In this document: one piece after another, positions 1 to 64,000 of the stretch
Position numbering within the stretch: the stretch's first letter is position 1
How the letters are laid out: every line of letters begins with the position of its first letter
Source: Fluviicola sp.
GTDB taxonomy: Bacteria > Bacteroidota > Bacteroidia > Flavobacteriales_D > Crocinitomicaceae
Length of the DNA: 64,000 nt
Reading direction: 5' to 3'
NCBI RefSeq assembly: GCF_029266855.1
Contig: NZ_JAQSWB010000002.1
Coordinates: 544,106 to 608,105, forward strand
Program-made: the position numbers and the translations under genes
Notes under the pieces: generated by a model
Seen by the model: the letters and a program-made list of their open reading frames with translations, nothing else
Databases searched by the model: none
What the model was told of the DNA's origin: nothing

Positions 1-295
1 ACGTTTGTCATATTTCTTTCTTTAAGATCCTGGTTCTTCTTCAGGATTTTTGGTTCCTGCAAAGTTAATTGGTTTTTTTAGTTCTGAAAATACCGAACCA
101 AAAAAACTTAAGATTTAACATTTGTTTGCGGTTCAAAAGTAACAGTGGGATTTCTTAATGGAAACAGATAATCGGCGAGTGGTAGAAGAGATAAGGTGAG
201 CAGCTGGATTTTTGTCCTAAACGAGAATAATTAGTCGGGTAAAGATGAAGTCAAGAAATTTCGAAAAACACCGTGTTACGGGGAGGTGAGATTTG

Positions 296-351
296 TGTAA
301 CAATCGGATTTTATTCTGTAAGGTTTCGTAGATAGTTAAGGGTCACCTTTG
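296..351 (+). promoter_or_regulatory. Putative activator-dependent promoter P1 (TGTAA-N16-TGTAA-N22-CACCTTTG) upstream of the CsbD-like gene
   Basis: TGTAA at 296 and 317, CACCTTTG at 344; same spacing as the sites at 818 and 1825. CACCTTTG is a one-mismatch variant of the Bacteroidota -7 box TAnnTTTG. Confidence 0.65.
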
Positions 352-388
352 GCAACAACAAAGAGTATTCATTCTTAAAATAAAAGTC

Positions 389-622
389 ATGTCAGCAGAA
401 AAAAACACAAATTCTCAAACGGATAACAAAACAGAGTCATTTAAAATTTCAGGTGATTGGACAAAACAATCTGTTCAATTAAAAGAGAAATTCAGTCAAT
501 TAACAGATTCGGATTTGAAATTTGAACCAGGTAAGGAAAATGAATTACTTCAACGCGTTGAAACAAAATTGAATAAAAAGCGTGATGAGGTGATTAACAT
601 CATTAACAAATGTCAGGTATAA
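389..622 (+). CDS. CsbD/YjbJ-like general stress protein
   Basis: 77 aa; G-D-W...QLKEKFSQLTDSDL...GKENELLQRVETKLNK pattern matches the CsbD-like family. Confidence 0.75.
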   Translation: MSAEKNTNSQTDNKTESFKISGDWTKQSVQLKEKFSQLTDSDLKFEPGKENELLQRVETKLNKKRDEVINIINKCQV

Positions 623-817
623 ATATTGGTTTAGTTAGAGCGCAAACAGATTACTATCAATTCGACTAATAGTTATCTGAGTTCTTTCTAGGGAAACGCA
701 ATCGAGTGAAGAGGATTGCGTTTTTTTTATTATAGTTTTTTCTGAAGTCCAAACTAAAGGTCTTCGTGAAAAGATTCAAAAAGTTGAAGGTTTTACTTAT
801 TGAAATTGTGAGATATA

Positions 818-873
818 TGTAATAATCGAAATTACTTGTGTAACGCTCCCTGTTCATCAACAGACCACCTTTA
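818..873 (+). promoter_or_regulatory. Putative activator-dependent promoter P2 (TGTAA-N16-TGTAA-N22-CACCTTTA) upstream of the lipoprotein gene
   Basis: TGTAA at 818 and 839, CACCTTTA at 866. Confidence 0.6.
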
Positions 874-911
874 CATGAGTGAAAACACATTCACATTTTA
901 ATCTTATAACC

Positions 912-1352
912 ATGAAAAAACACAAATTGTCTTATCTGATTTTACCTCTTTTGATCCTCATTCTTGCGGGTTGTTCTGCAACCAAAGCAGACGATGTGGA
1001 TAAAGCAGCTGAAGAGGTAGAAGATGCAAAATTGAATCTGGATGAGGCAAACAGGCAATACGCTAAAGAAGTGGCTAGTTACCGGACGTCAATGGAAACG
1101 GACTTGAGAAATAATAAGTTGAGGATCGCAGAATTAAAAGAAGAAAGAACGGATGCAAAAGCTGACGCACTCGCTGACAGAAATGCGAAAATTGAAGCAA
1201 TCCAGAAACGCAACGACGAATTGGATTCCCGCATGAGACAGTATAGAAGTGATAACCGGGAGAATTGGAAAGAGTTTAAAAGCGAATTCAATCACGATAT
1301 GGATGAATTAGGAAAAGCTTTCAAAGATCTTGGACAAAACAATGTAAAATAA
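912..1352 (+). CDS. Coiled-coil lipoprotein, uncharacterised (stress-associated)
   Basis: ATG at 912 gives MKKHKLSYLILPLLILILAG-C (lipobox LAGC), followed by a charged helical region. The ORF track starts upstream at 879. Confidence 0.75.
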   Translation: MKKHKLSYLILPLLILILAGCSATKADDVDKAAEEVEDAKLNLDEANRQYAKEVASYRTSMETDLRNNKLRIAELKEERTDAKADALADRNAKIEAIQKRNDELDSRMRQYRSDNRENWKEFKSEFNHDMDELGKAFKDLGQNNVK

Positions 1353-1439
1353 TACAAATAAACAATTTGACAGGATGAAGGTTCTTTATTGCTCAAATCA
1401 ATAAGTAGAGTAGTTATTCTGAGAATTGGTTAGTGGAAG

Positions 1440-1465
1440 GAGTCCGCATCGTCGGACTCTTTTTT
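1440..1465 (+). terminator. Intrinsic terminator
   Basis: GAGTCCG-catcgt-CGGACTC followed by a T-run. Confidence 0.6.
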
Positions 1466-1478
1466 AATAACTGAAAAC

Positions 1479-1793
1479 ATGGAAAATCACATCAAAAAAT
1501 TGCCATTGTACGCCTTTTATGCGTTTTTTCTTCGGGTACAGTCTTTGCTAAGCAATAAAGACAGAAATCACCGGATCCATCAGCTAGAAACAATGAAAAT
1601 GAAGGATCGAATATCCAAAATCGGAACCAGACACCCCGAACTTTCAAAGTATTTGAATGATATGCCAGAGTTTTCTCACAATTTAAATGATCCGAAAATC
1701 AGGCTTAGAGATCTTAGAGGATATAAGAACCATTTACTGGAACTTCTTGAAAAATATGAACTTGAATCTCATAAGGATTCCTGGTTCATATAA
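1479..1793 (+). CDS. Hypothetical small protein
   Basis: 104-aa ORF with a HPELSKYLNDMP segment resembling small Bacteroidota hypothetical proteins; start uncertain. Confidence 0.55.
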   Translation: MENHIKKLPLYAFYAFFLRVQSLLSNKDRNHRIHQLETMKMKDRISKIGTRHPELSKYLNDMPEFSHNLNDPKIRLRDLRGYKNHLLELLEKYELESHKDSWFI

Positions 1794-1824
1794 TTACTAA
1801 AAAATGATAAAAACCAGTGATTGA

Positions 1825-1880
1825 TGTAATCTTTCGCTTTTAGTATGTAATGATATTGAGTGGAAATGACTGCACCTTTG
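1825..1880 (+). promoter_or_regulatory. Putative activator-dependent promoter P3 (TGTAA-N16-TGTAA-N22-CACCTTTG) upstream of the porin-family gene
   Basis: TGTAA at 1825 and 1846, CACCTTTG at 1873. Confidence 0.65.
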
Positions 1881-1915
1881 TTCAGTGGAAATACTTTCAC
1901 ATTTAATCATTTAAA

Positions 1916-2557
1916 ATGAAAAAAACAGGTTTAATATTATTGACCTTAATCGGATTTGGAGTTACAGTTATTGCACAGGAATCAGAGAAATATGACCGCC
2001 GTGATAAATTCACTGTGGGAGCAAGAGTCGGCGCGAATTTATCAAACGTTTGGGATTCCGAAGGAGAAGAGTTCGAAGCAGACGCTAAGTTGGGATTTGC
2101 GGGCGGTGTTTTCGCAAGTATTCCAATCGGGAGATATATGGGAGTTCAGCCGGAGATTATTTTTTCTCAGAAAGGATTCCAAGCTTCAGGAATACTACTT
2201 GGAACAACATATTCATATGAGAAAACTACAAATTGGATCGATATTCCTTTGCAGTTTCAAATCAAGCCAATTGCGTTCTTAACTATTTTGGCCGGCCCCC
2301 AGTTCTCTTTCCGGGTAAGTGAAAGAAACGTCTATAGATATGGAAGCAATAGTGCGGCACAGGAAGAAGAATTCGAAAATGACAATATCCGCAAGAATAT
2401 CTTAGGGATTTCAACCGGATTTGATATTAACATTTATCATGTGGTTGTTTCGGGGAGAGCTTGTTGGGACCTTCAAAATAATAAAGGTGACGGAACTTCA
2501 AGCACACCGCGTTACAGAAATCAGTTTGTACAATTGACGGTTGGCTTTAAGATCTAA
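1916..2557 (+). CDS. Porin family / outer-membrane beta-barrel protein (PorT-like, OMP_b-brl_2)
   Basis: Signal peptide, G-A-R-V-G-A-N-L-S, VQPEIIFSQKG, alternating beta strands, C-terminal TVGFKI. Confidence 0.8.
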   Translation: MKKTGLILLTLIGFGVTVIAQESEKYDRRDKFTVGARVGANLSNVWDSEGEEFEADAKLGFAGGVFASIPIGRYMGVQPEIIFSQKGFQASGILLGTTYSYEKTTNWIDIPLQFQIKPIAFLTILAGPQFSFRVSERNVYRYGSNSAAQEEEFENDNIRKNILGISTGFDINIYHVVVSGRACWDLQNNKGDGTSSTPRYRNQFVQLTVGFKI

Positions 2558-2647
2558 TATTCACAGTAGAAAAAATGATGAGTTATGGATCAGGGTTTAA
2601 AATTGGCAGGGCGTATTTTTAAGTTTATCATCAAAAAATCAATAAAT

Positions 2648-2995
2648 ATGAAAACAGGAGAAGACAAAATGAAGAATGACGGAAAATCCGGAAATACTTC
2701 AAGAATCGTAGGTTCTTTGGTTGCAGGCGCAGCAGTAGGTTTGGCAGCTGGAATTTTACTGGCACCCGAAAAGGGTAAAAAAACACGGGCTAAATTAATG
2801 GACGATGCGAAAGACCTGACAAATAAACTAAAGGATAAAGCAAACGATTTCAAAGACAAAGCAAGTAATTTCAAAGATCAGGCAAGTGATCATATTGAAG
2901 AAAAAGCAAATGAGATAAAGGATAAAGCAAACGATTTAAAGGATAAAGCAAGTGATGGAATTGATGCTGTTACTGCTAATCTTAAATCATCCTGA
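2648..2995 (+). CDS. YtxH domain-containing protein (general stress / gas-vesicle-like)
   Basis: GSLVAGAAVGLAAGILLAPEKGKKTRAKL hallmark, then KDKAND/KDKASN repeats. ATG 2648 preferred over 2585. Confidence 0.85.
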   Translation: MKTGEDKMKNDGKSGNTSRIVGSLVAGAAVGLAAGILLAPEKGKKTRAKLMDDAKDLTNKLKDKANDFKDKASNFKDQASDHIEEKANEIKDKANDLKDKASDGIDAVTANLKSS

Positions 2996-3027
2996 CCGAG
3001 GTGAACTAAATATAAATTAACGGACAT

Positions 3028-3066
3028 GGGTCATTTGGTAAGTTTTGCCGGATGACCCTTGTTTTT
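3028..3066 (+). terminator. Intrinsic terminator
   Basis: GGGTCAT...ATGACCC stem followed by TTGTTTTT. Confidence 0.5.
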
Positions 3067-3182
3067 GAATTGAAATTCACCGGAAAATAGTAATTTATTC
3101 CAAATCAATGCGGAACACTGTTAAAAGATTAGGTCCGGTGATTAATTATCGTATCTTCACAAACATTCAAAAACAACCGGTT

Positions 3183-3752
3183 TTGAAAATTTATATAAAA
3201 TACATGGTCAGCATCCGCTGCAAAAACTTGGTTGGAATTGAACTGAAAAAACTGGGAGTTGTTATGCCTAAAATAAATCAGGGCATGGTGGAGTTCCAGG
3301 AAAAGCTGTCCAAAGCACAAAAAGACCAGTTTAAGAAACGCATTCTAAACCTAGGATTTGAGGTTTTGGATGACATCAATAGTGATTTGTTGGATCGCAT
3401 TTCAGGATTAACTACTGAGCTGCTTTCCAAGAACCAGGAAATTCCCCGGCAGGACTACCCTGCATACTTGATTAAAAAATTAGAATTCGATTATTTAGAA
3501 ATTACGAATTTATTTTCCGAAGTACATGGGATCAATTTACCTCAATATATCGCAATCCAGCAGGTCGAACGTATGAAAGAAATGCTTCTGTATGAAGACC
3601 TGAAGGTAAAGGAAATAGCGGTACTGCTTCATTACAAAAACGGAGCGCAGTTAACACGAGTATTCAAAACGATTACAGGTTTGACCCCATTCTATTTCAA
3701 AAAGATGAAGGAAAAACGCCACGAGATTCGGATGGGAAATGAATCCGAGTAA
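3183..3752 (+). CDS. AraC-family transcriptional regulator with N-terminal HMA-like (YMVSxRC) domain
   Basis: C-terminal double HTH (LKVKEIAVLLHY...QLTRVFKTITGLTP). TTG at 3183 aligns with the TTG start of the paralogue at 4220; the ORF track starts at 3108. Confidence 0.85.
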   Translation: MKIYIKYMVSIRCKNLVGIELKKLGVVMPKINQGMVEFQEKLSKAQKDQFKKRILNLGFEVLDDINSDLLDRISGLTTELLSKNQEIPRQDYPAYLIKKLEFDYLEITNLFSEVHGINLPQYIAIQQVERMKEMLLYEDLKVKEIAVLLHYKNGAQLTRVFKTITGLTPFYFKKMKEKRHEIRMGNESE

Positions 3753-3793
3753 AAAACAATATAACACATACTTATACTAAAGATTAAATCCCT

Positions 3794-4153
3794 ATGAAGA
3801 GCCAAGCAGATTACAATGATTCGGAAATAGAAAAAGCTAAATCTCACATTGTCGTCGAAATTATCCAATACGTGCCCAACGCTATTCTGAGTAAAACAAT
3901 TATAAAAAAGACTACGGGAAATATTACCGTTTCGTCATTGGACGCCGGAGAAGAATTAGAAGAAAAACACTCCCCCTTCGATACGTATGTACAAATAATC
4001 GATGGAACTGCAGAACTCGTTATAGATAAGAAATTATTTACATTGAAATTAGGACAGGGTATTATTATTCCGGCGCACGCCAGACATAAATTAAATGCCC
4101 ATGAGCAATTCAAGATGATTAGTACGACGATCAAAAGCGGTTACGAAGACTAG
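3794..4153 (+). CDS. Cupin domain-containing protein
   Basis: EKHSPFDTYVQIIDGTAELVI...GQGIIIPAHARH cupin motifs. Confidence 0.85.
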   Translation: MKSQADYNDSEIEKAKSHIVVEIIQYVPNAILSKTIIKKTTGNITVSSLDAGEELEEKHSPFDTYVQIIDGTAELVIDKKLFTLKLGQGIIIPAHARHKLNAHEQFKMISTTIKSGYED

Positions 4154-4219
4154 CAAGCAGGGATCTGAAGAGTTCCCATTAAATATTTTATTGACTGTTA
4201 TAAAAAAAACCTTCAAGAT

Positions 4220-4780
4220 TTGAAATTATATATCAAATATATGGTTAGCCAGCGTTGCAAAATGGTCGTAAAAGAAGAATTGCTTAAGCTTGGTTTGCAC
4301 ACTGTTGTGGTTGATTTGGGAGTGGTGCAGATCACTGAAGAGATTTCCGATGAAGATCGGGAGAACCTGAAGGTGAACTTGCTTGGCTATGGCCTGGAAC
4401 TCCTGGAAGACAAAAAAAGCATTTTGATCGAGCAAATTAAAGGAGTGATTGTCGAAATGATCCATTATTCGGACGAAATGCCCAAAGTCAATTACTCGGA
4501 CTACATCAGTGAAAAGCTTAACTATGATTATACTTACCTTTCCAATGTGTTTTCCGAAGTGAAAGGGATTACGATCCAGCAATTTATCATCATAAACAAG
4601 ATAGAACGTGTCAAGGAGCTTTTATTATATGATGAACTGAATTTGACTGAAATATCCTATATGCTCAATTACAGCAGTGTAGCCCATTTGTCAAACCAAT
4701 TCAAGAAAGTGACCGGGCTGTCCCCTTCGTTCTATAAACAAATGAAACAGAAAAGAAATAATAACCTGGAGAATCTCTGA
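4220..4780 (+). CDS. AraC-family transcriptional regulator with N-terminal HMA-like (YMVSQRC) domain
   Basis: LNLTEISYMLNYSSVAHLSNQFKKVTGLSPS AraC signature; TTG start. Confidence 0.9.
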   Translation: MKLYIKYMVSQRCKMVVKEELLKLGLHTVVVDLGVVQITEEISDEDRENLKVNLLGYGLELLEDKKSILIEQIKGVIVEMIHYSDEMPKVNYSDYISEKLNYDYTYLSNVFSEVKGITIQQFIIINKIERVKELLLYDELNLTEISYMLNYSSVAHLSNQFKKVTGLSPSFYKQMKQKRNNNLENL

Positions 4781-4858
4781 TACTTGTTGGATTTTGAATT
4801 TCACTGTGTTATTTAGTTACGTATATTCGTGTCGAATGCTTGGATTTAGGCGAATAAG

Positions 4859-5368
4859 ATGAAAACTGCAAGATATACAGCAACTTTAATAGGATTGATA
4901 ACGACGGTAATATGCGGACTAGTCTCATTTACAGTTTTATTACCGTTTTTAACTCTATTACCAACAGCGGTACCATTGGAATTTATCTCAGGATTGATTT
5001 TTGGAGAAAGTAATTACCCAAATAAATTTAAATTAATTCTATCATTGGAATTAACTCTCCTTTTAGTTTTATGTGCTTGGTATTTCAAAAAGCTGATTAA
5101 ACAGAGGCAGGAGAAAAAGAAGCTTGAAACTAAATCATTGATTATATTTTTCATTATCCTTCAGTTTGTAGTGCACCCGATCGGATTCTATATTTGGTTG
5201 CTCAATACTCCAGAAATGGACCCCTCGGATTCAATGATAGGATTTTATATTAGTGAAACTTTCCCATACAGCGGATGCTTTTTTATTTTCTTGGGTATTG
5301 TAATCGATTTGATAAGAAACCGGGAAATAAAAGAAACCGGCTCCGCTAATGCAGGCCGGCTTTCTTAA
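4859..5368 (+). CDS. Hypothetical membrane protein (about 4 TM)
   Basis: 169 aa with hydrophobic segments; TATATTCG -7-like box upstream. Confidence 0.6.
   Translation: MKTARYTATLIGLITTVICGLVSFTVLLPFLTLLPTAVPLEFISGLIFGESNYPNKFKLILSLELTLLLVLCAWYFKKLIKQRQEKKKLETKSLIIFFIILQFVVHPIGFYIWLLNTPEMDPSDSMIGFYISETFPYSGCFFIFLGIVIDLIRNREIKETGSANAGRLS
5331..5366 (-). terminator. Intrinsic terminator of T9SS cargo copy 1
   Basis: AAGAAAgCCGGC...GCCGGTTTCTT stem on the minus strand, followed by a T-rich tract. Confidence 0.5.
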
Positions 5369-5380
5369 GTTTAGCTTTAG

Positions 5381-8215
5381 TTATTCGTAAATAACTTTAA
5401 CCGATTTGAAATCCTTGTCGCTCTTAAATTCGATCAGGTAAATACCTTTCTGGTATCCTGTCAGATCGATTTCTTTCTCGCGGACTTTTGCTTTGGGTAA
5501 AGACAGTACCTTTTGTCCCATAAGCGAATAAACATCAATGGTATATTCCTCATCTACGTTAATTGAAACCTTGAATTTTCCGTTATTCGGATTGGGGTAA
5601 ACGGTAATCTCCGAAGCATTTTCCAGTCCCCACGGCTTAATTTCCTCAGTAGATTCTTCTTGTTTTCCATTTTGCATCTTCAAACCCGGGCTATTTCCGG
5701 GATAACTGCAAGGGTGAATAAACGCCTCGAAGTAATTGGAAGAGTTGGTTGTGGATGCAAAACCAGGATTAAGATCAATGTATGTTCCTGCACGATACGT
5801 AATCTTGGAAGTGGGACCAACTTTGGATGTGGAAATAATTTGATTGATCACCTCGTAAAATGCATTGGTGTTTTGAGCAGCTGTAAATTCAAACGCCGTA
5901 TTTCCCGGACAAAACAGATCGTGCTCCCAGATTCCGCGCCCGATGGTGGAAACACGCAATTTATTTATTTTGTAGTTGATTTCTAACCCCGAGACAGGAA
6001 TGTTTGGCAGGTTGACACCCAACTTTGTCCAATAACAGTTTGCAGGATTTGTTAAACTAATGGTAGACTTGTCTGCATAGTAGATTCCTGCATCGGTTGC
6101 TACGTAAACTCCGCCATTACTTCCTTTTTCAAACACAACCTGCAAAACACGAATGTTTGGTAATCCCCCTGAACCGGGAATCCCCGCAATATTATTAAAT
6201 ACAGGAGAATTTGGATTCGTGTAATCGGCTCTGATCACTTCAAGAGGTGGCCACACTCCTCCGCGAGTCAAACACACAATGTTCGGATTGTTATTATCTA
6301 TAGCTTGGAGACTGGAGTTGTTATAATCATCCAACTCCTTCCAACTGTTCTTAACGTTCGTGGCAGAAGGGTCAAGCATGTTCGTACTCCGGTATAGTTT
6401 GCCATCATAGGTCATATTGTTCCCCTGAGATACATAGCAATAACTTGCATTGCTTGGTGCTGGTAGAATTCCCCAGATGAAATACTGGTTCGAAATAACG
6501 GGTGATGGAAACGTTTTGAAATCTGAAATTTGCTCGATCAAACTCGAAGAATATCCCCTGTTGTCAGAGCGATACAAATCCTCATATAATAAACCTGATA
6601 CATTTGTTGCAGCTTTACAGTAAAGGATATTCGGATAGGCCTTATTCTGAGCGTAAGTTACACCAAAGTCGTTGCTGGGAGGAAATGCAGTATACGTATA
6701 CGAACCTGCTAGGCCTCCCGTTGAAGAAACAGCGGGTACACTTTGTTGATGTGCTGCCCACACGTAATTGGAGTTGGAATAATCGATTAATGGTTTCATA
6801 CCATCACCGCCAAAAACTGTTTCCCAGGCCGGGATCCAACTTCCGGAATAAACTCCACTACTTAAAACCGATCCGTCATGATCTAGTCCCATGATAATTT
6901 TTTCCGGATTCAAAGCGTCATTAGAAGATCCGGTGACTTTTGCAACACCTAAACCATTGCTTCGGGTAGACAAAGTCGCCACCTGATCAGATGAATAATT
7001 GACACCTCCATGAGTTGTTACATATACTTCATTGCTACAAGTGCCACAAGTGGAACGCGGGGTGATGAAGTATTCCACATCTACATGGTAGGGAGTAGGA
7101 CTGCCGGTTGAAACCCAGGTCCAACTTACACCACCGTTAGTAGATTTGTAAAAATAAATCCCTTGGGCTGCATACATAACGCTGGCATTGAAATTTGAAA
7201 CCGCAAATGCATATCCTTCACCGACATGATTAGCAAACGATGATAACAAGGTAGGAACCCCAAAGCTTGTAAGATCATATTGATATAAAGCAGCAGATGA
7301 GTTGCGCTGGATGACATATAAACTATTCGGTGCATTATCTGAAACAGCCAAACTTACAAGAGTAACCGCTGTGTAAGCGGGTTGATTCGGAACACTCGTC
7401 CAGGAACTCCCGAGGTTAGTCGTATAAGCAATATTCCAGGTTGATCCATTTTTATAACTAACATACAAATGAGAGCCTCCGTCTGTGCGGAATTCCATAT
7501 CGTAAATGGATCCGTTCAATACTTTTGACCAGGTTACCATACTCATACTGTTGATGTTGGTACTTACATAAAGACCAATGGATGTCGCAAGATAACCTAC
7601 ATTCGGTGCATTCGGATCGATCAGGATTTTTTGCAGGACTGCAGGTTCGCCGTTGGCTGGATTAACAGGATCCAAATCCACGTAATCTGCAATAATGTGC
7701 CAGGTAGCTCCCGCGTCGATTGTCCTGTAAAGCCCGCAATTTTTACCAATTGCATTATCAGAGTCGTACAAAGATCCTCCGGGAGCAGAACAAGCATACC
7801 AGGTAGTTTCATTATCCGGGGCAAATTCGGCCCATTTACAACCCGACCGCGGCCATAAGTCTGATCCTGCATTCGACCAGTTTTGTCCTTTGTTGGAAGA
7901 GTAAAATAAACCACTGACTGAAGACCAGCACATGAGTTTGTTGCTATTCGATTTGTGGATAACGATTCCACGAATAACACCAACACCCAAATCTCCACCA
8001 CCAATGGAAGTTAACCCTGAATTTGGTTTGTTGTAGGGCCCCAATTCCATCCAGGAATCCATATTCCCCAATGATTTCGATGTGGGAGTTCCTTTTTTTG
8101 AGGCAACTGCTAAACTGTTATTGTACTCACGGGTTGTCCCGTTCGGAGCAATACGTGGTTCCCAATATTTGAGCCATTTCCGGTATTGGGTGTATTCACT
8201 TCCTTCCGCATTCAT
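5381..8215 (-). CDS. T9SS type A sorting domain protein with BNR/Asp-box (VPS10/sortilin-like) beta-propeller, copy 1; 5'-truncated (no signal peptide)
   Basis: Asp-boxes YSSNKGQNW, YRTIDAGATW, YKSTNGGVSW; AGTYIDLNPGF; C-terminal VYPNP...GIYLIEF CTD. The frame stays open upstream through [11 protein letters not shown] (CTG at 8323) to an in-frame TGA at 8339-8341, with no ATG/GTG/TTG start or h-region. Confidence 0.85.
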   Translation of the reverse strand: MNAEGSEYTQYRKWLKYWEPRIAPNGTTREYNNSLAVASKKGTPTSKSLGNMDSWMELGPYNKPNSGLTSIGGGDLGVGVIRGIVIHKSNSNKLMCWSSVSGLFYSSNKGQNWSNAGSDLWPRSGCKWAEFAPDNETTWYACSAPGGSLYDSDNAIGKNCGLYRTIDAGATWHIIADYVDLDPVNPANGEPAVLQKILIDPNAPNVGYLATSIGLYVSTNINSMSMVTWSKVLNGSIYDMEFRTDGGSHLYVSYKNGSTWNIAYTTNLGSSWTSVPNQPAYTAVTLVSLAVSDNAPNSLYVIQRNSSAALYQYDLTSFGVPTLLSSFANHVGEGYAFAVSNFNASVMYAAQGIYFYKSTNGGVSWTWVSTGSPTPYHVDVEYFITPRSTCGTCSNEVYVTTHGGVNYSSDQVATLSTRSNGLGVAKVTGSSNDALNPEKIIMGLDHDGSVLSSGVYSGSWIPAWETVFGGDGMKPLIDYSNSNYVWAAHQQSVPAVSSTGGLAGSYTYTAFPPSNDFGVTYAQNKAYPNILYCKAATNVSGLLYEDLYRSDNRGYSSSLIEQISDFKTFPSPVISNQYFIWGILPAPSNASYCYVSQGNNMTYDGKLYRSTNMLDPSATNVKNSWKELDDYNNSSLQAIDNNNPNIVCLTRGGVWPPLEVIRADYTNPNSPVFNNIAGIPGSGGLPNIRVLQVVFEKGSNGGVYVATDAGIYYADKSTISLTNPANCYWTKLGVNLPNIPVSGLEINYKINKLRVSTIGRGIWEHDLFCPGNTAFEFTAAQNTNAFYEVINQIISTSKVGPTSKITYRAGTYIDLNPGFASTTNSSNYFEAFIHPCSYPGNSPGLKMQNGKQEESTEEIKPWGLENASEITVYPNPNNGKFKVSINVDEEYTIDVYSLMGQKVLSLPKAKVREKEIDLTGYQKGIYLIEFKSDKDFKSVKVIYE

Positions 8216-8225
8216 GGCTTCATCG

Positions 8226-8325
8226 CCTATTTGTTGACGTAGTATTTCAAAATACGCGTCCTTCTGTTCTTTCAGTTCGCTAAATGGAATGTCACATTCA
8301 GGAATTCCCTGTTGTGCATACAGTC
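8226..8325. repeat. 100-bp perfect direct repeat, copy 1 (partner 12292-12391)
   Basis: Base-by-base identity checked by eye; flanks diverge on both sides. Confidence 0.9.
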
Positions 8326-9129
8326 TTTCTTGTTTTGTTCAATGATGTACAATGACATTTCCTCCACTTTTTCCAGTAGTTTTGCGGTCATTTGACCTAC
8401 GTCCATGCCTTCTTTTACAACTTCTTCAGCAGAAGGGATATTCGGCAGGTGTTTGTTTTCTGTAACATACTTTTCTAATTCCGGTAAGGACATCAGCTTA
8501 TACTCAGGAGCAAATACATAATCAGCCCATTGTGCGGAACAATTAATTGCGACACGTACTTTTTCTGTCAAAATCCCTGTTTGTACAAACAACTTGTAGT
8601 TTCCATTCGGAATGCAAACAGTAGAAGGATCACCGATCAGCATATTTCCGTTTACGGTAAGTTGTGCTGTCGGGTTGTCAGTATTGATACCCACCCTTCC
8701 ATTATTTGAGAGGAACAGAAAGTAGTTTCCGAAACCTCCGGATGCCATGGATGGCTTCCAAAAGTTTAAACCTTCTCTACCAGGAATAGATGTAGTGTAT
8801 TCGATTCCCCATTCTCCATGCGGCGCAACGGAAGGAGTACCTCCAAGAAGCATCATTGGTCCTCCTGCTGAATTTGTTCCCGTTATACGGAGAATCCCAT
8901 CATGTACATGGAGCTTGTCCGCTGGGGTTGTGGTACCTATTCCCAGGAAACCTGTTGTTTTCAAACGCATGTACTCGCTTCCTGCTGCCTTAAAAAGGAC
9001 ATCAAAAGCGCTCGTTGAACCTAAAAATTCATTGGTTGTTGTAATTGCATTTGTTGCAACGGTGGCTTGTGCGAACGCTTCCTGCGAACACACAATGAAT
9101 GATAGAACAAAAAAAAGATTTTTTTTCAT
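8272..9129 (-). CDS. Secreted GIGT-repeat tail-fibre-like protein with WADYVF...coiled-coil C-terminus, copy 1; C-terminus truncated and read out of frame
   Basis: Signal peptide MKKNLFF...AFAQ; [15 protein letters not shown] repeats; WADYVF...[11 protein letters not shown]...[18 protein letters not shown]. The last 17 residues are out-of-frame sequence of the downstream gene. Confidence 0.75.
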
Positions 9130-9356
9130 TGTGAATAATGATTAGAATTAGTCTCTACTCTGATGCGGATTTTCGAGGTGCTCCGTTGTTGATTAAATGT
9201 AAATTATCTTCAATTTGTTCGGCTAAATTTTTAGAATAAGCCTTTATTGAAAATCCTACACATATAGGAACGTGTTTCCCTGATAAATAGTTGGTGGAAT
9301 TATTGTTTTTTTATTGATGCAATATAATTACTCAAATCTTTAGGCGATTATCTTCA

Positions 9357-9391
9357 CAAAAAAAGCCTTATCTATCGAGGTAGATAAGGCT
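9357..9391 (-). terminator. Intrinsic terminator of T9SS cargo copy 2
   Basis: AGCCTTATCTA-tcgagg-TAGATAAGGCT perfect stem; the plus-strand A-run is a minus-strand U-tract. Confidence 0.7.
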
Positions 9392-9410
9392 CTCATAAGC
9401 TTGAGTTTAA

Positions 9411-12281
9411 TTATTCGTAAATAACTTTAACCGATTTGAAATCCTTGTCGCTTTTAAATTCGATGAGGTAAATACCTTTCTGGTATCCTGTCAGATCAAT
9501 TTCTTTCTCGCGGACTTTTGCTTTGGGTAAAGACAGTACCTTTTGTCCCATAAGCGAATAAATATCAACGGTATATTCTTCATCTACGTTAATTGAAACC
9601 TTGAATTTTCCGTTATTCGGATTCGGGTAAACAGTAATCTCCGAAGCATTTTCCAGTCCCCACGGTTTACTTTCCTCAGTATATTCCTCTTGATCTCCGG
9701 TTTGCATCTTCAAGCCAGGGCTATTTCCGGGATAACTGCAAGGGTGAATAAACGCCTCGAAGTAATTGGAAGAGTTGGTTGTCGAAATAAAACCCGGATT
9801 GAGGTCTATGTAAGTTCCGCCGCGGTATGTGATTTTAGAAGTGGAACCTACAACTGAAGTTGATGTTATCTGGTTCAGAACCTCATAAAATGCATTGGTG
9901 TTTTGAGCAGCTGTAAAGTTGAACGACGTATTTGCCGGACAAAACAGATCGTGCTCCCAAACTCCACGCCCAATGGTAGAAACCCTCAGTTTATTGACCT
10001 GGTAATTGATTTCCATTCCTGCAATAGGAATGTTTGGCAGATTGACTCCCAATTTTGTCCAAAAGCAACTGGATGGTGTTGTCAAACTGATTGTAGAGTT
10101 ATTGGCATAATAGATTCCTGCATCCGTTGCTGCGTAGATTCCACCGTTACTTCCTTTCTCCAAAACAATATGCAGAACACGGATGTTAGGTAACCCTCCT
10201 GAACCCGGGATTCCTGCAATATTATTGAAGACCGGGGAAGTAGGATTGGTATAATCTGCCCGGACTACTTCCAGGTTAGCCCAGACGTCACCTCCGCGTA
10301 CCAGGTAAACAATGTTCGGATTGTTATTGTCGACCGCTTTGAGACCGGAATTACTATAGTCATTTAATTCAATCCAACCGTTTTTAACATTCGAGGCAGA
10401 AGGATCCAGTATATTTGTACTCCGGTATATTTTACCGTCCCAAGTTACATTGTTCCCTAAAGAAACATAACAATAGTTGGGATTACTTGGAGCAGGATTG
10501 ATCCCCCAAATAAAATACTGGTTCGAAATGACCGGGCCAGGACTTGTTTTGAAATCTGAAATTTGCTCGATCAGACTTAAGGGATATCCACGGTTATCGG
10601 AACGGAACAAATCTTCATACAATAACGATGAACTGATATTTGTTGCTGCCTTGCAATAGAGGATATTCGGATAAGTTTTGTTTTGAGCATAAGTCACACC
10701 AAAGTCATTACTGTTGGGAAATGCGGTATAAGTATATGAACCTGCTACCCCTCCGGTTGAAGAAACAGCGGGTTTACTCACCTGATGTGCCGCCCACACG
10801 TAATTGGAATTGGAATAATCAATCAAAGGCTTCATTCCGTCACCTCCAAAGACTGTCTCCCAACTGGGAATCCAGCTACCTGAATAAACTCCACTACTCA
10901 GAACAGATCCGTCATGGTCTAAGCCCATGATGATTTTTTCCGGGTTCAAAGCTGCATTGGATGCTCCGGTGACTTTGGCAACACCTAAGCCATTACTTCT
11001 CGTAGATAAGGATGCAACCTGGTCGGATGAAAAGTTCACACCTCCATGGGTTGTTACATAAACTTCGTTACTGCAGGCTGCACATGTTGCACGCGGTGTG
11101 ATAAAGTATTCTACATCATCGTGATAGCGGGTAGGGGCGCTGGAAGAAACGACTGTCCAGGTTACACCGCCATTAATCGATTTATAGAAACGTGTACTTC
11201 TTGCAAGATACATGATGTTGGCATTGAAGTTTGATACGGCGAATCCATATCCGGCCCCTACATGATTGTTGAACGATGACAATAGGGTAGGCACTGCAAA
11301 AGTAGAAAGATCATAGCTGTATAGAGTGGCGGCCGTACTACTAGTTAAGTAAGGGTCTCCGGGAATACGCTGAATTACATAGAGTGTATTCGGGGCATTG
11401 TCTGAAACTGCTAAACTTACGTGGTTAACCGAGGTGTAAGCAGGTTGATTCGGAACACTTGTCCAGGAACTTCCCAGGTTGGTTGTGTATGCGATATCCC
11501 AAACTGAACCGTTTAAATAACTTACATACAGGTTAGATCCTCCGTTTGTGCGGAACTCCATATCATAAATTGAACCGTTGAGCACTTTAGCCCATGTAAT
11601 TGTACCTGGTGCAAGGTTGTTGATATTCGTACTGACGTAAAGTCCGATGGAAGTTGCAAGATAACCAACATTCGGTGCATTCGGATCGATCAGGATTTTC
11701 TGCAAAACTGCTGTTTCTCCATTAGCAGGATTAACAGGGTCCAGATCCAAATAATCCGCAATGTTGTACCAGTTTACCCCGGAGTTGGTGGTTCTGTAAA
11801 GTGCGCAATTTTTACCGATTGCATTATCCGAATCGTAATAAGATCCTCCGGGAGCCGAACAGGCATACCAGGTGGTTTCATTATCCGGTGCAAAATCGGC
11901 CCATTTACAACCCGACCGTGGCCATAGATCTGATCCTGTATTTGACCAGTTTTGAGCTTTGTTCGAGGAGAAAAACAATCCGCTCGCAGCAGACCAGCAC
12001 AGGAGTTTGTTGCTGTTTGTTTTATGGACAGTTATTCCACGGATAACCCCGATACCCAAATCTCCGCCACCAATGGAATTTAATCCATAATTCGGTTTAT
12101 TATAAGGTCCCAGTTCCATCCATGCATCCATATTCCCCATGGCTTTGGAAATCGGTACACCTTTCTTTTGCGCAGCCAGCCTGTTATTGTAATCCCGGGT
12201 TGTTCCGTTGGGAGCAATACGCGGTTCCCAATATAGGAGCCATTTCTGATACTCGGAGTATTCACTTCCTTCTTCGTTCAT
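9411..12281 (-). CDS. T9SS type A sorting domain protein with BNR/Asp-box (VPS10/sortilin-like) beta-propeller, copy 2; 5'-truncated
   Basis: Colinear paralogue of 5381-8215. The frame extends to LYAQ (CTG at 12389), with an in-frame TGA immediately before it (12390-12392). Confidence 0.85.
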   Translation of the reverse strand: MNEEGSEYSEYQKWLLYWEPRIAPNGTTRDYNNRLAAQKKGVPISKAMGNMDAWMELGPYNKPNYGLNSIGGGDLGIGVIRGITVHKTNSNKLLCWSAASGLFFSSNKAQNWSNTGSDLWPRSGCKWADFAPDNETTWYACSAPGGSYYDSDNAIGKNCALYRTTNSGVNWYNIADYLDLDPVNPANGETAVLQKILIDPNAPNVGYLATSIGLYVSTNINNLAPGTITWAKVLNGSIYDMEFRTNGGSNLYVSYLNGSVWDIAYTTNLGSSWTSVPNQPAYTSVNHVSLAVSDNAPNTLYVIQRIPGDPYLTSSTAATLYSYDLSTFAVPTLLSSFNNHVGAGYGFAVSNFNANIMYLARSTRFYKSINGGVTWTVVSSSAPTRYHDDVEYFITPRATCAACSNEVYVTTHGGVNFSSDQVASLSTRSNGLGVAKVTGASNAALNPEKIIMGLDHDGSVLSSGVYSGSWIPSWETVFGGDGMKPLIDYSNSNYVWAAHQVSKPAVSSTGGVAGSYTYTAFPNSNDFGVTYAQNKTYPNILYCKAATNISSSLLYEDLFRSDNRGYPLSLIEQISDFKTSPGPVISNQYFIWGINPAPSNPNYCYVSLGNNVTWDGKIYRSTNILDPSASNVKNGWIELNDYSNSGLKAVDNNNPNIVYLVRGGDVWANLEVVRADYTNPTSPVFNNIAGIPGSGGLPNIRVLHIVLEKGSNGGIYAATDAGIYYANNSTISLTTPSSCFWTKLGVNLPNIPIAGMEINYQVNKLRVSTIGRGVWEHDLFCPANTSFNFTAAQNTNAFYEVLNQITSTSVVGSTSKITYRGGTYIDLNPGFISTTNSSNYFEAFIHPCSYPGNSPGLKMQTGDQEEYTEESKPWGLENASEITVYPNPNNGKFKVSINVDEEYTVDIYSLMGQKVLSLPKAKVREKEIDLTGYQKGIYLIEFKSDKDFKSVKVIYE

Positions 12282-12291
12282 GGCTGCATTA

Positions 12292-12391
12292 CCTATTTGT
12301 TGACGTAGTATTTCAAAATACGCGTCCTTCTGTTCTTTCAGTTCGCTAAATGGAATGTCACATTCAGGAATTCCCTGTTGTGCATACAGTC
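12292..12391. repeat. 100-bp perfect direct repeat, copy 2
   Basis: Identical to 8226-8325. Confidence 0.9.
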
Positions 12392-13122
12392 ACGTCCATT
12401 CCTTCTTTTACAACTTCTTCAGCTGAAGGGATGTTAGGTAGATGTTTGTTTTCGGTAACATACTTTTCTAATTCAGGCAAAGGCATGAGTTTGTAATCGG
12501 AAGCAAATACATAATCTGCCCATTGTGCGGAACAATTAACTGCAACTCGTACTTTTTCCGTCAGGATTCCTGTTTGTACGAACAATTTGTAGTTAGCATT
12601 TGGAATACAAACAACCGAAGGGTCTCCAATCAGCATGTTTCCGTTTACAGTAAGCTGTGCTGTCGGATTGTCAGTATTAATCCCGACTTTTCCGGTGTTT
12701 GCCAGGAACATAAAATAGTTTCCGGAACCTCCGGATGCAAGGAATGGTTTCCAAAAGTTTAGTCCCTCTCTTCCCGGAACTGCTGTGGTATATTCGATAC
12801 CCCATTCTCCATGTGGCGCTGTTCCGCCCGGCGTACCTCCAAGGATCATTTGTGGTCCTCCTGCAGGATTTGGCCCGGTAAGACGTAGAATTCCGTTGTG
12901 TAAATGCAATTTTGCATCCGGGGTTAGAGTACCGATTCCTAAGAACCCATTTGTTTTTAGCATCATGTACGGAAGTCCGTTTGCTTTGAAGGCAACATCA
13001 ACATTCGTGCTTGATCCGAGGTAATGACTCGAGGTGATTGCATTGCTTGCAATAGTTGCTTGTGCAGACGCTTCCTGCGAACACACAATTAATGATAGAA
13101 CAAAAAAAAGATTTTTTTTCAT
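12364..13122 (-). CDS. Secreted GIGT-repeat tail-fibre-like protein, copy 2; C-terminus truncated after EGMDV
   Basis: Paralogue of 8272-9129; lacks the [17 protein letters not shown] coiled-coil segment and ends in out-of-frame TVCTTGNS. Confidence 0.7.
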
Positions 13123-13414
13123 CGTGAATAATGATTAGAAGTTGTCTCTACTCTTTTATACGGATTTTCGAGTTGCTCCGTGGGTAACTAATGTAAACTT
13201 TTTTTATTTTAATTAGCAAAGTTTAACAATAAATTCATGCCAAAAATTTTGCGCTACTAAAAATGTAGTTGTTTGATTGTCCGGTGTTTACAGCCGTTCA
13301 TTTGTTTGAATAAAACATTTCTCGCAATATGTTAATTCATACTCTCAACAAAAAATTAGCACTACTTTTAGGTGCAAATTCCCGGGAATGATCGGGCTTA
13401 AAATTTACATTAGT

Positions 13415-14266
13415 ATGAAAATAAAAATTACAAACAAAGCAATCTTATTCCTTGCGTTAGGAATGGCTTCTTTCAGTTCAGTTGCTCAAAAGGTCAACAT
13501 GCCGGCACCAAGCCCTTTACAAACAGTTACACAAAAATTCGGTCTTGGAGAAGTAACAGTTGAATACTCCCGTCCCGCAGTAAAAGGCCGTACAATTTTC
13601 GGAGAAGTAGTTCCTTACGGAAAGATCTGGAGAACTGGGGCAAATGCTACTACAAAAATCACGTTTACAGACGATGTGAAATTGGAAGGGAATGCAGTGA
13701 AAGCAGGAACTTATGGTTTATACACAATCCCGAACAAGGACACTTGGGAAATCATGTTGTATAAAGATCTTACCCTGAACGGAAACGTAGCGGAATACAA
13801 AACGGAAAATGAAGTTTTGCGCTTTAAAGTGAAGACAATGAAGATCCCGATGAAAATGGAATCTTTGATGATTAATTTCGGCGATGTTGCTCCAACAGCT
13901 GCAACTCTGACTTTGCTTTGGGAAAACACGGTTGTGCCGATCAAAATGACAACTGATATTGATGCAAGAGTTATGCAAAGTATCGATGAATCTATGAAGT
14001 CGGATAAACCGGATTATTTCAGATCCGCAACATATTATTTCGATAATAACAAGGATTTGAAACAAGCGCTGACTTGGGTCACGAAAGCAACGGAAGAAAA
14101 CCCGACAGCATTTTACATGTTTAACCTGAAAGCTCGTATCGAATACAAACTGGGCGACAAAGCTGCCGGAAAAGCAAGTGCGGAAAAATCCATTGCCTTG
14201 GCTAAAGATGCTAAGAACGATGATTACATTGCTTTAGGTGAAAAATTATTGGCTGATAACAAGTAA
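13415..14266 (+). CDS. DUF2911 domain protein with C-terminal TPR-like helices
   Basis: PAPSP...VEYSRP...GRTIFGEVVPYGKIWRTGANATT motif. ATG 13415 preferred over 13388. Confidence 0.9.
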   Translation: MKIKITNKAILFLALGMASFSSVAQKVNMPAPSPLQTVTQKFGLGEVTVEYSRPAVKGRTIFGEVVPYGKIWRTGANATTKITFTDDVKLEGNAVKAGTYGLYTIPNKDTWEIMLYKDLTLNGNVAEYKTENEVLRFKVKTMKIPMKMESLMINFGDVAPTAATLTLLWENTVVPIKMTTDIDARVMQSIDESMKSDKPDYFRSATYYFDNNKDLKQALTWVTKATEENPTAFYMFNLKARIEYKLGDKAAGKASAEKSIALAKDAKNDDYIALGEKLLADNK

Positions 14267-14284
14267 TATTTATCATTTAAAATG

Positions 14285-14318
14285 AAAGCCTTTCTACTTC
14301 GGTGGAAAGGCTTTTTTT
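14285..14318 (+). terminator. Intrinsic terminator
   Basis: AAAGCCTTTCTAC-ttcg-GTGGAAAGGCTTTTTTT. Confidence 0.8.
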
Positions 14319-14413
14319 GTTTTCTATTGCTGTAGCTTCTGCGTAAGCGTTGTGCGCTATTGTGGTTATATATTTTACCGCATAGGGACATAGATCACAT
14401 AGTTTTTAGTTAC

Positions 14414-16150
14414 TCACGAGGTCATTGAGCTGAGTGGAGTCGAAGTACCTTTTTTCTTCACAAACAATTGAATAATCCCCGCAATGATCAATACAAGCAA
14501 ACATCCGATCACATTTAGCCAAAGGAATGAAATGACATCAGCCACATAAATCCCGATAACGATTATTTCGGTGATGATTGCTCCCCAGAAAACAGCCTTT
14601 CCTCCAATCCGTTTTAAATAGAATGCTACCAGGAAAATTCCCAGGATGGTTCCGTAAAATAAAGATCCCAATACGTTTACAGCTTCAATTAAACTTCCCA
14701 GTTTACTGGCAAACATGGCGGTTGCAATGGCAAAGATTCCCCAGCCGAATGTAAACCAGCGGGATGCCTTATAATAGTGCAATTCACTTTTGTCTTTCAC
14801 CCACATGCGCTTATAAAGATCAATCACCGTTGTGGAGGCTAATGAATTCAATGCTGCGGCAATACTTCCCCAAGCGGCCAGGAAGATCATGGCGATTAAC
14901 AGACCGATCAGCCCTTTCGGAAGGTTTTCTACGACAAAATATAAAAAAATGTAATTCGTATCGTTTGTATCTGCCGTGCTGTCGGCTTTCTTCATAACAG
15001 CCAGTGCATCTTCGCGAACGGCTTTTGTTTGAGTTTCTATTTGTAGTAAATCAGCCTGCAGGGTTTTGATCTTTGGTTGGTCTTCCGAATGGAGGGCATT
15101 TGCCAGGCGGGTCGTTTGTGTCTGACGAATAGCATTTAACGAGTCGTTCTGGATCTGAAGTGTCCGGAATTCTTCCCTGTATTCTGAAGTTAAGACTTTA
15201 TCAACTTCTTTCTGGTTAAAGAAAATAGGGGATTGAAAGAACATGTAAAACACGAAAACCAAACTTCCTACCAATAGAATGAGGAATTGCATCGGTACTT
15301 TTACCAGTCCGTTCATTAGTAAGCCTGTCCGACTCTCTTTGGTGTTTTTTGCTGTGAGATAACGTCCTACTTGTGACTGATCTGTTCCGAAATAGGAGAG
15401 TGCAAGGAAGAATCCGCCGATTAGTCCGCTCCAAATGTTGTACTTGTCTTTCCACCATTCGGAATCCGTTACGTCGATCTTTGTTTCAATGACATTTAAT
15501 TTCCCCATTTTACCGGCTACATGCAATGCATCAGTGAAACTGACATTTTTCGGGAGCATGTGAACAACCATGTATCCTGCAAGGAACATTCCGATAAATA
15601 CCACGATCAATTGCTGCATTTGGGTGTATGTGACGGCTTTTGTTCCTCCTGTTACAGTATAAATGATCAAAAATCCACCCATTACCAAATTCGTATAATA
15701 AATATTCCAGCCAAGCAGGGAAGCAAGGATGATTGAAGGGGCATAAATACTGATTCCGGTGGAAAGTGCACGCTGAACCAGGAATAAAATGGAGGCAAGT
15801 GAGCGGGTTTTCAGATCAAACCGCTGTTCCAGGTACTCATAGGCTGTAAAAACCTTTAATTTGTGGTAGATTGGAATGAAAGTCACGCATAAAACAACCA
15901 TTGCCAAAGGCAGACCGAAGTAGTATTGTACAAAACGCATTCCGTCGGTATAAGCCTGCCCTGGTGCTGAAAGGAAGGTAATGGCACTTGCTTGCGTTCC
16001 CATGATGGAAAGCAGGATGAGGATCCAGCTCATGGAATTGCTGCTCTTGAAATAACCGTCCAGGGTTTTTTCACTTTTGCTTTTATATAAGCCATAACCA
16101 ATTACAGCAAGAAGTGTAATTACAAGGACAATCCAGTCAACTGCACTCAT
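14414..16150 (-). CDS. Sodium:solute symporter (SSS) family transporter
   Basis: SIMGTQASAITFLSAPGQAY, FGTDQSQVGRYL, SIAAALNSLASTT SSS motifs. Start at ATG 16150 (MSAVDW); the ORF track starts at 16225. Confidence 0.9.
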   Translation of the reverse strand: MSAVDWIVLVITLLAVIGYGLYKSKSEKTLDGYFKSSNSMSWILILLSIMGTQASAITFLSAPGQAYTDGMRFVQYYFGLPLAMVVLCVTFIPIYHKLKVFTAYEYLEQRFDLKTRSLASILFLVQRALSTGISIYAPSIILASLLGWNIYYTNLVMGGFLIIYTVTGGTKAVTYTQMQQLIVVFIGMFLAGYMVVHMLPKNVSFTDALHVAGKMGKLNVIETKIDVTDSEWWKDKYNIWSGLIGGFFLALSYFGTDQSQVGRYLTAKNTKESRTGLLMNGLVKVPMQFLILLVGSLVFVFYMFFQSPIFFNQKEVDKVLTSEYREEFRTLQIQNDSLNAIRQTQTTRLANALHSEDQPKIKTLQADLLQIETQTKAVREDALAVMKKADSTADTNDTNYIFLYFVVENLPKGLIGLLIAMIFLAAWGSIAAALNSLASTTVIDLYKRMWVKDKSELHYYKASRWFTFGWGIFAIATAMFASKLGSLIEAVNVLGSLFYGTILGIFLVAFYLKRIGGKAVFWGAIITEIIVIGIYVADVISFLWLNVIGCLLVLIIAGIIQLFVKKKGTSTPLSSMTS

Positions 16151-16254
16151 GAGAAATGTTGTGTAAAAAAGTAAAAGAATAAGATAAGAACTACTAATGC
16201 CCCAATCACTCCGGCATAAGCCCAATTCCAGTTTTTATGATCGTTTTCTTCCAT
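16147..16254 (-). CDS. Small single-pass membrane protein (35 aa) coupled to the SSS transporter
   Basis: Hand-translated MEENDHKNWNWAYAGVIGALVVLILFFYFFTQHFS*; its stop overlaps the SSS start (ATGA). Not in the ORF track. Confidence 0.7.
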   Translation of the reverse strand: MEENDHKNWNWAYAGVIGALVVLILFFYFFTQHFS

Positions 16255-16334
16255 ACATGCATTCTGTTTCTCTTCTTCTTTTGGATTCACTTTGATGACT
16301 GCACTAACGCTTGTCATTTTATCACTAGCTTTCG

Positions 16335-18827
16335 CTAGTTCTTATTCTGAGGCAAACTCAGTAAATTCACAAACAAACGGTATGCTCCCGGAATCCCGGC
16401 AGGAAGCTCCCTGAAAAATACTAATCCGGTATAAACAAAGTTCCCCTTTCCGTGTTTGGCAATGATCAGGCTTCCTTTACTTGGTTTTTCGTTCGGATCC
16501 TGCATGGAAAATACGGTTTCATAGTGTGAATCCAATTCGGTAGCAAAATAAATTCCCCGTTCCTGGATCCAGCCGTCGAAATCTCTTTCGGTAATCACAT
16601 TCGGAGTGTTTAATACCGGGTGCTTCGGATTTATAAATTCAACTTTTGCGTTATCATCCGTTACACGATCTCTGGAAATGGTGAAAGGATAGGGTCCTAT
16701 CTTCGTTTCCATCGGAGCGATGCGGTTGTTGGTATTATACTGTACGATCAGGTTTCCTCCCTGGTGAACATAAGCCATTAATTTTTCATGGTAAACAGGC
16801 AGACGGTCATTGGTGTTGTAGGCGCGAATCCCGGTTACAATGCTTGAGTAAACACTCAGGTCTTCTTTGGCTAATAGTTCATCTGTTAAGAAAGTAACGT
16901 CGTAACCGATTTGGGTCAGGCAGGCAGGAACATTATCTCCCGCTCCCGGAATATAAGCGATCTTGTTTTTGGTTTTCTTTAGATCTAAGAATACAATCTT
17001 TGCTTCCGCATCGCTTAAAATAAATTGGTAGGGAATATGATCGTATTCGATACGTGTTATGCTTTTTGAATAAACGTTCCCGTCAACAGAAACAGAGGCT
17101 CGCAATTGACCGTCTTTACCGTTTTTATCCGGAGTCAGTATCGCTTTTACAATTTGTTCGTCGCCTTTTTTCTCCAGGTTGATCTCCGGGTTTTTAATCT
17201 CAATCTTCCAGCCGGTGGGAACAGCGACTTGTACGTTTCCTTTTACCTTTGGCGCATTTGCTTTCACTACAAACGAAATTTCTTTTGGAGTAAGTGCGCT
17301 GAAAACAAGCACCTGGTCCGAAATATTGATCGTTACGGGAGGTAAAATTTCGAATGGACGATAAACTTCACCTTTCACGGGATCAGTTGATTTGAAAACC
17401 AATCCGCGCGCTATCTGGAAATCAATTCCATCGATAGCAAGGTGATAGATCACACTTTTTGAAGCCCGGTTTTCAGGTACGCCGATTAAGGCCGGATCTT
17501 CTACTGTATACATTCCAACTGTATGCGGCTCAACAAGCCAATATGGTGCCGAGTAAGCTGTTGTTTTCGGTAGTATTTCTTTTTGATCAATGATTTCCAG
17601 CTTGTTAGTGCTTAATTGCAGGTTTGTTTCTTTGTTTGTCTGATCAATAAATGAGATTGATTTCAGTTTTACATTACCGGGATTCCGGGCAATGATCTGG
17701 GCTGAAATACTGATCTCATTTCCGGGAACGGCGCTATAATCGTTTACATAGGCTTCCATCCACAATCCGGCGCATTGCAGGATCAATTCCTGGCAAGCTG
17801 CCAGTTTCACCTTCTTCCAATAGCGGGTACTCGGATCTTTATCATCCAATTGTTGCAGTTTGGCATAGATACTTTCCAGCGCAGGTAATGATTGTTCCGG
17901 GTGCTGCGGATTGAAAGTTGAAATGCATTTGGAGATCAGTTCATCGATATTCCCGGCCGTTGAAAGCCTTTTCCATGAAGCATCGACTCCTTCGAAAATG
18001 TCTGTTGAAGCAACTTCTCCTTTTAAAAACTTAAAGTATTCGATGCTTTCTCCGCGCTGTTTCGCAGAACCGAATCCCTGACTTTTATGCATGGAGCGGC
18101 TATTCGCTGCAACTTCACCGTAATTCATTCCCAGTAAAGGGTTGTACGTTCCGACATTTAATTTGAGTTGATCTTCTGAAGTTGTATTGTTTCCGCCGAA
18201 ATTAAAAGTGTTCCAGAATATGCGCTTAGTCTGCCAGACTTCCACTTCTTTTAGCTGTTCGGGAAATTTTGTGGGATCTGCGGCCAGGTCAAATGCTTCC
18301 ATTGCCAGAATTGCTGAGGCAGTATGATGTCCATGACCACCTTCTCCGGTTGTAGGGAAACGACAAATGATCACGTCGGGCTTAAATCTGCGTATGGTTA
18401 AAACGACGTCAGCCAGTATACTGTCTTTATTCCATATTGTGAACGTTTCTTCCGGATTTTTAGAAAACCCGAAATCGTTTGCACGGGTAAAGAACTGTTC
18501 AGCTCCATCTGTTCTGCGGGCCGCGAGTAATTCTTGTGTTCGGATCAGGCCCAAAGCTTCTCCCTGTTCTTTTCCAATGAGATTTTGTCCGCCATCACCG
18601 CGGGTAAGTGATAAATAACCGGTTCTGAAATTTTTCTCTTTTGCCAGGTATCCCAGCAGCCGGGTGTTTTCATCATCCGGGTGGGCAGCTACATATAGAA
18701 CCGAACCAACGGTATTGAGTTTCTTAATTCCAAGCAGAATCTCTGCTGAATTGAGTTCCGGGGAAGTTTGAGCAAGTAGGTTTTGTCCGAATAAAAGTGT
18801 AAGACCAAGAGTGAATTGTTTAATCAT
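16335..18827 (-). CDS. PIG-L/LmbE family deacetylase, secreted, multidomain
   Basis: AAHPDDE, LTRGDGGQN, RTQELLAARR, GHGHH motifs; C-terminal glutamine-amidotransferase-like region. Start 18827 gives a signal peptide. Confidence 0.9.
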   Translation of the reverse strand: MIKQFTLGLTLLFGQNLLAQTSPELNSAEILLGIKKLNTVGSVLYVAAHPDDENTRLLGYLAKEKNFRTGYLSLTRGDGGQNLIGKEQGEALGLIRTQELLAARRTDGAEQFFTRANDFGFSKNPEETFTIWNKDSILADVVLTIRRFKPDVIICRFPTTGEGGHGHHTASAILAMEAFDLAADPTKFPEQLKEVEVWQTKRIFWNTFNFGGNNTTSEDQLKLNVGTYNPLLGMNYGEVAANSRSMHKSQGFGSAKQRGESIEYFKFLKGEVASTDIFEGVDASWKRLSTAGNIDELISKCISTFNPQHPEQSLPALESIYAKLQQLDDKDPSTRYWKKVKLAACQELILQCAGLWMEAYVNDYSAVPGNEISISAQIIARNPGNVKLKSISFIDQTNKETNLQLSTNKLEIIDQKEILPKTTAYSAPYWLVEPHTVGMYTVEDPALIGVPENRASKSVIYHLAIDGIDFQIARGLVFKSTDPVKGEVYRPFEILPPVTINISDQVLVFSALTPKEISFVVKANAPKVKGNVQVAVPTGWKIEIKNPEINLEKKGDEQIVKAILTPDKNGKDGQLRASVSVDGNVYSKSITRIEYDHIPYQFILSDAEAKIVFLDLKKTKNKIAYIPGAGDNVPACLTQIGYDVTFLTDELLAKEDLSVYSSIVTGIRAYNTNDRLPVYHEKLMAYVHQGGNLIVQYNTNNRIAPMETKIGPYPFTISRDRVTDDNAKVEFINPKHPVLNTPNVITERDFDGWIQERGIYFATELDSHYETVFSMQDPNEKPSKGSLIIAKHGKGNFVYTGLVFFRELPAGIPGAYRLFVNLLSLPQNKN

Positions 18828-18998
18828 GATGTGTGTGTCTGTGTAATATCGTGCGCAATAATAACGGAAATATGCCATTTGGAAGCTAAAAACCTCTTGG
18901 CTTTAACAATTCTTTAAAGAGTTTACGGATTACAGCGTTCCTTTTTTTGTAACTTGAATAAATGTTTTTGCAACTTCGCAAAAGCCTGATTGAAGCTC

Positions 18999-19457
18999 AT
19001 GGGGTATCGGATTCTACTGTTTTTAATCGTCAATTTTGCTGCACTGGTAATCGGTGGACTTTTCACGCAATCCGGTGCCTCTTCGGAATGGTATCTTTCA
19101 CTGAATAAAGCACCGTGGACTCCACCTGGCTGGGTGTTTGGAGCTGCCTGGACAACGATCATGATCTGTTTCGCGGTTTATATGGCTTTAGCTACCAAAG
19201 GAGTGAAAAGGGTAGGCGTTTTAATGACTTTATTTATTCTCCAATGGATTTTGAATGTGACCTGGAATCCGGTATTCTTTTATTCTCATGAAGTGTTGGC
19301 AGGTTTAATAATTATTAGTGCATTAACACTTTTAATTGCTGGACTGTTATTCCGTTATTGGTCGGATTTGAAATGGAAATCGATCCTGATTCTGCCTTAT
19401 CTCATTTGGCTGGTGATCGCGACCTCACTGAATTGGTATATCCTGGAGAATAATTAG
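18999..19457 (+). CDS. tspO: TspO/MBR family tryptophan-rich sensory protein
   Basis: WYLSLNKAPWTPPGWVFGAAWT, WNPVFF, LPYLIW motifs. Confidence 0.9.
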   Translation: MGYRILLFLIVNFAALVIGGLFTQSGASSEWYLSLNKAPWTPPGWVFGAAWTTIMICFAVYMALATKGVKRVGVLMTLFILQWILNVTWNPVFFYSHEVLAGLIIISALTLLIAGLLFRYWSDLKWKSILILPYLIWLVIATSLNWYILENN

Positions 19458-19465
19458 GATTTGAA

Positions 19466-20776
19466 TTAATCCAAATCTGTTTTTTCCGGTTTTAGGTCGT
19501 GATTGATCCGGGAAGTCTTTTTGGTGTCTTTCATAAAGACATAGACAAACAGCGATAATGCAATACATCCGGTAATGTACCAGTAAAAATAAGATTTGTG
19601 CCCCGAGTTTTTGAACCACAAAGCAAGGTACTCTGCTGTTCCACCAAATAATGCTACAGTCAGGGCATAAGGTAATCCAACTCCCAGTGCACGAACTTCT
19701 GCCGGAAATAATTCTGCTTTTACTACAGCATTGATACTGGTGTATCCGCTCACAATGATCAATCCTGCCATCAGCAGGAAGAATGAGACCCAAACGGATT
19801 GTGTATTGCTGAGTGCCGTTAACAAAGGAACTGTGAAAATTGTTCCCAGAACTCCGAAACTAATCAAGAGGGGTTTTCTACCTATCTTATCCGATAAAGC
19901 ACCGAAAATTGGCTGTAGAATGACAAAGATCAGCAGGCTGATAAATGAAAGCAGGGTAGAGAGGTCTTTGCTCAAACCAACTGTGTTTACCAGGAACTTT
20001 TGCATGTAGTTGGTGTAAGTGTAAAAGGCAAGTGTTCCGCCGAGTGTCAGGCCTACTACTGTTAGGATAGCTTTTGGGTGTTTCAGCAATTCTTTGATCG
20101 TACCTTTCCTCTTCGTTCTTTTGAGAGCTTCAAATGCCTCCGTTTCATGCAGGTTTCTGCGAAGATATAAGGCAATAATGGCGAGCATAGCCCCGATAAC
20201 GAAGGGGATCCGCCAGCCCCAGCTGTGGAGTTGTTCTTCGCTGAGGATGAGTTTTTGCAGGATGAGCTGAATTCCCAAAGCAATCAGTTGGCCTCCAACC
20301 AGCGTAACGTACTGAAAACTGGAATAAAAACCCCGTCGATTTTCAGTGGCCATTTCACTTAAATAAGTTGCAGAAACGCCGTACTCACCGCCAACACTCA
20401 ATCCTTGCAGTAATCGTGCGAGCAGGAGAAGAATGGGAGCCAACACGCCGATGGTTTGATACGAAGGCGTTAATGCAATCAATAAGGATCCGAACGACAT
20501 AAGCAATACGGAAAGTGTCATGGCTTGCTTTCTTCCCAGCCGGTCAGCAATTCCCCCGAACATCCAGCCCCCGATGGGACGCATTAAAAAACCTACTGCA
20601 AAGATTCCTGCAGTATTAAGCAATTGTGCCGTAGCATTTGAGTCCGGGAAAAAAGCTCCTGAAAAATAAAGCGAAAAAGCAGAGTAAGCATACCAGTCAT
20701 ACCATTCCACCAGGTTTCCGATCGAGCCACCAATAATAGCTTTTAGGCGCTGTGCTGATATTTTTTCTTGTTTCAT
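19466..20776 (-). CDS. MFS transporter, MHS family (KgtP-like)
   Basis: GNLVEWYDW, GFLMRPIGG, LQGLSVGGEYG, WGWRIPF motifs. Confidence 0.9.
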   Translation of the reverse strand: MKQEKISAQRLKAIIGGSIGNLVEWYDWYAYSAFSLYFSGAFFPDSNATAQLLNTAGIFAVGFLMRPIGGWMFGGIADRLGRKQAMTLSVLLMSFGSLLIALTPSYQTIGVLAPILLLLARLLQGLSVGGEYGVSATYLSEMATENRRGFYSSFQYVTLVGGQLIALGIQLILQKLILSEEQLHSWGWRIPFVIGAMLAIIALYLRRNLHETEAFEALKRTKRKGTIKELLKHPKAILTVVGLTLGGTLAFYTYTNYMQKFLVNTVGLSKDLSTLLSFISLLIFVILQPIFGALSDKIGRKPLLISFGVLGTIFTVPLLTALSNTQSVWVSFFLLMAGLIIVSGYTSINAVVKAELFPAEVRALGVGLPYALTVALFGGTAEYLALWFKNSGHKSYFYWYITGCIALSLFVYVFMKDTKKTSRINHDLKPEKTDLD

Positions 20777-20853
20777 GCACCGTAAATTTAGAAAACAAAC
20801 GCGTTTTTCATGAGGAATTTACAGTTTTCGGATTTCAGAAGTATTTGCAGATC

Positions 20854-22254
20854 CTATTTCAGTTTTTCCGAAAAAACGCGAACACGCATATGTTGTGCTT
20901 CGCAACTAGCGCAGGTCACCAGCTCCTCGATCACAACAAATGTTGCCTGGTTGTGTTCAGTTAAACGATACTCACCACGTTTTAAAATCTTGCAATCTTT
21001 ACACATCGCCCCGGGATTTTCATAGATTGGCTTCAGGTATTGCTCTTTAAGCTTGGCCGCACGTTTGTCGAAAAACAATGCTGCACTTGATACAGTGGCC
21101 AGATTGACCCGTTCAAGATGCATTTCCACATCTTCATTTTCCCGGTAACTGACAGTGAACATTCCGGATGGTGTTACCATGAAAAAATGTGTTGCTTCCT
21201 CTGCTTCATAATAATTTAATTTGGGAGGAGAAATTCCATAGGTCATAATGTCGTATGGAATAACCAGGTCAGTCAACTTAAACTCGGATCCCGGATGAAT
21301 TTCTAATAGCTTATAATGAGCTGAGCGCTTGTTTCCTTCCCACAGATCAAGGGCATAATAATAAGCAATCCCGGACTTTTCCGGATCAGAAACAACCTCC
21401 ATTCTACCTGCGCTTGGTGAAGATCCTTTAGGAGGTTCAACCTGGAAAGAATATTCTTTTGATTCAACCGAAGTCGCCTCATCAACTGACCATATATCAA
21501 TATTTACCAACTGTGTTTTGGGTGTTGTATAATTATAAGCAAAGTACTGTTTACCATCAATGCTGCCGATAAAAAACGCTTTAGTGTCATCCTCTTTCGA
21601 AACAGGCACTTTATTCAGCAAGTGAACAGATACTTCGGCTCGGTTCGTTTCCCGGTGCAGGGTGATGCGTTTGACACAATTCTCCTTGATTCCCTTTTCC
21701 GGTTTGCCAGGACTGGTAAAAGATTTGCTGGTCGTCTGCATAGAAACGAGAAATACGGGATCACCATCCGCTGTAATATAGCTGTCAATTCTACCCAGGA
21801 AATAAGCGCCTTTTTTGAAGTTATCACAATCAGGATCCTCAAACAAAGCATGTGTAATTTCTGCTCCTTTTGTTCCCAGTTTTTCTACCATGATGCTTCC
21901 GCATCCCGAGATTCGCTGATCTTCTTTGTTTGATAGCCCATAATATTCCGGAAATAATACATAACGGGTGTCTGTCTTAGGATCAATCAGGGTATTGTCT
22001 GTATACAGAATCCTGGCTTTATAGTCTATTTTTTTTTCTGAGTCTAGTTTAAAAGGTCCTTCTTTGAGTTTTCCCTCTGAGGTATAGGAATAAATAGCGT
22101 CTTTAGAAAAATCCAGATCAAATGAACCATCATTGTAAATATAAGGTACCGGGTACCAGTGATTTTCTTTCGTATCTATATCGAATTCGACAGTTTGTGC
22201 GTTGCCTGTCAAATCAAAAACAGAACAAAGTAGAATAACAAAGAGATATTTCAT
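20854..22254 (-). CDS. Hypothetical secreted protein
   Basis: 466 aa, N-terminal signal peptide (..GNAQ); no family recognised. Confidence 0.7.
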   Translation of the reverse strand: MKYLFVILLCSVFDLTGNAQTVEFDIDTKENHWYPVPYIYNDGSFDLDFSKDAIYSYTSEGKLKEGPFKLDSEKKIDYKARILYTDNTLIDPKTDTRYVLFPEYYGLSNKEDQRISGCGSIMVEKLGTKGAEITHALFEDPDCDNFKKGAYFLGRIDSYITADGDPVFLVSMQTTSKSFTSPGKPEKGIKENCVKRITLHRETNRAEVSVHLLNKVPVSKEDDTKAFFIGSIDGKQYFAYNYTTPKTQLVNIDIWSVDEATSVESKEYSFQVEPPKGSSPSAGRMEVVSDPEKSGIAYYYALDLWEGNKRSAHYKLLEIHPGSEFKLTDLVIPYDIMTYGISPPKLNYYEAEEATHFFMVTPSGMFTVSYRENEDVEMHLERVNLATVSSAALFFDKRAAKLKEQYLKPIYENPGAMCKDCKILKRGEYRLTEHNQATFVVIEELVTCASCEAQHMRVRVFSEKLK

Positions 22255-22446
22255 TAGATGATTATTTGGTTCTGCGAAAGTACCTTTTTTTTAATAAATG
22301 TAGCGTTTTGAAAGAATTGTCATTTCTTTTTTTGGGGGACAAATAGGTCGTAAATACCCTACGATCTGTGACCTTATCTTTGTAATGTAATCAAGAGAGA
22401 TAGAGAAAATGACGATAAAAAAGACAAATCAAATAAACGAATAAAG

Positions 22447-22590
22447 ATCAACCTAACCTAACCACCCCAATCCATAGCGATCCACTCGGTGGATTTGCTA
22501 TCGGGTTAATCACCTAACCAACCAATCACTAATCAACCTAACCTAACCACTAAACGATTTGTTCCTTCTCTGACTTCATCAGAGAAGGAC
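22447..22590. repeat. 19-bp direct repeat ATCAACCTAACCTAACCAC x2 with interspersed hairpins; candidate sRNA
   Basis: Copies at 22447-22465 and 22532-22550; hairpins at about 22474-22502 and 22561-22590; TATCTTTG box at 22375. Confidence 0.55.
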
Positions 22591-22735
22591 AGTCGTATTT
22601 TACCATCAGATACTATCGTAATTAATTCGCAATTCGGAACTCGCATTTTGTTATTATGATCTATCTTTATTTGAAATTCAGATCCGGGCAAGACTTTCTT
22701 TTGAATTTTTAATTTTGCATTTTTAATTAAAACGC

Positions 22736-23260
22736 ATGATCTACTTACAATATGTTCAATCGCCATTTGGAGAACTGGTCCTTGGAGAATTCTCTGGTCA
22801 GTTATGTTTATGTGATTGGAAATACCGCAAAATGCGTGATCAGGTTGATATGCGGATCCAAAATGGATTACAAGCTGAATTTAAGCTGGAAGAAACCGAT
22901 TTTTTGAATGAAGTAAAATTCCAGCTCAATGAATATTTTGCCGGGGATCGCAAAAGCTTCGAGCTGCCTTTGCGCTTTGTCGGAAGTGACTTTCAAAAAT
23001 CTGTTTGGGAAAAACTGATTACTATTCCTTACGGTACAACCACCAGTTATATGGAATTATCCCGTTCCCTGGGAGACGAAAAAGCAATTCGTGCTGTGGC
23101 TACGGCAAATGGTGCAAATGCGCTTTCAATCATTGTTCCCTGTCACCGTGTTATCGGAAGTGATGGGAGTCTGACAGGCTATGCCGGTGGATTAAAAGCA
23201 AAACAAAAGCTTTTGCAGCTGGAGGGAATGAATTTTGGTGAGCAGCTGGAATTGTTTTAA
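22736..23260 (+). CDS. ogt: Methylated-DNA--protein-cysteine methyltransferase
   Basis: IVPCHRVIG active site; GSLTGYAGG. Confidence 0.95.
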   Translation: MIYLQYVQSPFGELVLGEFSGQLCLCDWKYRKMRDQVDMRIQNGLQAEFKLEETDFLNEVKFQLNEYFAGDRKSFELPLRFVGSDFQKSVWEKLITIPYGTTTSYMELSRSLGDEKAIRAVATANGANALSIIVPCHRVIGSDGSLTGYAGGLKAKQKLLQLEGMNFGEQLELF

Positions 23261-23417
23261 ACAGGACTTAAATGTTAATTAATCATTAAAAATACACTTC
23301 CGGTAAGTCTTAAGTGCCCTAAATTCAATCGGTTTCCAAAAGGATACTAGTATAAAAAAGAAATTGAAATGAAAACAATGGAATTATTTACCTAGGTTTG
23401 TATTTTTGAAATAAGAC

Positions 23418-23822
23418 ATGAATTTAAAGAAAGGATTATTGCTGGGACTAACCAGCGGGATAGTAGCCGGAGGTGTGAGCATGTTATACAACCAGGTTTA
23501 CAGCGAGGCATTTTATATCGATTTTAATTCGGTATTGAACGCAACCGGAATGTTCGGAGCTTGTATTATCGGCTGTTTACTTATGGGAACGGGCTATGTG
23601 ATCGCTGCACGATTGAAAAGACCGCTTTTGATTCCGATCTTAAATGTTTTATATTGCATCTTAAGTTTTGCAAGTATTATCGGAGTGCTGTCATTCAAAC
23701 TTCCTTTGGATGTAGAATTCCCTGAAATGTTCCCCGGACTGGCTGTTCCAATGCACTTCTTTCCGGCTTTAAGTTTCTTTGCATTGGTTCCATTCTTCTG
23801 GAAATACGAAACACGTAATTAA
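23418..23822 (+). CDS. Hypothetical membrane protein (about 4 TM)
   Basis: 134 aa, hydrophobic; PEMFPGLAVPMHFFP segment. Confidence 0.7.
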   Translation: MNLKKGLLLGLTSGIVAGGVSMLYNQVYSEAFYIDFNSVLNATGMFGACIIGCLLMGTGYVIAARLKRPLLIPILNVLYCILSFASIIGVLSFKLPLDVEFPEMFPGLAVPMHFFPALSFFALVPFFWKYETRN

Positions 23823-23935
23823 TTAATAACAAACAAGAGCAAGCACTGCTTGCGAAAAAAGATATCCGTGGTAGCGGATAATGAGAATTAGTAAATAAGT
23901 AAACAAATAAATACAAACAAATAAATAAAACAAAC

Positions 23936-24520
23936 ATGAAACGTCCAGTAACAATTATAGCAGCAGCTTTCGCAGGTTTGGCGCTATCTTTCACAGTCGC
24001 AACAACAGCAATTTGGTCATCAGACGCATCGCATTCAAGACTTGGTTTTACCGTTACTCATATGGGAATCTCTGACATGAATGGTAGCTTCAACGACTAC
24101 GAAGTAAAAATGACTGCAACAAAAGAAGACTTCTCTGATGCAAAAGTTGAGTTAACAGGTGATGTTAATAGCATCAACACAGCAAATGAAATGCGTGACG
24201 GTCACTTGAAAGGTGCAGATTTCTTTGACGCAGAGAAATTCCCGAAATTCACTTTCGTAAGCAAATCGTTTACAAAAGTTGCAAAGTCTAAAAACGAATA
24301 TAAAGTAGTTGGTGATTTGACATTACACGGTGTAACGAAAGAAATCACAATGACTGCTGTTCACAACGGAACAATCACAAATCCTATGAACAAAAAAGAG
24401 GTGAGTGGTTTCAAAATGACCGGAACTATCAACCGAATTGATTTCGGTGTTGGAGCAGCAAACCCTGGAATTGGTAACGACGTTAAAGTTACTGCTGACT
24501 TGGAATTGGTTAAAGAATAA
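23936..24520 (+). CDS. YceI family protein
   Basis: DASHSRLGFTVTHMG, SINTANEMRDGHLKGADFFDAEKFP, LTLHGVTK. Confidence 0.95.
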   Translation: MKRPVTIIAAAFAGLALSFTVATTAIWSSDASHSRLGFTVTHMGISDMNGSFNDYEVKMTATKEDFSDAKVELTGDVNSINTANEMRDGHLKGADFFDAEKFPKFTFVSKSFTKVAKSKNEYKVVGDLTLHGVTKEITMTAVHNGTITNPMNKKEVSGFKMTGTINRIDFGVGAANPGIGNDVKVTADLELVKE

Positions 24521-24522
24521 TC

Positions 24523-25053
24523 ATGAAAAAAATAGGTTTTTTTATGGCAATACTCCTCCTGATTGGGGGAGTATTTGCGTTCACACAGGTCAAAACCTGG
24601 AAAGTATCGAAAGATTACAGTGTTGAATTCTCTGCTAAAGGGGTTAACGGAATCTTTAAAACGTTTAGTGCTACCATCAATTTTGATGAAGCAAAACTTG
24701 CTGCTTCCAAGTTTGTAATGACAATCGATGTGAATTCGATCAATACCGGAAATGGCCTGCAAAACAAACACGCCCTGGGTGCTGAGTGGTTTAATGCAGA
24801 GAAATATCCGAACATCAAATTTACTTCTTCTTCTTTTGAAAAAACGGAGAAAGGGTATTCCGTAAAAGGAAAATTACAGGTGAAGGATGTCACTAAGGAT
24901 GTCACGATTCCGTTTACATTTACCAAATCAGGTAGCAAAGGGAAATTCGTTTCTTCGTTCACAATCGAACGCTCTGATTACAATGTAGGTAAACCTGGTG
25001 GTGATGTGGGGAACAACATCAAATTAAACGTTACAATACCTGTCACCAAATAA
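24523..25053 (+). CDS. YceI family protein
   Basis: SINTGNGLQNKHAL..WFNAEKYPNIKF; second paralogue in tandem. Confidence 0.9.
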   Translation: MKKIGFFMAILLLIGGVFAFTQVKTWKVSKDYSVEFSAKGVNGIFKTFSATINFDEAKLAASKFVMTIDVNSINTGNGLQNKHALGAEWFNAEKYPNIKFTSSSFEKTEKGYSVKGKLQVKDVTKDVTIPFTFTKSGSKGKFVSSFTIERSDYNVGKPGGDVGNNIKLNVTIPVTK

Positions 25054-25072
25054 TTTCAAATACCGAATTTGG

Positions 25073-25108
25073 AAAAGTCTCGTCTGCTTCGGTTGACGGG
25101 ACTTTTTT
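25073..25108 (+). terminator. Intrinsic terminator
   Basis: AAAAGTCTCGTC...GACGGGACTTTTTT. Confidence 0.75.
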
Positions 25109-25120
25109 GTTTAAAGGTAC

Positions 25121-25180
25121 CTTCGACTGCTGGTGACTGAGCGTTGAAAACCTTGACCGAAGCGTCCATGGGAGTCGAAG
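25121..25180. repeat. REP-like element (CTTCGACT ... AGTCGAAG)
   Basis: 8-bp terminal inverted repeat between convergent yceI and corA; a related GGAGTCGAAGT half-site lies near 14437. Confidence 0.5.
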
Positions 25181-26134
25181 TCACAGCCACTTCTTCCTCT
25201 TGAAATACCACAAGGTCAATACCGAAGAGCTGATCATCAACACAATGGCTATCGGATATCCGAAAGAAAAATTCAGTTCGGGCATCACCTGGAAATTCAT
25301 CCCGTAAATACTGGCGATAAGTGTTGGTGGCATAAAGATCACTGAAACAACGGTAAAGATCTTGATGATCTTGTTTTGTTCGATGTTCACCAAACCCATT
25401 AAGGTGTCCTGAAGATATTCCAGGCGTTCAAAACTGAATTGTGTATGCTGAAGCAGCGACATGACATCTTTCATGATAACGCGCAAGCGCTCCCCGGTTT
25501 CTTTGTCAATAAAAGGAGAACGCATTAAAGCTGAAATCAGGCGCTGTTTATCCGTGATACTTTCCCGGATCAAAATAGTGTTTTCCTGCAATTCTGCGAT
25601 CTTGCGAAGCGTTTTTTCCTCCGGATCGGATAAACTCTGTACTTTGCGGCTGATCACATTGGTAATACGGGTCAAACTTTCAATATAATCTGCATCCAGG
25701 TCGATCCGTGTTTCTAAAAGCAAGACCCATATCTGTGAGCCTGAACGAATAAAATCCTGTCGGGCAACCTTGATTTTCTTGACAACTTCTGCAAAAGATT
25801 GCAATTCGACTTCTCGGACTGTAAACAAGATATTTCCCTTCAATAAGAAAGAAACCGGATGAATCTTGGGTAAATCTTTCTCTTCTTTCAAAAATCCACT
25901 GTTGGCCTTGATCGAACGATTGTCCTCAGAATACCGCGAACTGCTCTCAATTTCCACTGCTTCCTTATAGGTTGGCAGCTTCACCTTAAAAAATGTGCAG
26001 ACCTGGTCCTTTTCTTCCTTGCTGGCGTGAAGTAAGTCAATCCACAAATACTTTTTATTAGGGTCGAGTACTGCTTTTTCAGGATATTTTTCCCAAACCA
26101 GCTCATTTTCGTGTGTGTAAAAAACGCGAATCAT
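25181..26134 (-). CDS. corA: Magnesium/cobalt transporter CorA
   Basis: PPTLIASIYGMNF signature, MPEL loop, two C-terminal TMs. Confidence 0.95.
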   Translation of the reverse strand: MIRVFYTHENELVWEKYPEKAVLDPNKKYLWIDLLHASKEEKDQVCTFFKVKLPTYKEAVEIESSSRYSEDNRSIKANSGFLKEEKDLPKIHPVSFLLKGNILFTVREVELQSFAEVVKKIKVARQDFIRSGSQIWVLLLETRIDLDADYIESLTRITNVISRKVQSLSDPEEKTLRKIAELQENTILIRESITDKQRLISALMRSPFIDKETGERLRVIMKDVMSLLQHTQFSFERLEYLQDTLMGLVNIEQNKIIKIFTVVSVIFMPPTLIASIYGMNFQVMPELNFSFGYPIAIVLMISSSVLTLWYFKRKKWL

Positions 26135-26261
26135 AAGGACAGATTTTGAGTTGAAAAATTAAGAGTTACAAAGATGACTTTTTTCCGCTGAAATCAACTA
26201 ATAACGGGGGCGTATTTTCATTTAGTTGCTTATAGATTCTTATTGATTGCACGTTAACCTG

Positions 26262-26375
26262 TTTGTCAGTTCGAGTATCCCGCATGCTGTTCTCGATACG
26301 TCCGACTGAAATGTGGACTCCTGATAGTTATCGGGGACGAACCGACATAAGCAGGATGTATCAAGAATTGACAAA
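26262..26375. repeat. REP/MITE-like element bounded by TTTGTCA...TGACAAA
   Basis: GTCAGTTCGAGT left end, GTATCAAGAATTGAC right end, internal TTCTCGATAC. Confidence 0.45.
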
Positions 26376-26376
26376 T

Positions 26377-26413
26377 AAAAAAAGAGAGTGGTAAACTAGA
26401 AACCACTCTCTTT
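26377..26413 (-). terminator. Intrinsic terminator (minus strand) upstream of corA
   Basis: AAAGAGAGTGGT-loop-ACCACTCTCTTT with an A-run on the plus strand. Confidence 0.65.
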
Positions 26414-26669
26414 CAGTCATGCCGGAAAAATCACTGCGATGTTACTTTTTCCGGGCATTGACCAACCAAATTGGTTTTTCTTTCACAAGAGGAACCAAGT
26501 CACGAAAGATCATGCTGCTAAATGAAAACACCATTTAGACACGAAAGGTTGCATCGTTTGAAAAAGAATTTTTACTGATGGAAAAATCTAAGATTTATAC
26601 AATTTTTTAAGCTCCGAATACCTGATTTCTGAATCATTAAAAGTATCTTAGGCTTACTTAATTCTGAAT

Positions 26670-28631
26670 ATGATTGGAAAACCACAACTCACCGAACAGC
26701 GGGAACAGCCTGTGTTTCACTTAGGATTGACCATGGCCGGTGCCGTTTCTGCCGGATGCTATTCTGCTGGAGTTATGGACTATTTGTTTGAAATTCTCGA
26801 CTTATGGGAAAGAGCGAAAGCCGGTCAGACTGAAATAGACCCGGACCTGATTCCAACTCATAAAGTGATCATTGAAGCTATGGGCGGAGCTTCGGCAGGT
26901 GGAATGACAACCATGATGTCGGGATTGTATGCTTTGGGAAACGAGATTAAACCCGTAACAAAGCCTTTGGGAGATTCTTACGGTCATCAGAATATACTTT
27001 ACGACAGCTGGGTTCATCTGAATGACGATCAGGAAAAAACGTTTAAAAAACTATGGAGCAACTCGGATTTTGATCAATCGGAGAATAAACTTTATTCTTT
27101 GCTGAACACTCAATCCATTGATGATATTGCCAAAAGAGCTTTTGATTATTATAGGTCAACCAACCTAAAAGAGAGTGTTAAAGCTTTGCCATCCTACATT
27201 TCGCAGGATCTGGAACTGATTTTATCACATACACTGCTTCGCGGAATTCCTCTGGAAGTGGATTTCTCAACCATAAGACGAAAAGGAGATGATTACCGGC
27301 CGACTCATACTTCGTACGAACATGCTTTGCTTTCGCATTTCAAGTTAAACTACGGAAACCCGGTTGATCCGGCTCATTATTTTTGGTTCAATCCGTATGA
27401 ACCGGCCGAAAGGGAACGAATGATCAATTCAACAATAGCTACAGGTGCTTTCCCGCTCGGATTGAAATTCCGGAAATTCTCAAAGAAACAGTTTTCTCCC
27501 AGCTACATCAAAAGTATGCTCAGACGGTCTATTTTCTCGGATTTCGGGAAAGTAAACCCGGATGAAACGAATATCCTATTGTTCGATAATCTGCCCGAAG
27601 ATTATGAAACGATCACAGTCGACGGTGGAGCTGTAAACAATGAGCCATACAGTGAAGTCGCAAGTATTGTCCATAACCGTGCTATGCAAAGCGGTACGGG
27701 TAAACTGAATTTCGGAGTAGTTATGATCGATCCATTTCCGGATATGATTGATAAAACGAAAGTCTATGCGGAAGAGGAAGATCTGATCAGTGTGGTTCCG
27801 GCTCTTCTTGCAACTTTGAGGCAGCAGTCGAAGATCAAGCGCAAAGAGATGATCGAAAAACTGTCAAAGGACTATGTAAAAGGCCAGATCTATCCCAAAA
27901 GAAATATTTACAATGCAAAAAAGCAAAAAGTAGGGGTGGAGAAGTATCCGATTGCAAGTGGATCTTTTGAAGCGTTTGGCGGATTCCTGGATGTGAAATT
28001 CAGGGAGCATGATTTTTTCCTGGGAAGAGATAATGCCCGCAATTTCTTCCGGTACTTTTTTAGTTTGCCTGAAGACGCGAAAAGTCCGATACATGAGCAC
28101 TGGACAGAGGAAATGAAACAGGTTTTCGGTTTCATACATAAAGATGAGAACAAACTGTATCTGCCCATTATTCCTGATTTGAAATTACTGGAAACGCTTC
28201 ACATGAACCGAAAGCTGGATGAAGCTGATCGGAATGAGCTCAAAAATAAAGCCTATCGTTTGTCGGGAATGGAATTTGCCTTGTACACGGTTCCCAATCG
28301 TCCGGAATACGATCCGACAGAATTGTTTGAAATGGAAAGTGTTATACAGGCCCGGTTCAAACGAATCCTGGAAGTGAGCAAGGCTCGTTTACTTGATACT
28401 AAAAAGTCCGAAGCGGAAAACAAAAAAAGCGCGAATTACGAAGAGTGGGTAAATGGATATTACTTTAAAAGTCCCTGGAAAAAGCTTGTTTCCAAGTGTA
28501 TCCGCATGGGAATCCACGTAGTTTTTTCATTGACAAAAAGATCACTGTCTAAAGCAATTACAGAATCGGCAATTAAGGCAATTATCAGCGACCTGGATGA
28601 GAAAAACCTCCTGGCAAAAGCAAAAAAATAA
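26670..28631 (+). CDS. Patatin-like phospholipase family protein
   Basis: AGAVSAG glycine-rich loop, GASAG nucleophile elbow, DGG motif. Confidence 0.85.
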   Translation: MIGKPQLTEQREQPVFHLGLTMAGAVSAGCYSAGVMDYLFEILDLWERAKAGQTEIDPDLIPTHKVIIEAMGGASAGGMTTMMSGLYALGNEIKPVTKPLGDSYGHQNILYDSWVHLNDDQEKTFKKLWSNSDFDQSENKLYSLLNTQSIDDIAKRAFDYYRSTNLKESVKALPSYISQDLELILSHTLLRGIPLEVDFSTIRRKGDDYRPTHTSYEHALLSHFKLNYGNPVDPAHYFWFNPYEPAERERMINSTIATGAFPLGLKFRKFSKKQFSPSYIKSMLRRSIFSDFGKVNPDETNILLFDNLPEDYETITVDGGAVNNEPYSEVASIVHNRAMQSGTGKLNFGVVMIDPFPDMIDKTKVYAEEEDLISVVPALLATLRQQSKIKRKEMIEKLSKDYVKGQIYPKRNIYNAKKQKVGVEKYPIASGSFEAFGGFLDVKFREHDFFLGRDNARNFFRYFFSLPEDAKSPIHEHWTEEMKQVFGFIHKDENKLYLPIIPDLKLLETLHMNRKLDEADRNELKNKAYRLSGMEFALYTVPNRPEYDPTELFEMESVIQARFKRILEVSKARLLDTKKSEAENKKSANYEEWVNGYYFKSPWKKLVSKCIRMGIHVVFSLTKRSLSKAITESAIKAIISDLDEKNLLAKAKK

Positions 28632-28703
28632 TTATCAGTTCCTAATAATCAAGACGGATACTTCCTTGATAATCAAACCATTCATAATTGATAATTGATA
28701 ATT
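28630..28703. repeat. AATTATCA...ATAATTGATAATT palindromic element
   Basis: Shares ends with elements at about 40128-40198 and 41269-41312. Confidence 0.5.
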
Positions 28704-29148
28704 ATTTCTTCCTGCGCGTATCTGTGATAATAAGAATTTTCCATTCTCCGGAAACCTTTACCAATTGAAAGGCATTTACTCCTTCATGTGAATAAACATT
28801 GTCGACATAAAACGCATATTTGGTCCAAACTGTCGCCAGGTTCTCATCGATTTTGATTTCACAGGAAAGAAGTCGTTCGTCCCAAATTTCGGTGTGAGGT
28901 GTTCCTATCGCATTCAGGAAAGAAGTGATGGAATCCTGGTGCAGTTTTGCTTCACCTTTCTTGTTTATAAAACTGCTGTTTAAAGTTGCATTCGGTAAAA
29001 ATGTTTTATGCACCTGGGCACTATCACCCTTTCTCATTCCGTCGAATAACTGATCAATGACTTTACGCACTTCTTTTTTTTCGGCTTTCTGAGATTGAAC
29101 GAAGAAAGGAACAATAAATAATAAGAAAAGAATAGCTCTCATAAGCAT
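28702..29148 (-). CDS. NTF2-like (SnoaL/lumazine-binding-like) secreted protein
   Basis: VIDQLFDGMRKGDS, IKIDENLATVWTKYAFY, GVNAFQLVK..WKI. Start 29148 or 29142 gives a signal peptide. Confidence 0.8.
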   Translation of the reverse strand: MLMRAILFLLFIVPFFVQSQKAEKKEVRKVIDQLFDGMRKGDSAQVHKTFLPNATLNSSFINKKGEAKLHQDSITSFLNAIGTPHTEIWDERLLSCEIKIDENLATVWTKYAFYVDNVYSHEGVNAFQLVKVSGEWKILIITDTRRKK

Positions 29149-29223
29149 TTGGTTTCTTCTAAGATAGATCATTTCCTTCAATATAAATGAGAACGATGAT
29201 TGATTCCTCCTCATTCTAGATAA

Positions 29224-30399
29224 TTATTCTTCTTCTTTAGTCTTCCGCTTAATAATGGTTCTCGGCTCATCAAAACTTTTCTTCTTGTAAGGGAAAACAT
29301 CTGCCAATTCTCCGCTGTAATAGAATTCATAGGCTACAGATCCAAAAGTGTAGTCGGTGTCCTTGATCTTGTAAATCGAACCGCCAACTGCAGGATTAGG
29401 TTTTGGAATCGATCGCTGGAACCCCAGGTTAAACAAGGAGGCCAGGATTTCCGGACGGTCATCGATCGGGTGACCGGCTTTTTCCCATTGGGTTTTTATT
29501 TCTCTTAAAAATAAGGCAGTGTATAAATAGGAGTAATAATGATTTTCCCATTGAACCAGACGCTGCAAACGCAAATCCAGGGTATCATTAGCTTGTGTAG
29601 CGTAATTGATTGTTGAATCGAAATCCAAAAGAGCTTCGTATTTCTCTCCCGGGTAAAACGCACTGTTCTTCTCTGCCAAAAAGCGTTCGATGGTCATTGC
29701 TGTTCCATTCTTAATTCCGGTTACACCGTATGAAAGGTGGTTTTCCAGTGCAAGGACCTTCAAAGGACCGATATAACGTTTGTAAGATTCCCTGCTGGAA
29801 TTAAATAAACGGATTTGCTCTCCGACCAGGCATGCTACAATCAAACGTGGCTCGACTCCCGTGACATGATATACCGAATCGATGTATTTTTTATCCTTGG
29901 TAACAGCTTGCTTGAAATCCTGCCATTCCGCTATGTTCATCCATTCGAAGACACTCAGTCCGGTGGTTTTCTGCGAAGCGTTTTTATGCTTGTATCTCCA
30001 TTTTGCCAAGGCTTTGCGGTAAGATTTATTCTTTTTCAATTGTAAATCCACGGCATCCAGCATCCGCAGTGCTAATTTTTCGTCTTTGTTTGCGGTATAA
30101 ACCGAAAGAATGTAATTGGCGTTTTTCGGATAGAAATCATTTACGAGCATGATCCGGTTCAGGACTTCAAAACGGTGTTTGATCATGGAAACGGAGTCAA
30201 CTTTGAAAGATTGATCGTATTTGTCATGCATTTCCGAGAAATAGCGGTTGTTCTCGTCTACCGATCCGCCTTCATTTGTCCAGCTGAATTTAACGGCAAA
30301 ATAGGTAGCAGTAAGGATGAAACCATAAGCTGCAAAGCCGTATAGAAGGATGGTGTAAGGTATTTTGAACCATTTTTTCCTTAAGAAGGAGAGTGCCAT
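29224..30399 (-). CDS. Hypothetical membrane-anchored protein, possible lysozyme/lytic-transglycosylase-like C-terminal domain
   Basis: N-terminal TM; GVEPRLIVACLVGEQ, SYGVTGI and SLFNLG resemble SLT motifs I-III. Confidence 0.65.
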   Translation of the reverse strand: MALSFLRKKWFKIPYTILLYGFAAYGFILTATYFAVKFSWTNEGGSVDENNRYFSEMHDKYDQSFKVDSVSMIKHRFEVLNRIMLVNDFYPKNANYILSVYTANKDEKLALRMLDAVDLQLKKNKSYRKALAKWRYKHKNASQKTTGLSVFEWMNIAEWQDFKQAVTKDKKYIDSVYHVTGVEPRLIVACLVGEQIRLFNSSRESYKRYIGPLKVLALENHLSYGVTGIKNGTAMTIERFLAEKNSAFYPGEKYEALLDFDSTINYATQANDTLDLRLQRLVQWENHYYSYLYTALFLREIKTQWEKAGHPIDDRPEILASLFNLGFQRSIPKPNPAVGGSIYKIKDTDYTFGSVAYEFYYSGELADVFPYKKKSFDEPRTIIKRKTKEEE

Positions 30400-30556
30400 T
30401 CGTGTTGATTTAAAACTGGTGCAAAGCTAGGAATAGATTCGGATTAAAGTTTGCCTTTAACAGATTCAAAATTACCGTTCAGTAAATAAATTCTTTGCAT
30501 TCTGTCGTCTTTGCGTCCTTGCACTCTTTGCGGTGAAAAAACAGGGAGATCATGGA

Positions 30557-31153
30557 CTATAATTGAAGTGATAAACCCGCATGAATAACTCCTTTGTAAC
30601 CGAAACCGATCTCAGTAAAAAATGCAAAAGATTTCCCGAATCGGAAACCAAGTGCTTCCAGCTGGAAATTGAAGTAACGGTATTTACTTTCCTGGATCTC
30701 CTCATTGACACCATCGTAATTGACACCGCCTATTGTACAAGCGACTTCCAAACCGGAATACATTTGGAACCATTTCCTCGAAATATAGTGGTAATCAGTT
30801 CCCAATCCAATGGTGAAATAGGAATGCCGCAGGGTGCCATCTCTCATATTATCATAGTATACGTCCGATTGGTCCGATTCAAAATAACCGGCTACTCCAA
30901 CTGTCCATCGATCGGCAACTGCCAACTTGTAACCAAGTCCGAAAGCCGGTATATAACGGTTGTTACCGTAAGACAAATGACTGGATGAAGTATAGCCGTC
31001 TGCCATCATATTTGAGCCCAAACTAAGAGCGTCATTGGTTGTAAGTAAACCGACTCCTGCATATATTTCATGAGTGCCTTTTTCCTGGGAATTTGCCTGC
31101 CAACTGAATAGTAGGGAAAACAAGATTAAAAAGTGAATTTTGACGCAGCTCAT
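30557..31153 (-). CDS. Outer-membrane beta-barrel protein
   Basis: Signal peptide; amphipathic strands; C-terminal GFGYKGVIHAGLSLQL. Confidence 0.75.
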   Translation of the reverse strand: MSCVKIHFLILFSLLFSWQANSQEKGTHEIYAGVGLLTTNDALSLGSNMMADGYTSSSHLSYGNNRYIPAFGLGYKLAVADRWTVGVAGYFESDQSDVYYDNMRDGTLRHSYFTIGLGTDYHYISRKWFQMYSGLEVACTIGGVNYDGVNEEIQESKYRYFNFQLEALGFRFGKSFAFFTEIGFGYKGVIHAGLSLQL

Positions 31154-31219
31154 AATGGATTGTTTTAAGGAAGTAAGTTAGTGAAATTATTCTTCAGAAC
31201 AGGTGTTAACTGAACCAAC

Positions 31220-32644
31220 CTATTTCTTGATCCCTTTAAATGACGCGATCCGGATTTCTTGTGTCAGATTAGAATGTGCATCCGCCAGCTTTTGGATCGG
31301 AACAAAACGTCCTTTGCCAAAATGTGCTGCTTCTTCCATTAAATGTGCATCTCTTTCCCTGGTTTGAATCCCGACAACTGAAAAGATCACACCATCCTTT
31401 GCGTATTTTTGAACTGTTTTTTGGTAGTCTTCGGAGTCTTTATTAAATGCACCGTCTGTTATGACAATGACCATATTCGCTTTGTTCGGATCGTAATTTT
31501 TCATGACTTCCTTATAACCCAGCTTGATTCCTTTTCCACCTGCTGTCATCCCAAGTGGTTTCAGCTTCGAGATGGATTGTTGCAATTCTTCTTTGTGATC
31601 ACCGGATGCCGGACTCTGGAATACTTCTGCGGTATTGGCATAGGTTACCAGTCCCATTTTATCCTGGGGTCTGAGTGTACTAACCAGTTGGTTCAATGAA
31701 TACTTCATTAAGTCCATTTTTTCTCCCATTTTCATGGAACTTGAAATATCAAGAACGAAAACCACATTGACATCTTTGAAATAAGATGGGTCAAAATTAT
31801 CTGTTGGGATTGTAACCAGGTCTGGCATAACCTTTTGGGTTACGGTATCAACACTTTCGTTCTCCATTTGCTCGTTCAATCGTTCTTGTGCTTCCTCCGG
31901 AGCAAGGTGCTGTGCAATTTCGTCGGGTTCAGGAACCGGTTCTTTTGTCGGTATCGGAGGATCATAAGCCGGGTTTTTCGCCAATGGAATCGTTATTTCT
32001 GAGATCTCTGGTCCAACATAAACTCCGGCCTCTTTGGTCAGGTATCCTTCTTTACTCACAATGAAATAAAAGAATCCAGGAGGCAATTTATCTTCGAATT
32101 TCCCCAGTTTACCTGTGATCCAGGTACCGCTTGGTCGTCCGTTATGGACAATGCTTACTGTTGATTTTGAAAGACGTTCTTTGGTCTCTTTATCGATCGT
32201 GATAATCGTTAATTCGCTTGGTTTGGCTGATTTCACGGGAATAGCATTGAAATCAGGACATTTGGTGAGATATTGGTCTTCCGGAAGATCTTCGGTCAGC
32301 TGGCCTTTTAATTGATAGACAACAGGTGCCTCGGTTTGATCGCTCAGGTGTAATTTGACAACAAAGTTGAAATCTCCCTGTTTCTTGGGATTGACTTGTA
32401 TTCTTAATTGAACCGCCGAGTCGGGAACAATCTGATCGGAAGTAAGCCGGTAGGTAACTTCAGGGCTGTGCTCAACCCGCAAAATATAGATCTTTTTTTC
32501 TTTCGGATTCCCGATTTTCAGGTCAATGTATCGGGTAGAACCCGCATCAATTTTCCCGAAGTCAAATACATCATCTGCAATGGTTTGCTGACCACGAACG
32601 GATCCACAGAATACCAACAGACAAATGAGTGATGCAATTTTCAT
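31220..32644 (-). CDS. VWA domain protein with N-terminal Ig-like (DUF1573-like) domain
   Basis: MIDAS motif VLDISSSM, VITDG; N-terminal FDFGKI beta-sandwich. Confidence 0.85.
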   Translation of the reverse strand: MKIASLICLLVFCGSVRGQQTIADDVFDFGKIDAGSTRYIDLKIGNPKEKKIYILRVEHSPEVTYRLTSDQIVPDSAVQLRIQVNPKKQGDFNFVVKLHLSDQTEAPVVYQLKGQLTEDLPEDQYLTKCPDFNAIPVKSAKPSELTIITIDKETKERLSKSTVSIVHNGRPSGTWITGKLGKFEDKLPPGFFYFIVSKEGYLTKEAGVYVGPEISEITIPLAKNPAYDPPIPTKEPVPEPDEIAQHLAPEEAQERLNEQMENESVDTVTQKVMPDLVTIPTDNFDPSYFKDVNVVFVLDISSSMKMGEKMDLMKYSLNQLVSTLRPQDKMGLVTYANTAEVFQSPASGDHKEELQQSISKLKPLGMTAGGKGIKLGYKEVMKNYDPNKANMVIVITDGAFNKDSEDYQKTVQKYAKDGVIFSVVGIQTRERDAHLMEEAAHFGKGRFVPIQKLADAHSNLTQEIRIASFKGIKK

Positions 32645-32782
32645 ACGCGATTGTTCAGTCTAAAATACAATAAATTCTCCCCTGCAAGAAGAATGCCATT
32701 AGGAATTTAACCTGAAAGAAATAAGCGTTAATGAAGAACAATGTTACGCCTGGGTGATCGTCTCTTCTTGAAACAGGAAAGC

Positions 32783-34297
32783 TTATCTTTTTAACTCGTA
32801 TAAGTAAGTCACGTATTGGTCATCAATTTCGCGGACATAGCGATCCATTTTCAATTGATAATCCGATACACTTTTTTTGACAAGACGGAATCCGAATTTT
32901 TCAATTCGTTCTTTTTTGGGATACTTTTCCAAAAAGAAAACGGTCGTTACAAATAAGTTAACGGTATCTTTTTTTATCCTGGTAGAATCCAGTTCTTCAA
33001 ATTTATTGATCGGATTAAAGCTTACGTTCGGATCTAGGTAAAACCGCTCATTCAAAAACCAGGGACTGTAAGGATTAGAATAGGGCATGGAGATCAGATT
33101 AACCGGCTTTCCCTGGTAATTCTCGTGAATAAAACGGGTGATTCCATTTCTGCCTAATCCGGTAGAAGTAGTTGCAAGGATCGGTAAGCCGACAAGACTT
33201 GTCGTTAAAATCCCCAAACTGCATAAACCGATCAGTGTAAGTGCTATCTTTTTTGGAATTGCATCAATAAGTAATTGGAAAAATTGAACAAAAAATAAAG
33301 GGAAGAAAAACAGGATAGGGAATAAAAAACGCTCTTCCTTATGTTCAATAAGGATATGGACCAGGAGAAAACTCAGGATCATCCAAAGAAATACCGATCT
33401 GCCTTTGAAGAGTAAGACTGCAGTAAGACTAAGAAAGATAAGAGATCCGATAAGCTTGGTAGGCAGATGGAACATCCTGTTAAAGTAATAATCCCAGGAT
33501 GAGGTTCCAAAACTGGAAGCGGTATCGTTTAGTACATCGTTCTTAAAAAAGGTCCAGAAATATTCCCAGGGAGTAAAAACCCAGTCGGAATAAAACCAAT
33601 GATCTATGAGTACACCAATTAATAAAGGCAATGAAAAGCCCGCAAATAAAAGGAGGGTTGTTTTCAGTTTGTCAGTTCCGAAGATCAGGTGGTGAATCCC
33701 AAAACCGGCAATGGCAAAAGCAATTTGGAAACGAAACAGGAAACTGAATCCGAAGAATATCCCGGTAAAAACTATTGTTTTCCATGTTTTTTTGGGTGTG
33801 CAAAAGCTTCCCATTGCAAAGATCAAAAAGATCGCAGACCAGGTTTCGGATGAAAACCGGACACCCAAATACGGGACATACCAAATAAGCAATAGAAAAC
33901 CCAGGAACAAATGGTGAAACAATTTATTGGATTGCGGATGTTTTCTTGATTGGATCAGGTGCTTTGTGTTCCTGTAAAAGAAAACGAGTGCTAAAATAAG
34001 CGTCAATCCCGTAATTTCCCTTAATAAAAAAGAAACGGTATAAGGATCTGTAATACCAAACAGTTTGAAGATGGAAATGAAGACAAAAGCGATCGAAGGT
34101 TGAATGGTCGATCTGATTTGATTGTGATATTCCCAAACGAGATCGTTTGGAGTATTCCAGCCGGCTTTTACTCCTGCAAATTCAAGGATTTGAAAATGTT
34201 CGTCCGCATGAAAGAAACCGACACTGTAATATGCTGTAATTGTAAAAACTACAACGGAAATAAAAATGAGAATGGATGTAAGGGATAACTTTGCCAA
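32783..34297 (-). CDS. GT-C fold mannosyltransferase-like protein (PIG-B/Alg9, GT22-like)
   Basis: HADEHFQILE after TM1, WEY, RFQ, HKEERFLFP; about 10 TM. Confidence 0.75.
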   Translation of the reverse strand: MAKLSLTSILIFISVVVFTITAYYSVGFFHADEHFQILEFAGVKAGWNTPNDLVWEYHNQIRSTIQPSIAFVFISIFKLFGITDPYTVSFLLREITGLTLILALVFFYRNTKHLIQSRKHPQSNKLFHHLFLGFLLLIWYVPYLGVRFSSETWSAIFLIFAMGSFCTPKKTWKTIVFTGIFFGFSFLFRFQIAFAIAGFGIHHLIFGTDKLKTTLLLFAGFSLPLLIGVLIDHWFYSDWVFTPWEYFWTFFKNDVLNDTASSFGTSSWDYYFNRMFHLPTKLIGSLIFLSLTAVLLFKGRSVFLWMILSFLLVHILIEHKEERFLFPILFFFPLFFVQFFQLLIDAIPKKIALTLIGLCSLGILTTSLVGLPILATTSTGLGRNGITRFIHENYQGKPVNLISMPYSNPYSPWFLNERFYLDPNVSFNPINKFEELDSTRIKKDTVNLFVTTVFFLEKYPKKERIEKFGFRLVKKSVSDYQLKMDRYVREIDDQYVTYLYELKR

Positions 34298-34320
34298 GAT
34301 ACTTCGGTTTGATTAGTAAA

Positions 34321-34346
34321 GTCCCTTCATGAGGTCATGAAGGGAC
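34321..34346 (-). terminator. Hairpin terminator downstream of the DUF2911 gene
   Basis: GTCCCTTCATGA-gg-TCATGAAGGGAC perfect 12-bp stem. Confidence 0.6.
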
Positions 34347-34355
34347 GTACTTTTA

Positions 34356-35198
34356 TTATTTTGACCATTCTTTCAATGACTCATTGAACATTTTGGTATA
34401 GTTATCGTATTTTGTTTTTTCAGACAAAGCCAATCCTTTTTTCGCAGATTCGATCGCTCCTTTTTTGTCACCCAATTCTGCCTGGATCAATGATTTTGTG
34501 CGAAAAAGCCAGAATGCTTCAGGTTGCATATCAGTAGCTTTTGTTGCCCACTCCAATGCTTTTTTCAAATCTTTTTTATTTTCTAAATAGTAATCAGCTG
34601 CCTCAGCGTAATCATTTGCAGAAGGTCCGGACATCGTTTTGTTGATGTTAGCCATCACTTTAGCATCTGTTGGAACTTTGAAAGGAAAAGTAGCAGATGT
34701 CTGATCCCATTTCAATGTCAAAGTAGCTCCGTTTACAGACTCCAATCCATCGATTGAAATGGTGAATGTTTCAACAACTTCTTTCAATGCAGTCGCTTTT
34801 GAAGAAACCGTCAATGCTACTTTTTTATCATCCCATTTTTCAGGAGTCCCCCAATTTTCCGTATTTGTATAGAAAATCAGATCCCAGGATTCTTTTGTCG
34901 GTTTTGTGTAAAGCGCATAAGTTCCCGGTTTCAAAGAATCTTTCCCGAAAATCAATACATCGGAATTGGTAAACTTCGTGTTTTCGTTTGCACCTGTTCT
35001 CCAAACTTCTCCGAATGGAACAACATCGCCAAAAACCACACGGTTTCTCTTGCTTGGTCTGGAATATTCAATCGTTACGTCCGTAAGACCTACTTTTTGC
35101 TCCAATTTGCCCATTGGACTGGCTTGTGGCGCTAATTGCGCGTTAGAGATTGTACTTAGACCAATCGCTAGAATTGCTGTTGTGAATAATTGTTTCAT
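34356..35198 (-). CDS. DUF2911 domain protein with TPR-like C-terminus (second paralogue)
   Basis: PQASP, IEYSRP, VPFGEVWRTGANENT. Confidence 0.9.
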   Translation of the reverse strand: MKQLFTTAILAIGLSTISNAQLAPQASPMGKLEQKVGLTDVTIEYSRPSKRNRVVFGDVVPFGEVWRTGANENTKFTNSDVLIFGKDSLKPGTYALYTKPTKESWDLIFYTNTENWGTPEKWDDKKVALTVSSKATALKEVVETFTISIDGLESVNGATLTLKWDQTSATFPFKVPTDAKVMANINKTMSGPSANDYAEAADYYLENKKDLKKALEWATKATDMQPEAFWLFRTKSLIQAELGDKKGAIESAKKGLALSEKTKYDNYTKMFNESLKEWSK

Positions 35199-35239
35199 GG
35201 TATTGAATTTTAATTGTTATACAAAAAAAAAGTTGGGGT

Positions 35240-35926
35240 TTAACCCAACAATTTCTCTAAAGCGGAAGCCAAATTTTCGTCGGCATTTCCAAATTTGTTC
35301 ATATAGTCCGTGTGCGATCTTTTGATCACTTCAAATGCTTCTTCTTTGCCATAAACATGAGTAATCTCAACGTTTTTAGCACCTCCGTCCAAATCTTTGT
35401 AAGTCAGGAAGAAATGGCGGACACGGTCAATGACCATTTTAGGCATTTCGGAAATATCTTCGATCGATCCGTAAGCCTGGTCACCTTTTAAAACAGCGAT
35501 GATTTTATCGTCAGCTTCACCACCGTCCAGCATTCGGAAACCTCCGATCACTTTCGCATCACAAATAATATTTCCGTTGTTGAATGAGCGCTCGGAAAGA
35601 ACACAGATGTCCAATGGATCACCGTCACCAACGATGTCTGTTCTTCCTGTTTTTTCATTGGAGAAAGCAGCTACTTCTTTATCGCAGTATGTTTGCGGAA
35701 CAAATCCGTACAAACAAGGCATGTGATTCGATAGTTTTTGGGGTCTGTCAACCATAATATAACCGGATGGTTTGTGAATCTCATATTTGATTGAATCTGC
35801 CGGAATGATTTCAATAAAGGCATTCACAATTGCCGGCTGCTTTTCACCGATCTCAATTCCATGCCAGGGATGCGAAGTAAAACGCTTACTCATCGCATCA
35901 ATAACTGCTTTAATTTCTGCTTTCAT
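35240..35926 (-). CDS. ppa: Inorganic pyrophosphatase (family I)
   Basis: HPWHG, YGFVPQT, GDGDPLDICVL, DDKIIAV. Start ATG 35926, with a TACATTTG box immediately upstream. Confidence 0.95.
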   Translation of the reverse strand: MKAEIKAVIDAMSKRFTSHPWHGIEIGEKQPAIVNAFIEIIPADSIKYEIHKPSGYIMVDRPQKLSNHMPCLYGFVPQTYCDKEVAAFSNEKTGRTDIVGDGDPLDICVLSERSFNNGNIICDAKVIGGFRMLDGGEADDKIIAVLKGDQAYGSIEDISEMPKMVIDRVRHFFLTYKDLDGGAKNVEITHVYGKEEAFEVIKRSHTDYMNKFGNADENLASALEKLLG

Positions 35927-35947
35927 AGGAGCAAATGTAATAAGAAA

Positions 35948-36295
35948 AAGCGTAGCTTTTGAAGACTGAGTCACGACAAACGTCAGTGCGGAAGTGACGA
36001 GGGATAAGCGCCAGTCCGCCGCGGCGGAAAGACTGAGTCACGACACTTACGAAGTATGCACCGCAGGTAAACGTCAGTGCGGAAGTGACGAGGGATAAGC
36101 GCCAGTCCGCCGCGGCGGAAAGACTGAGTACGACACTTACGAAGTATGCACCGCAGGTAAACGTCAGTGCGGAAGTGACGAGGGAGAAGCGTCAGTCCGC
36201 CGCGGTGGAAAGACTGAGTACGACACTTACGAAGTATGCACCGCAGGTAAACGTCAGTGCGGAAGTGACGAGAGAGAAGCGTAGCTTTTGAAGAC
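35948..36295. repeat. Tandem array of about 3.5 x 90-bp hairpin-rich units bounded by a 19-bp direct repeat (BIME/REP-like)
   Basis: Unit starts at 35978, 36069, 36159, 36249; AAGCGTAGCTTTTGAAGAC at 35948 and 36277. Confidence 0.9.
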
Positions 36296-36419
36296 CAAAT
36301 TATGATCCGGGACGTTTGGGGTCAGTGCGAAAATAATTTGGAAAAAAGCCAATAATTAATCTGAATACTTGTCCCGACACTTTGGGATCCGAATATCCAT
36401 ATCCTAAAATCCTGAAGTC

Positions 36420-37526
36420 CTAATGTCCCGAACTCTCAATAATTCGCATATCGCGCTGTGGATAAGGAATTTTTATTTTGTAATGCCTAAACAAACGGTC
36501 GATCTCAAAACGGATCTCTGATTTATAAACATTGACATCCCAGCTCTGATCAGCCCAAAACATGACTTCCATTTGAAGCCCGTTTTCTCCGAAATCGTTT
36601 AAGCGAACGTCTACGCCTTTTGTTTTGTGGACTTTCGGGTGACTCAAAACAGCTTGTTTCAGGATTTCACTCACCAATTGGGTATCGCTGCCGTAAGCAA
36701 CGGTTACCGGAAGTCTGAACCGGGAAAGCGTACTTCCGTGGCTCCAGTTTTCAATGTATTCCTGTGTGAGCTTAGTATTGGGAACAATGAGTACATTTCC
36801 GTCCCTGGTTTCGATTTGTGTAGTTCGAACGTTGATCCGGATAATCTTTGCTACCATCGATTCGGATGATTTTCCGTCATTGATCTCAACTACATCTCCC
36901 ACCCGGATACTTCCTTCAAAAAGTAACACGAAGCCGGAGAACATGTCTTTGAACACGTCCTGTAATCCAAGACCCAAACCAACTAAGAGCGCTGCTGATC
37001 CTCCGAGAAATAGTTTCGCATCAACATCAAGGGCTGCTAATATGCAAAAGAAAGCCAGTACATTGATAATGTATTTGGCAACCTGGGTGTAGATATACTC
37101 GGTGCCGATTTCCGTAATCCTGTTTCGTTTAAATCTCCGCTGAATAAACAAACGGACAATATTTAGAGTTACCCGCGCACCGAATACGATTAGAACAACA
37201 AAAATGACGTTTTCAAAGCTGACCTTGATCTTCGATGTATCGATGAAATGGTAATCCAAAAATTCACGGAACGTAACTCCCTCATTGTTGATATTGAAAC
37301 TCTTGACAGATACATATGCTGCCAGCGCAAAACCACTTTGACTAAGCAATCTCAGCCAGGTAGCTTTACGCCCTTCCAAGTGAATGTTCGCAGAAGTTAA
37401 ATAGCGTTTAACCGAACGGTGAATGAGCTTTTTCAGGATGTATGCTAAGAAGAAAGAAACCGCAATGATCAGTATGTTCACATACGAAACGGCAATTAGA
37501 CCAAGCTTGAATTGTTCTTCCAACAT
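36420..37526 (-). CDS. Mechanosensitive ion channel (MscS family)
   Basis: GLGLGLQDVFKDMFSG, IRVGDVVEI, RTTQIET, IVPN, VAYGSD. Confidence 0.9.
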   Translation of the reverse strand: MLEEQFKLGLIAVSYVNILIIAVSFFLAYILKKLIHRSVKRYLTSANIHLEGRKATWLRLLSQSGFALAAYVSVKSFNINNEGVTFREFLDYHFIDTSKIKVSFENVIFVVLIVFGARVTLNIVRLFIQRRFKRNRITEIGTEYIYTQVAKYIINVLAFFCILAALDVDAKLFLGGSAALLVGLGLGLQDVFKDMFSGFVLLFEGSIRVGDVVEINDGKSSESMVAKIIRINVRTTQIETRDGNVLIVPNTKLTQEYIENWSHGSTLSRFRLPVTVAYGSDTQLVSEILKQAVLSHPKVHKTKGVDVRLNDFGENGLQMEVMFWADQSWDVNVYKSEIRFEIDRLFRHYKIKIPYPQRDMRIIESSGH

Positions 37527-37529
37527 GTC

Positions 37530-39509
37530 CTAGTCAATTGTTTGGTTAAGCTTACTCATAAGAGACATTTTCACGCGTTCCAGAACAACTTGTTCCGACA
37601 ACAGATCTTGAAATTGCTCATCTGTAATATTTTCACCTAATTCTTGCAGTTCTGCAGTGATTTCTTTAATGCGGCTGAGAACATATTTTTTCTTATATCC
37701 ATAAATAGAGTTGATGACCAAAGGTTTTAACTTATCAAGCTCTCCATTTGTTTCTACATTATATTTCAGTAACCATTGCGGGCTTAACTCATGCTCATCA
37801 GTTTCGATTTCAGCAACCCATTTGGCGATTTCAGGGTCTTGGTGGCGAAGCCAATACGAAACCTTGTAAAGTGTCTTGGATGCTAATCCGTCCACAATCT
37901 GCTGATAAACTTTTTGAAAAAGAGGGAATTGGAATGCGATCTGATCTTTCGCTAATTCATGATTGATCAATTCGGCAACGCTCACTTCAACCGTGTGTGC
38001 CAATCCATGCTCATCAATGTGATCAGTAGTGATGGCAAAAACACCGTATTTCACCAAAACGCGCATCAATTCGAATTCCTGAATAGAATACGGGTGTTTT
38101 ACTTCCGTTGCAGTTGTAGCTTGTGGAGTTGGTTCTGTAAAGGTATCTGTGAGTGAAGGATTGGAAGCAATGAGCGGTTCATCCAGTTCCTTGGCAATAT
38201 TGCTCTTTCGAAGCTTGTTGAGTTCATTGATCACAATGCTCTCATCGAAGCCGAAAACACGTGCAATTTCACTCGTAAATACAGAACGTGTGATCTGATC
38301 AGGAATCAATGAGATGGATTGTACAACATCACGAATGATCTGCGCTTTCTGCAATGGGTCGTTATTCCCTTCTGCAAGAAGCATGGAAGTCTTGAAACTT
38401 ACAAAATCCTGAGTATTGGCTTTGATGAAATCCATCAATTCCGTCGTACTTACTTTTTTGGAGTAGGAATCCGGGTCGTCTCCATCAGGGAAAAGGACCA
38501 CTTTTACATTCATTCCTTCCTCTAAAATCAGATCGATTCCGCGGAAAGAGGCTTTGATTCCTGCTGCATCCCCATCATACAAAATGGTGATGTTCTGGGT
38601 GTAGCGTTTGATTAACCGGATCTGTTCCTTCGTAAGTGAAGTTCCGGAAGAAGCCACTGAGTTTGCTACACCTGCCTGGTGCATGGAGATGACATCTGTG
38701 TATCCTTCACAGAGAAAACAATTGTCGTATTTGATAATGTCTCCTTTTGCAAAGTACAATCCATACAAAATCTCACTTTTGTTGTAAATGATACTTTCCG
38801 GAGAGTTGAAGTATTTCGCTACTTTCTTATCCGTGATCAGAGTTCGTCCTCCAAAGCCTAATACACGACCTGAAATGGAGTGGATCGGGAACATCACACG
38901 GCCACGGAAGAAGTCAAAGCTGCGTTCTTCTTTCGTTCGGGTTAATCCAACAGATTCTAAATATTCCTTTTTATATCCCTTTCTTAAAGCTGCTTTGGTG
39001 AAATCATCACCCGAGTTCAAACAATATCCTAATTGGAATTTCTTAATGATATCAGCTCGGAATCCGCGTTCTTCGAAATAGGAGAGACCTATGTTCTGGC
39101 CTTCAGAATGTTCATGCATGTTCTGCATGAAGTGCTCCTTGGCAAATTCATTGATGATGTATAAGCTTTCCCGTTCGGTGATTACGGCCATCTCTTCCGC
39201 AGTTTGCGGTTTGTCTTCCGGAACCTGGATGCCGTATTTGTCTGCCAGCCATTTTAAGGCTTCCGGGTAGGAAAAGTGTTCTTTTTCCATGAGGAAACTA
39301 ACCACCGTTCCGCCTTTCCCGGAAGAAAAGCACTTGAAGATCTGTTTTGCAGGAGAAACCATGAAGGATGGTGATTTCTCATCTACAAAGGGGCTCAATC
39401 CTTTTAGGTTAGATCCTGATTTTTTTAAATTCACAAATTCCCCGATCACCTCTTCAATACGAGATGTCTGCATGATTTCATCAATAATATGCGGGGGAAT
39501 GCGTGACAT
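37530..39509 (-). CDS. dnaG: DNA primase
   Basis: N-terminal zinc-binding region (SPF..EKSPSF...FKCFSSG), RVMFPI, KYFNSPES, EGYTDVI, YDGDAAG TOPRIM motifs. Confidence 0.97.
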   Translation of the reverse strand: MSRIPPHIIDEIMQTSRIEEVIGEFVNLKKSGSNLKGLSPFVDEKSPSFMVSPAKQIFKCFSSGKGGTVVSFLMEKEHFSYPEALKWLADKYGIQVPEDKPQTAEEMAVITERESLYIINEFAKEHFMQNMHEHSEGQNIGLSYFEERGFRADIIKKFQLGYCLNSGDDFTKAALRKGYKKEYLESVGLTRTKEERSFDFFRGRVMFPIHSISGRVLGFGGRTLITDKKVAKYFNSPESIIYNKSEILYGLYFAKGDIIKYDNCFLCEGYTDVISMHQAGVANSVASSGTSLTKEQIRLIKRYTQNITILYDGDAAGIKASFRGIDLILEEGMNVKVVLFPDGDDPDSYSKKVSTTELMDFIKANTQDFVSFKTSMLLAEGNNDPLQKAQIIRDVVQSISLIPDQITRSVFTSEIARVFGFDESIVINELNKLRKSNIAKELDEPLIASNPSLTDTFTEPTPQATTATEVKHPYSIQEFELMRVLVKYGVFAITTDHIDEHGLAHTVEVSVAELINHELAKDQIAFQFPLFQKVYQQIVDGLASKTLYKVSYWLRHQDPEIAKWVAEIETDEHELSPQWLLKYNVETNGELDKLKPLVINSIYGYKKKYVLSRIKEITAELQELGENITDEQFQDLLSEQVVLERVKMSLMSKLNQTID

Positions 39510-39616
39510 GTTATTATATGTTCTTTAATCTGTGCTGCTACTGCTTGATTTTCATTAAAAGCTTTGCCGAGTCTTCACCAGCCATGGCTGGCTCTTGTCG
39601 AAAGCAATGCTTTCTC

Positions 39617-40036
39617 TTATTGGATAATTTCTTTGTTTCCGTAATCCTTTTCTGAAGCAAGGCTTCCGTCTTCTTTGTAGAATTTCCAAAGACCTGACTC
39701 AACATCCATGTTAAACTCACCGGTGTAACGCATAGCTCCGTTAGGGTAACGAACAAAAATGAAACCGTGTTTTTTTCCGTTTACATATTCTGTCATGGAA
39801 AGTTCATTTCCTCTTTCGTCGTAAAAGAACCAGCGGCCGTTTCTCTGGCTGTTGTCATCCTGTGGACCTTTAAATTTAATGGCTTTTCTCCCCGGATAAT
39901 ATTCCGTGTAAATTCCGTTTTTAATTTCAACCAGGTCGTCGGCAGTTTCTTTTTTGGGAGCTTTTTTCTCTTCTCCGCAGCTGCTCATCGTTAGCGAAAT
40001 AAGGGCAATAAAAATAAGACCAAAGATTTGTTTCAT
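39617..40036 (-). CDS. MORN-variant repeat (YwqK-like) lipoprotein
   Basis: Lipobox MSSC; repeats NGRWFFYDERG, HGFIFVRYPNG, SGLWKFYKEDG. Confidence 0.8.
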   Translation of the reverse strand: MKQIFGLIFIALISLTMSSCGEEKKAPKKETADDLVEIKNGIYTEYYPGRKAIKFKGPQDDNSQRNGRWFFYDERGNELSMTEYVNGKKHGFIFVRYPNGAMRYTGEFNMDVESGLWKFYKEDGSLASEKDYGNKEIIQ

Positions 40037-40127
40037 GATTGTTTTAATATTGGTTCAAAGGTAATTAAGTTTTGTCTTTTTTAGAACGTAAATTTTTGAT
40101 GATGCGTTGATTTGATGAATTGAAAAA

Positions 40128-40198
40128 TAATTATCAATTATAATTATCAAGGGAATTCTCACCTTATTAATTAAACCATTTATAATTGATAATTACTT
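40128..40198. repeat. AATTATCAA...ATAATTGATAATT palindromic element
   Basis: TAATTATCAATTATAATTATCAAG left end, ATAATTGATAATT right end. Confidence 0.5.
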
Positions 40199-41161
40199 AT
40201 CTCTCGTAACCGTATATTCCACCAAGCCGATCAACGCTCTTTTCGATTCCGAATCGGGAATGTCAGTTAACAGGTCGAGTGCTTCGGTCTTTAATTCGAT
40301 CATACGTTTGTGGGCATATTCAATTCCTCCGCCTTCGATCACCAGTTGAATGGCCCGATTCACATATTTCTTTTCCTCGTTGTGGTTTTTCACAATGTTC
40401 ATCAATTCCTTGCGAATTGCTTTCTCACTGTGTTGAAGTGCGTAAATAAGAGGCAGGGTCATTTTGCGTTCACGAATATCATTTCCGGTTGGTTTCCCGA
40501 TGTTTCCCGGAGTTCCGTAATCGAAAATATCATCTTTCACCTGGAAAGCAAGACCAACCAGTTCTCCGAACCTGCGCATGCGGTCTGCCATGTCTTCACG
40601 ATCAACGGATGCAGCAGCAGACTCACAAACCGTTGCAATTAAACTCGCTGTTTTTTGACGGATCACTTCGAAATAAACTTCTTCGGTAATATCGAGTTTC
40701 CGTGCTTTTTCAATTTGAAGCAATTCTCCTTCACTCATTTCACGAACAGCGCGTGCAACAATTTGAAGGGCACGTACATTGTCATTTTCGAGAGAATGGA
40801 GCAATACCCTGGAAAGCATGTAATCACCAACCAGAACAGCAATTTTATTCTTCCAAAGCGCATTCACGGAAAAGAAACCGCGACGCTCATTTGCATCATC
40901 CACTACGTCATCATGAACCAGTGTTGCTGTATGCAGTAATTCCACCAAAGAAGCGCTTTGATAGGTCTTTTCATTGATCTCTCCAAGCATTTTAGCTGTA
41001 AGGAACAAGAACATCGGTCGCATCTGCTTTCCTTTTCTCCGAATAATGTAATGGGTAATTTTATCCAGTAAGGGAACCTTTGATTTCATACTCTCATGGA
41101 AGCGAACCTCGAAGAGTTTCATTTCTGTCTCGATGGGCGCTAAAATCTCCTGAACTGTCAT
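40193..41161 (-). CDS. Polyprenyl diphosphate synthase (IspB-like)
   Basis: GKQMRP, LVHDDVVD..RRG, QKTASL, FQVKDD. Confidence 0.95.
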   Translation of the reverse strand: MTVQEILAPIETEMKLFEVRFHESMKSKVPLLDKITHYIIRRKGKQMRPMFLFLTAKMLGEINEKTYQSASLVELLHTATLVHDDVVDDANERRGFFSVNALWKNKIAVLVGDYMLSRVLLHSLENDNVRALQIVARAVREMSEGELLQIEKARKLDITEEVYFEVIRQKTASLIATVCESAAASVDREDMADRMRRFGELVGLAFQVKDDIFDYGTPGNIGKPTGNDIRERKMTLPLIYALQHSEKAIRKELMNIVKNHNEEKKYVNRAIQLVIEGGGIEYAHKRMIELKTEALDLLTDIPDSESKRALIGLVEYTVTRDK

Positions 41162-41182
41162 GAATACAAATGTACTTTAAAT

Positions 41183-41210
41183 TGAAAAGTGAAAAGTGAA
41201 AAGTGAAAAA
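41183..41210. repeat. Heptamer tandem repeat (TGAAAAG)x4
   Basis: Copies at 41183, 41190, 41197 and 41204 (last imperfect). Confidence 0.75.
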
Positions 41211-41322
41211 AATAGAGAATTGAATTAATAGACAACATTTTAAGAGGTAGGATAGAAGCTGAATCATTTAATTATCAAGTATGAGAATCTCTCTTGATAA
41301 TAATTGATAATTTTTCTTGACT

Positions 41323-42402
41323 CTAAACAGTTTTCAAAACCCGCTTATCGATCATCTTATTCTTATTGGCTAACTGCCCACAAGCTGCATCAATGTCTTT
41401 TCCGCGGCTGCGACGAACATTTACGATGAGGTTGCACTTTTCCTCCAAAAAGCGGGCGAAATCATCCACTTTCTGACGGTCAGCCTGTCTGTATTCTCCG
41501 TCATCGATCGGGTTGTATTCAATGATGTTGATCTTGCATGGAACTATTTTCGCGAAATCGGCCAATTCCCTGGCATCTTCCAATCCGTCGTTGAAGTCCT
41601 TAAAGATGATGTATTCGAAAGTAATGCGGGAACCCGTTTTCTCGTGGAAATACAACAAGGCTTCTGAAAGTGCTTCCAGGTTGTTGCTATCGTTGATATC
41701 CATGATTTTTGAACGCTTCACATCATTTGCTGCATGAAGGGATAGTGCCAGGTTGAATTTCACCTGGTCGTCGCCCAGCTTTTTGATCATTTTGGCAATC
41801 CCGGCTGTTGAAACGGTAATGCGTTTGGGAGACATTCCCAGGCCGTTCTCATCGGTGAGAATCTCCGTGCTGCGAACCACGTTCTTGTAATTCAGCAAAG
41901 GTTCTCCCATTCCCATGTATACAACATTGGAAAGGCTGGTGTTGTACTTATCTGTTGCCAGGTTTTTCAAATAAACTACCTGGTCCACGATTTCTCCTGC
42001 ACTGAGGTTGCGCATCATTTTCAGGCGGCCTGTTGCACAAAATGCACAGGATAAACTGCACCCGACCTGCGACGAGATACAAGCCGTCATCCGGGATGTT
42101 GTTGGAATGAGAACTCCTTCAATTACCTGGCTTTGTCCCTCAATTCCAAAAGCACATTTGATTGTTTTATCAACGGAAATTTGCTGATCTTCAACAGTGA
42201 TGCCGTCAAAATAAAAAGCTTCCCGGAGTTTTTCCTGCAAACTTTTTCCAATGTTTGCCATGTCATTGAAATCATGAACATTTTTCTTCCAGATCCAGTC
42301 GTAAACCTGTTTTGCACGAAATGCAGGTTCGCCGAATGCAACGATGGCTGCTTTCAGTTCTTCCGGGTTTAAATTTCTGATATTGATCAATTTGGATGAC
42401 AT
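41323..42402 (-). CDS. rlmN: 23S rRNA (adenine(2503)-C2)-methyltransferase / dual-specificity RNA methyltransferase
   Basis: CISSQVGCSLSCAFCATG radical-SAM motif, MGMGEP, DIDAACGQL. Confidence 0.97.
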   Translation of the reverse strand: MSSKLINIRNLNPEELKAAIVAFGEPAFRAKQVYDWIWKKNVHDFNDMANIGKSLQEKLREAFYFDGITVEDQQISVDKTIKCAFGIEGQSQVIEGVLIPTTSRMTACISSQVGCSLSCAFCATGRLKMMRNLSAGEIVDQVVYLKNLATDKYNTSLSNVVYMGMGEPLLNYKNVVRSTEILTDENGLGMSPKRITVSTAGIAKMIKKLGDDQVKFNLALSLHAANDVKRSKIMDINDSNNLEALSEALLYFHEKTGSRITFEYIIFKDFNDGLEDARELADFAKIVPCKINIIEYNPIDDGEYRQADRQKVDDFARFLEEKCNLIVNVRRSRGKDIDAACGQLANKNKMIDKRVLKTV

Positions 42403-42531
42403 GACTTACTTCAATGAGGGTACAACGTTTGCGCCAAAGTTTGTGCCATCGCTAAAGCTATTGGCGACATGCGATCAGCGACGGCGCAAAGATACGGTAC
42501 TTTTTTCTACGATCCTGGAAAAATCAAGAAC

Positions 42532-44400
42532 TTACAATTTTTTATAATCTTCGTAAAGTGTATTTAAGAAGTAAGAGCAATTCAATTGTTCTCGTTTGAA
42601 GTCGCTTTTAGAGTAAGTATCGTCGCCGATGATTTTCTGTTCCATGTAATAAGTGAAATTCCCTTTGTCGGTTCCCCAGCCGTAACCGCGGATAATCGAA
42701 TGGAAGGCAAATTGAGGAACTTTTGGGTTCATTAAGTCCTTGCTGTACGGATAACGTGCCGGTTTTCCTTTCATCTGGTAGATCAGAGTGGCTGCAATAT
42801 CTGCTTGAGATCCGACTGTACTCATGCGTTTTCCGCGGTAGGATTTTTTGATTGGTTCTCCGTAAAATAAAAGAGGAACGTGATAGAATTTCCCTCTTCC
42901 CGGATCAACGATTCCCGGTGCAGCATGCCCGTGATCCGCAACAAATACAAATAAGGTGTTTTTGTACCAGGGGTATTTCTTACAGTTTTTCATGAATTCT
43001 CCCAAACATTCGTCTGCATAAACCAGTGAATTCATGAAATCGGCTTCTTCACCCGTAAAGTGTTTTCCTTTTCCTTTTGGTTGATCATAAGGAGCATGTG
43101 TACTTCCTGTAAAAGCACATTGCAGGAAGGGTTTCTTATTCTGGTTGATTTCCCGGATAAGGAATTTGTAAAGATCGCGGTCAAAGAAATTTAGCTTTCC
43201 TCTTGGCAGGTCGGAAGGGAAATCCGCTTCGTCTTTTACTACATCGAATCCATGGTCCATAAAGTAACCGCCGATGTTTCCGTATTTCAGATCTCCGCTG
43301 AAAATGTACGAACTGTGATATCCCCAGGCTTCCATGTCTTCGTTCAGACAGTGAAGTTTTCGGTGCTTTTCGGGTTGCATGGATATGGAAACTTCTGGTA
43401 AGGTATAATGACCGCTGAAAATACTGGAGTTTCCTATTTCGGAAGTTGTTCCGGTTGCATAAATATTGGTGAAGAGTACTCCTTTTTCTGTTAGTTTGTC
43501 GAAATTCGGTGTTGCCCCTTTATTCGGGCTCAAACTGCCGATTGCTTCAGCTGACCATCCTTCCAAAACAATAAACACCACATTTGGCCTGTTGTTCTCA
43601 AGAAAGTAATTGGAATGTTCTCTTGGATAACTATACCATTCTTTAACTTTCTCACGGGCTACCTTTTTGTCTACCTTGGGAATAAAGGCATCAATTTCAG
43701 AACGATTATAAAGCAGGTAGCTTTTCCCGAAGAAATAGAGTGAGTTGATGGAAATATCATTTACAACTGCTTTGTTGGAATAGCTCGCCGCATTAATATT
43801 TAACGGGACGGGTTGAAAACCGCCTCTTAAGAACATGAAAAAGAAAAATCCGGCAATGGCATAAGTAACCGGAAGTGCAATCCATTCGAACCAATGCCTG
43901 ATATCTGCTTTCACAATTGGTTTTTTTGTGAAGAATTTTCTTGAAAGAAAGACGTATATCGCAAACTGGATCAGCGCATACAAAATATACCAGAAGATCA
44001 TGGAATAATTTGCGGTCCGTGCTACTTCATCCGGATGTGATAAATGCATGAATACTCTGGAAGTAAGCTTGTGATTCCATTCTCCGTAAGCAACGATTTC
44101 ACCTGCCTGGACTAAAACCAGGAAGACAATGAAAAGAACCAGTGAAATTCGAAACAAGCGCTTCCACCAGGTCCAATTACTGTAATAACTCATTAAACGG
44201 AACAAAAATGGAATGGTCGAAAGTACTGCTGCACTTGCTAAATCCAGGCGGAATGAATACACGAAGGTCAGTAACCATTCTCCGATACCGGCCTCTTTTA
44301 ATTTCCCGAAATGATGGATTGAAAATAGAATCCGGTGTATGTCAAAACAGACAATCCAGAAAAGAAGGAGCTTAAGTGCATCACGAAAAGGACGAAGCAT
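42532..44400 (-). CDS. LTA synthase family / sulfatase-like membrane protein
   Basis: 5 N-terminal TMs, PNVVFIVLEG, FVADHGH. Confidence 0.85.
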   Translation of the reverse strand: MLRPFRDALKLLLFWIVCFDIHRILFSIHHFGKLKEAGIGEWLLTFVYSFRLDLASAAVLSTIPFLFRLMSYYSNWTWWKRLFRISLVLFIVFLVLVQAGEIVAYGEWNHKLTSRVFMHLSHPDEVARTANYSMIFWYILYALIQFAIYVFLSRKFFTKKPIVKADIRHWFEWIALPVTYAIAGFFFFMFLRGGFQPVPLNINAASYSNKAVVNDISINSLYFFGKSYLLYNRSEIDAFIPKVDKKVAREKVKEWYSYPREHSNYFLENNRPNVVFIVLEGWSAEAIGSLSPNKGATPNFDKLTEKGVLFTNIYATGTTSEIGNSSIFSGHYTLPEVSISMQPEKHRKLHCLNEDMEAWGYHSSYIFSGDLKYGNIGGYFMDHGFDVVKDEADFPSDLPRGKLNFFDRDLYKFLIREINQNKKPFLQCAFTGSTHAPYDQPKGKGKHFTGEEADFMNSLVYADECLGEFMKNCKKYPWYKNTLFVFVADHGHAAPGIVDPGRGKFYHVPLLFYGEPIKKSYRGKRMSTVGSQADIAATLIYQMKGKPARYPYSKDLMNPKVPQFAFHSIIRGYGWGTDKGNFTYYMEQKIIGDDTYSKSDFKREQLNCSYFLNTLYEDYKKL

Positions 44401-44512
44401 GCGAGTTTAAATAGGGTACAAATTTAGAGCTTATTTCTTACGATGGTGATTTTGAAGTGCTTTTTTGATTCTTCTAAAGACTTTGAACTCTCCGCAGCTA
44501 AATCCTTTGGGA

Positions 44513-44938
44513 CGGATGAAGTCTAAGGCTCCGTCTCACTCGATCCGAAGCGATCATTTGTTTGATCTGCTTTGGTCAAGACGGAAAAGCCGAGGGACAT
44601 AACGTAGTAGCATAGGTACTCCGTCTTTCAAGCATGAATGAGCCATAATTGAAGCATAGATAAGAGTCCGCCGCGGCGGACGAAGACTGAGGCTCTGTCT
44701 CACAAGACAGAATATCCGAAGGACAGCGCTAGCGGACGAAGACTGAGGCTCTGTCTCACAAGACAGAATATCCGAAGGACAGCGCTAGCGGACGAAGACT
44801 AAGGCTCCGTCTCACTCGATCCGAAGCGATCATTTGTTTGATCTGCTTTGGTCAAGACGGAAAAAGCCGAGGGACATAACGTAGTTGTAGCGTAGGTACT
44901 CCGTCTTTCAAGCATGAATGAGCCATAATTGAAGCATA
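44513..44938. repeat. Mosaic repeat: two 135-139-bp direct repeats flanking two 56-bp tandem units, sharing a CGGA(C/T)GAAG(A/T)CT(G/A)AGGCTC(T/C)GTCTCAC anchor
   Basis: Anchors at 44513, 44676, 44732, 44788; long copies at 44524-44658 and 44800-44938. Confidence 0.9.
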
Positions 44939-45126
44939 AATATAGCATAGATATAGCGACGTTTGTATATTTATTTAACATTGTGAAGATGTATTTAACT
45001 ACATCAACTTCTCCCTTCGTTGGCGCGAGACTCTAGCTTGTGCCATTGCCTATTAGTTTCGTAATTCGGCATTGGCAATTGGTAAAAGTGTCAGTTTCTC
45101 TGTCAGCTTGTCGCTTTCTTTGGCTG

Positions 45127-45141
45127 TGGCAAGGTAGTTGA
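45127..45141 (+). promoter_or_regulatory. Possible sigma-54-like (-24/-12) promoter of grpE-dnaJ
   Basis: TGGCA-aggtag-TTGA has canonical TGGCA-N6-TTGC spacing with one mismatch; about 28 nt before the ATG. Confidence 0.3.
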
Positions 45142-45168
45142 CTTATCTGAGTCAAAAAATTGACAATA

Positions 45169-45738
45169 ATGGCAGAAGAAGTAGTTCAAAACGAGGAGTT
45201 TAACCAGGATTCTGATACGCAAAATCAGGATAATCAGGAGGGAACGGTGAACGAGCAGGTTGAAAACGCTGACAATTCGTCAGTAAATGCAGATGCGCCT
45301 TCAGCTGAAGATCAGATTGCGGCTTTAAATGACAAGTATTTGCGTTTGTATTCGGAGTTCGATAATTACCGTAAACGTACGAACAAAGAAAAGATCGAAT
45401 TGATCTCAACTGCCAGTGCGGGTGTATTGAAAGATATGTTATCTATCATGGATGACTTTGAACGTGCGATCGCTAATAATGAAAATTCGGAAGACATTTC
45501 TGCTGTAAAGGATGGTTTCAAACTGATCCACCACAAGCTTAGAAATTTACTGGAAGGTAAAGGATTAAAACAAATGGAGGCAAAACACCAGACTTTTGAT
45601 TCTGAGCTGCACGAAGCAATTGCAAATGTTCCGGCTCCGTCAGAAGATTTGAAAGGAAAGATTATTGATGACGTTGAAAAAGGGTATTACCTGAATGATA
45701 AAGTAATTCGTTTTGCAAAAGTAGTTGTAGGACAGTAA
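45169..45738 (+). CDS. grpE: Nucleotide exchange factor GrpE
   Basis: [42 protein letters not shown] 45169 (TTG 45160 also possible). Confidence 0.97.
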
Positions 45739-45758
45739 ATATTTCAGACCAAAAAAAC

Positions 45759-46871
45759 ATGGATAAAAGAGATTATTACGAAGTTCTTGGCATTTCAAAA
45801 AGTGCATCGGAAGCTGAAATAAAGAAAGCTTACCGCAAAATGGCTTTGAAATATCACCCCGATAAAAACCCGGGGGATGCCGAAGCGGAAGGGAAATTTA
45901 AGGAAGCTGCTGAAGCATACGAGGTACTTTCTGATGCAAATAAAAAGGCACGTTATGATCAATACGGTCATGCCGGATTAGGCGGAAATGGCGGATTCGG
46001 TGGCGGTATGAACATGGACGATATCTTCTCTCAATTCGGGGATATTTTCGGTGGAGCTTTTGGTGGCGGAAGTTTTGGCGGTTCAAGAGGAGGAGGTCAG
46101 CGTGTAGTGCGCGGAACCAATCTTCGCGTTAAAATGAAATTGACACTGGAGGAGATAGCAGAAGGTGTTACGAAGAAGATTAAAGTCAACAAGCTGGTAA
46201 ATGCTGATGGCGTAACATACAAAACGTGTGCATCTTGTAACGGAACAGGTAGAATCACGCGTGTAGCTCAAACGTTCTTAGGAGCAATGCAGACACAGTC
46301 TACGTGTAATACCTGTCAGGGTGCCGGTAAAATGATTGATCAAAAACCTTCTGATGCAGATAATCATGGATTGAAGCGACAAGAGGAGGTGATCGAAATT
46401 GAAATCCCGGCTGGGGTTGAAGAAGGGATGCAATTGAGTGTTTCCGGAAAAGGAAATGCCGGACCATTCAACGGAATCCCGGGAGACCTGATCGTTGTGA
46501 TCGAAGAACAGGCACATGAAGACCTTCGAAGAGATGGTGAACACTTGCATTATGAAGCATTTATAAATTTTGTCGATGCGGTTTTAGGTGAGACAATAGA
46601 GGTGCCGACTGTGAACGGAAAAGCTAAAATTAAGGTTGAGCCGGGAACTCAAAGCGGTAAGATGCTGCGTCTCAAAGGGAAAGGTTTACCGATTCTTCAG
46701 GGCTACGGGCATGGAGATTTGTTTGTACATATTAATGTTTGGACGCCGAAAAAAGTAAGCAGGGAAGAAAAAGAAATCCTGGAGAAATTGAAGGAAAGTG
46801 AAAACTTTAAACCAAGCCCCGGACAAAATGAAAAAGGATTTTTCCAGCGAATGAAAGATATGTTTCAATAA
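45759..46871 (+). CDS. dnaJ: Molecular chaperone DnaJ
   Basis: J domain with HPD, G/F region, two CxxCxGxG motifs, C-terminal domain. Confidence 0.97.
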
Positions 46872-46888
46872 GTAGATTGAAATCAATG

Positions 46889-46920
46889 AAAGTCGTCTAA
46901 GAAATTGGACGGCTTTTTTT
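46889..46920 (+). terminator. Intrinsic terminator of grpE-dnaJ
   Basis: AAAGTCGTCTAA-gaaa-TTGGACGGCTTTTTTT. Confidence 0.75.
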
Positions 46921-47229
46921 ATTTCTTGTAAAGACAGATTTCACAAAATTGAGCCATCGCACAAAAAGATCTGCGGAAATCTATCTGATTTGCATGCTGA
47001 ATAATGACCATAATTAACTGTGTGAAAAGCTTGCTGGGACTGGGCTGTTCGCAATATCGCGAATTTGCAACCAGCTACTGAAATTCTGCCTTTTTGTCAA
47101 CTTCCATTGAACTCCAATTTTTAGTGCATTTTTTTTCAGTTCCAAGATCAAAATAACTCCCCCAAAAAGAATTTACCGACAATCCCCCCGAAAACACCGA
47201 ATAAAAATTCTTTTCATTAGATTTACCTG

Positions 47230-48141
47230 ATGAGAAGATTTACTAGTCCGTTAGAGCCTGATATTGGGTTTAGACACTATTTACTGGGTCTTGTTGCTAT
47301 TCTTATCGGTGTTTATTTTTTAGGAGCTTCTTTGATTGGTCTTCTTATTTCAACGAAGTTTCCTGCAGGCGAAATCCAGGGATCGTTTTCAGATGCTCAG
47401 AACCTGTTCTCTAAAAATGAATTCTTCGCTTTAAATATGATCCCCTTTGCATTGGGAATCTTAACAATCGCATTTTGCTCCAGGCTTATTTTTAAAAGAC
47501 CATTCAGAAGTTTTTTAACTGCCCGACCAAGATTTGATTTTACCCGTTTTTTCTTTTCCTTCGGTTTGTGGTCTACCTTAATGATGGTTTCTTTTTTCAT
47601 CACTTTTATTGACCTTAATCACCAGGTTCGCTGGAATTTTCAGAATGAACACTTTTTTTATCTCCTGCTCATATCGATTATTCTTGTACCGATCCAAACC
47701 GGGTTTGAAGAAATTCTTTTCAGGGGCTTTCTCCTTCAGTTGTTTGGAAAGGTCACACAAAAGGGGATTTATTTGATTGGTATCAATGCAGTTCTTTTTG
47801 CCTCGGTGCATTTAATGAATCCTGAAGTTGATACCTTGGGAGCGCCTGCAATTTTGTATTACATTCTGTCAGGAGTTTTTGCGGCATTAATTACGGTTAT
47901 GGATAATGGATTGGAACTTTCCTGGGGTTTTCATTTGGCAAACAACCTCTTTGGGATTGTTATAGTGACAAATGATTGGCAGGTGATCAGGACTGATGCC
48001 TTGTTTAAAGACGTGTCTCCTCCGGGATTAGGTTGGGATATGTATGTAACCATGTTCCTGTTTTATCCGTTAATGATTCTTGTTTTTTGGTTGGTTTACC
48101 GATGGAAAAACTGGAATAAGGTACTTTTACAAAGTAAATGA
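47230..48141 (+). CDS. CPBP (CAAX protease-like) intramembrane glutamic endopeptidase
   Basis: FEEILFRG, FASVHL, GFHLANN motifs. Confidence 0.9.
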   Translation: MRRFTSPLEPDIGFRHYLLGLVAILIGVYFLGASLIGLLISTKFPAGEIQGSFSDAQNLFSKNEFFALNMIPFALGILTIAFCSRLIFKRPFRSFLTARPRFDFTRFFFSFGLWSTLMMVSFFITFIDLNHQVRWNFQNEHFFYLLLISIILVPIQTGFEEILFRGFLLQLFGKVTQKGIYLIGINAVLFASVHLMNPEVDTLGAPAILYYILSGVFAALITVMDNGLELSWGFHLANNLFGIVIVTNDWQVIRTDALFKDVSPPGLGWDMYVTMFLFYPLMILVFWLVYRWKNWNKVLLQSK

Positions 48142-48158
48142 ATCATTTTTTTGATTAA

Positions 48159-49082
48159 ATGTTAGAAATTCAAGAGCTTACAAAGCGCTACCAACGAAAG
48201 GCAGCAATAGATCAGGTGTCATTCAGCCTCCGGAAAGGAGAGGTTTTTGGATTGCTTGGTCCGAATGGGGCAGGTAAAACAACACTTATCCGGATTATTA
48301 ATAAAATAATCGAACAGGATTCCGGAACGATCCGGTTTAATGGAGATTTGTTGCAGCAAAAGCATTTGGCCCATATTGGTTATTTACCGGAAGAAAGAGG
48401 TTTGTATAAGCAAATGACGGTGGAAGCTCATGCTCATTTTTTAGGTGCTTTACGCGGAATGAGTAAAAGTGAAATCAATACTTCCCTGGATTACTGGCTA
48501 AATAAATTCAATTGTCTGGATTGGCGAAAGAAACGGATTCAGGAACTTTCCAAGGGAATGGCACAGAAAATCCAGTTCATTTACGCGATTTTACATGAAC
48601 CTGATCTGCTGATTTTGGATGAACCTTTTTCAGGTTTTGACCCGGTAAATATTGAATTGATAAAAGCCGAACTGCAGGAAATGAAATTGAAAGGAAAAAC
48701 CATTTTGATTTCAACGCATAATATGCAGAGTGTAGAGGAAATTTGTGATCGGGTGGTGTTAATTCATCAGTCCAAAAAAGTATTGGAAGGACGTGTGAGC
48801 GAAATCCGGGAGAAGCAAAAAACCGGGGAATACGCGGTGAAATTCAGGGGGAATATGATTGCCTTTGTCAACGCCCTTTGGATTGGATTTGAACTCATAG
48901 ATAAAGAAATTTTAGGCGATGACCGTTTTATTGCACGGGTGAAAATGCGAGGAGATAATTCGTTTGAAGATTTATTGAAGACCCTAATTGGCCAGGTGAA
49001 GATCGAAGCAGCCTGGGAAGTTTTACCAAGTATGAATGAAGTGTTTATTTCAACTGTAACAGCAGGCAACGATGAGAAATAG
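48159..49082 (+). CDS. ABC transporter ATP-binding protein (NatA-like)
   Basis: GPNGAGKTT, LSKGMAQK, ILDEPFSG. Confidence 0.95.
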   Translation: MLEIQELTKRYQRKAAIDQVSFSLRKGEVFGLLGPNGAGKTTLIRIINKIIEQDSGTIRFNGDLLQQKHLAHIGYLPEERGLYKQMTVEAHAHFLGALRGMSKSEINTSLDYWLNKFNCLDWRKKRIQELSKGMAQKIQFIYAILHEPDLLILDEPFSGFDPVNIELIKAELQEMKLKGKTILISTHNMQSVEEICDRVVLIHQSKKVLEGRVSEIREKQKTGEYAVKFRGNMIAFVNALWIGFELIDKEILGDDRFIARVKMRGDNSFEDLLKTLIGQVKIEAAWEVLPSMNEVFISTVTAGNDEK

Positions 49083-50361
49083 TTGGATAATTGCAATGCG
49101 CGAATTGCGCGAACGACTGGGAAGCCGCTCATTTTTATTGATGGCCATCTTAGGCCCATTGGTGGTTCTTACGTTTACCTACCTGATCTTCCAGTTCGGA
49201 GGAAAGGAACAGCAAAAATGGCATGTATTGATTGTAGATCCTGCAAATGTGATGGAACACAAGATCATGTCGGGGGAAGATCCGAATATTGAGTATTCGT
49301 TTGCTACGAATTATATTGAGATCGAACAGTTCGCTGAAGACAAACGCTTTACTCCGTATGACGCAATGGTGGAGGTAAACGAAAAGATTCTTTCCAATAA
49401 ATCCTGTTTCTTATTTTACCGCGAAAAACCGTCGTTCAATATGTCGGTCAATATTCGCTACCAGGTTGAAAGACGCCTGGAGGAAGTTCTTGCAAAGGAA
49501 TTCACGGATTTGTCTGTGTCCGACTTCAGGAAAATAAAACAGCCCCTGAATTTTGCTTTCAGAAATGTCTATGACCCGAATGATGTAAAGAGTGATTTGT
49601 CAGGATGGGTTGGTTTATTCTTCGGAGCAGTGATCTTTGTCTTTATCTTCCTGTTCGGAATGACGATATTACGCTCGGTGTCCCGCGAAAAGACGAATCG
49701 GGTGGTGGAAATTTTGTTGGCAACAGTGAAACCACGTTCCTTAATGCTTGGAAAGATTCTAGGTATCGGTATAAGTGCTTTTATCCAGGTGTTTTTGTGG
49801 GTATTGATCATTGGTCTGGGCTTATACTTTATGCGTGAAACTATTTTCGTGGATATTTATGATGCGTCCAATCAGATCGAAGGGCAGGTGAGTGACTATA
49901 ACCAGTTCGTGGAGTTGGTATTTGACCGGGTTCAGTTTGGAGTGATGTTGTTTTATTTCTCACTCTTTTTTGCTTGCGGATATTTATTCTACGGTGCGTT
50001 TTTTGCTGCATTGGGAGCAATTTCCGGTTCTGAATCCGACGGACAACAATTCCTCGTTCCCCTTATCCTGATACTTTGTTTTGCATTGTACGCCGGTTAT
50101 TTCGCCCTGGAAAACCCTGATAGTCCGTGGACTACATTCTTACTGTATTTCCCGTTTACAGCACCTGTTGTTGCAATGGTAAAATTATCCATCGGATTTA
50201 CGGATGGAGATGCATATCAATTGTTTGTTTCACTATTTTTATTACTGATAAGCTCAGTTGGTGTGATTGCAATAGCAGCACGATTATTCAAAAATGGTCT
50301 GCTTCAGTTTGGTCATACCCTGCGATTTAAAAATATTATTCTTTGGTTGAAAAGCAAGTAA
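49072..50361 (+). CDS. ABC-2 type permease (NatB-like)
   Basis: REKTNRVVEILL, LGKILG, PFTAPV; overlaps the ATPase gene. Confidence 0.9.
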   Translation: MRNSWIIAMRELRERLGSRSFLLMAILGPLVVLTFTYLIFQFGGKEQQKWHVLIVDPANVMEHKIMSGEDPNIEYSFATNYIEIEQFAEDKRFTPYDAMVEVNEKILSNKSCFLFYREKPSFNMSVNIRYQVERRLEEVLAKEFTDLSVSDFRKIKQPLNFAFRNVYDPNDVKSDLSGWVGLFFGAVIFVFIFLFGMTILRSVSREKTNRVVEILLATVKPRSLMLGKILGIGISAFIQVFLWVLIIGLGLYFMRETIFVDIYDASNQIEGQVSDYNQFVELVFDRVQFGVMLFYFSLFFACGYLFYGAFFAALGAISGSESDGQQFLVPLILILCFALYAGYFALENPDSPWTTFLLYFPFTAPVVAMVKLSIGFTDGDAYQLFVSLFLLLISSVGVIAIAARLFKNGLLQFGHTLRFKNIILWLKSK

Positions 50362-50362
50362 A

Positions 50363-51256
50363 ATGCGTGTAGCCGTTATTGATCTGGGGACAAATACCTT
50401 TAATCTTCTCGTTGCGGATGTACATTCCACCGGGTTTGATATTGTACATAATTCGAAAGAAGGTGTCGCTCTGGGAATGGGGGGGATCAATGAAGGACGG
50501 ATTTCTGGAGAGGCAATGGAGCGGGCATTTCGTGCTTTTGAAAAATTCAAAGGGATTTGTAATGGCTTAAACGTTGCAACGATTACCGGGATTGGTACTT
50601 CAGCTGTCAGAGATGCTGATAATAACGAAGAATTCCTCAGTGAAATAAAAAAGCGTTTCGGTATTGAAATTGAGATCGTGGATGGATTGGAGGAAGCGGA
50701 ACTGATTTATCAGGGTGTGAGCTGGTCTTACCATTTCGAAAAGACCTCACTTATTATGGATATCGGTGGTGGAAGTACAGAGTTTATCCGCATTGAATCC
50801 GGTAGGGAATTGGAGTTTCTGAGCGCAAATATTGGAGTTTCAAGAGCAATTCAATTATTTCAATTGGAAGATCCCCTGTCTAAAGAAAATCAAAAGGAAC
50901 TGATCTCCTGGTTTGAAGAAAATGCAGGAGAGCTCAAACATTTTTCTGCCTGCGACGTACTTGTCGGAGCTTCCGGAAGTTTTGAGACTTTTTATGAAAT
51001 GGTTCACGAGGAAGAATTCCCTAATAAACTGGAAAATATCCGGCTTTCAAGAGAGGAACTGATGGCTACTTTGAATTGGATCATTGAATCAACCTTTGAA
51101 CAAAGAGAAAACCATCCGTTTATTATTCCGATCAGGAGAAAAATGGCCCCGATCGCTGCATTAAAGACCAAATGGATCGTCGAAAAATTCGAAATAAAAG
51201 AAATCGTAATCTCGCCCTGCTCCCTGAAAGAAGGAGTCCTAAGAAGATTCTTCTGA
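50363..51256 (+). CDS. ppx: Ppx/GppA family exopolyphosphatase
   Basis: IDLGTNTFNL, GTSAVRDA, MDIGGGSTE, SLKEG. Confidence 0.9.
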   Translation: MRVAVIDLGTNTFNLLVADVHSTGFDIVHNSKEGVALGMGGINEGRISGEAMERAFRAFEKFKGICNGLNVATITGIGTSAVRDADNNEEFLSEIKKRFGIEIEIVDGLEEAELIYQGVSWSYHFEKTSLIMDIGGGSTEFIRIESGRELEFLSANIGVSRAIQLFQLEDPLSKENQKELISWFEENAGELKHFSACDVLVGASGSFETFYEMVHEEEFPNKLENIRLSREELMATLNWIIESTFEQRENHPFIIPIRRKMAPIAALKTKWIVEKFEIKEIVISPCSLKEGVLRRFF

Positions 51257-51421
51257 GAATTACGAATTCCTGATGATTTAAAGGGAAACAAAATTTATGA
51301 TCGATGCTTTGTAAGTTGAGTAACCTAATTTTAGATCCAGCCGAAACATACGCTATTAATTCGTAATTAGGCATTCGTAATTCGTAATTTAATAGCTATT
51401 TTCGTTCACCAATAAAAACAC

Positions 51422-52594
51422 ATGGCAAAGATTTTAATCATTGATGATGAGCGTGCTATTCGCAGGGCATTGCGTGAAATTCTGGAATTTGAAGATTTCC
51501 AGGTAGACGAAGCTGAGAATGGAGTAGAGGGACTTGAAAAAGCCAAAAACACCTTATACGATATTATTTTTTGCGATATAAAAATGCCTCAAATGGATGG
51601 CATGGAAGTTTTGGACGCATTAATTGCTCAAAAGATCGAGACACCGGTTATTATGATCTCAGGACACGGGAACATTGAAACGGCTGTGGATGCAATTAAA
51701 AAAGGAGCTTTCGACTTTATTGAAAAACCATTGGACTTAAACCGTATTCTGGTTACAATCAGAAATGCAAAGGACCGTGTGGTTTTGGTTGAAGAAACAA
51801 AACAGCTGAAAACCACTGTCCGCAAGTTCAAAGGATCATCTATCATTGGTGAAACGGAAGGAATCTTCAAGATCAAGGAAATGATTGAGAAAGTGGCCCC
51901 TTCTGATGCGCGTGTTCTCATTACGGGGGCAAACGGTTCGGGGAAAGAATTGGTGGCACGTTCGCTTCACGATCTTTCCAACCGGAGAAAAATGCCATTT
52001 GTGGAAGTAAATTGTGCGGCTATTCCAAGCGAATTGATAGAAAGTGAATTATTTGGGCATGAGAAAGGCGCATTTACCTCTGCTGTAAAGGATAAAAAGG
52101 GAAAATTCGAACTGGCTTCGGGTGGAACGCTTTTCCTGGATGAGATCGGGGATATGAGTGCTTCGGCCCAGGCAAAAGTACTAAGAGCTTTACAGGAGAA
52201 TGTTATTCAGCGCGTAGGCAGCGAGCGGGATATTAAAATTGATGCTCGTGTTGTAGCTGCAACCAATAAAGATCTAAGCCTGGAAATTGCTGAAGGGCGC
52301 TTCAGAGAAGATTTATATCACCGTTTGGCAGTGATTTTAATTCACGTTCCTTCATTAAATGAACGCCGTGACGATATCCCGATGCTTGCAGAACACTTTA
52401 TCGCCTTGGTTTGCAATGAACACGGGATTCCGAAGAAAGAGTTTACAGAGGATGCACTGCTTGAATTACAGCAAACCGATTGGACAGGAAATATCAGGGA
52501 ACTAAGAAATATTGTGGAACGTTTGGTGATTCTGTGTGGCAATAAAATTACGGGAGATGATGTGAAAATGTTCGCAAATCCGAAAAAGAAATAG
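51422..52594 (+). CDS. Sigma-54-dependent response regulator (receiver + AAA+; NtrX/NtrC-like, no obvious C-terminal HTH)
   Basis: Receiver DD...DIKMP; GANGSGKE, ESELFGHEKGAFT, GNIRELRN. Confidence 0.92.
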   Translation: MAKILIIDDERAIRRALREILEFEDFQVDEAENGVEGLEKAKNTLYDIIFCDIKMPQMDGMEVLDALIAQKIETPVIMISGHGNIETAVDAIKKGAFDFIEKPLDLNRILVTIRNAKDRVVLVEETKQLKTTVRKFKGSSIIGETEGIFKIKEMIEKVAPSDARVLITGANGSGKELVARSLHDLSNRRKMPFVEVNCAAIPSELIESELFGHEKGAFTSAVKDKKGKFELASGGTLFLDEIGDMSASAQAKVLRALQENVIQRVGSERDIKIDARVVAATNKDLSLEIAEGRFREDLYHRLAVILIHVPSLNERRDDIPMLAEHFIALVCNEHGIPKKEFTEDALLELQQTDWTGNIRELRNIVERLVILCGNKITGDDVKMFANPKKK

Positions 52595-52608
52595 CAGGAA
52601 CGCAATAT

Positions 52609-52646
52609 AAAAAGTAGGGCCGCGATACTTCGCGGCCCTACTTTTT
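52609..52646. terminator. Bidirectional intrinsic terminator
   Basis: AAAAAGTAGGGCCGCGA-tact-TCGCGGCCCTACTTTTT perfect stem between convergent genes. Confidence 0.9.
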
Positions 52647-52665
52647 ATTCAAATTTAAATTCAAA

Positions 52666-53103
52666 TTATTTTTTCATTTCCTTAGCTCCCATTTTCATCA
52701 GGGCATAAGTGAATTCACACCCTTTCTTTGCTTTCAGGGTAGTTAAGATCTTCTCGATTACTTCTTCTTCTGATTCTGAAGTGTATACCTTATCGTATTT
52801 TTTCTCCAAATCTTTCGAGCAAGTCTCCATATCTTTTCCAAGATCGATCATTGCCTGCGCATCTGCCATTCCGGTTTTTAAATCTTTCATCATAACCTCT
52901 GTCATAGCAGCTTGCATATCTGTTCCGTCTTTTTCAGACTTGATGATAGCATCTTTCATGTTGTCGGAAATTCCGTCAGAAGATTTGTTTACACAATCGC
53001 ACATGTCTGTTGCCATTGCATCGTAATCAGCATCATTTGCCATGTTACAGGAAGTAACAAGAACCGCACTTGAAACCGTAAGTAATAGTAATAATTTTTT
53101 CAT
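52666..53103 (-). CDS. Hypothetical lipoprotein
   Basis: Lipobox VTSC; DMCDCV and C-terminal C suggest disulfides; helical. Confidence 0.75.
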   Translation of the reverse strand: MKKLLLLLTVSSAVLVTSCNMANDADYDAMATDMCDCVNKSSDGISDNMKDAIIKSEKDGTDMQAAMTEVMMKDLKTGMADAQAMIDLGKDMETCSKDLEKKYDKVYTSESEEEVIEKILTTLKAKKGCEFTYALMKMGAKEMKK

Positions 53104-53215
53104 CCTTTATTTTTTTCTTTAAAACTAACCAAAATAATTTAATGGAAAATGTAGAATTGATAAGTGTGAAAGCATAATTGATAATCGACAAGAAATTGCG
53201 TTGGGGCTATTCTGA

Positions 53216-54166
53216 TCAATTCGCCATAGCTGATCCCAATAATTCAATTCCTCCCCACTCAAGAACATCAAATCCGTCTCGGTTGAGTTTCTGTAAAACT
53301 TGCGGCTTTTGTATTTGCGGCTTTAGATTATCTGTATTCGACCAAATCATGTAAACCCGGTTTAGATGCAGGGGTTTCGGTTCAATATTCAAACTTGCGA
53401 ACTCGTTACAGGCATCGTTCAGTATAAATTGGATCATTACTTCTTCGTGTTGTTGAAGCTGCGGGCCCCAGAAAGTGATGAAATCCGCTTTTTCCTTATC
53501 GTTGAAACCCAACTCGGATAAATAGTTTTCCAATGAGGTAACAATAGTTGATCTGGTAAGAATAAAACCACCCAGTTTTGGGTCAAACGTGTTAAAGTTT
53601 TGTTCCGATTCCCAGAATAGATACGGATAACGTGTTCCGGAGATATCAATAGAACCGTCAGGATGCGCAGTGCCTCTCCAGCCCCCGGAATATTCCGGAT
53701 AAGAGAAGGTCAGATTGCCTTTTGGTTTTAATTGCACGGAAAGCTCGGTGTCTTTTTCGGGATAAAGGTATATAACTGGTTTCTTGACTGGTCTCATTTC
53801 ATTTTGATCTTTAAAATGAAGTGAAATGATCGTGATTTGGCCTTCTTTTATTTCGATGCTGTCGGTCTCTATCTCCTGGAAATTTTGGTCGTAGAAAAAC
53901 TGAAAAACACTCTTTTGTGGTTTTCGGATGATGACGCATTCATTTTTGTCGTTGAGTTTAATCGTTTCATCACTTCCGTTGATGCCGAATTTCAATTTTC
54001 TTATCGGATTATAATCCGAATCGAATTCACAGATAATTTTGATCCTGCTGCCCATGCGGCTTAGATGATTATCCTTTTCATAATGAACAAAATAATCAGG
54101 GATCCATTCAGGTCTATTGGCAAACAGATTGCTGCTGACTAATAAAAAAAAGAGTAGTGTGCGCAT
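53216..54166 (-). CDS. Uncharacterised secreted protein, KPVIYL...YPYLFW...DFITxW...EWGG family (copy 3)
   Basis: Signal peptide; motifs shared with the two neighbours. Confidence 0.8.
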   Translation of the reverse strand: MRTLLFFLLVSSNLFANRPEWIPDYFVHYEKDNHLSRMGSRIKIICEFDSDYNPIRKLKFGINGSDETIKLNDKNECVIIRKPQKSVFQFFYDQNFQEIETDSIEIKEGQITIISLHFKDQNEMRPVKKPVIYLYPEKDTELSVQLKPKGNLTFSYPEYSGGWRGTAHPDGSIDISGTRYPYLFWESEQNFNTFDPKLGGFILTRSTIVTSLENYLSELGFNDKEKADFITFWGPQLQQHEEVMIQFILNDACNEFASLNIEPKPLHLNRVYMIWSNTDNLKPQIQKPQVLQKLNRDGFDVLEWGGIELLGSAMAN

Positions 54167-54169
54167 AAT

Positions 54170-55153
54170 TTATAAATTTGATTGAATTTCAATTCCTCCC
54201 CATTCTACCAGGTAGTTATTGGTTCGGTTAACAGGTTTTAGCTTGGTTAATTTCAAGGGAAGTGTCTCGTCCTTAAGATCGTTGATTTCTTTAAAAATGA
54301 TATAAACCCGGTTTTGAGTGAATCCATTCGAAATGTCAAGGGAAGCGATATCCTGAATGGCTTCATTTTGAATCCACAATACCTCAACATAATTCATTTT
54401 TTGCATGCGGGGCCCCCAATAGGTAATGAAATCTGCCTTTTCCTTTGCATTAAATCCTAAGTGATCCAAATTTGCTGAAAGGTATGCAGTTGTTTGTTCT
54501 CCAATTAGTTGGTCGGCATCTTCCCAGTTCAATTTTAAACGTTCTGCAGACAGCTGTGCATCCCAAAACAAGTAGGGATAATTTGTGCCATTCATTTGAA
54601 TGATGCCGCTCTTACTTGCGGTTCCTTTCCATTCATCCTGATAGGCCGGATAAGTGAATTGCAGTTCAGCATCTGTTCTGATCTTTAAAGTGAATGCTTC
54701 TTCTGTTTCACTATACAGGTAAATAACCGGTTTTTCTAACATGATCTGTCTGCCGGAGTTATTATAGGATTCTTTAAAGTTTAACCCGATTTCATAGTAA
54801 TGTCCACCGGTCAATTCTTTTTCGAAATGAAGTTCTTCAAAATTTGCGTTCAGGAAGAATGATAAGGAGTGTTTTCCTTTTGGCAAGAGGAAGTTAAAGC
54901 TTCGCTTCTTATCGGTAACGGTATACTTTTTCATTTTTCCATCGATCTTTACCTGGATAACCGCAGCATGCTGGTTCAGCATTAACTGATTGTAGTGATC
55001 CGTCACATTAAAAACCAGTCTTACACTGTCCTGATGAATAGATTTGGAAAGGCTGTCTTTGATTACCCAAACGGATGGATAAGATTCTTTCAAACCGGAA
55101 AATCCGTATAAAGGAAGGGACAGAGAAATTAATAAAATCAATTTTTGAATCAT
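54170..55153 (-). CDS. Uncharacterised secreted protein, KPVIYL...EWGG family (copy 2)
   Basis: EKPVIYLY, YPYLFWD, DFITYW, EWGG. Confidence 0.8.
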   Translation of the reverse strand: MIQKLILLISLSLPLYGFSGLKESYPSVWVIKDSLSKSIHQDSVRLVFNVTDHYNQLMLNQHAAVIQVKIDGKMKKYTVTDKKRSFNFLLPKGKHSLSFFLNANFEELHFEKELTGGHYYEIGLNFKESYNNSGRQIMLEKPVIYLYSETEEAFTLKIRTDAELQFTYPAYQDEWKGTASKSGIIQMNGTNYPYLFWDAQLSAERLKLNWEDADQLIGEQTTAYLSANLDHLGFNAKEKADFITYWGPRMQKMNYVEVLWIQNEAIQDIASLDISNGFTQNRVYIIFKEINDLKDETLPLKLTKLKPVNRTNNYLVEWGGIEIQSNL

Positions 55154-56121
55154 AATGCGGTGTTTTTTAGTTCAAATCCTCCCCATTCCAATAAATTGAA
55201 TCCCTCGCGTTTAAAAGCAGGAAGGTCAATTGGATGAAGAAAAGGTGTCAGGGTTTCGTTCCATTCGGAGAAGCCAATATAAAGCCGGTTGATCGTTTCG
55301 GGCTTTGGATCGCACTGGATCGTTGCAAATTGATTACAATCTTCCTGCAGGAAAAATTGAATAAAAACGGTTTCGTATTCAGTTAAACGAGGTCCCCAGT
55401 AAGTAATGAAATCGGTTTTTTCAGTAGGAGTCAAACCTGCTCTTGAAAGTTGTTTTTCCAGGAACGGAATCACTTCCTGCTTAGATATGCGGTAACCATT
55501 GGATTGGTCTTTTAACTTGAAATCTTGCTTCGAATCCCAAAAAAGGTAAGGGTAAATTTGTTTGTTTATCTCGATTTCTCCGTTTGGATAAAGTGTTCCT
55601 TTCCACTGGTCAGTGTAAGGCGGGTATGTAAAAGTGAAATCATTCGTGGGATTTACCCGTAAAGAAAAATCGAGTTTAACGGGAGTCTGCAGGTAAATAA
55701 CCGGTTTGTCAACTTCGATCATCAGGTTTTCAGAAATAAAACTGATTTGTGCATCATTTGTCGTCTGATTCTCAATCAGGATCGTATCACTAATTACCTC
55801 GTCATAACCAGGCCCCGGCCAGAATTTGAAAATGGTTTTTCCTGCCTTGATCTGGATCGTACGTGTGTAGCCCGGAGCAAGAATAAAGGTGTCCGCCACT
55901 TCATTGATCGAATAATAAATGATAGTTTCATAACCTTTTGGGATTTCGCTGAAATTTATGCTGCTGAAATGAAGTGTGATTTTTGCTTCTCCGTTTTTGA
56001 TAGCCGTGTTTTTAGCCGTGTTATATATATAAAAACCGGGAATGGATTTTCGTTGTTCGAAAGCTTTTATCGGGAACGCTATTCCGATCAATACTAATAA
56101 GAGTAAGGAAATGATTTTCAT
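55150..56121 (-). CDS. Uncharacterised secreted protein, KPVIYL...EWGG family (copy 1)
   Basis: DKPVIYLQ, YPYLFWD, DFITYW, EWGG; 4-nt overlap with the next gene. Confidence 0.8.
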   Translation of the reverse strand: MKIISLLLLVLIGIAFPIKAFEQRKSIPGFYIYNTAKNTAIKNGEAKITLHFSSINFSEIPKGYETIIYYSINEVADTFILAPGYTRTIQIKAGKTIFKFWPGPGYDEVISDTILIENQTTNDAQISFISENLMIEVDKPVIYLQTPVKLDFSLRVNPTNDFTFTYPPYTDQWKGTLYPNGEIEINKQIYPYLFWDSKQDFKLKDQSNGYRISKQEVIPFLEKQLSRAGLTPTEKTDFITYWGPRLTEYETVFIQFFLQEDCNQFATIQCDPKPETINRLYIGFSEWNETLTPFLHPIDLPAFKREGFNLLEWGGFELKNTAL

Positions 56122-56263
56122 GATTCGATATTAGAACAATTAGCTATACATTCCAAATTCAGTTTCGTTCATAAAGGGTTGAAATCAGAAATAACGATAA
56201 TTTGTAGTAAAACAAGCTTTGGAAGATTAAAGTTCTTATTTTTGGGTGCAATAATTTATACTT

Positions 56264-59200
56264 ATGGATTTAAAGGGATTCTTTCAAAGAAACTGGATTT
56301 ACCTGGCAATGATCGGGGCAATATTGATTGTTTTGGCGGTATTTTTCAAACCTCAATTTGATGGCTATGCTGTGAAACAACACGATATTAAAGAAGGTTT
56401 GGGAATGGGTAACGAAACTAATTTGTTTCGCGAAGCCACCGGGGAAGAACCAAAATGGACAAGTTCCGCCTTTGGTGGAATGCCTACGGAGCAAATTTCC
56501 ATGTTGAATCCGGGAAACTGGTTTAAAACCATTTTAAATGGCTTTTTCTCTATTTTTCAAGGGCCGCTTGGATTAATTTTCCTTCATTTCCTTTGTTTCC
56601 TGGTATTTGCCAGACTATTGAAGATAAAACCTCTCATTGGTCTTTTAGGCGCAATTGCATTTAGTTTTGCAAGTTACGAGTTGATCGTGATTCAGGCAGG
56701 ACACGTTGCAAAATCAGGAGCAGCAGCATTTTTACCTGCCATTTTGGGAGCATTTATCTATGCGTTTCGGACAAATAGAAAATGGGGAATTATCCTGGCG
56801 GGGATTTTTATGACTTTTGAATTGGAAATGAATCACGTCCAGGTAACATACTACTTCCTGTTTGTATTGCTTTTTGTTGGGATTTACCTGTTTGTTGAAG
56901 CTGTCAAAAATAAAGAAATTAAGAAGTTTGTAATTACGGCAGCAGGTATAATCGGCGTTTTTATAATAGCTTTTGCGATCAACAGTAGTAATATCATTCT
57001 GTCAAATGATTACGCCAAAGTAAGTATTCGTGGAGCAAATGACATCAGCATTACCCCTGATGGACTCCCGTCAAAAATACAATCTTCCGGATTAGACCGG
57101 GATTACATAACGCAATGGTCTTATGGAGTTGATGAAACATTTACTCTTATCTCTCCTTATGTAAAAGGTAGTGCATCTGAACCAATAGGATTATCTCCAT
57201 TTGCAGAGAAAATTGAAAACGGCGATTTTACTGAAGATCAGAAAAAAACAATTTTTGAAGGAAATTCATATTGGGGGACGCAGCCGATTACTTCCGGCCC
57301 GGTTTATCTTGGTATCATTGTTTGTCTTTTAGCATTCTTAGGCTTATTCTTCCTGAAAGACAAAATCAAATGGCCATTATTTGCAATCACCGTATTGGCT
57401 ATTTTTCTATCGTGGGGTAAAAACTTCATGGGATTGACGAACTTCTTTATTGATCACGTTCCGGCATATAACAAGTTCAGAGCGGTAACAATTATTTTGG
57501 TAATAGTCGAGTTGACTATTCCGATTATGGGAGTTTTGTTCCTGAATGAATTGGTGAAACAACGTGAAGCAATTATCGCTCAAAAACGAAAGTTCTTAGC
57601 AGTTCTGGGAGGGTTCGTTTTATTCCTGATCGTTCTGCGTGTAGTAGGTTTGGGTGACAACTATACGAACCCGGCGGAAGCAAATCAATATGCAGGACTG
57701 ACAGTAGAAGAAATGTCAAAGCAAATCATGCAGCTTGATCCGCAAATGGCAGCACAGCAATACCAGTTGGACTTGAGCAATCCACAACAAGTTCAGCAAT
57801 TCGCTCAAATGCAGGTGGATTCAAGAATAGAGCAATATTCTGCGTTAAAAGAAGCCAGAAAAGTAATCTTCAGTTCAAGTATGAATCGTTCCATTTTGTT
57901 TTCGATTCTCGCTGCGGGATTATTCCTCGTGTTCCTTTATTCAAAATCAGAAAAATCAGCAACTTCAATTCTGATAGGAGGATTAGTAGTCTTAACGCTG
58001 GCCGACATGGTTCCGGTGGCATACAATTATCTTGGTGGAATCGAGACGCCGACAGGTGATCTAAAATACTGGGAAGAAAAATCAGTATCAGCTTATCCTA
58101 TTTCAACAACAAAGGGCGACGAAGAAGTGATGGCTGCCGAACTTGCCGAAAATCCTGGATTAGCTGCGGTTGTAAAAAAAGGAGAAAGCCTTGGTAGAGC
58201 TAAGGCAGATGAATTGGGGTATGATGGTATTGCAAGATCAAACGTAATCAATTCTTACCGTTTCCATGCTTTAACGATGGCAACCAATTATCGTGTGCTT
58301 GATTTTGCAGGGGCTTTCAACAGTAGCCGCGCTTCCTACTTCCACAAATCTCTTGGAGGATACCACGGGGCGAAACTTCGCAACATCAGTAATCTGATCG
58401 ATTTCCACATTTCAAAATCGAACAATCGCGTTTTGGATATGTTGAATGTGAAGTACTTCTTACAATCGGACCAACAAGGATTGGATACGGCGATTTATAA
58501 CAGAACAGCATTAGGAAATGCTTGGCTGGTGAAATCTGTTAAAGAATTTTCTTCGCCGAATGATGAGATCCGTGCGCTTGGAAATAAATTCAGGTTGGAG
58601 AACAGAGGTCCGGGTATACTTCTGGTAAATGGTATGCCAACAAAGAAAGCCGGTATTTTTGGTGGAGAAGACTTGAAATACCTGTTGCAGGGCAAGGATA
58701 CTATTCCTGTTCAATTGGCAAATGGTTTGTCAAAAGGACAAGATGCAATGTTCGTAATAGATGTTCGCGGAACTACGAACCTGGTGCCTTTAATGACATT
58801 GGAAGCGGATACTGCAAAATCTTTTACGCCGTTGGTTTATATGAATGTTGAAAGTTCATTTGATCCTAAAAATGAAGCTGTAATGCTGAATTCATTTGCG
58901 AAAAACCTGAGTGCGAAAAAATTCTCTGCCGATGGTTACGTTAAATTGGAAAAGTCTGTTCCAAACAAGTTAACTTATACCGCAGAGGTAAAAGGAAATC
59001 AATTGGCAGTATTCTCTGAAATTTACTACCCGATCGGTTGGAAAGCCTTTGTAGATAACAAGGAAGTTCCTATCCTGAAAGTGAATTATTTACTACGCGC
59101 ACTGGAACTGAAAGACGGGCACCATAAAATCGAATTCGTTTACGATTTACCAAAATATTATACGACTAACATGATTGCCCGTGTAGGTAGTATCATTCTT

Positions 59201-59275
59201 TTTGTACTATTGGGAATTGCTTTATATACTGATTTCAGAAACAGACGAAAAGAAAAAAACGTCGTTAAACAATGA
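56264..59275 (+). CDS. YfhO family membrane protein (GT-C glycosyltransferase-like)
   Basis: W...FGGMP, HVQVTYY, ITQWSYG, YWGTQP.TSGPVYLG, SLGGYHGAKL, FSEIYYP.GWKA. Confidence 0.85.
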   Translation: MDLKGFFQRNWIYLAMIGAILIVLAVFFKPQFDGYAVKQHDIKEGLGMGNETNLFREATGEEPKWTSSAFGGMPTEQISMLNPGNWFKTILNGFFSIFQGPLGLIFLHFLCFLVFARLLKIKPLIGLLGAIAFSFASYELIVIQAGHVAKSGAAAFLPAILGAFIYAFRTNRKWGIILAGIFMTFELEMNHVQVTYYFLFVLLFVGIYLFVEAVKNKEIKKFVITAAGIIGVFIIAFAINSSNIILSNDYAKVSIRGANDISITPDGLPSKIQSSGLDRDYITQWSYGVDETFTLISPYVKGSASEPIGLSPFAEKIENGDFTEDQKKTIFEGNSYWGTQPITSGPVYLGIIVCLLAFLGLFFLKDKIKWPLFAITVLAIFLSWGKNFMGLTNFFIDHVPAYNKFRAVTIILVIVELTIPIMGVLFLNELVKQREAIIAQKRKFLAVLGGFVLFLIVLRVVGLGDNYTNPAEANQYAGLTVEEMSKQIMQLDPQMAAQQYQLDLSNPQQVQQFAQMQVDSRIEQYSALKEARKVIFSSSMNRSILFSILAAGLFLVFLYSKSEKSATSILIGGLVVLTLADMVPVAYNYLGGIETPTGDLKYWEEKSVSAYPISTTKGDEEVMAAELAENPGLAAVVKKGESLGRAKADELGYDGIARSNVINSYRFHALTMATNYRVLDFAGAFNSSRASYFHKSLGGYHGAKLRNISNLIDFHISKSNNRVLDMLNVKYFLQSDQQGLDTAIYNRTALGNAWLVKSVKEFSSPNDEIRALGNKFRLENRGPGILLVNGMPTKKAGIFGGEDLKYLLQGKDTIPVQLANGLSKGQDAMFVIDVRGTTNLVPLMTLEADTAKSFTPLVYMNVESSFDPKNEAVMLNSFAKNLSAKKFSADGYVKLEKSVPNKLTYTAEVKGNQLAVFSEIYYPIGWKAFVDNKEVPILKVNYLLRALELKDGHHKIEFVYDLPKYYTTNMIARVGSIILFVLLGIALYTDFRNRRKEKNVVKQ

Positions 59276-59288
59276 TTTATCTTAAAAT

Positions 59289-60476
59289 ATGGACATCCTT
59301 GAATTAATAGGACGAAAAAGAGAATTGTTTTCGATAGATATTGAAAACAACCAATTGGAAATAGATCGTCTGGTTAGTTCAAGCCATTTTTTAGTGATTG
59401 GCGGGGCAGGTTCTATCGGTAAGGCCGTAGTTAAGGAAATTTTCAAGCGCAATCCATTAAAACTGCATGTTGTAGACATCAGCGAGAACAATCTTGTTGA
59501 GTTGGTGCGTGATTTACGAAGCACATATGGTTACATCGACGGTGATTTCAGGACTTTTGCTTTGGATGCAGGAAGTAAAATCTATGATGCATTCATTAAA
59601 TCTGATGGCGAATACGATTATGTGTTGAATTTGTCGGCGCTGAAGCATGTAAGAAGCGAAAAAGATCCGTACACGCTCATGCGCATGCTCGAGGTGAACG
59701 TACTGAATACCATTAAGACCGTAGAGCAGTCGATCGCCAACGGAGCAAAAAAATATTTTTGTGTTTCTACTGATAAGGCTGCCAATCCCGTAAATCTTAT
59801 GGGGGCTTCAAAACGGATTATGGAAATGTACCTCGTAGATCTGGGGAAACAAATTTCGATTTCTTCAGCCCGGTTTGCCAATGTAGCTTTCTCAGATGGT
59901 TCCCTGTTACACAGTTTCGAGGAACGGCTGAAACAGAATCATCCGATCGTTGCGCCAAACGACGTGAAACGTTATTTCGTAACTCCACGTGAGTCGGGAA
60001 TTCTCTGCCTGATGTCTTGTCTTTTTGGAGAAAACGGTGAAATCTATTTTCCGAAACTGGACGAGAATGAGCACTTGGTTTCCTTCACGGAGATTGCAGA
60101 TAAATTCTTATTGGAGAAAGGTTACCAACCGGTTTACTGTCATTCGGAAGAAGAGGCTCGCACTTCCGTCATGGAACTGAAAAAGGAAAAGAAATGGCCT
60201 TGTTTTTACAGTTCATCGGACACCACAGGGGAAAAAGCATTTGAAGAATTCTATACACAAGACGAAAATATTACGTTGGATACATACATTGATCTGGGAA
60301 TAGTGAAACAAAACCTTTCCGTAGATAAAAATCTGCTTACGGGTTTTCAGCAGTCGATCTCATCGATGATCGACAGATCGAGCTGGTCAAAAGAAGAATT
60401 GATCGACTTGTTCCATTCATTATTGCCCGACCTGGATTATGAAGACAAAGGAAAATATTTAGACGCTAAAATGTGA
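59289..60476 (+). CDS. NDP-N-acetylglucosamine 4,6-dehydratase (LegB/PglF-like)
   Basis: GGAGSIG, ALKHVRSE, STDKAANP..MGASK, RFANVAFSDGS. Confidence 0.9.
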   Translation: MDILELIGRKRELFSIDIENNQLEIDRLVSSSHFLVIGGAGSIGKAVVKEIFKRNPLKLHVVDISENNLVELVRDLRSTYGYIDGDFRTFALDAGSKIYDAFIKSDGEYDYVLNLSALKHVRSEKDPYTLMRMLEVNVLNTIKTVEQSIANGAKKYFCVSTDKAANPVNLMGASKRIMEMYLVDLGKQISISSARFANVAFSDGSLLHSFEERLKQNHPIVAPNDVKRYFVTPRESGILCLMSCLFGENGEIYFPKLDENEHLVSFTEIADKFLLEKGYQPVYCHSEEEARTSVMELKKEKKWPCFYSSSDTTGEKAFEEFYTQDENITLDTYIDLGIVKQNLSVDKNLLTGFQQSISSMIDRSSWSKEELIDLFHSLLPDLDYEDKGKYLDAKM

Positions 60477-60479
60477 AAT

Positions 60480-61628
60480 ATGGGAGTAGCAAGTTCCAGA
60501 ATAATTATTGATATGGTTCGTGATCGATTCAAGAGTTCTGAATTTATTCCATTGCACGCGCCGACCTTTAGAGGAAATGAGAAAAAATACCTGAATGAAT
60601 GTATTGATACGACTTTTGTTTCCAGTGTCGGTGCATTTGTAGACCTGTTTGAAAAAAACTTATCCGAATTGATAGGGGTGCCGAAAAGTGTTGCGGTAGT
60701 CAATGGAACCGCTGCTTTGCATTGTGCACTGAAATTACTTGGAGTAGATGAAAAGCAGGAGGTAATTTCGCAGTCTTTGACTTTTATAGCAACGACCAAC
60801 GCAATCTCTTACCTGGGAGCAAAACCGTTATTTATTGATGTGGATTTGGATACCATGGGACTTTCTCCTATAGCATTGCAAGCTTTTTTAACGGAATTCG
60901 GCGATCTGAGAGAAGACGGAACGTACAATAAAAAAACACATAAAAAAATAGGTGCCTGTGTAGTAATGCATACCTTCGGTTTTGCTGCAAGGATACAAGA
61001 ATTACAAGCAATTTGTACTAAGTGGAAAATTCCGCTCATAGAAGATGCAGCAGAAGCGATCGGAAGTAGCTCATATGGAAAACCATTGGGTAGTTTTGGT
61101 GACTTCGGAGTTTTCTCCTTTAACGGGAATAAGATTATTACTTCAGGAGGAGGGGGCGCTCTGGTTTCCCCGAAGGAAGAATGGATGATTAAAGCAAAAC
61201 ACCTGACAACAGTAGCCAAAGTACCGCATGCATACGAGTTCATTCACGACGAAATAGGTTTTAATTACCGGATGCCAAACATTAATGCGGCATTGTTATG
61301 TGCTCAGATGGAACAGTTGGATGATTTTATCCAACGGAAACGCACTTTGGCCGGTTCTTATAGGGAGGAATGCGAATCGCATGGATTGAAATTCAGATGG
61401 GAAACGGAAAATACGAAAGCCAATTTTTGGTTGATGTGTATCGAAGCACAGGACAGAAAAGAACGGGATGAGATTTTGGAAAATACAAATGCCCAAAAGG
61501 TGATGACACGTCCGATCTGGCGTTTGATGCATCATTTACCGATGTTTAAAGATTGTCAGAGGGATAGCCAGGTAAATGCCCAATTTCTTGAAGACCGGAT
61601 AGTAAATATACCAAGCAGCGTCATTTGA
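60480..61628 (+). CDS. legC: LegC family aminotransferase (DegT/DnrJ/EryC1/StrS)
   Basis: IPLHAP, FVSSVG, EDAAE, SFNGNKIITSGGGG, GFNYRMPNINAAL. Confidence 0.9.
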   Translation: MGVASSRIIIDMVRDRFKSSEFIPLHAPTFRGNEKKYLNECIDTTFVSSVGAFVDLFEKNLSELIGVPKSVAVVNGTAALHCALKLLGVDEKQEVISQSLTFIATTNAISYLGAKPLFIDVDLDTMGLSPIALQAFLTEFGDLREDGTYNKKTHKKIGACVVMHTFGFAARIQELQAICTKWKIPLIEDAAEAIGSSSYGKPLGSFGDFGVFSFNGNKIITSGGGGALVSPKEEWMIKAKHLTTVAKVPHAYEFIHDEIGFNYRMPNINAALLCAQMEQLDDFIQRKRTLAGSYREECESHGLKFRWETENTKANFWLMCIEAQDRKERDEILENTNAQKVMTRPIWRLMHHLPMFKDCQRDSQVNAQFLEDRIVNIPSSVI

Positions 61629-62251
61629 TGGAAAAAGCAGTTTACCTAGTCGGTGGATCCGGACATGCACTTGTGGTAAGAGAAATCATTGTCTTAAATC
61701 ACATGTATATCAAAGGATATTTTGATTTGAGGCGATCGGAATTAATGCCTCCCGAAGTTGAGTACCTGGGAGTGGAAGATACAGCAAAACTTTCTGACTG
61801 CCTTCCCGGAGCATCCTTCTTTCCAGCTGTTGGAGACAATGGTTTACGTGAAAAACTAATTCGCTTTATTCGAAGTGAGAACCGGAATGAATTGGTATTG
61901 ATTCATCCGGATGCCGTTGTGTCAAAAAACGCCATTGTCGGTTTGTCAACGATGGTCGGACCAAAAGCAGTAATCAATCCTTTTTCCAGGGTTGGGGAAG
62001 GTGTGATTATCAACTCTGCAGCAGTGATAGAACATGAATGCCTGGTTGGAAATTTTTGTCATATTGCACCAGGGGCAATGATTTTGGGAAATGTACGTAT
62101 CGGAGATTCAACCTTTATCGGGGCAAATGCAGTGGTGAAACAAGGAGTGAAAATAGGTTCGAATGTGATCATTGGAGCTGGATCCGTTGTTCTGAAAGAT
62201 GTGCCTGATAATTGTACGCTCGTAGGAAATCCAGCTAAAATAATCAGATGA
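61625..62251 (+). CDS. NeuD/PglD/LegH-like sugar N-acetyltransferase (hexapeptide repeat)
   Basis: GGSGHA, AVGDN, hexapeptide repeats, VGNPAK; ATG at 61628 is an alternative start. Confidence 0.9.
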   Translation: MMEKAVYLVGGSGHALVVREIIVLNHMYIKGYFDLRRSELMPPEVEYLGVEDTAKLSDCLPGASFFPAVGDNGLREKLIRFIRSENRNELVLIHPDAVVSKNAIVGLSTMVGPKAVINPFSRVGEGVIINSAAVIEHECLVGNFCHIAPGAMILGNVRIGDSTFIGANAVVKQGVKIGSNVIIGAGSVVLKDVPDNCTLVGNPAKIIR

Positions 62252-63273
62252 TGTCAAAAGTATTAATTATAGCTGAAGCGGGGGTGAATCACAATGGTGA
62301 TATGAAAATCGCCTTTCAGTTAATTGATGCCGCAGTTGAAGCAAAGGTGGATTGGATTAAATTCCAAACATTCAAAGCAGATAAACTCGTATCAAAAGAA
62401 GCTAGGAAATCCGAATACCAGATTCGTAACACGGGGACGAAGGACGAATCTCAATATCAAATGCTTAAAAAACTGGAGCTTAGCCACGAACAGCACCTGG
62501 AATTGATAGCATATTGCAAAACCCGGAATATTCGTTTTTTCTCCACAGCTTTCGATCTTGAATCACTTCAGTACCTTTCGGATTTGGGCTTTGACTATGT
62601 TAAAATACCGTCGGGAGAAATTACCAATTTGCCTTATTTAAAACTGGCTGCAATCCTTTTTGATCACGTGATTCTTTCAACCGGAATGGCTTCATTAGAT
62701 GAAATTAAGGAAGCTGTTGAAGTGTTTTTGGACGCAGGGTTATCCAAATCAGCCATTACAATTTTACACTGTAATACGGAATATCCAACTCCGATGAAGG
62801 ATGTAAACTTGAAAGCAATGTTGGAAATTCAATCCGTGATTGGTGTTGATATTGGTTACTCCGATCATACACTGGGAATCGAAGTTCCGATTGCTGCGGT
62901 TGCATTGGGTGCGAAAGTTATTGAAAAGCATTTTACACTCGACCGGAGGATGGAGGGACCTGACCATGCGGCATCTCTTGAACCTGATGAACTGAAACAA
63001 ATGGTTCGGAGTATCAGGAATGTGGAAGAAGCAATTTCGGGTAGTGGACACAAGGAACCGTCACCTTCGGAAATGAAAAATATTCAAATTGCACGTAAAA
63101 GTATTCACATAGCTGCATCGGTACCAAAAGGACATGTTTTGAAGGAAGGGGATTTGCTGATACTCCGACCCGGAACAGGAATTTCACCTATGAAAATCAA
63201 CAAGATCATAGGCCGCAAAGTTAAGAGAGATCTCACTGGAGGTGAATTACTTAATGAAGATGATTTGGAATGA
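62248..63273 (+). CDS. neuB: N-acetylneuraminate/legionaminate synthase (NeuB/LegI)
   Basis: IIAEAGVNHNG, KFQTF, LHCNTEYP, GYSDHTLG, IEKHFTLD, C-terminal SAF domain. Confidence 0.95.
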   Translation: MMSKVLIIAEAGVNHNGDMKIAFQLIDAAVEAKVDWIKFQTFKADKLVSKEARKSEYQIRNTGTKDESQYQMLKKLELSHEQHLELIAYCKTRNIRFFSTAFDLESLQYLSDLGFDYVKIPSGEITNLPYLKLAAILFDHVILSTGMASLDEIKEAVEVFLDAGLSKSAITILHCNTEYPTPMKDVNLKAMLEIQSVIGVDIGYSDHTLGIEVPIAAVALGAKVIEKHFTLDRRMEGPDHAASLEPDELKQMVRSIRNVEEAISGSGHKEPSPSEMKNIQIARKSIHIAASVPKGHVLKEGDLLILRPGTGISPMKINKIIGRKVKRDLTGGELLNEDDLE

Positions 63274-64000
63274 ATATAGCTGTACTTACTAGTTCACGTG
63301 CTGATTATGGGATCTATTTACCCTTACTGCGAAAGTTGCAGGAAGATCCGGAAATCCGGCTGTCGATCATCGCATTCGGCACACACACCTCTTCTTTTCA
63401 TGGACACACTATTGATGTCATCAGAAAAGATGGATTCCAGGTATCACATGAATTAAATACACTGGTGAATGACGATTCTCCATCAGGAATAGCAATGTCT
63501 TACGCAAAAACAGCTGAGAGTTTTGCATCCTTTTGGGCAAAAAATACAGCGTATGACTGGATTATCTGTTTGGGAGACCGGTTTGAAATGTCAGCAGCGG
63601 TACAGGCTAGTATTCCTTTTCAATACAAAATTGCACACCTGTATGCCGGTGACACTACATTAGGAGCTATTGATAATATTTACCGCCATCAGCTCACATT
63701 GGCTTCCAAACTACATTTTGTGAGTATTCCCGAATACCAGCTTCGCGTAACGGAACTGATAGGTAAATCAGGTACAAGTAGTGTAATCGGTTCATTGAGT
63801 CTCTTGAATTTAAAGGAGCTGGATCCGGAAAGTCCGGAGGAATTCTTTTCGAAATGGGGAATTTCCTTGCATCGGAAATTTATTTTGGTTACGGTACATC
63901 CCGAAACCGTGAATTTCCAACTGAATGAAGTATATGCGGGAATTACAGAATCCGCATTGAGACAGTGCCTTTCCGGATTTGACCTCGTTATTACGATGCC
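63270..64000 (+). CDS. neuC: UDP/GDP-GlcNAc 2-epimerase, hydrolysing (NeuC/LegG); partial, runs off the window
   Basis: Hand-translated MNIAVLTSSRADYGIY...LGDRFEM...AHLYAGD..LGAIDN..RH. Confidence 0.9.
   Translation, partial: MNIAVLTSSRADYGIYLPLLRKLQEDPEIRLSIIAFGTHTSSFHGHTIDVIRKDGFQVSHELNTLVNDDSPSGIAMSYAKTAESFASFWAKNTAYDWIICLGDRFEMSAAVQASIPFQYKIAHLYAGDTTLGAIDNIYRHQLTLASKLHFVSIPEYQLRVTELIGKSGTSSVIGSLSLLNLKELDPESPEEFFSKWGISLHRKFILVTVHPETVNFQLNEVYAGITESALRQCLSGFDLVITM

Follow-up and report, generated by a model that had tools for sequence, protein, structure and literature searches.

Three small stress/envelope genes at the beginning of a 64,000-nucleotide stretch of Fluviicola sp. DNA (the window) share, as far as sequence alone can tell, a rigid promoter design that recurs across Bacteroidota. 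We observed a conserved motif of fixed geometry, a genomic tie between this motif and one regulator family, and the fold of that regulator; binding, activation, the transcription start, and the signal are inferred only. The reading we favor, and regard as probable though not settled, is that the three modules (P1 to P3) are activator-dependent promoters of the housekeeping sigma factor, belong to a conserved Bacteroidota stress/envelope regulon, and are read by a small protein that combines an HMA fold with an AraC-type DNA-binding domain.

Geometry of the promoter modules

The pattern TGTAA-N16-TGTAA-N22-CACCTTT (17 defined bases) starts at positions 296, 818, and 1825 of the window. The first-pass annotation had described TGTAA pairs at 296/317, 818/839, and 1825/1846 with a period of 21 bp, followed by CACCTTT(G/A) at 344, 866, and 1873, exactly 27 bp past the second pentamer; we reproduced both, the pairs from the sequence as well as by pattern searches. 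P1 spans 284 to 351 on the forward strand (matrix score, 59 bits), with a distal half-site at 287 to 301 (TGTAA at 296 to 300), a proximal half-site at 308 to 322 (TGTAA at 317 to 321), and the −7 box CACCTTTG at 344 to 351; its predicted, unmapped start lies near 356. P2 (806 to 873, forward strand, 51 bits) has half-sites at 809 to 823 and 830 to 844, the box CACCTTTA at 866 to 873, and an equally unmapped start predicted near 878, while P3 (1813 to 1880, forward strand, 50 bits) has half-sites at 1816 to 1830 and 1837 to 1851, again the box CACCTTTG at 1873 to 1880, and a start that we can only predict, near 1885. Since the modules stand at a constant 91 to 94 nt before the start codons of their genes and each unit closes with a terminator hairpin, the elements are promoter-like.

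The half-sites are longer than the pentamer, a feature that had been overlooked. The distal one, approximately TGAGAT-T-TGTAAC at all three modules, is strong and bipartite (about TGTGAATTATGTAAC), and the proximal one is weaker (AATTnTGTAAy). A bipartite half-site of ~15 bp matches the expectation for two helix-turn-helix motifs, and the 21-bp period of P1 to P3 is also that of 169 sites elsewhere. If the −7 box lies at −12 to −5 relative to the start, as placed in published work (PMC9723704), the proximal TGTAA falls at −39 to −35. A further TGTAAC-N22-CACCTTT, likewise overlooked, runs along the minus strand from 2516 to 2483 inside the outer-membrane protein gene; it lacks a distal repeat and is probably a chance match. 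Palindromes lie on the forward strand at the predicted starts of the P2 transcript (GTGAAAA-N4-TTCAC, 879 to 894) and the P3 transcript (GTGGAAA-N3-TTTCAC, 1885 to 1900).

Genes of the P1 to P3 units

P1 is predicted to drive a gene for a 77-aa CsbD/YjbJ-like small protein (389 to 622, forward strand, as are all genes and terminators below). This protein has no Pfam match, and its sole family match is a weak one to NCBIfam PRK10428 (YjbJ; E = 1e-4, under that model's cutoff). Its orthologues in relatives retain the module. A terminator hairpin with a T-run closes the unit at 690 to 728 (−15.1 kcal/mol, z = −5.6). The putative P2 gene encodes a 146-aa lipoprotein with an sll1863-family stress-response domain (912 to 1352; NF052504, 42.2 bits against a cutoff of 35), and its unit ends in a similar hairpin and T-run at 1435 to 1470 (−15.3 kcal/mol, z = −3.7). 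The first P3 gene encodes a 213-aa outer-membrane beta-barrel protein (OMP_b-brl_2; 1916 to 2557; PF13568, E = 7e-19). Paralogues of the lipoprotein (C1:~1111084) and of the beta-barrel protein (C10:~501690) are also found downstream of a site. A YtxH-like gene (2648 to 2995; PF12732, E = 1e-21) probably follows as the second P3 gene, with neither a module nor a terminator between it and the beta-barrel gene. The unit is closed by a strong terminator at 3023 to 3066 (−24.4 kcal/mol, z = −6.4), so the AraC genes beyond it are not simply cotranscribed with P3. Between those two genes lies one for a 119-aa cupin (3794 to 4153; Cupin_2, below the cutoff), which recurs beside the regulator at 7 to 8 loci in other genomes. 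Rfam returned no RNA family in positions 1 to 6000 of the window, none of the public RNA runs contains the window sequence, and soil and rhizosphere metagenome contigs contain at most 16% of the sampled words.

A proposed regulon in this genome and across Bacteroidota

The exact 17-base pattern occurs four times in the 4.3-Mb genome, the fourth copy lying before a 79-aa lipoprotein gene (C1:381061, minus strand), and is absent from a reversed control of the same genome. Across genomes, the forward pattern matched 15 of 61, against one match for a control read backwards. A weight matrix, which the first-pass annotation had suggested building, found 10 promoters above 12 bits in this genome and none in the reversed control, and the module recurs across Bacteroidota together with YMVSxRC-type AraC genes. 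The original framing of a local regulon is thus too narrow: there are ~10 promoters across the genome, and the module is spread over the phylum. Behind the sites in this genome stand genes for CsbD/YjbJ-like proteins, sll1863-type lipoproteins, outer-membrane beta-barrel plus YtxH proteins, DUF892 plus OsmC, DUF4142 plus DUF2383, and GH130 plus a glycosyltransferase, and this content is stress-like. Membership in a general stress regulon is backed by that gene content only, with induction being inferred. For 5 of the 10 sites, one of the genome's seven small AraC genes is no more than 3 kb away.

A search of the full-text literature, which left out most subscription journals, yielded no account of the motif, of the regulon, or of an HMA-AraC fusion. 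The Flavobacterium psychrophilum start-site tables (PMC9723704) include an AraC gene of 180 aa next to one for a receiver, with no start site at this small AraC locus, and they print promoter strings of just 61 nt.

Association with a small AraC-type regulator

In a blind test, we took 54 motif places from a phylum sample of 200 genomes and clustered every open reading frame up to 10 kb away. The most recurrent family was the small AraC type to which A2 (4220 to 4780) belongs, present in 17 sampled genomes, and no other DNA-binding family was enriched near these places. No LytTR family was among the recurrent clusters, either around the 54 motif places or around 24 regulator-centered loci (20 from other genomes and 4 from this one). 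The sole sigma-like cluster came from 3 genomes, with an example whose locus has no matrix site, and receiver proteins that recur near sites carry no DNA-binding domain. The association also held in reverse. Sites were found in 12 of 20 A2-orthologue loci that had not been chosen by motif, compared to none of 20 control loci, and 80 further orthologue loci yielded 135 sites in 67 of them, compared to none in the control. Many sites in this second set begin 8 nt past the last matched codon of the regulator; others lie ~80 to 90 nt before its start, which would mean autoregulation. By a reading of two tables, each of the 21 sample genomes whose sites the matrix confirms has the AraC family, and the family occurs in 110 of 201 genomes when the window's own is included. 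Blind neighbor enrichment and the two reverse tests thus strongly support the proposed link to the YMVSxRC AraC type.

Some observations fit less neatly. The 400 nt before each of the seven small AraC genes of this genome are free of modules, so autoregulation is not seen here. One genome (G131) has 13 pattern matches and no AraC gene within 10 kb of the sites, and family f32 has strong sites and only distant homologues of the regulator. Moreover, colocation alone cannot separate a regulator from a coregulated member of the same island; the metal-pump paralogues described below mitigate this problem but do not remove it.

Paralogues of the regulator that carry a CxxC motif (NMVCxRC) adjoin metal P-type ATPases. 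At seven loci selected by motif, a repeat-N16-repeat-N22-box element lies between the CxxC regulator and the pump, and the repeat was found in 9 of 20 unselected metal-type loci, compared to 8 of 1,832 background windows. The metal operator of this genome reads CATAA-N16-CATAA-N22-GAACTTTG. The matrix derived from stress genes found only 3 of the 20 unselected loci; a looser repeat pattern is needed because the pentamer varies (TATAA, CATAA). Metal-pump promoters and stress genes have only the regulator family in common.

Two small regulators beside the modules

Both adjoining AraC genes, A2 (YMVSQRC; 4220 to 4780) and A1 (YMVSIRC; 3186 to 3752), lie on the forward strand with TTG starts. They meet the AraC/XylS criterion of a C-terminal domain of ~100 aa with two helix-turn-helix motifs, scoring 58.4 and 42.3 bits, respectively, for Pfam HTH_18 (cutoff, 33.6 bits). 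A2 has 186 residues, with an N-terminal domain of ~62, and its orthologues are 55 to 81% identical across Bacteroidota, reaching 81% even across orders. An AlphaFold2 model of A2 (pLDDT 90) gives the N-terminal domain a beta-alpha-beta-beta-alpha-beta arrangement (E2-6, H11-23, E28-32, E35-38, H44-55, E60-62), which meets the HMA criterion of a ferredoxin-like fold, and Foldseek matches it to GolB, Atx1, and CopZ. The same model aligns with the DNA-binding domains of MarA, SoxS, AdpA, and AraC at 1.9 to 2.9 Å rmsd. The second HMA criterion, an MxCxxC loop with a profile match, is not met: A1 and A2 have MVSxRC, and Pfam HMA returns nothing on either protein and only subthreshold values (E = 0.05 to 0.15) on the CxxC paralogues. 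It is therefore the model and the Foldseek matches that carry the HMA-fold assignment.

Across this AraC family, recognition helix 2 hardly varies; where the stress type has H156 and N159 in this helix, the CxxC type of this genome has Y and T. Aligned with A2, A1 shows 41% identity, and its DNA-binding domain departs from the family at 17 of 37 conserved columns, recognition helix 2 included, whereas all other members break at most 7. With this divergence, A1 is unlikely to recognize TGTAA and makes a poor candidate activator. Of the two neighbors that the first-pass annotation had put forward as activators, A2 therefore stands as the best local candidate, without binding data, and A1 does not. 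Nor are the adjoining genes the sole candidates, since four of the seven small AraC paralogues in this genome are A2-like (A2 and three close ones elsewhere).

The −7 box

Housekeeping (sigma-A) promoters of Bacteroidota consist of a −33 TTG and a −7 TAnnTTTG. We drew box statistics from the 169 sites, which had been picked by their upstream half only, without use of the box. TTTG occurs at offset 52 in 78 of these and at offset 51 in 26, so that the distance to the box is rigid. At the fixed offset, position 2 is A in 83% of sites, and positions 5 to 8 are T, T, T, and G in 96, 95, 67, and 50%, which meets the sigma-A criterion of A at position 2 with TTTG at 5 to 8. The criterion of T at position 1 with a −33 TTG ~19 bp upstream is not met: the aligned sites have no conserved TTG at the usual −33 place, which is occupied by the proximal half-site. 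The first base in 105 boxes is C in 56, G in 25, T in 20, and A in 4. The earlier claim of a shared T-to-C change thus holds across the phylum as a departure from TAnnTTTG at the first base, with C the commonest, but G, T, and A also occur there. The most frequent single box is CACCTTTG (25/169), and the middle of the box favors CC or TC. Metal-type operators of the same architecture have the canonical TAnnTTTG. A first-base C together with a CC/TC middle exceeds mere weakening, and another polymerase specificity factor could conceivably be involved.

Proposed mechanism and alternative explanations

We propose that a dimer of the small HMA-fold/AraC regulator most likely occupies the two half-sites, binding being an inference. 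The proximal half-site would end at about −34, at the normal place of the −33 element, with the −7 box at a rigid distance and its first base tending not to be the consensus T (cAyCTTTG). The regulator, placed beside polymerase, would then make up for the lack of a −33 element and the weakness of the −7 box, a step modeled on AraC at araI1-araI2. The nearest candidate reader would be A2, although any of its three close paralogues elsewhere in the genome may serve.

It remains possible, if unlikely, that a different, distantly encoded protein reads the repeats and that the AraC genes are cargo or targets of stress islands. LytTR-type regulators, for instance, use direct repeats ~21 bp apart; sites directly before or after AraC genes in many genomes would suit a target as well, G131 is rich in sites without a nearby AraC gene, and an autoregulatory site is absent from this genome. 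However, blind enrichment gave no other DNA-binding family, with the receivers lacking such a domain; the AraC family is present in 21 of 21 genomes with confirmed sites; and the same architecture stands at metal-pump promoters beside CxxC paralogues, which share only the regulator family. We give little credence to a dedicated alternative sigma factor that reads CACCTTTG, alone or with the AraC protein, and uses the first-base C for recognition. That CACCTTTG is the commonest box, that C is specifically favored, and that the middle is C-rich would fit such a factor, but the invariant core and its position are those of a sigma-A box, position 1 also takes G, T, and A, metal-type operators keep TAnnTTTG within the same architecture, sigma genes are not recurrent near sites, and two equal direct repeats are unlike a sigma signature.

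That A1 is the activator, or an obligate partner of A2 in a heterodimer, seems very doubtful. Adjacent A1-type/A2-type pairs do occur twice in the genome (C10:547288/548325 and C10:524746/525458), yet the module is present in genomes without the A1 type, second copies beside A2 orthologues elsewhere are A2-like rather than A1-like, and there are the broken columns of the A1 DNA-binding domain. As for an origin of the three copies by chance or by local duplication, only their proximity speaks for it, and we consider this explanation refuted. Four exact 17-base matches against none in the control and conservation across the phylum sample argue against it, and duplication, already denied by the first-pass annotation, is ruled out by unrelated flanks: outside the motif, the three copies share only 10 to 17 of 38 positions.

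Relation to known systems and significance

From general knowledge, the arrangement favored here resembles class II activation, as by AraC at araI1-araI2 of Escherichia coli araBAD and by RhaS, MelR, and XylS at tandem sites. As in these systems, the half-sites are direct repeats spaced at a period of 21 bp, both are bipartite and ~15 to 17 bp long, the core promoter is poor, and the proximal site is the weaker one and, if the −7 box is placed as published, would abut the upstream promoter element. In its DNA-binding domain, A2 also shares the fold of MarA, SoxS, and the AraC C-terminal domain. Unlike AraC, however, A2 has only 186 residues and a sensor domain that is HMA fold and metallochaperone-like rather than a cupin/jelly roll, the promoter is of the Bacteroidota −33/−7 type, and the targets are ~10 or more stress/envelope units rather than a single catabolic operon.

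Control of metal pumps usually falls to the MerR, ArsR, CsoR, and CopY families. The N-terminal domain of A2 shares with CopZ, Atx1, and GolB the beta-alpha-beta-beta-alpha-beta order with the motif in the beta1-alpha1 loop; these proteins are its best non-AraC fold matches (target-normalized TM, 0.64 to 0.71), and, as with metallochaperones, CxxC paralogues lie beside P-type ATPases. It differs from HMA metallochaperones in its fusion to an AraC DNA-binding domain, in the subthreshold Pfam HMA scores even of CxxC paralogues, and in the SxxC of A1 and A2, the first cysteine having been lost.

General stress responses elsewhere run through alternative sigma factors: sigma-B in Bacillus, RpoS in gammaproteobacteria, and EcfG in alphaproteobacteria. 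The genes behind the module overlap with those of these regulons (CsbD, YtxH, OsmC, DUF892/YciF-type proteins, small hydrophilic proteins, and lipoproteins), whereas the control element resembles a transcription factor site before a housekeeping-type box and no sigma or partner-switching genes recur near the sites. We tentatively raise the possibility, for which the case is weaker than for the promoter mechanism itself, that a general stress response found throughout Bacteroidota has the A2-type protein as its master activator, a protein that evolved out of a metal sensor of the one-component kind. On this view, degeneration would have turned the CxxC loop into SxxC, and the protein would take a new input, delivered in many genomes by a neighboring PAS kinase and receiver.

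Bacteroidota dominate guts, soils, and oceans, and we found no described general stress regulator for them. The module supplies a precise DNA motif, a set of ~10 promoters, and a named candidate regulator, which make this question directly testable. It also shows how −33/−7 promoters of Bacteroidota may become activator-dependent, and it ties the putative stress regulon to the HMA-AraC family of metal regulators, which is apparently uncharacterized too. If the master-activator proposal is true, A2-type proteins would fill in Bacteroidota the role of sigma-B, RpoS, or EcfG, but with a transcription factor as their basis.

Promoter modules in the window

A pattern search of the window recovered pairs of TGTAA pentamers at 296/317, 818/839, and 1825/1846, with CACCTTTG from 344, CACCTTTA from 866, and CACCTTTG from 1873, which bears out at every position the claim of the first-pass annotation that three promoters share an identical TGTAA-N16-TGTAA-N22-CACCTTT architecture. 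In these modules (P1, P2, and P3), each comprising a distal and a proximal TGTAA half-site and a −7 box, the distal pentamer stands 93, 94, and 91 nt upstream of the respective start codons. Given that the copies agree at only 17, 12, and 10 of the 38 positions outside their 17 fixed bases, we regard them as independent and not as duplications, as the annotation had also held. Behind P1 lies a 77-aa CsbD/YjbJ-like gene (389-622, + strand), behind P2 a 146-aa lipoprotein gene with an sll1863-family stress-response domain (912-1352, +), and behind P3 a gene for an outer-membrane beta-barrel (1916-2557, +) with a YtxH gene next to it (2648-2995, +). The three units are separate, each ending in a hairpin with a T-run (at about 690-728, 1435-1470, and 3023-3066). 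Downstream of the P3 unit on the same strand are two small AraC genes, A1 (3186-3752) and A2 (4220-4780), with a cupin gene (3794-4153) between them. Rfam returned no match within positions 1-6000.

Across the source genome (4.3 Mb, 14 contigs), of which the window spans C10:544106-608105, the full pattern occurs four times, three times in the window and once at C1:381061(−), where it precedes a 79-aa lipoprotein gene. It is also carried by 15 of 61 relatives' genomes, spanning five genera and five families, while the backwards-read control gave one match.

Several other features of this region were recorded. A fourth exact copy of TGTAAC-N22-CACCTTT lies on the minus strand at 2516-2483, antisense to the 3′ part of the outer-membrane protein gene; having neither a distal repeat 21 bp upstream nor a matrix match, it appears from its sequence to be a chance occurrence. 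A 104-aa open reading frame at 1479-1793 (+), or 65 aa if read from the ATG at 1596, sits between the P2 terminator and P3; with no family match and no module ahead of it, it remains only a putative gene. Directly behind A2, the gene at 4859-5368 (+) encodes a multi-pass membrane protein of 169 aa that matched no family; in other genomes, the position after the regulator holds a cupin or PAS kinase gene behind a motif site.

Site geometry and the predicted start

Site geometry was examined in sites chosen by their upstream half only. The distal half-site approximates TGTGAATTATGTAAC, while the proximal half-site keeps AATTnTGTAAy and loses the TGTG part. Among 169 sites of this kind from regulator-centred loci (2 in the control), TTTG falls 52 (78 sites) or 51 (26 sites) nt from the distal TGTAA, with hardly any at other distances, and CACCTTTG itself is the most frequent box (25 sites). 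The departure of the first box base from T, first noticed at P1 to P3, holds more widely: among 105 nAnnTTT boxes this base is C in 56, G in 25, T in 20, and A in 4. Because the Flavobacterium sigma-A box TAnnTTTG is placed at −12 to −5 (PMC9723704), the proximal TGTAA would lie at −39 to −35 and the distal at −60 to −56. Transcription is predicted by this inference to start near 356, 878, and 1885. The layout so predicted for P1 to P3 is that of the promoters activated by AraC (araI1-araI2), RhaS, MelR, and XylS, where the proximal site is weak and adjoins the polymerase, on a poor core promoter.

Of 204 sites, 15 have at the predicted start, beginning 3 to 8 nt past the −7 box, the palindrome (T)GTGAAAA-N4-6-TT(T)CAC(A); shuffles give an expectation of 0.035. 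It occurs at 879-894 (P2) and 1885-1900 (P3), is absent at P1, and is found at 13 further sites outside the window. One of its halves, TGTGAAA, is similar to the upstream portion of the distal half-site. The palindrome may serve as an operator bound by a second dimeric regulator, or may form a weak hairpin at the 5′ end of the mRNA (−4.3 and −4.4 kcal/mol).

Gene content of the proposed regulon in the source genome

A weight-matrix scan, proposed in the first-pass annotation, was fruitful: a 69-column matrix from 21 exact sites gave 10 matches above 12 bits in the source genome versus none in the reversed-sequence control. Further sites precede genes for a Ser/Gly/Gln-rich protein of 275 aa, a lipoprotein paralogous to the 146-aa one, DUF892 (YciF-like) and OsmC in one unit, GH130 with a 781-aa glycosyltransferase, DUF4142 with DUF2383, and a second outer-membrane barrel. 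In other phyla, such gene sets are controlled by a general stress sigma factor, as in the sigma-B, RpoS, and EcfG regulons. By gene content alone, without induction data, this set resembles a general stress regulon. A direct-repeat search also returned two tandem arrays of 21-bp period (C1:973605-973735 and C6:184391-184563) containing TGTAA...GAGAT...TTGTAA, which look like 7-residue protein repeats.

Association with small AraC regulators

The source genome encodes seven small AraC paralogues: four A2-like (68 to 76% identity or better), two A1-like, and one with NMVCDRC. For five of the 10 sites, such a paralogue is no more than 3 kb away; these five include a second cluster on another contig (C1:1111180 and 1112230), upstream of the paralogue at C1:1109513. 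For a blind test, 200 phylum-wide genomes were searched with the relaxed pattern TGTAA-N16-TGTAA-N23-ANNTTTG (63 matches versus 6 in the control), and every ORF of at least 60 aa within 10 kb on each side of 54 loci, all in other genomes, was clustered without using annotation. The top recurrent family was the small AraC type (17 sampled genomes), followed by a heavy-metal P-type ATPase (8), a cupin (7), and a 118-aa lipoprotein (6); CsbD, GH130, an SDR, and YtxH each recurred in 4. No LytTR family was recurrent among these clusters, and the sole sigma-like cluster came from 3 genomes, its example locus lacking a matrix site.

Approaching from the regulator gave the same co-occurrence. Among 20 loci centred on A2 orthologues (at least 55% identity) and not picked by motif, 12 contained one or more sites scoring above 10 bits with the matrix, versus 0 of 20 loci at arbitrary places in the sample genomes (one-sided Fisher P of ~2e-5 by hand, which overstates the significance since kin are not independent). 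A second set of 80 orthologue loci, drawn from named records, had sites in 67 (135 sites in 0.86 Mb versus 0 in the control), a density of about 157/Mb versus 2.3/Mb across the source genome. Taxa included Chryseobacterium, Flavobacterium, Aquimarina, Algoriphagus, Chitinophagaceae, Saprospiraceae, environmental Bacteroidales, and Balneolaceae. As we read two tables, the AraC family is found in every one of the 21 sample genomes whose sites were confirmed by the matrix; overall, 110 of 201 genomes have it, the window's own included.

By our own count, roughly 30 of the 80 loci have a site that begins 8 nt past the last matched codon of the regulator. This site precedes, and is taken without expression data to drive, whatever gene follows, be it for a cupin, for a PAS kinase with its receiver, or for a second AraC copy. 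Since the site begins so close, its extended distal half-site overlaps the last codons, which encode a conserved C-terminal L-E-D/N-L/I. This arrangement has been lost at the window's A2 gene. In eight or more loci, a site lies ~80 to 90 nt before the regulator's own start, which would give autoregulation.

The regulator protein

An AlphaFold2 model of the A2 type, built from a 42-sequence alignment, reached a pLDDT of 90. The modelled N-terminal domain (residues 1 to 62) is beta-alpha-beta-beta-alpha-beta with MVSxRC in the first loop, followed by a linker helix and a seven-helix AraC domain. Foldseek matched the C-terminal domain to the DNA-binding domains of AraC, MarA, SoxS, and AdpA; the best non-AraC matches were the metallochaperones GolB, Atx1, and CopZ (target-normalised TM of 0.64 to 0.71). 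Since Pfam HMA scored below threshold, the model supports calling the N-terminal domain HMA-fold and not an HMA family member. It keeps one cysteine. No solved structure of this regulator family was found. A PAS kinase and receiver follow the regulator gene in many other genomes but not here.

Both neighbouring AraC proteins had been put forward as candidate activators, of which only A2 holds up. Recognition helix 2 is YSSVAHLSNQFKK, nearly invariant across the stress (A2-like, SxxC) and metal (CxxC) types, whereas that of A1 is the divergent YKNGAQLTRVFKT and A1 breaks 17 of 37 conserved columns. A2 is hence the credible reader of the two, with binding inferred from sequence; that A1 reads the repeats is very improbable.

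CxxC paralogues beside metal pumps

At seven motif-selected loci, a CxxC paralogue (NMVCxRC) stands immediately upstream of a site that precedes a P-type ATPase or HMA protein gene. Among 20 CxxC loci fetched regardless of motif, 15 encode a homologue of P-type ATPases no more than 4 kb away. A [T/C][G/A]TAA-N16-T[G/A]TAA repeat follows the regulator within 170 nt in 9 of these 20 versus 8 of 1,832 background windows, and the repeat plus a −7 box at N22-23 in 6 of 20 versus 0 of 1,832. In the source genome, a CxxC paralogue (NMVCDRC; C1:947624-948163, − strand) has CATAA-N16-CATAA-N22-GAACTTTG behind it and, beyond that, an 809-aa P-type ATPase gene. Upstream are genes for Cys-rich proteins that look metal-binding. 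The locus is a metal-resistance unit whose operator follows the same design with a variant pentamer.

Proposed mechanism and alternatives

We propose that a regulator dimer, joined via its N-terminal domains, would hold the strong distal site; occupation of the weak proximal site would then allow contact with polymerase, which may offset the lack of a −33 element and the departure of the first box base from consensus. Binding, activation, transcription start, and signal are all inference, and a search of public data returned no RNA run for this organism. No description of the module was found in a full-text literature search, although most subscription journals were outside its coverage.

The repeats could instead be read by another protein, the AraC genes being merely carried along, but the blind test and the metal paralogues both oppose this, and we consider it unlikely. 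A dedicated sigma factor recognizing the C-rich box is slightly less plausible still: the box core is sigma-A-type, and metal-type operators carry canonical TAnnTTTG. Chance or duplication merits almost no credence. Stress genes and metal pumps have in common the regulator family and the repeat architecture, and nothing else. This shared architecture is hard to explain unless the small AraC family reads the repeats, a binding that we infer.
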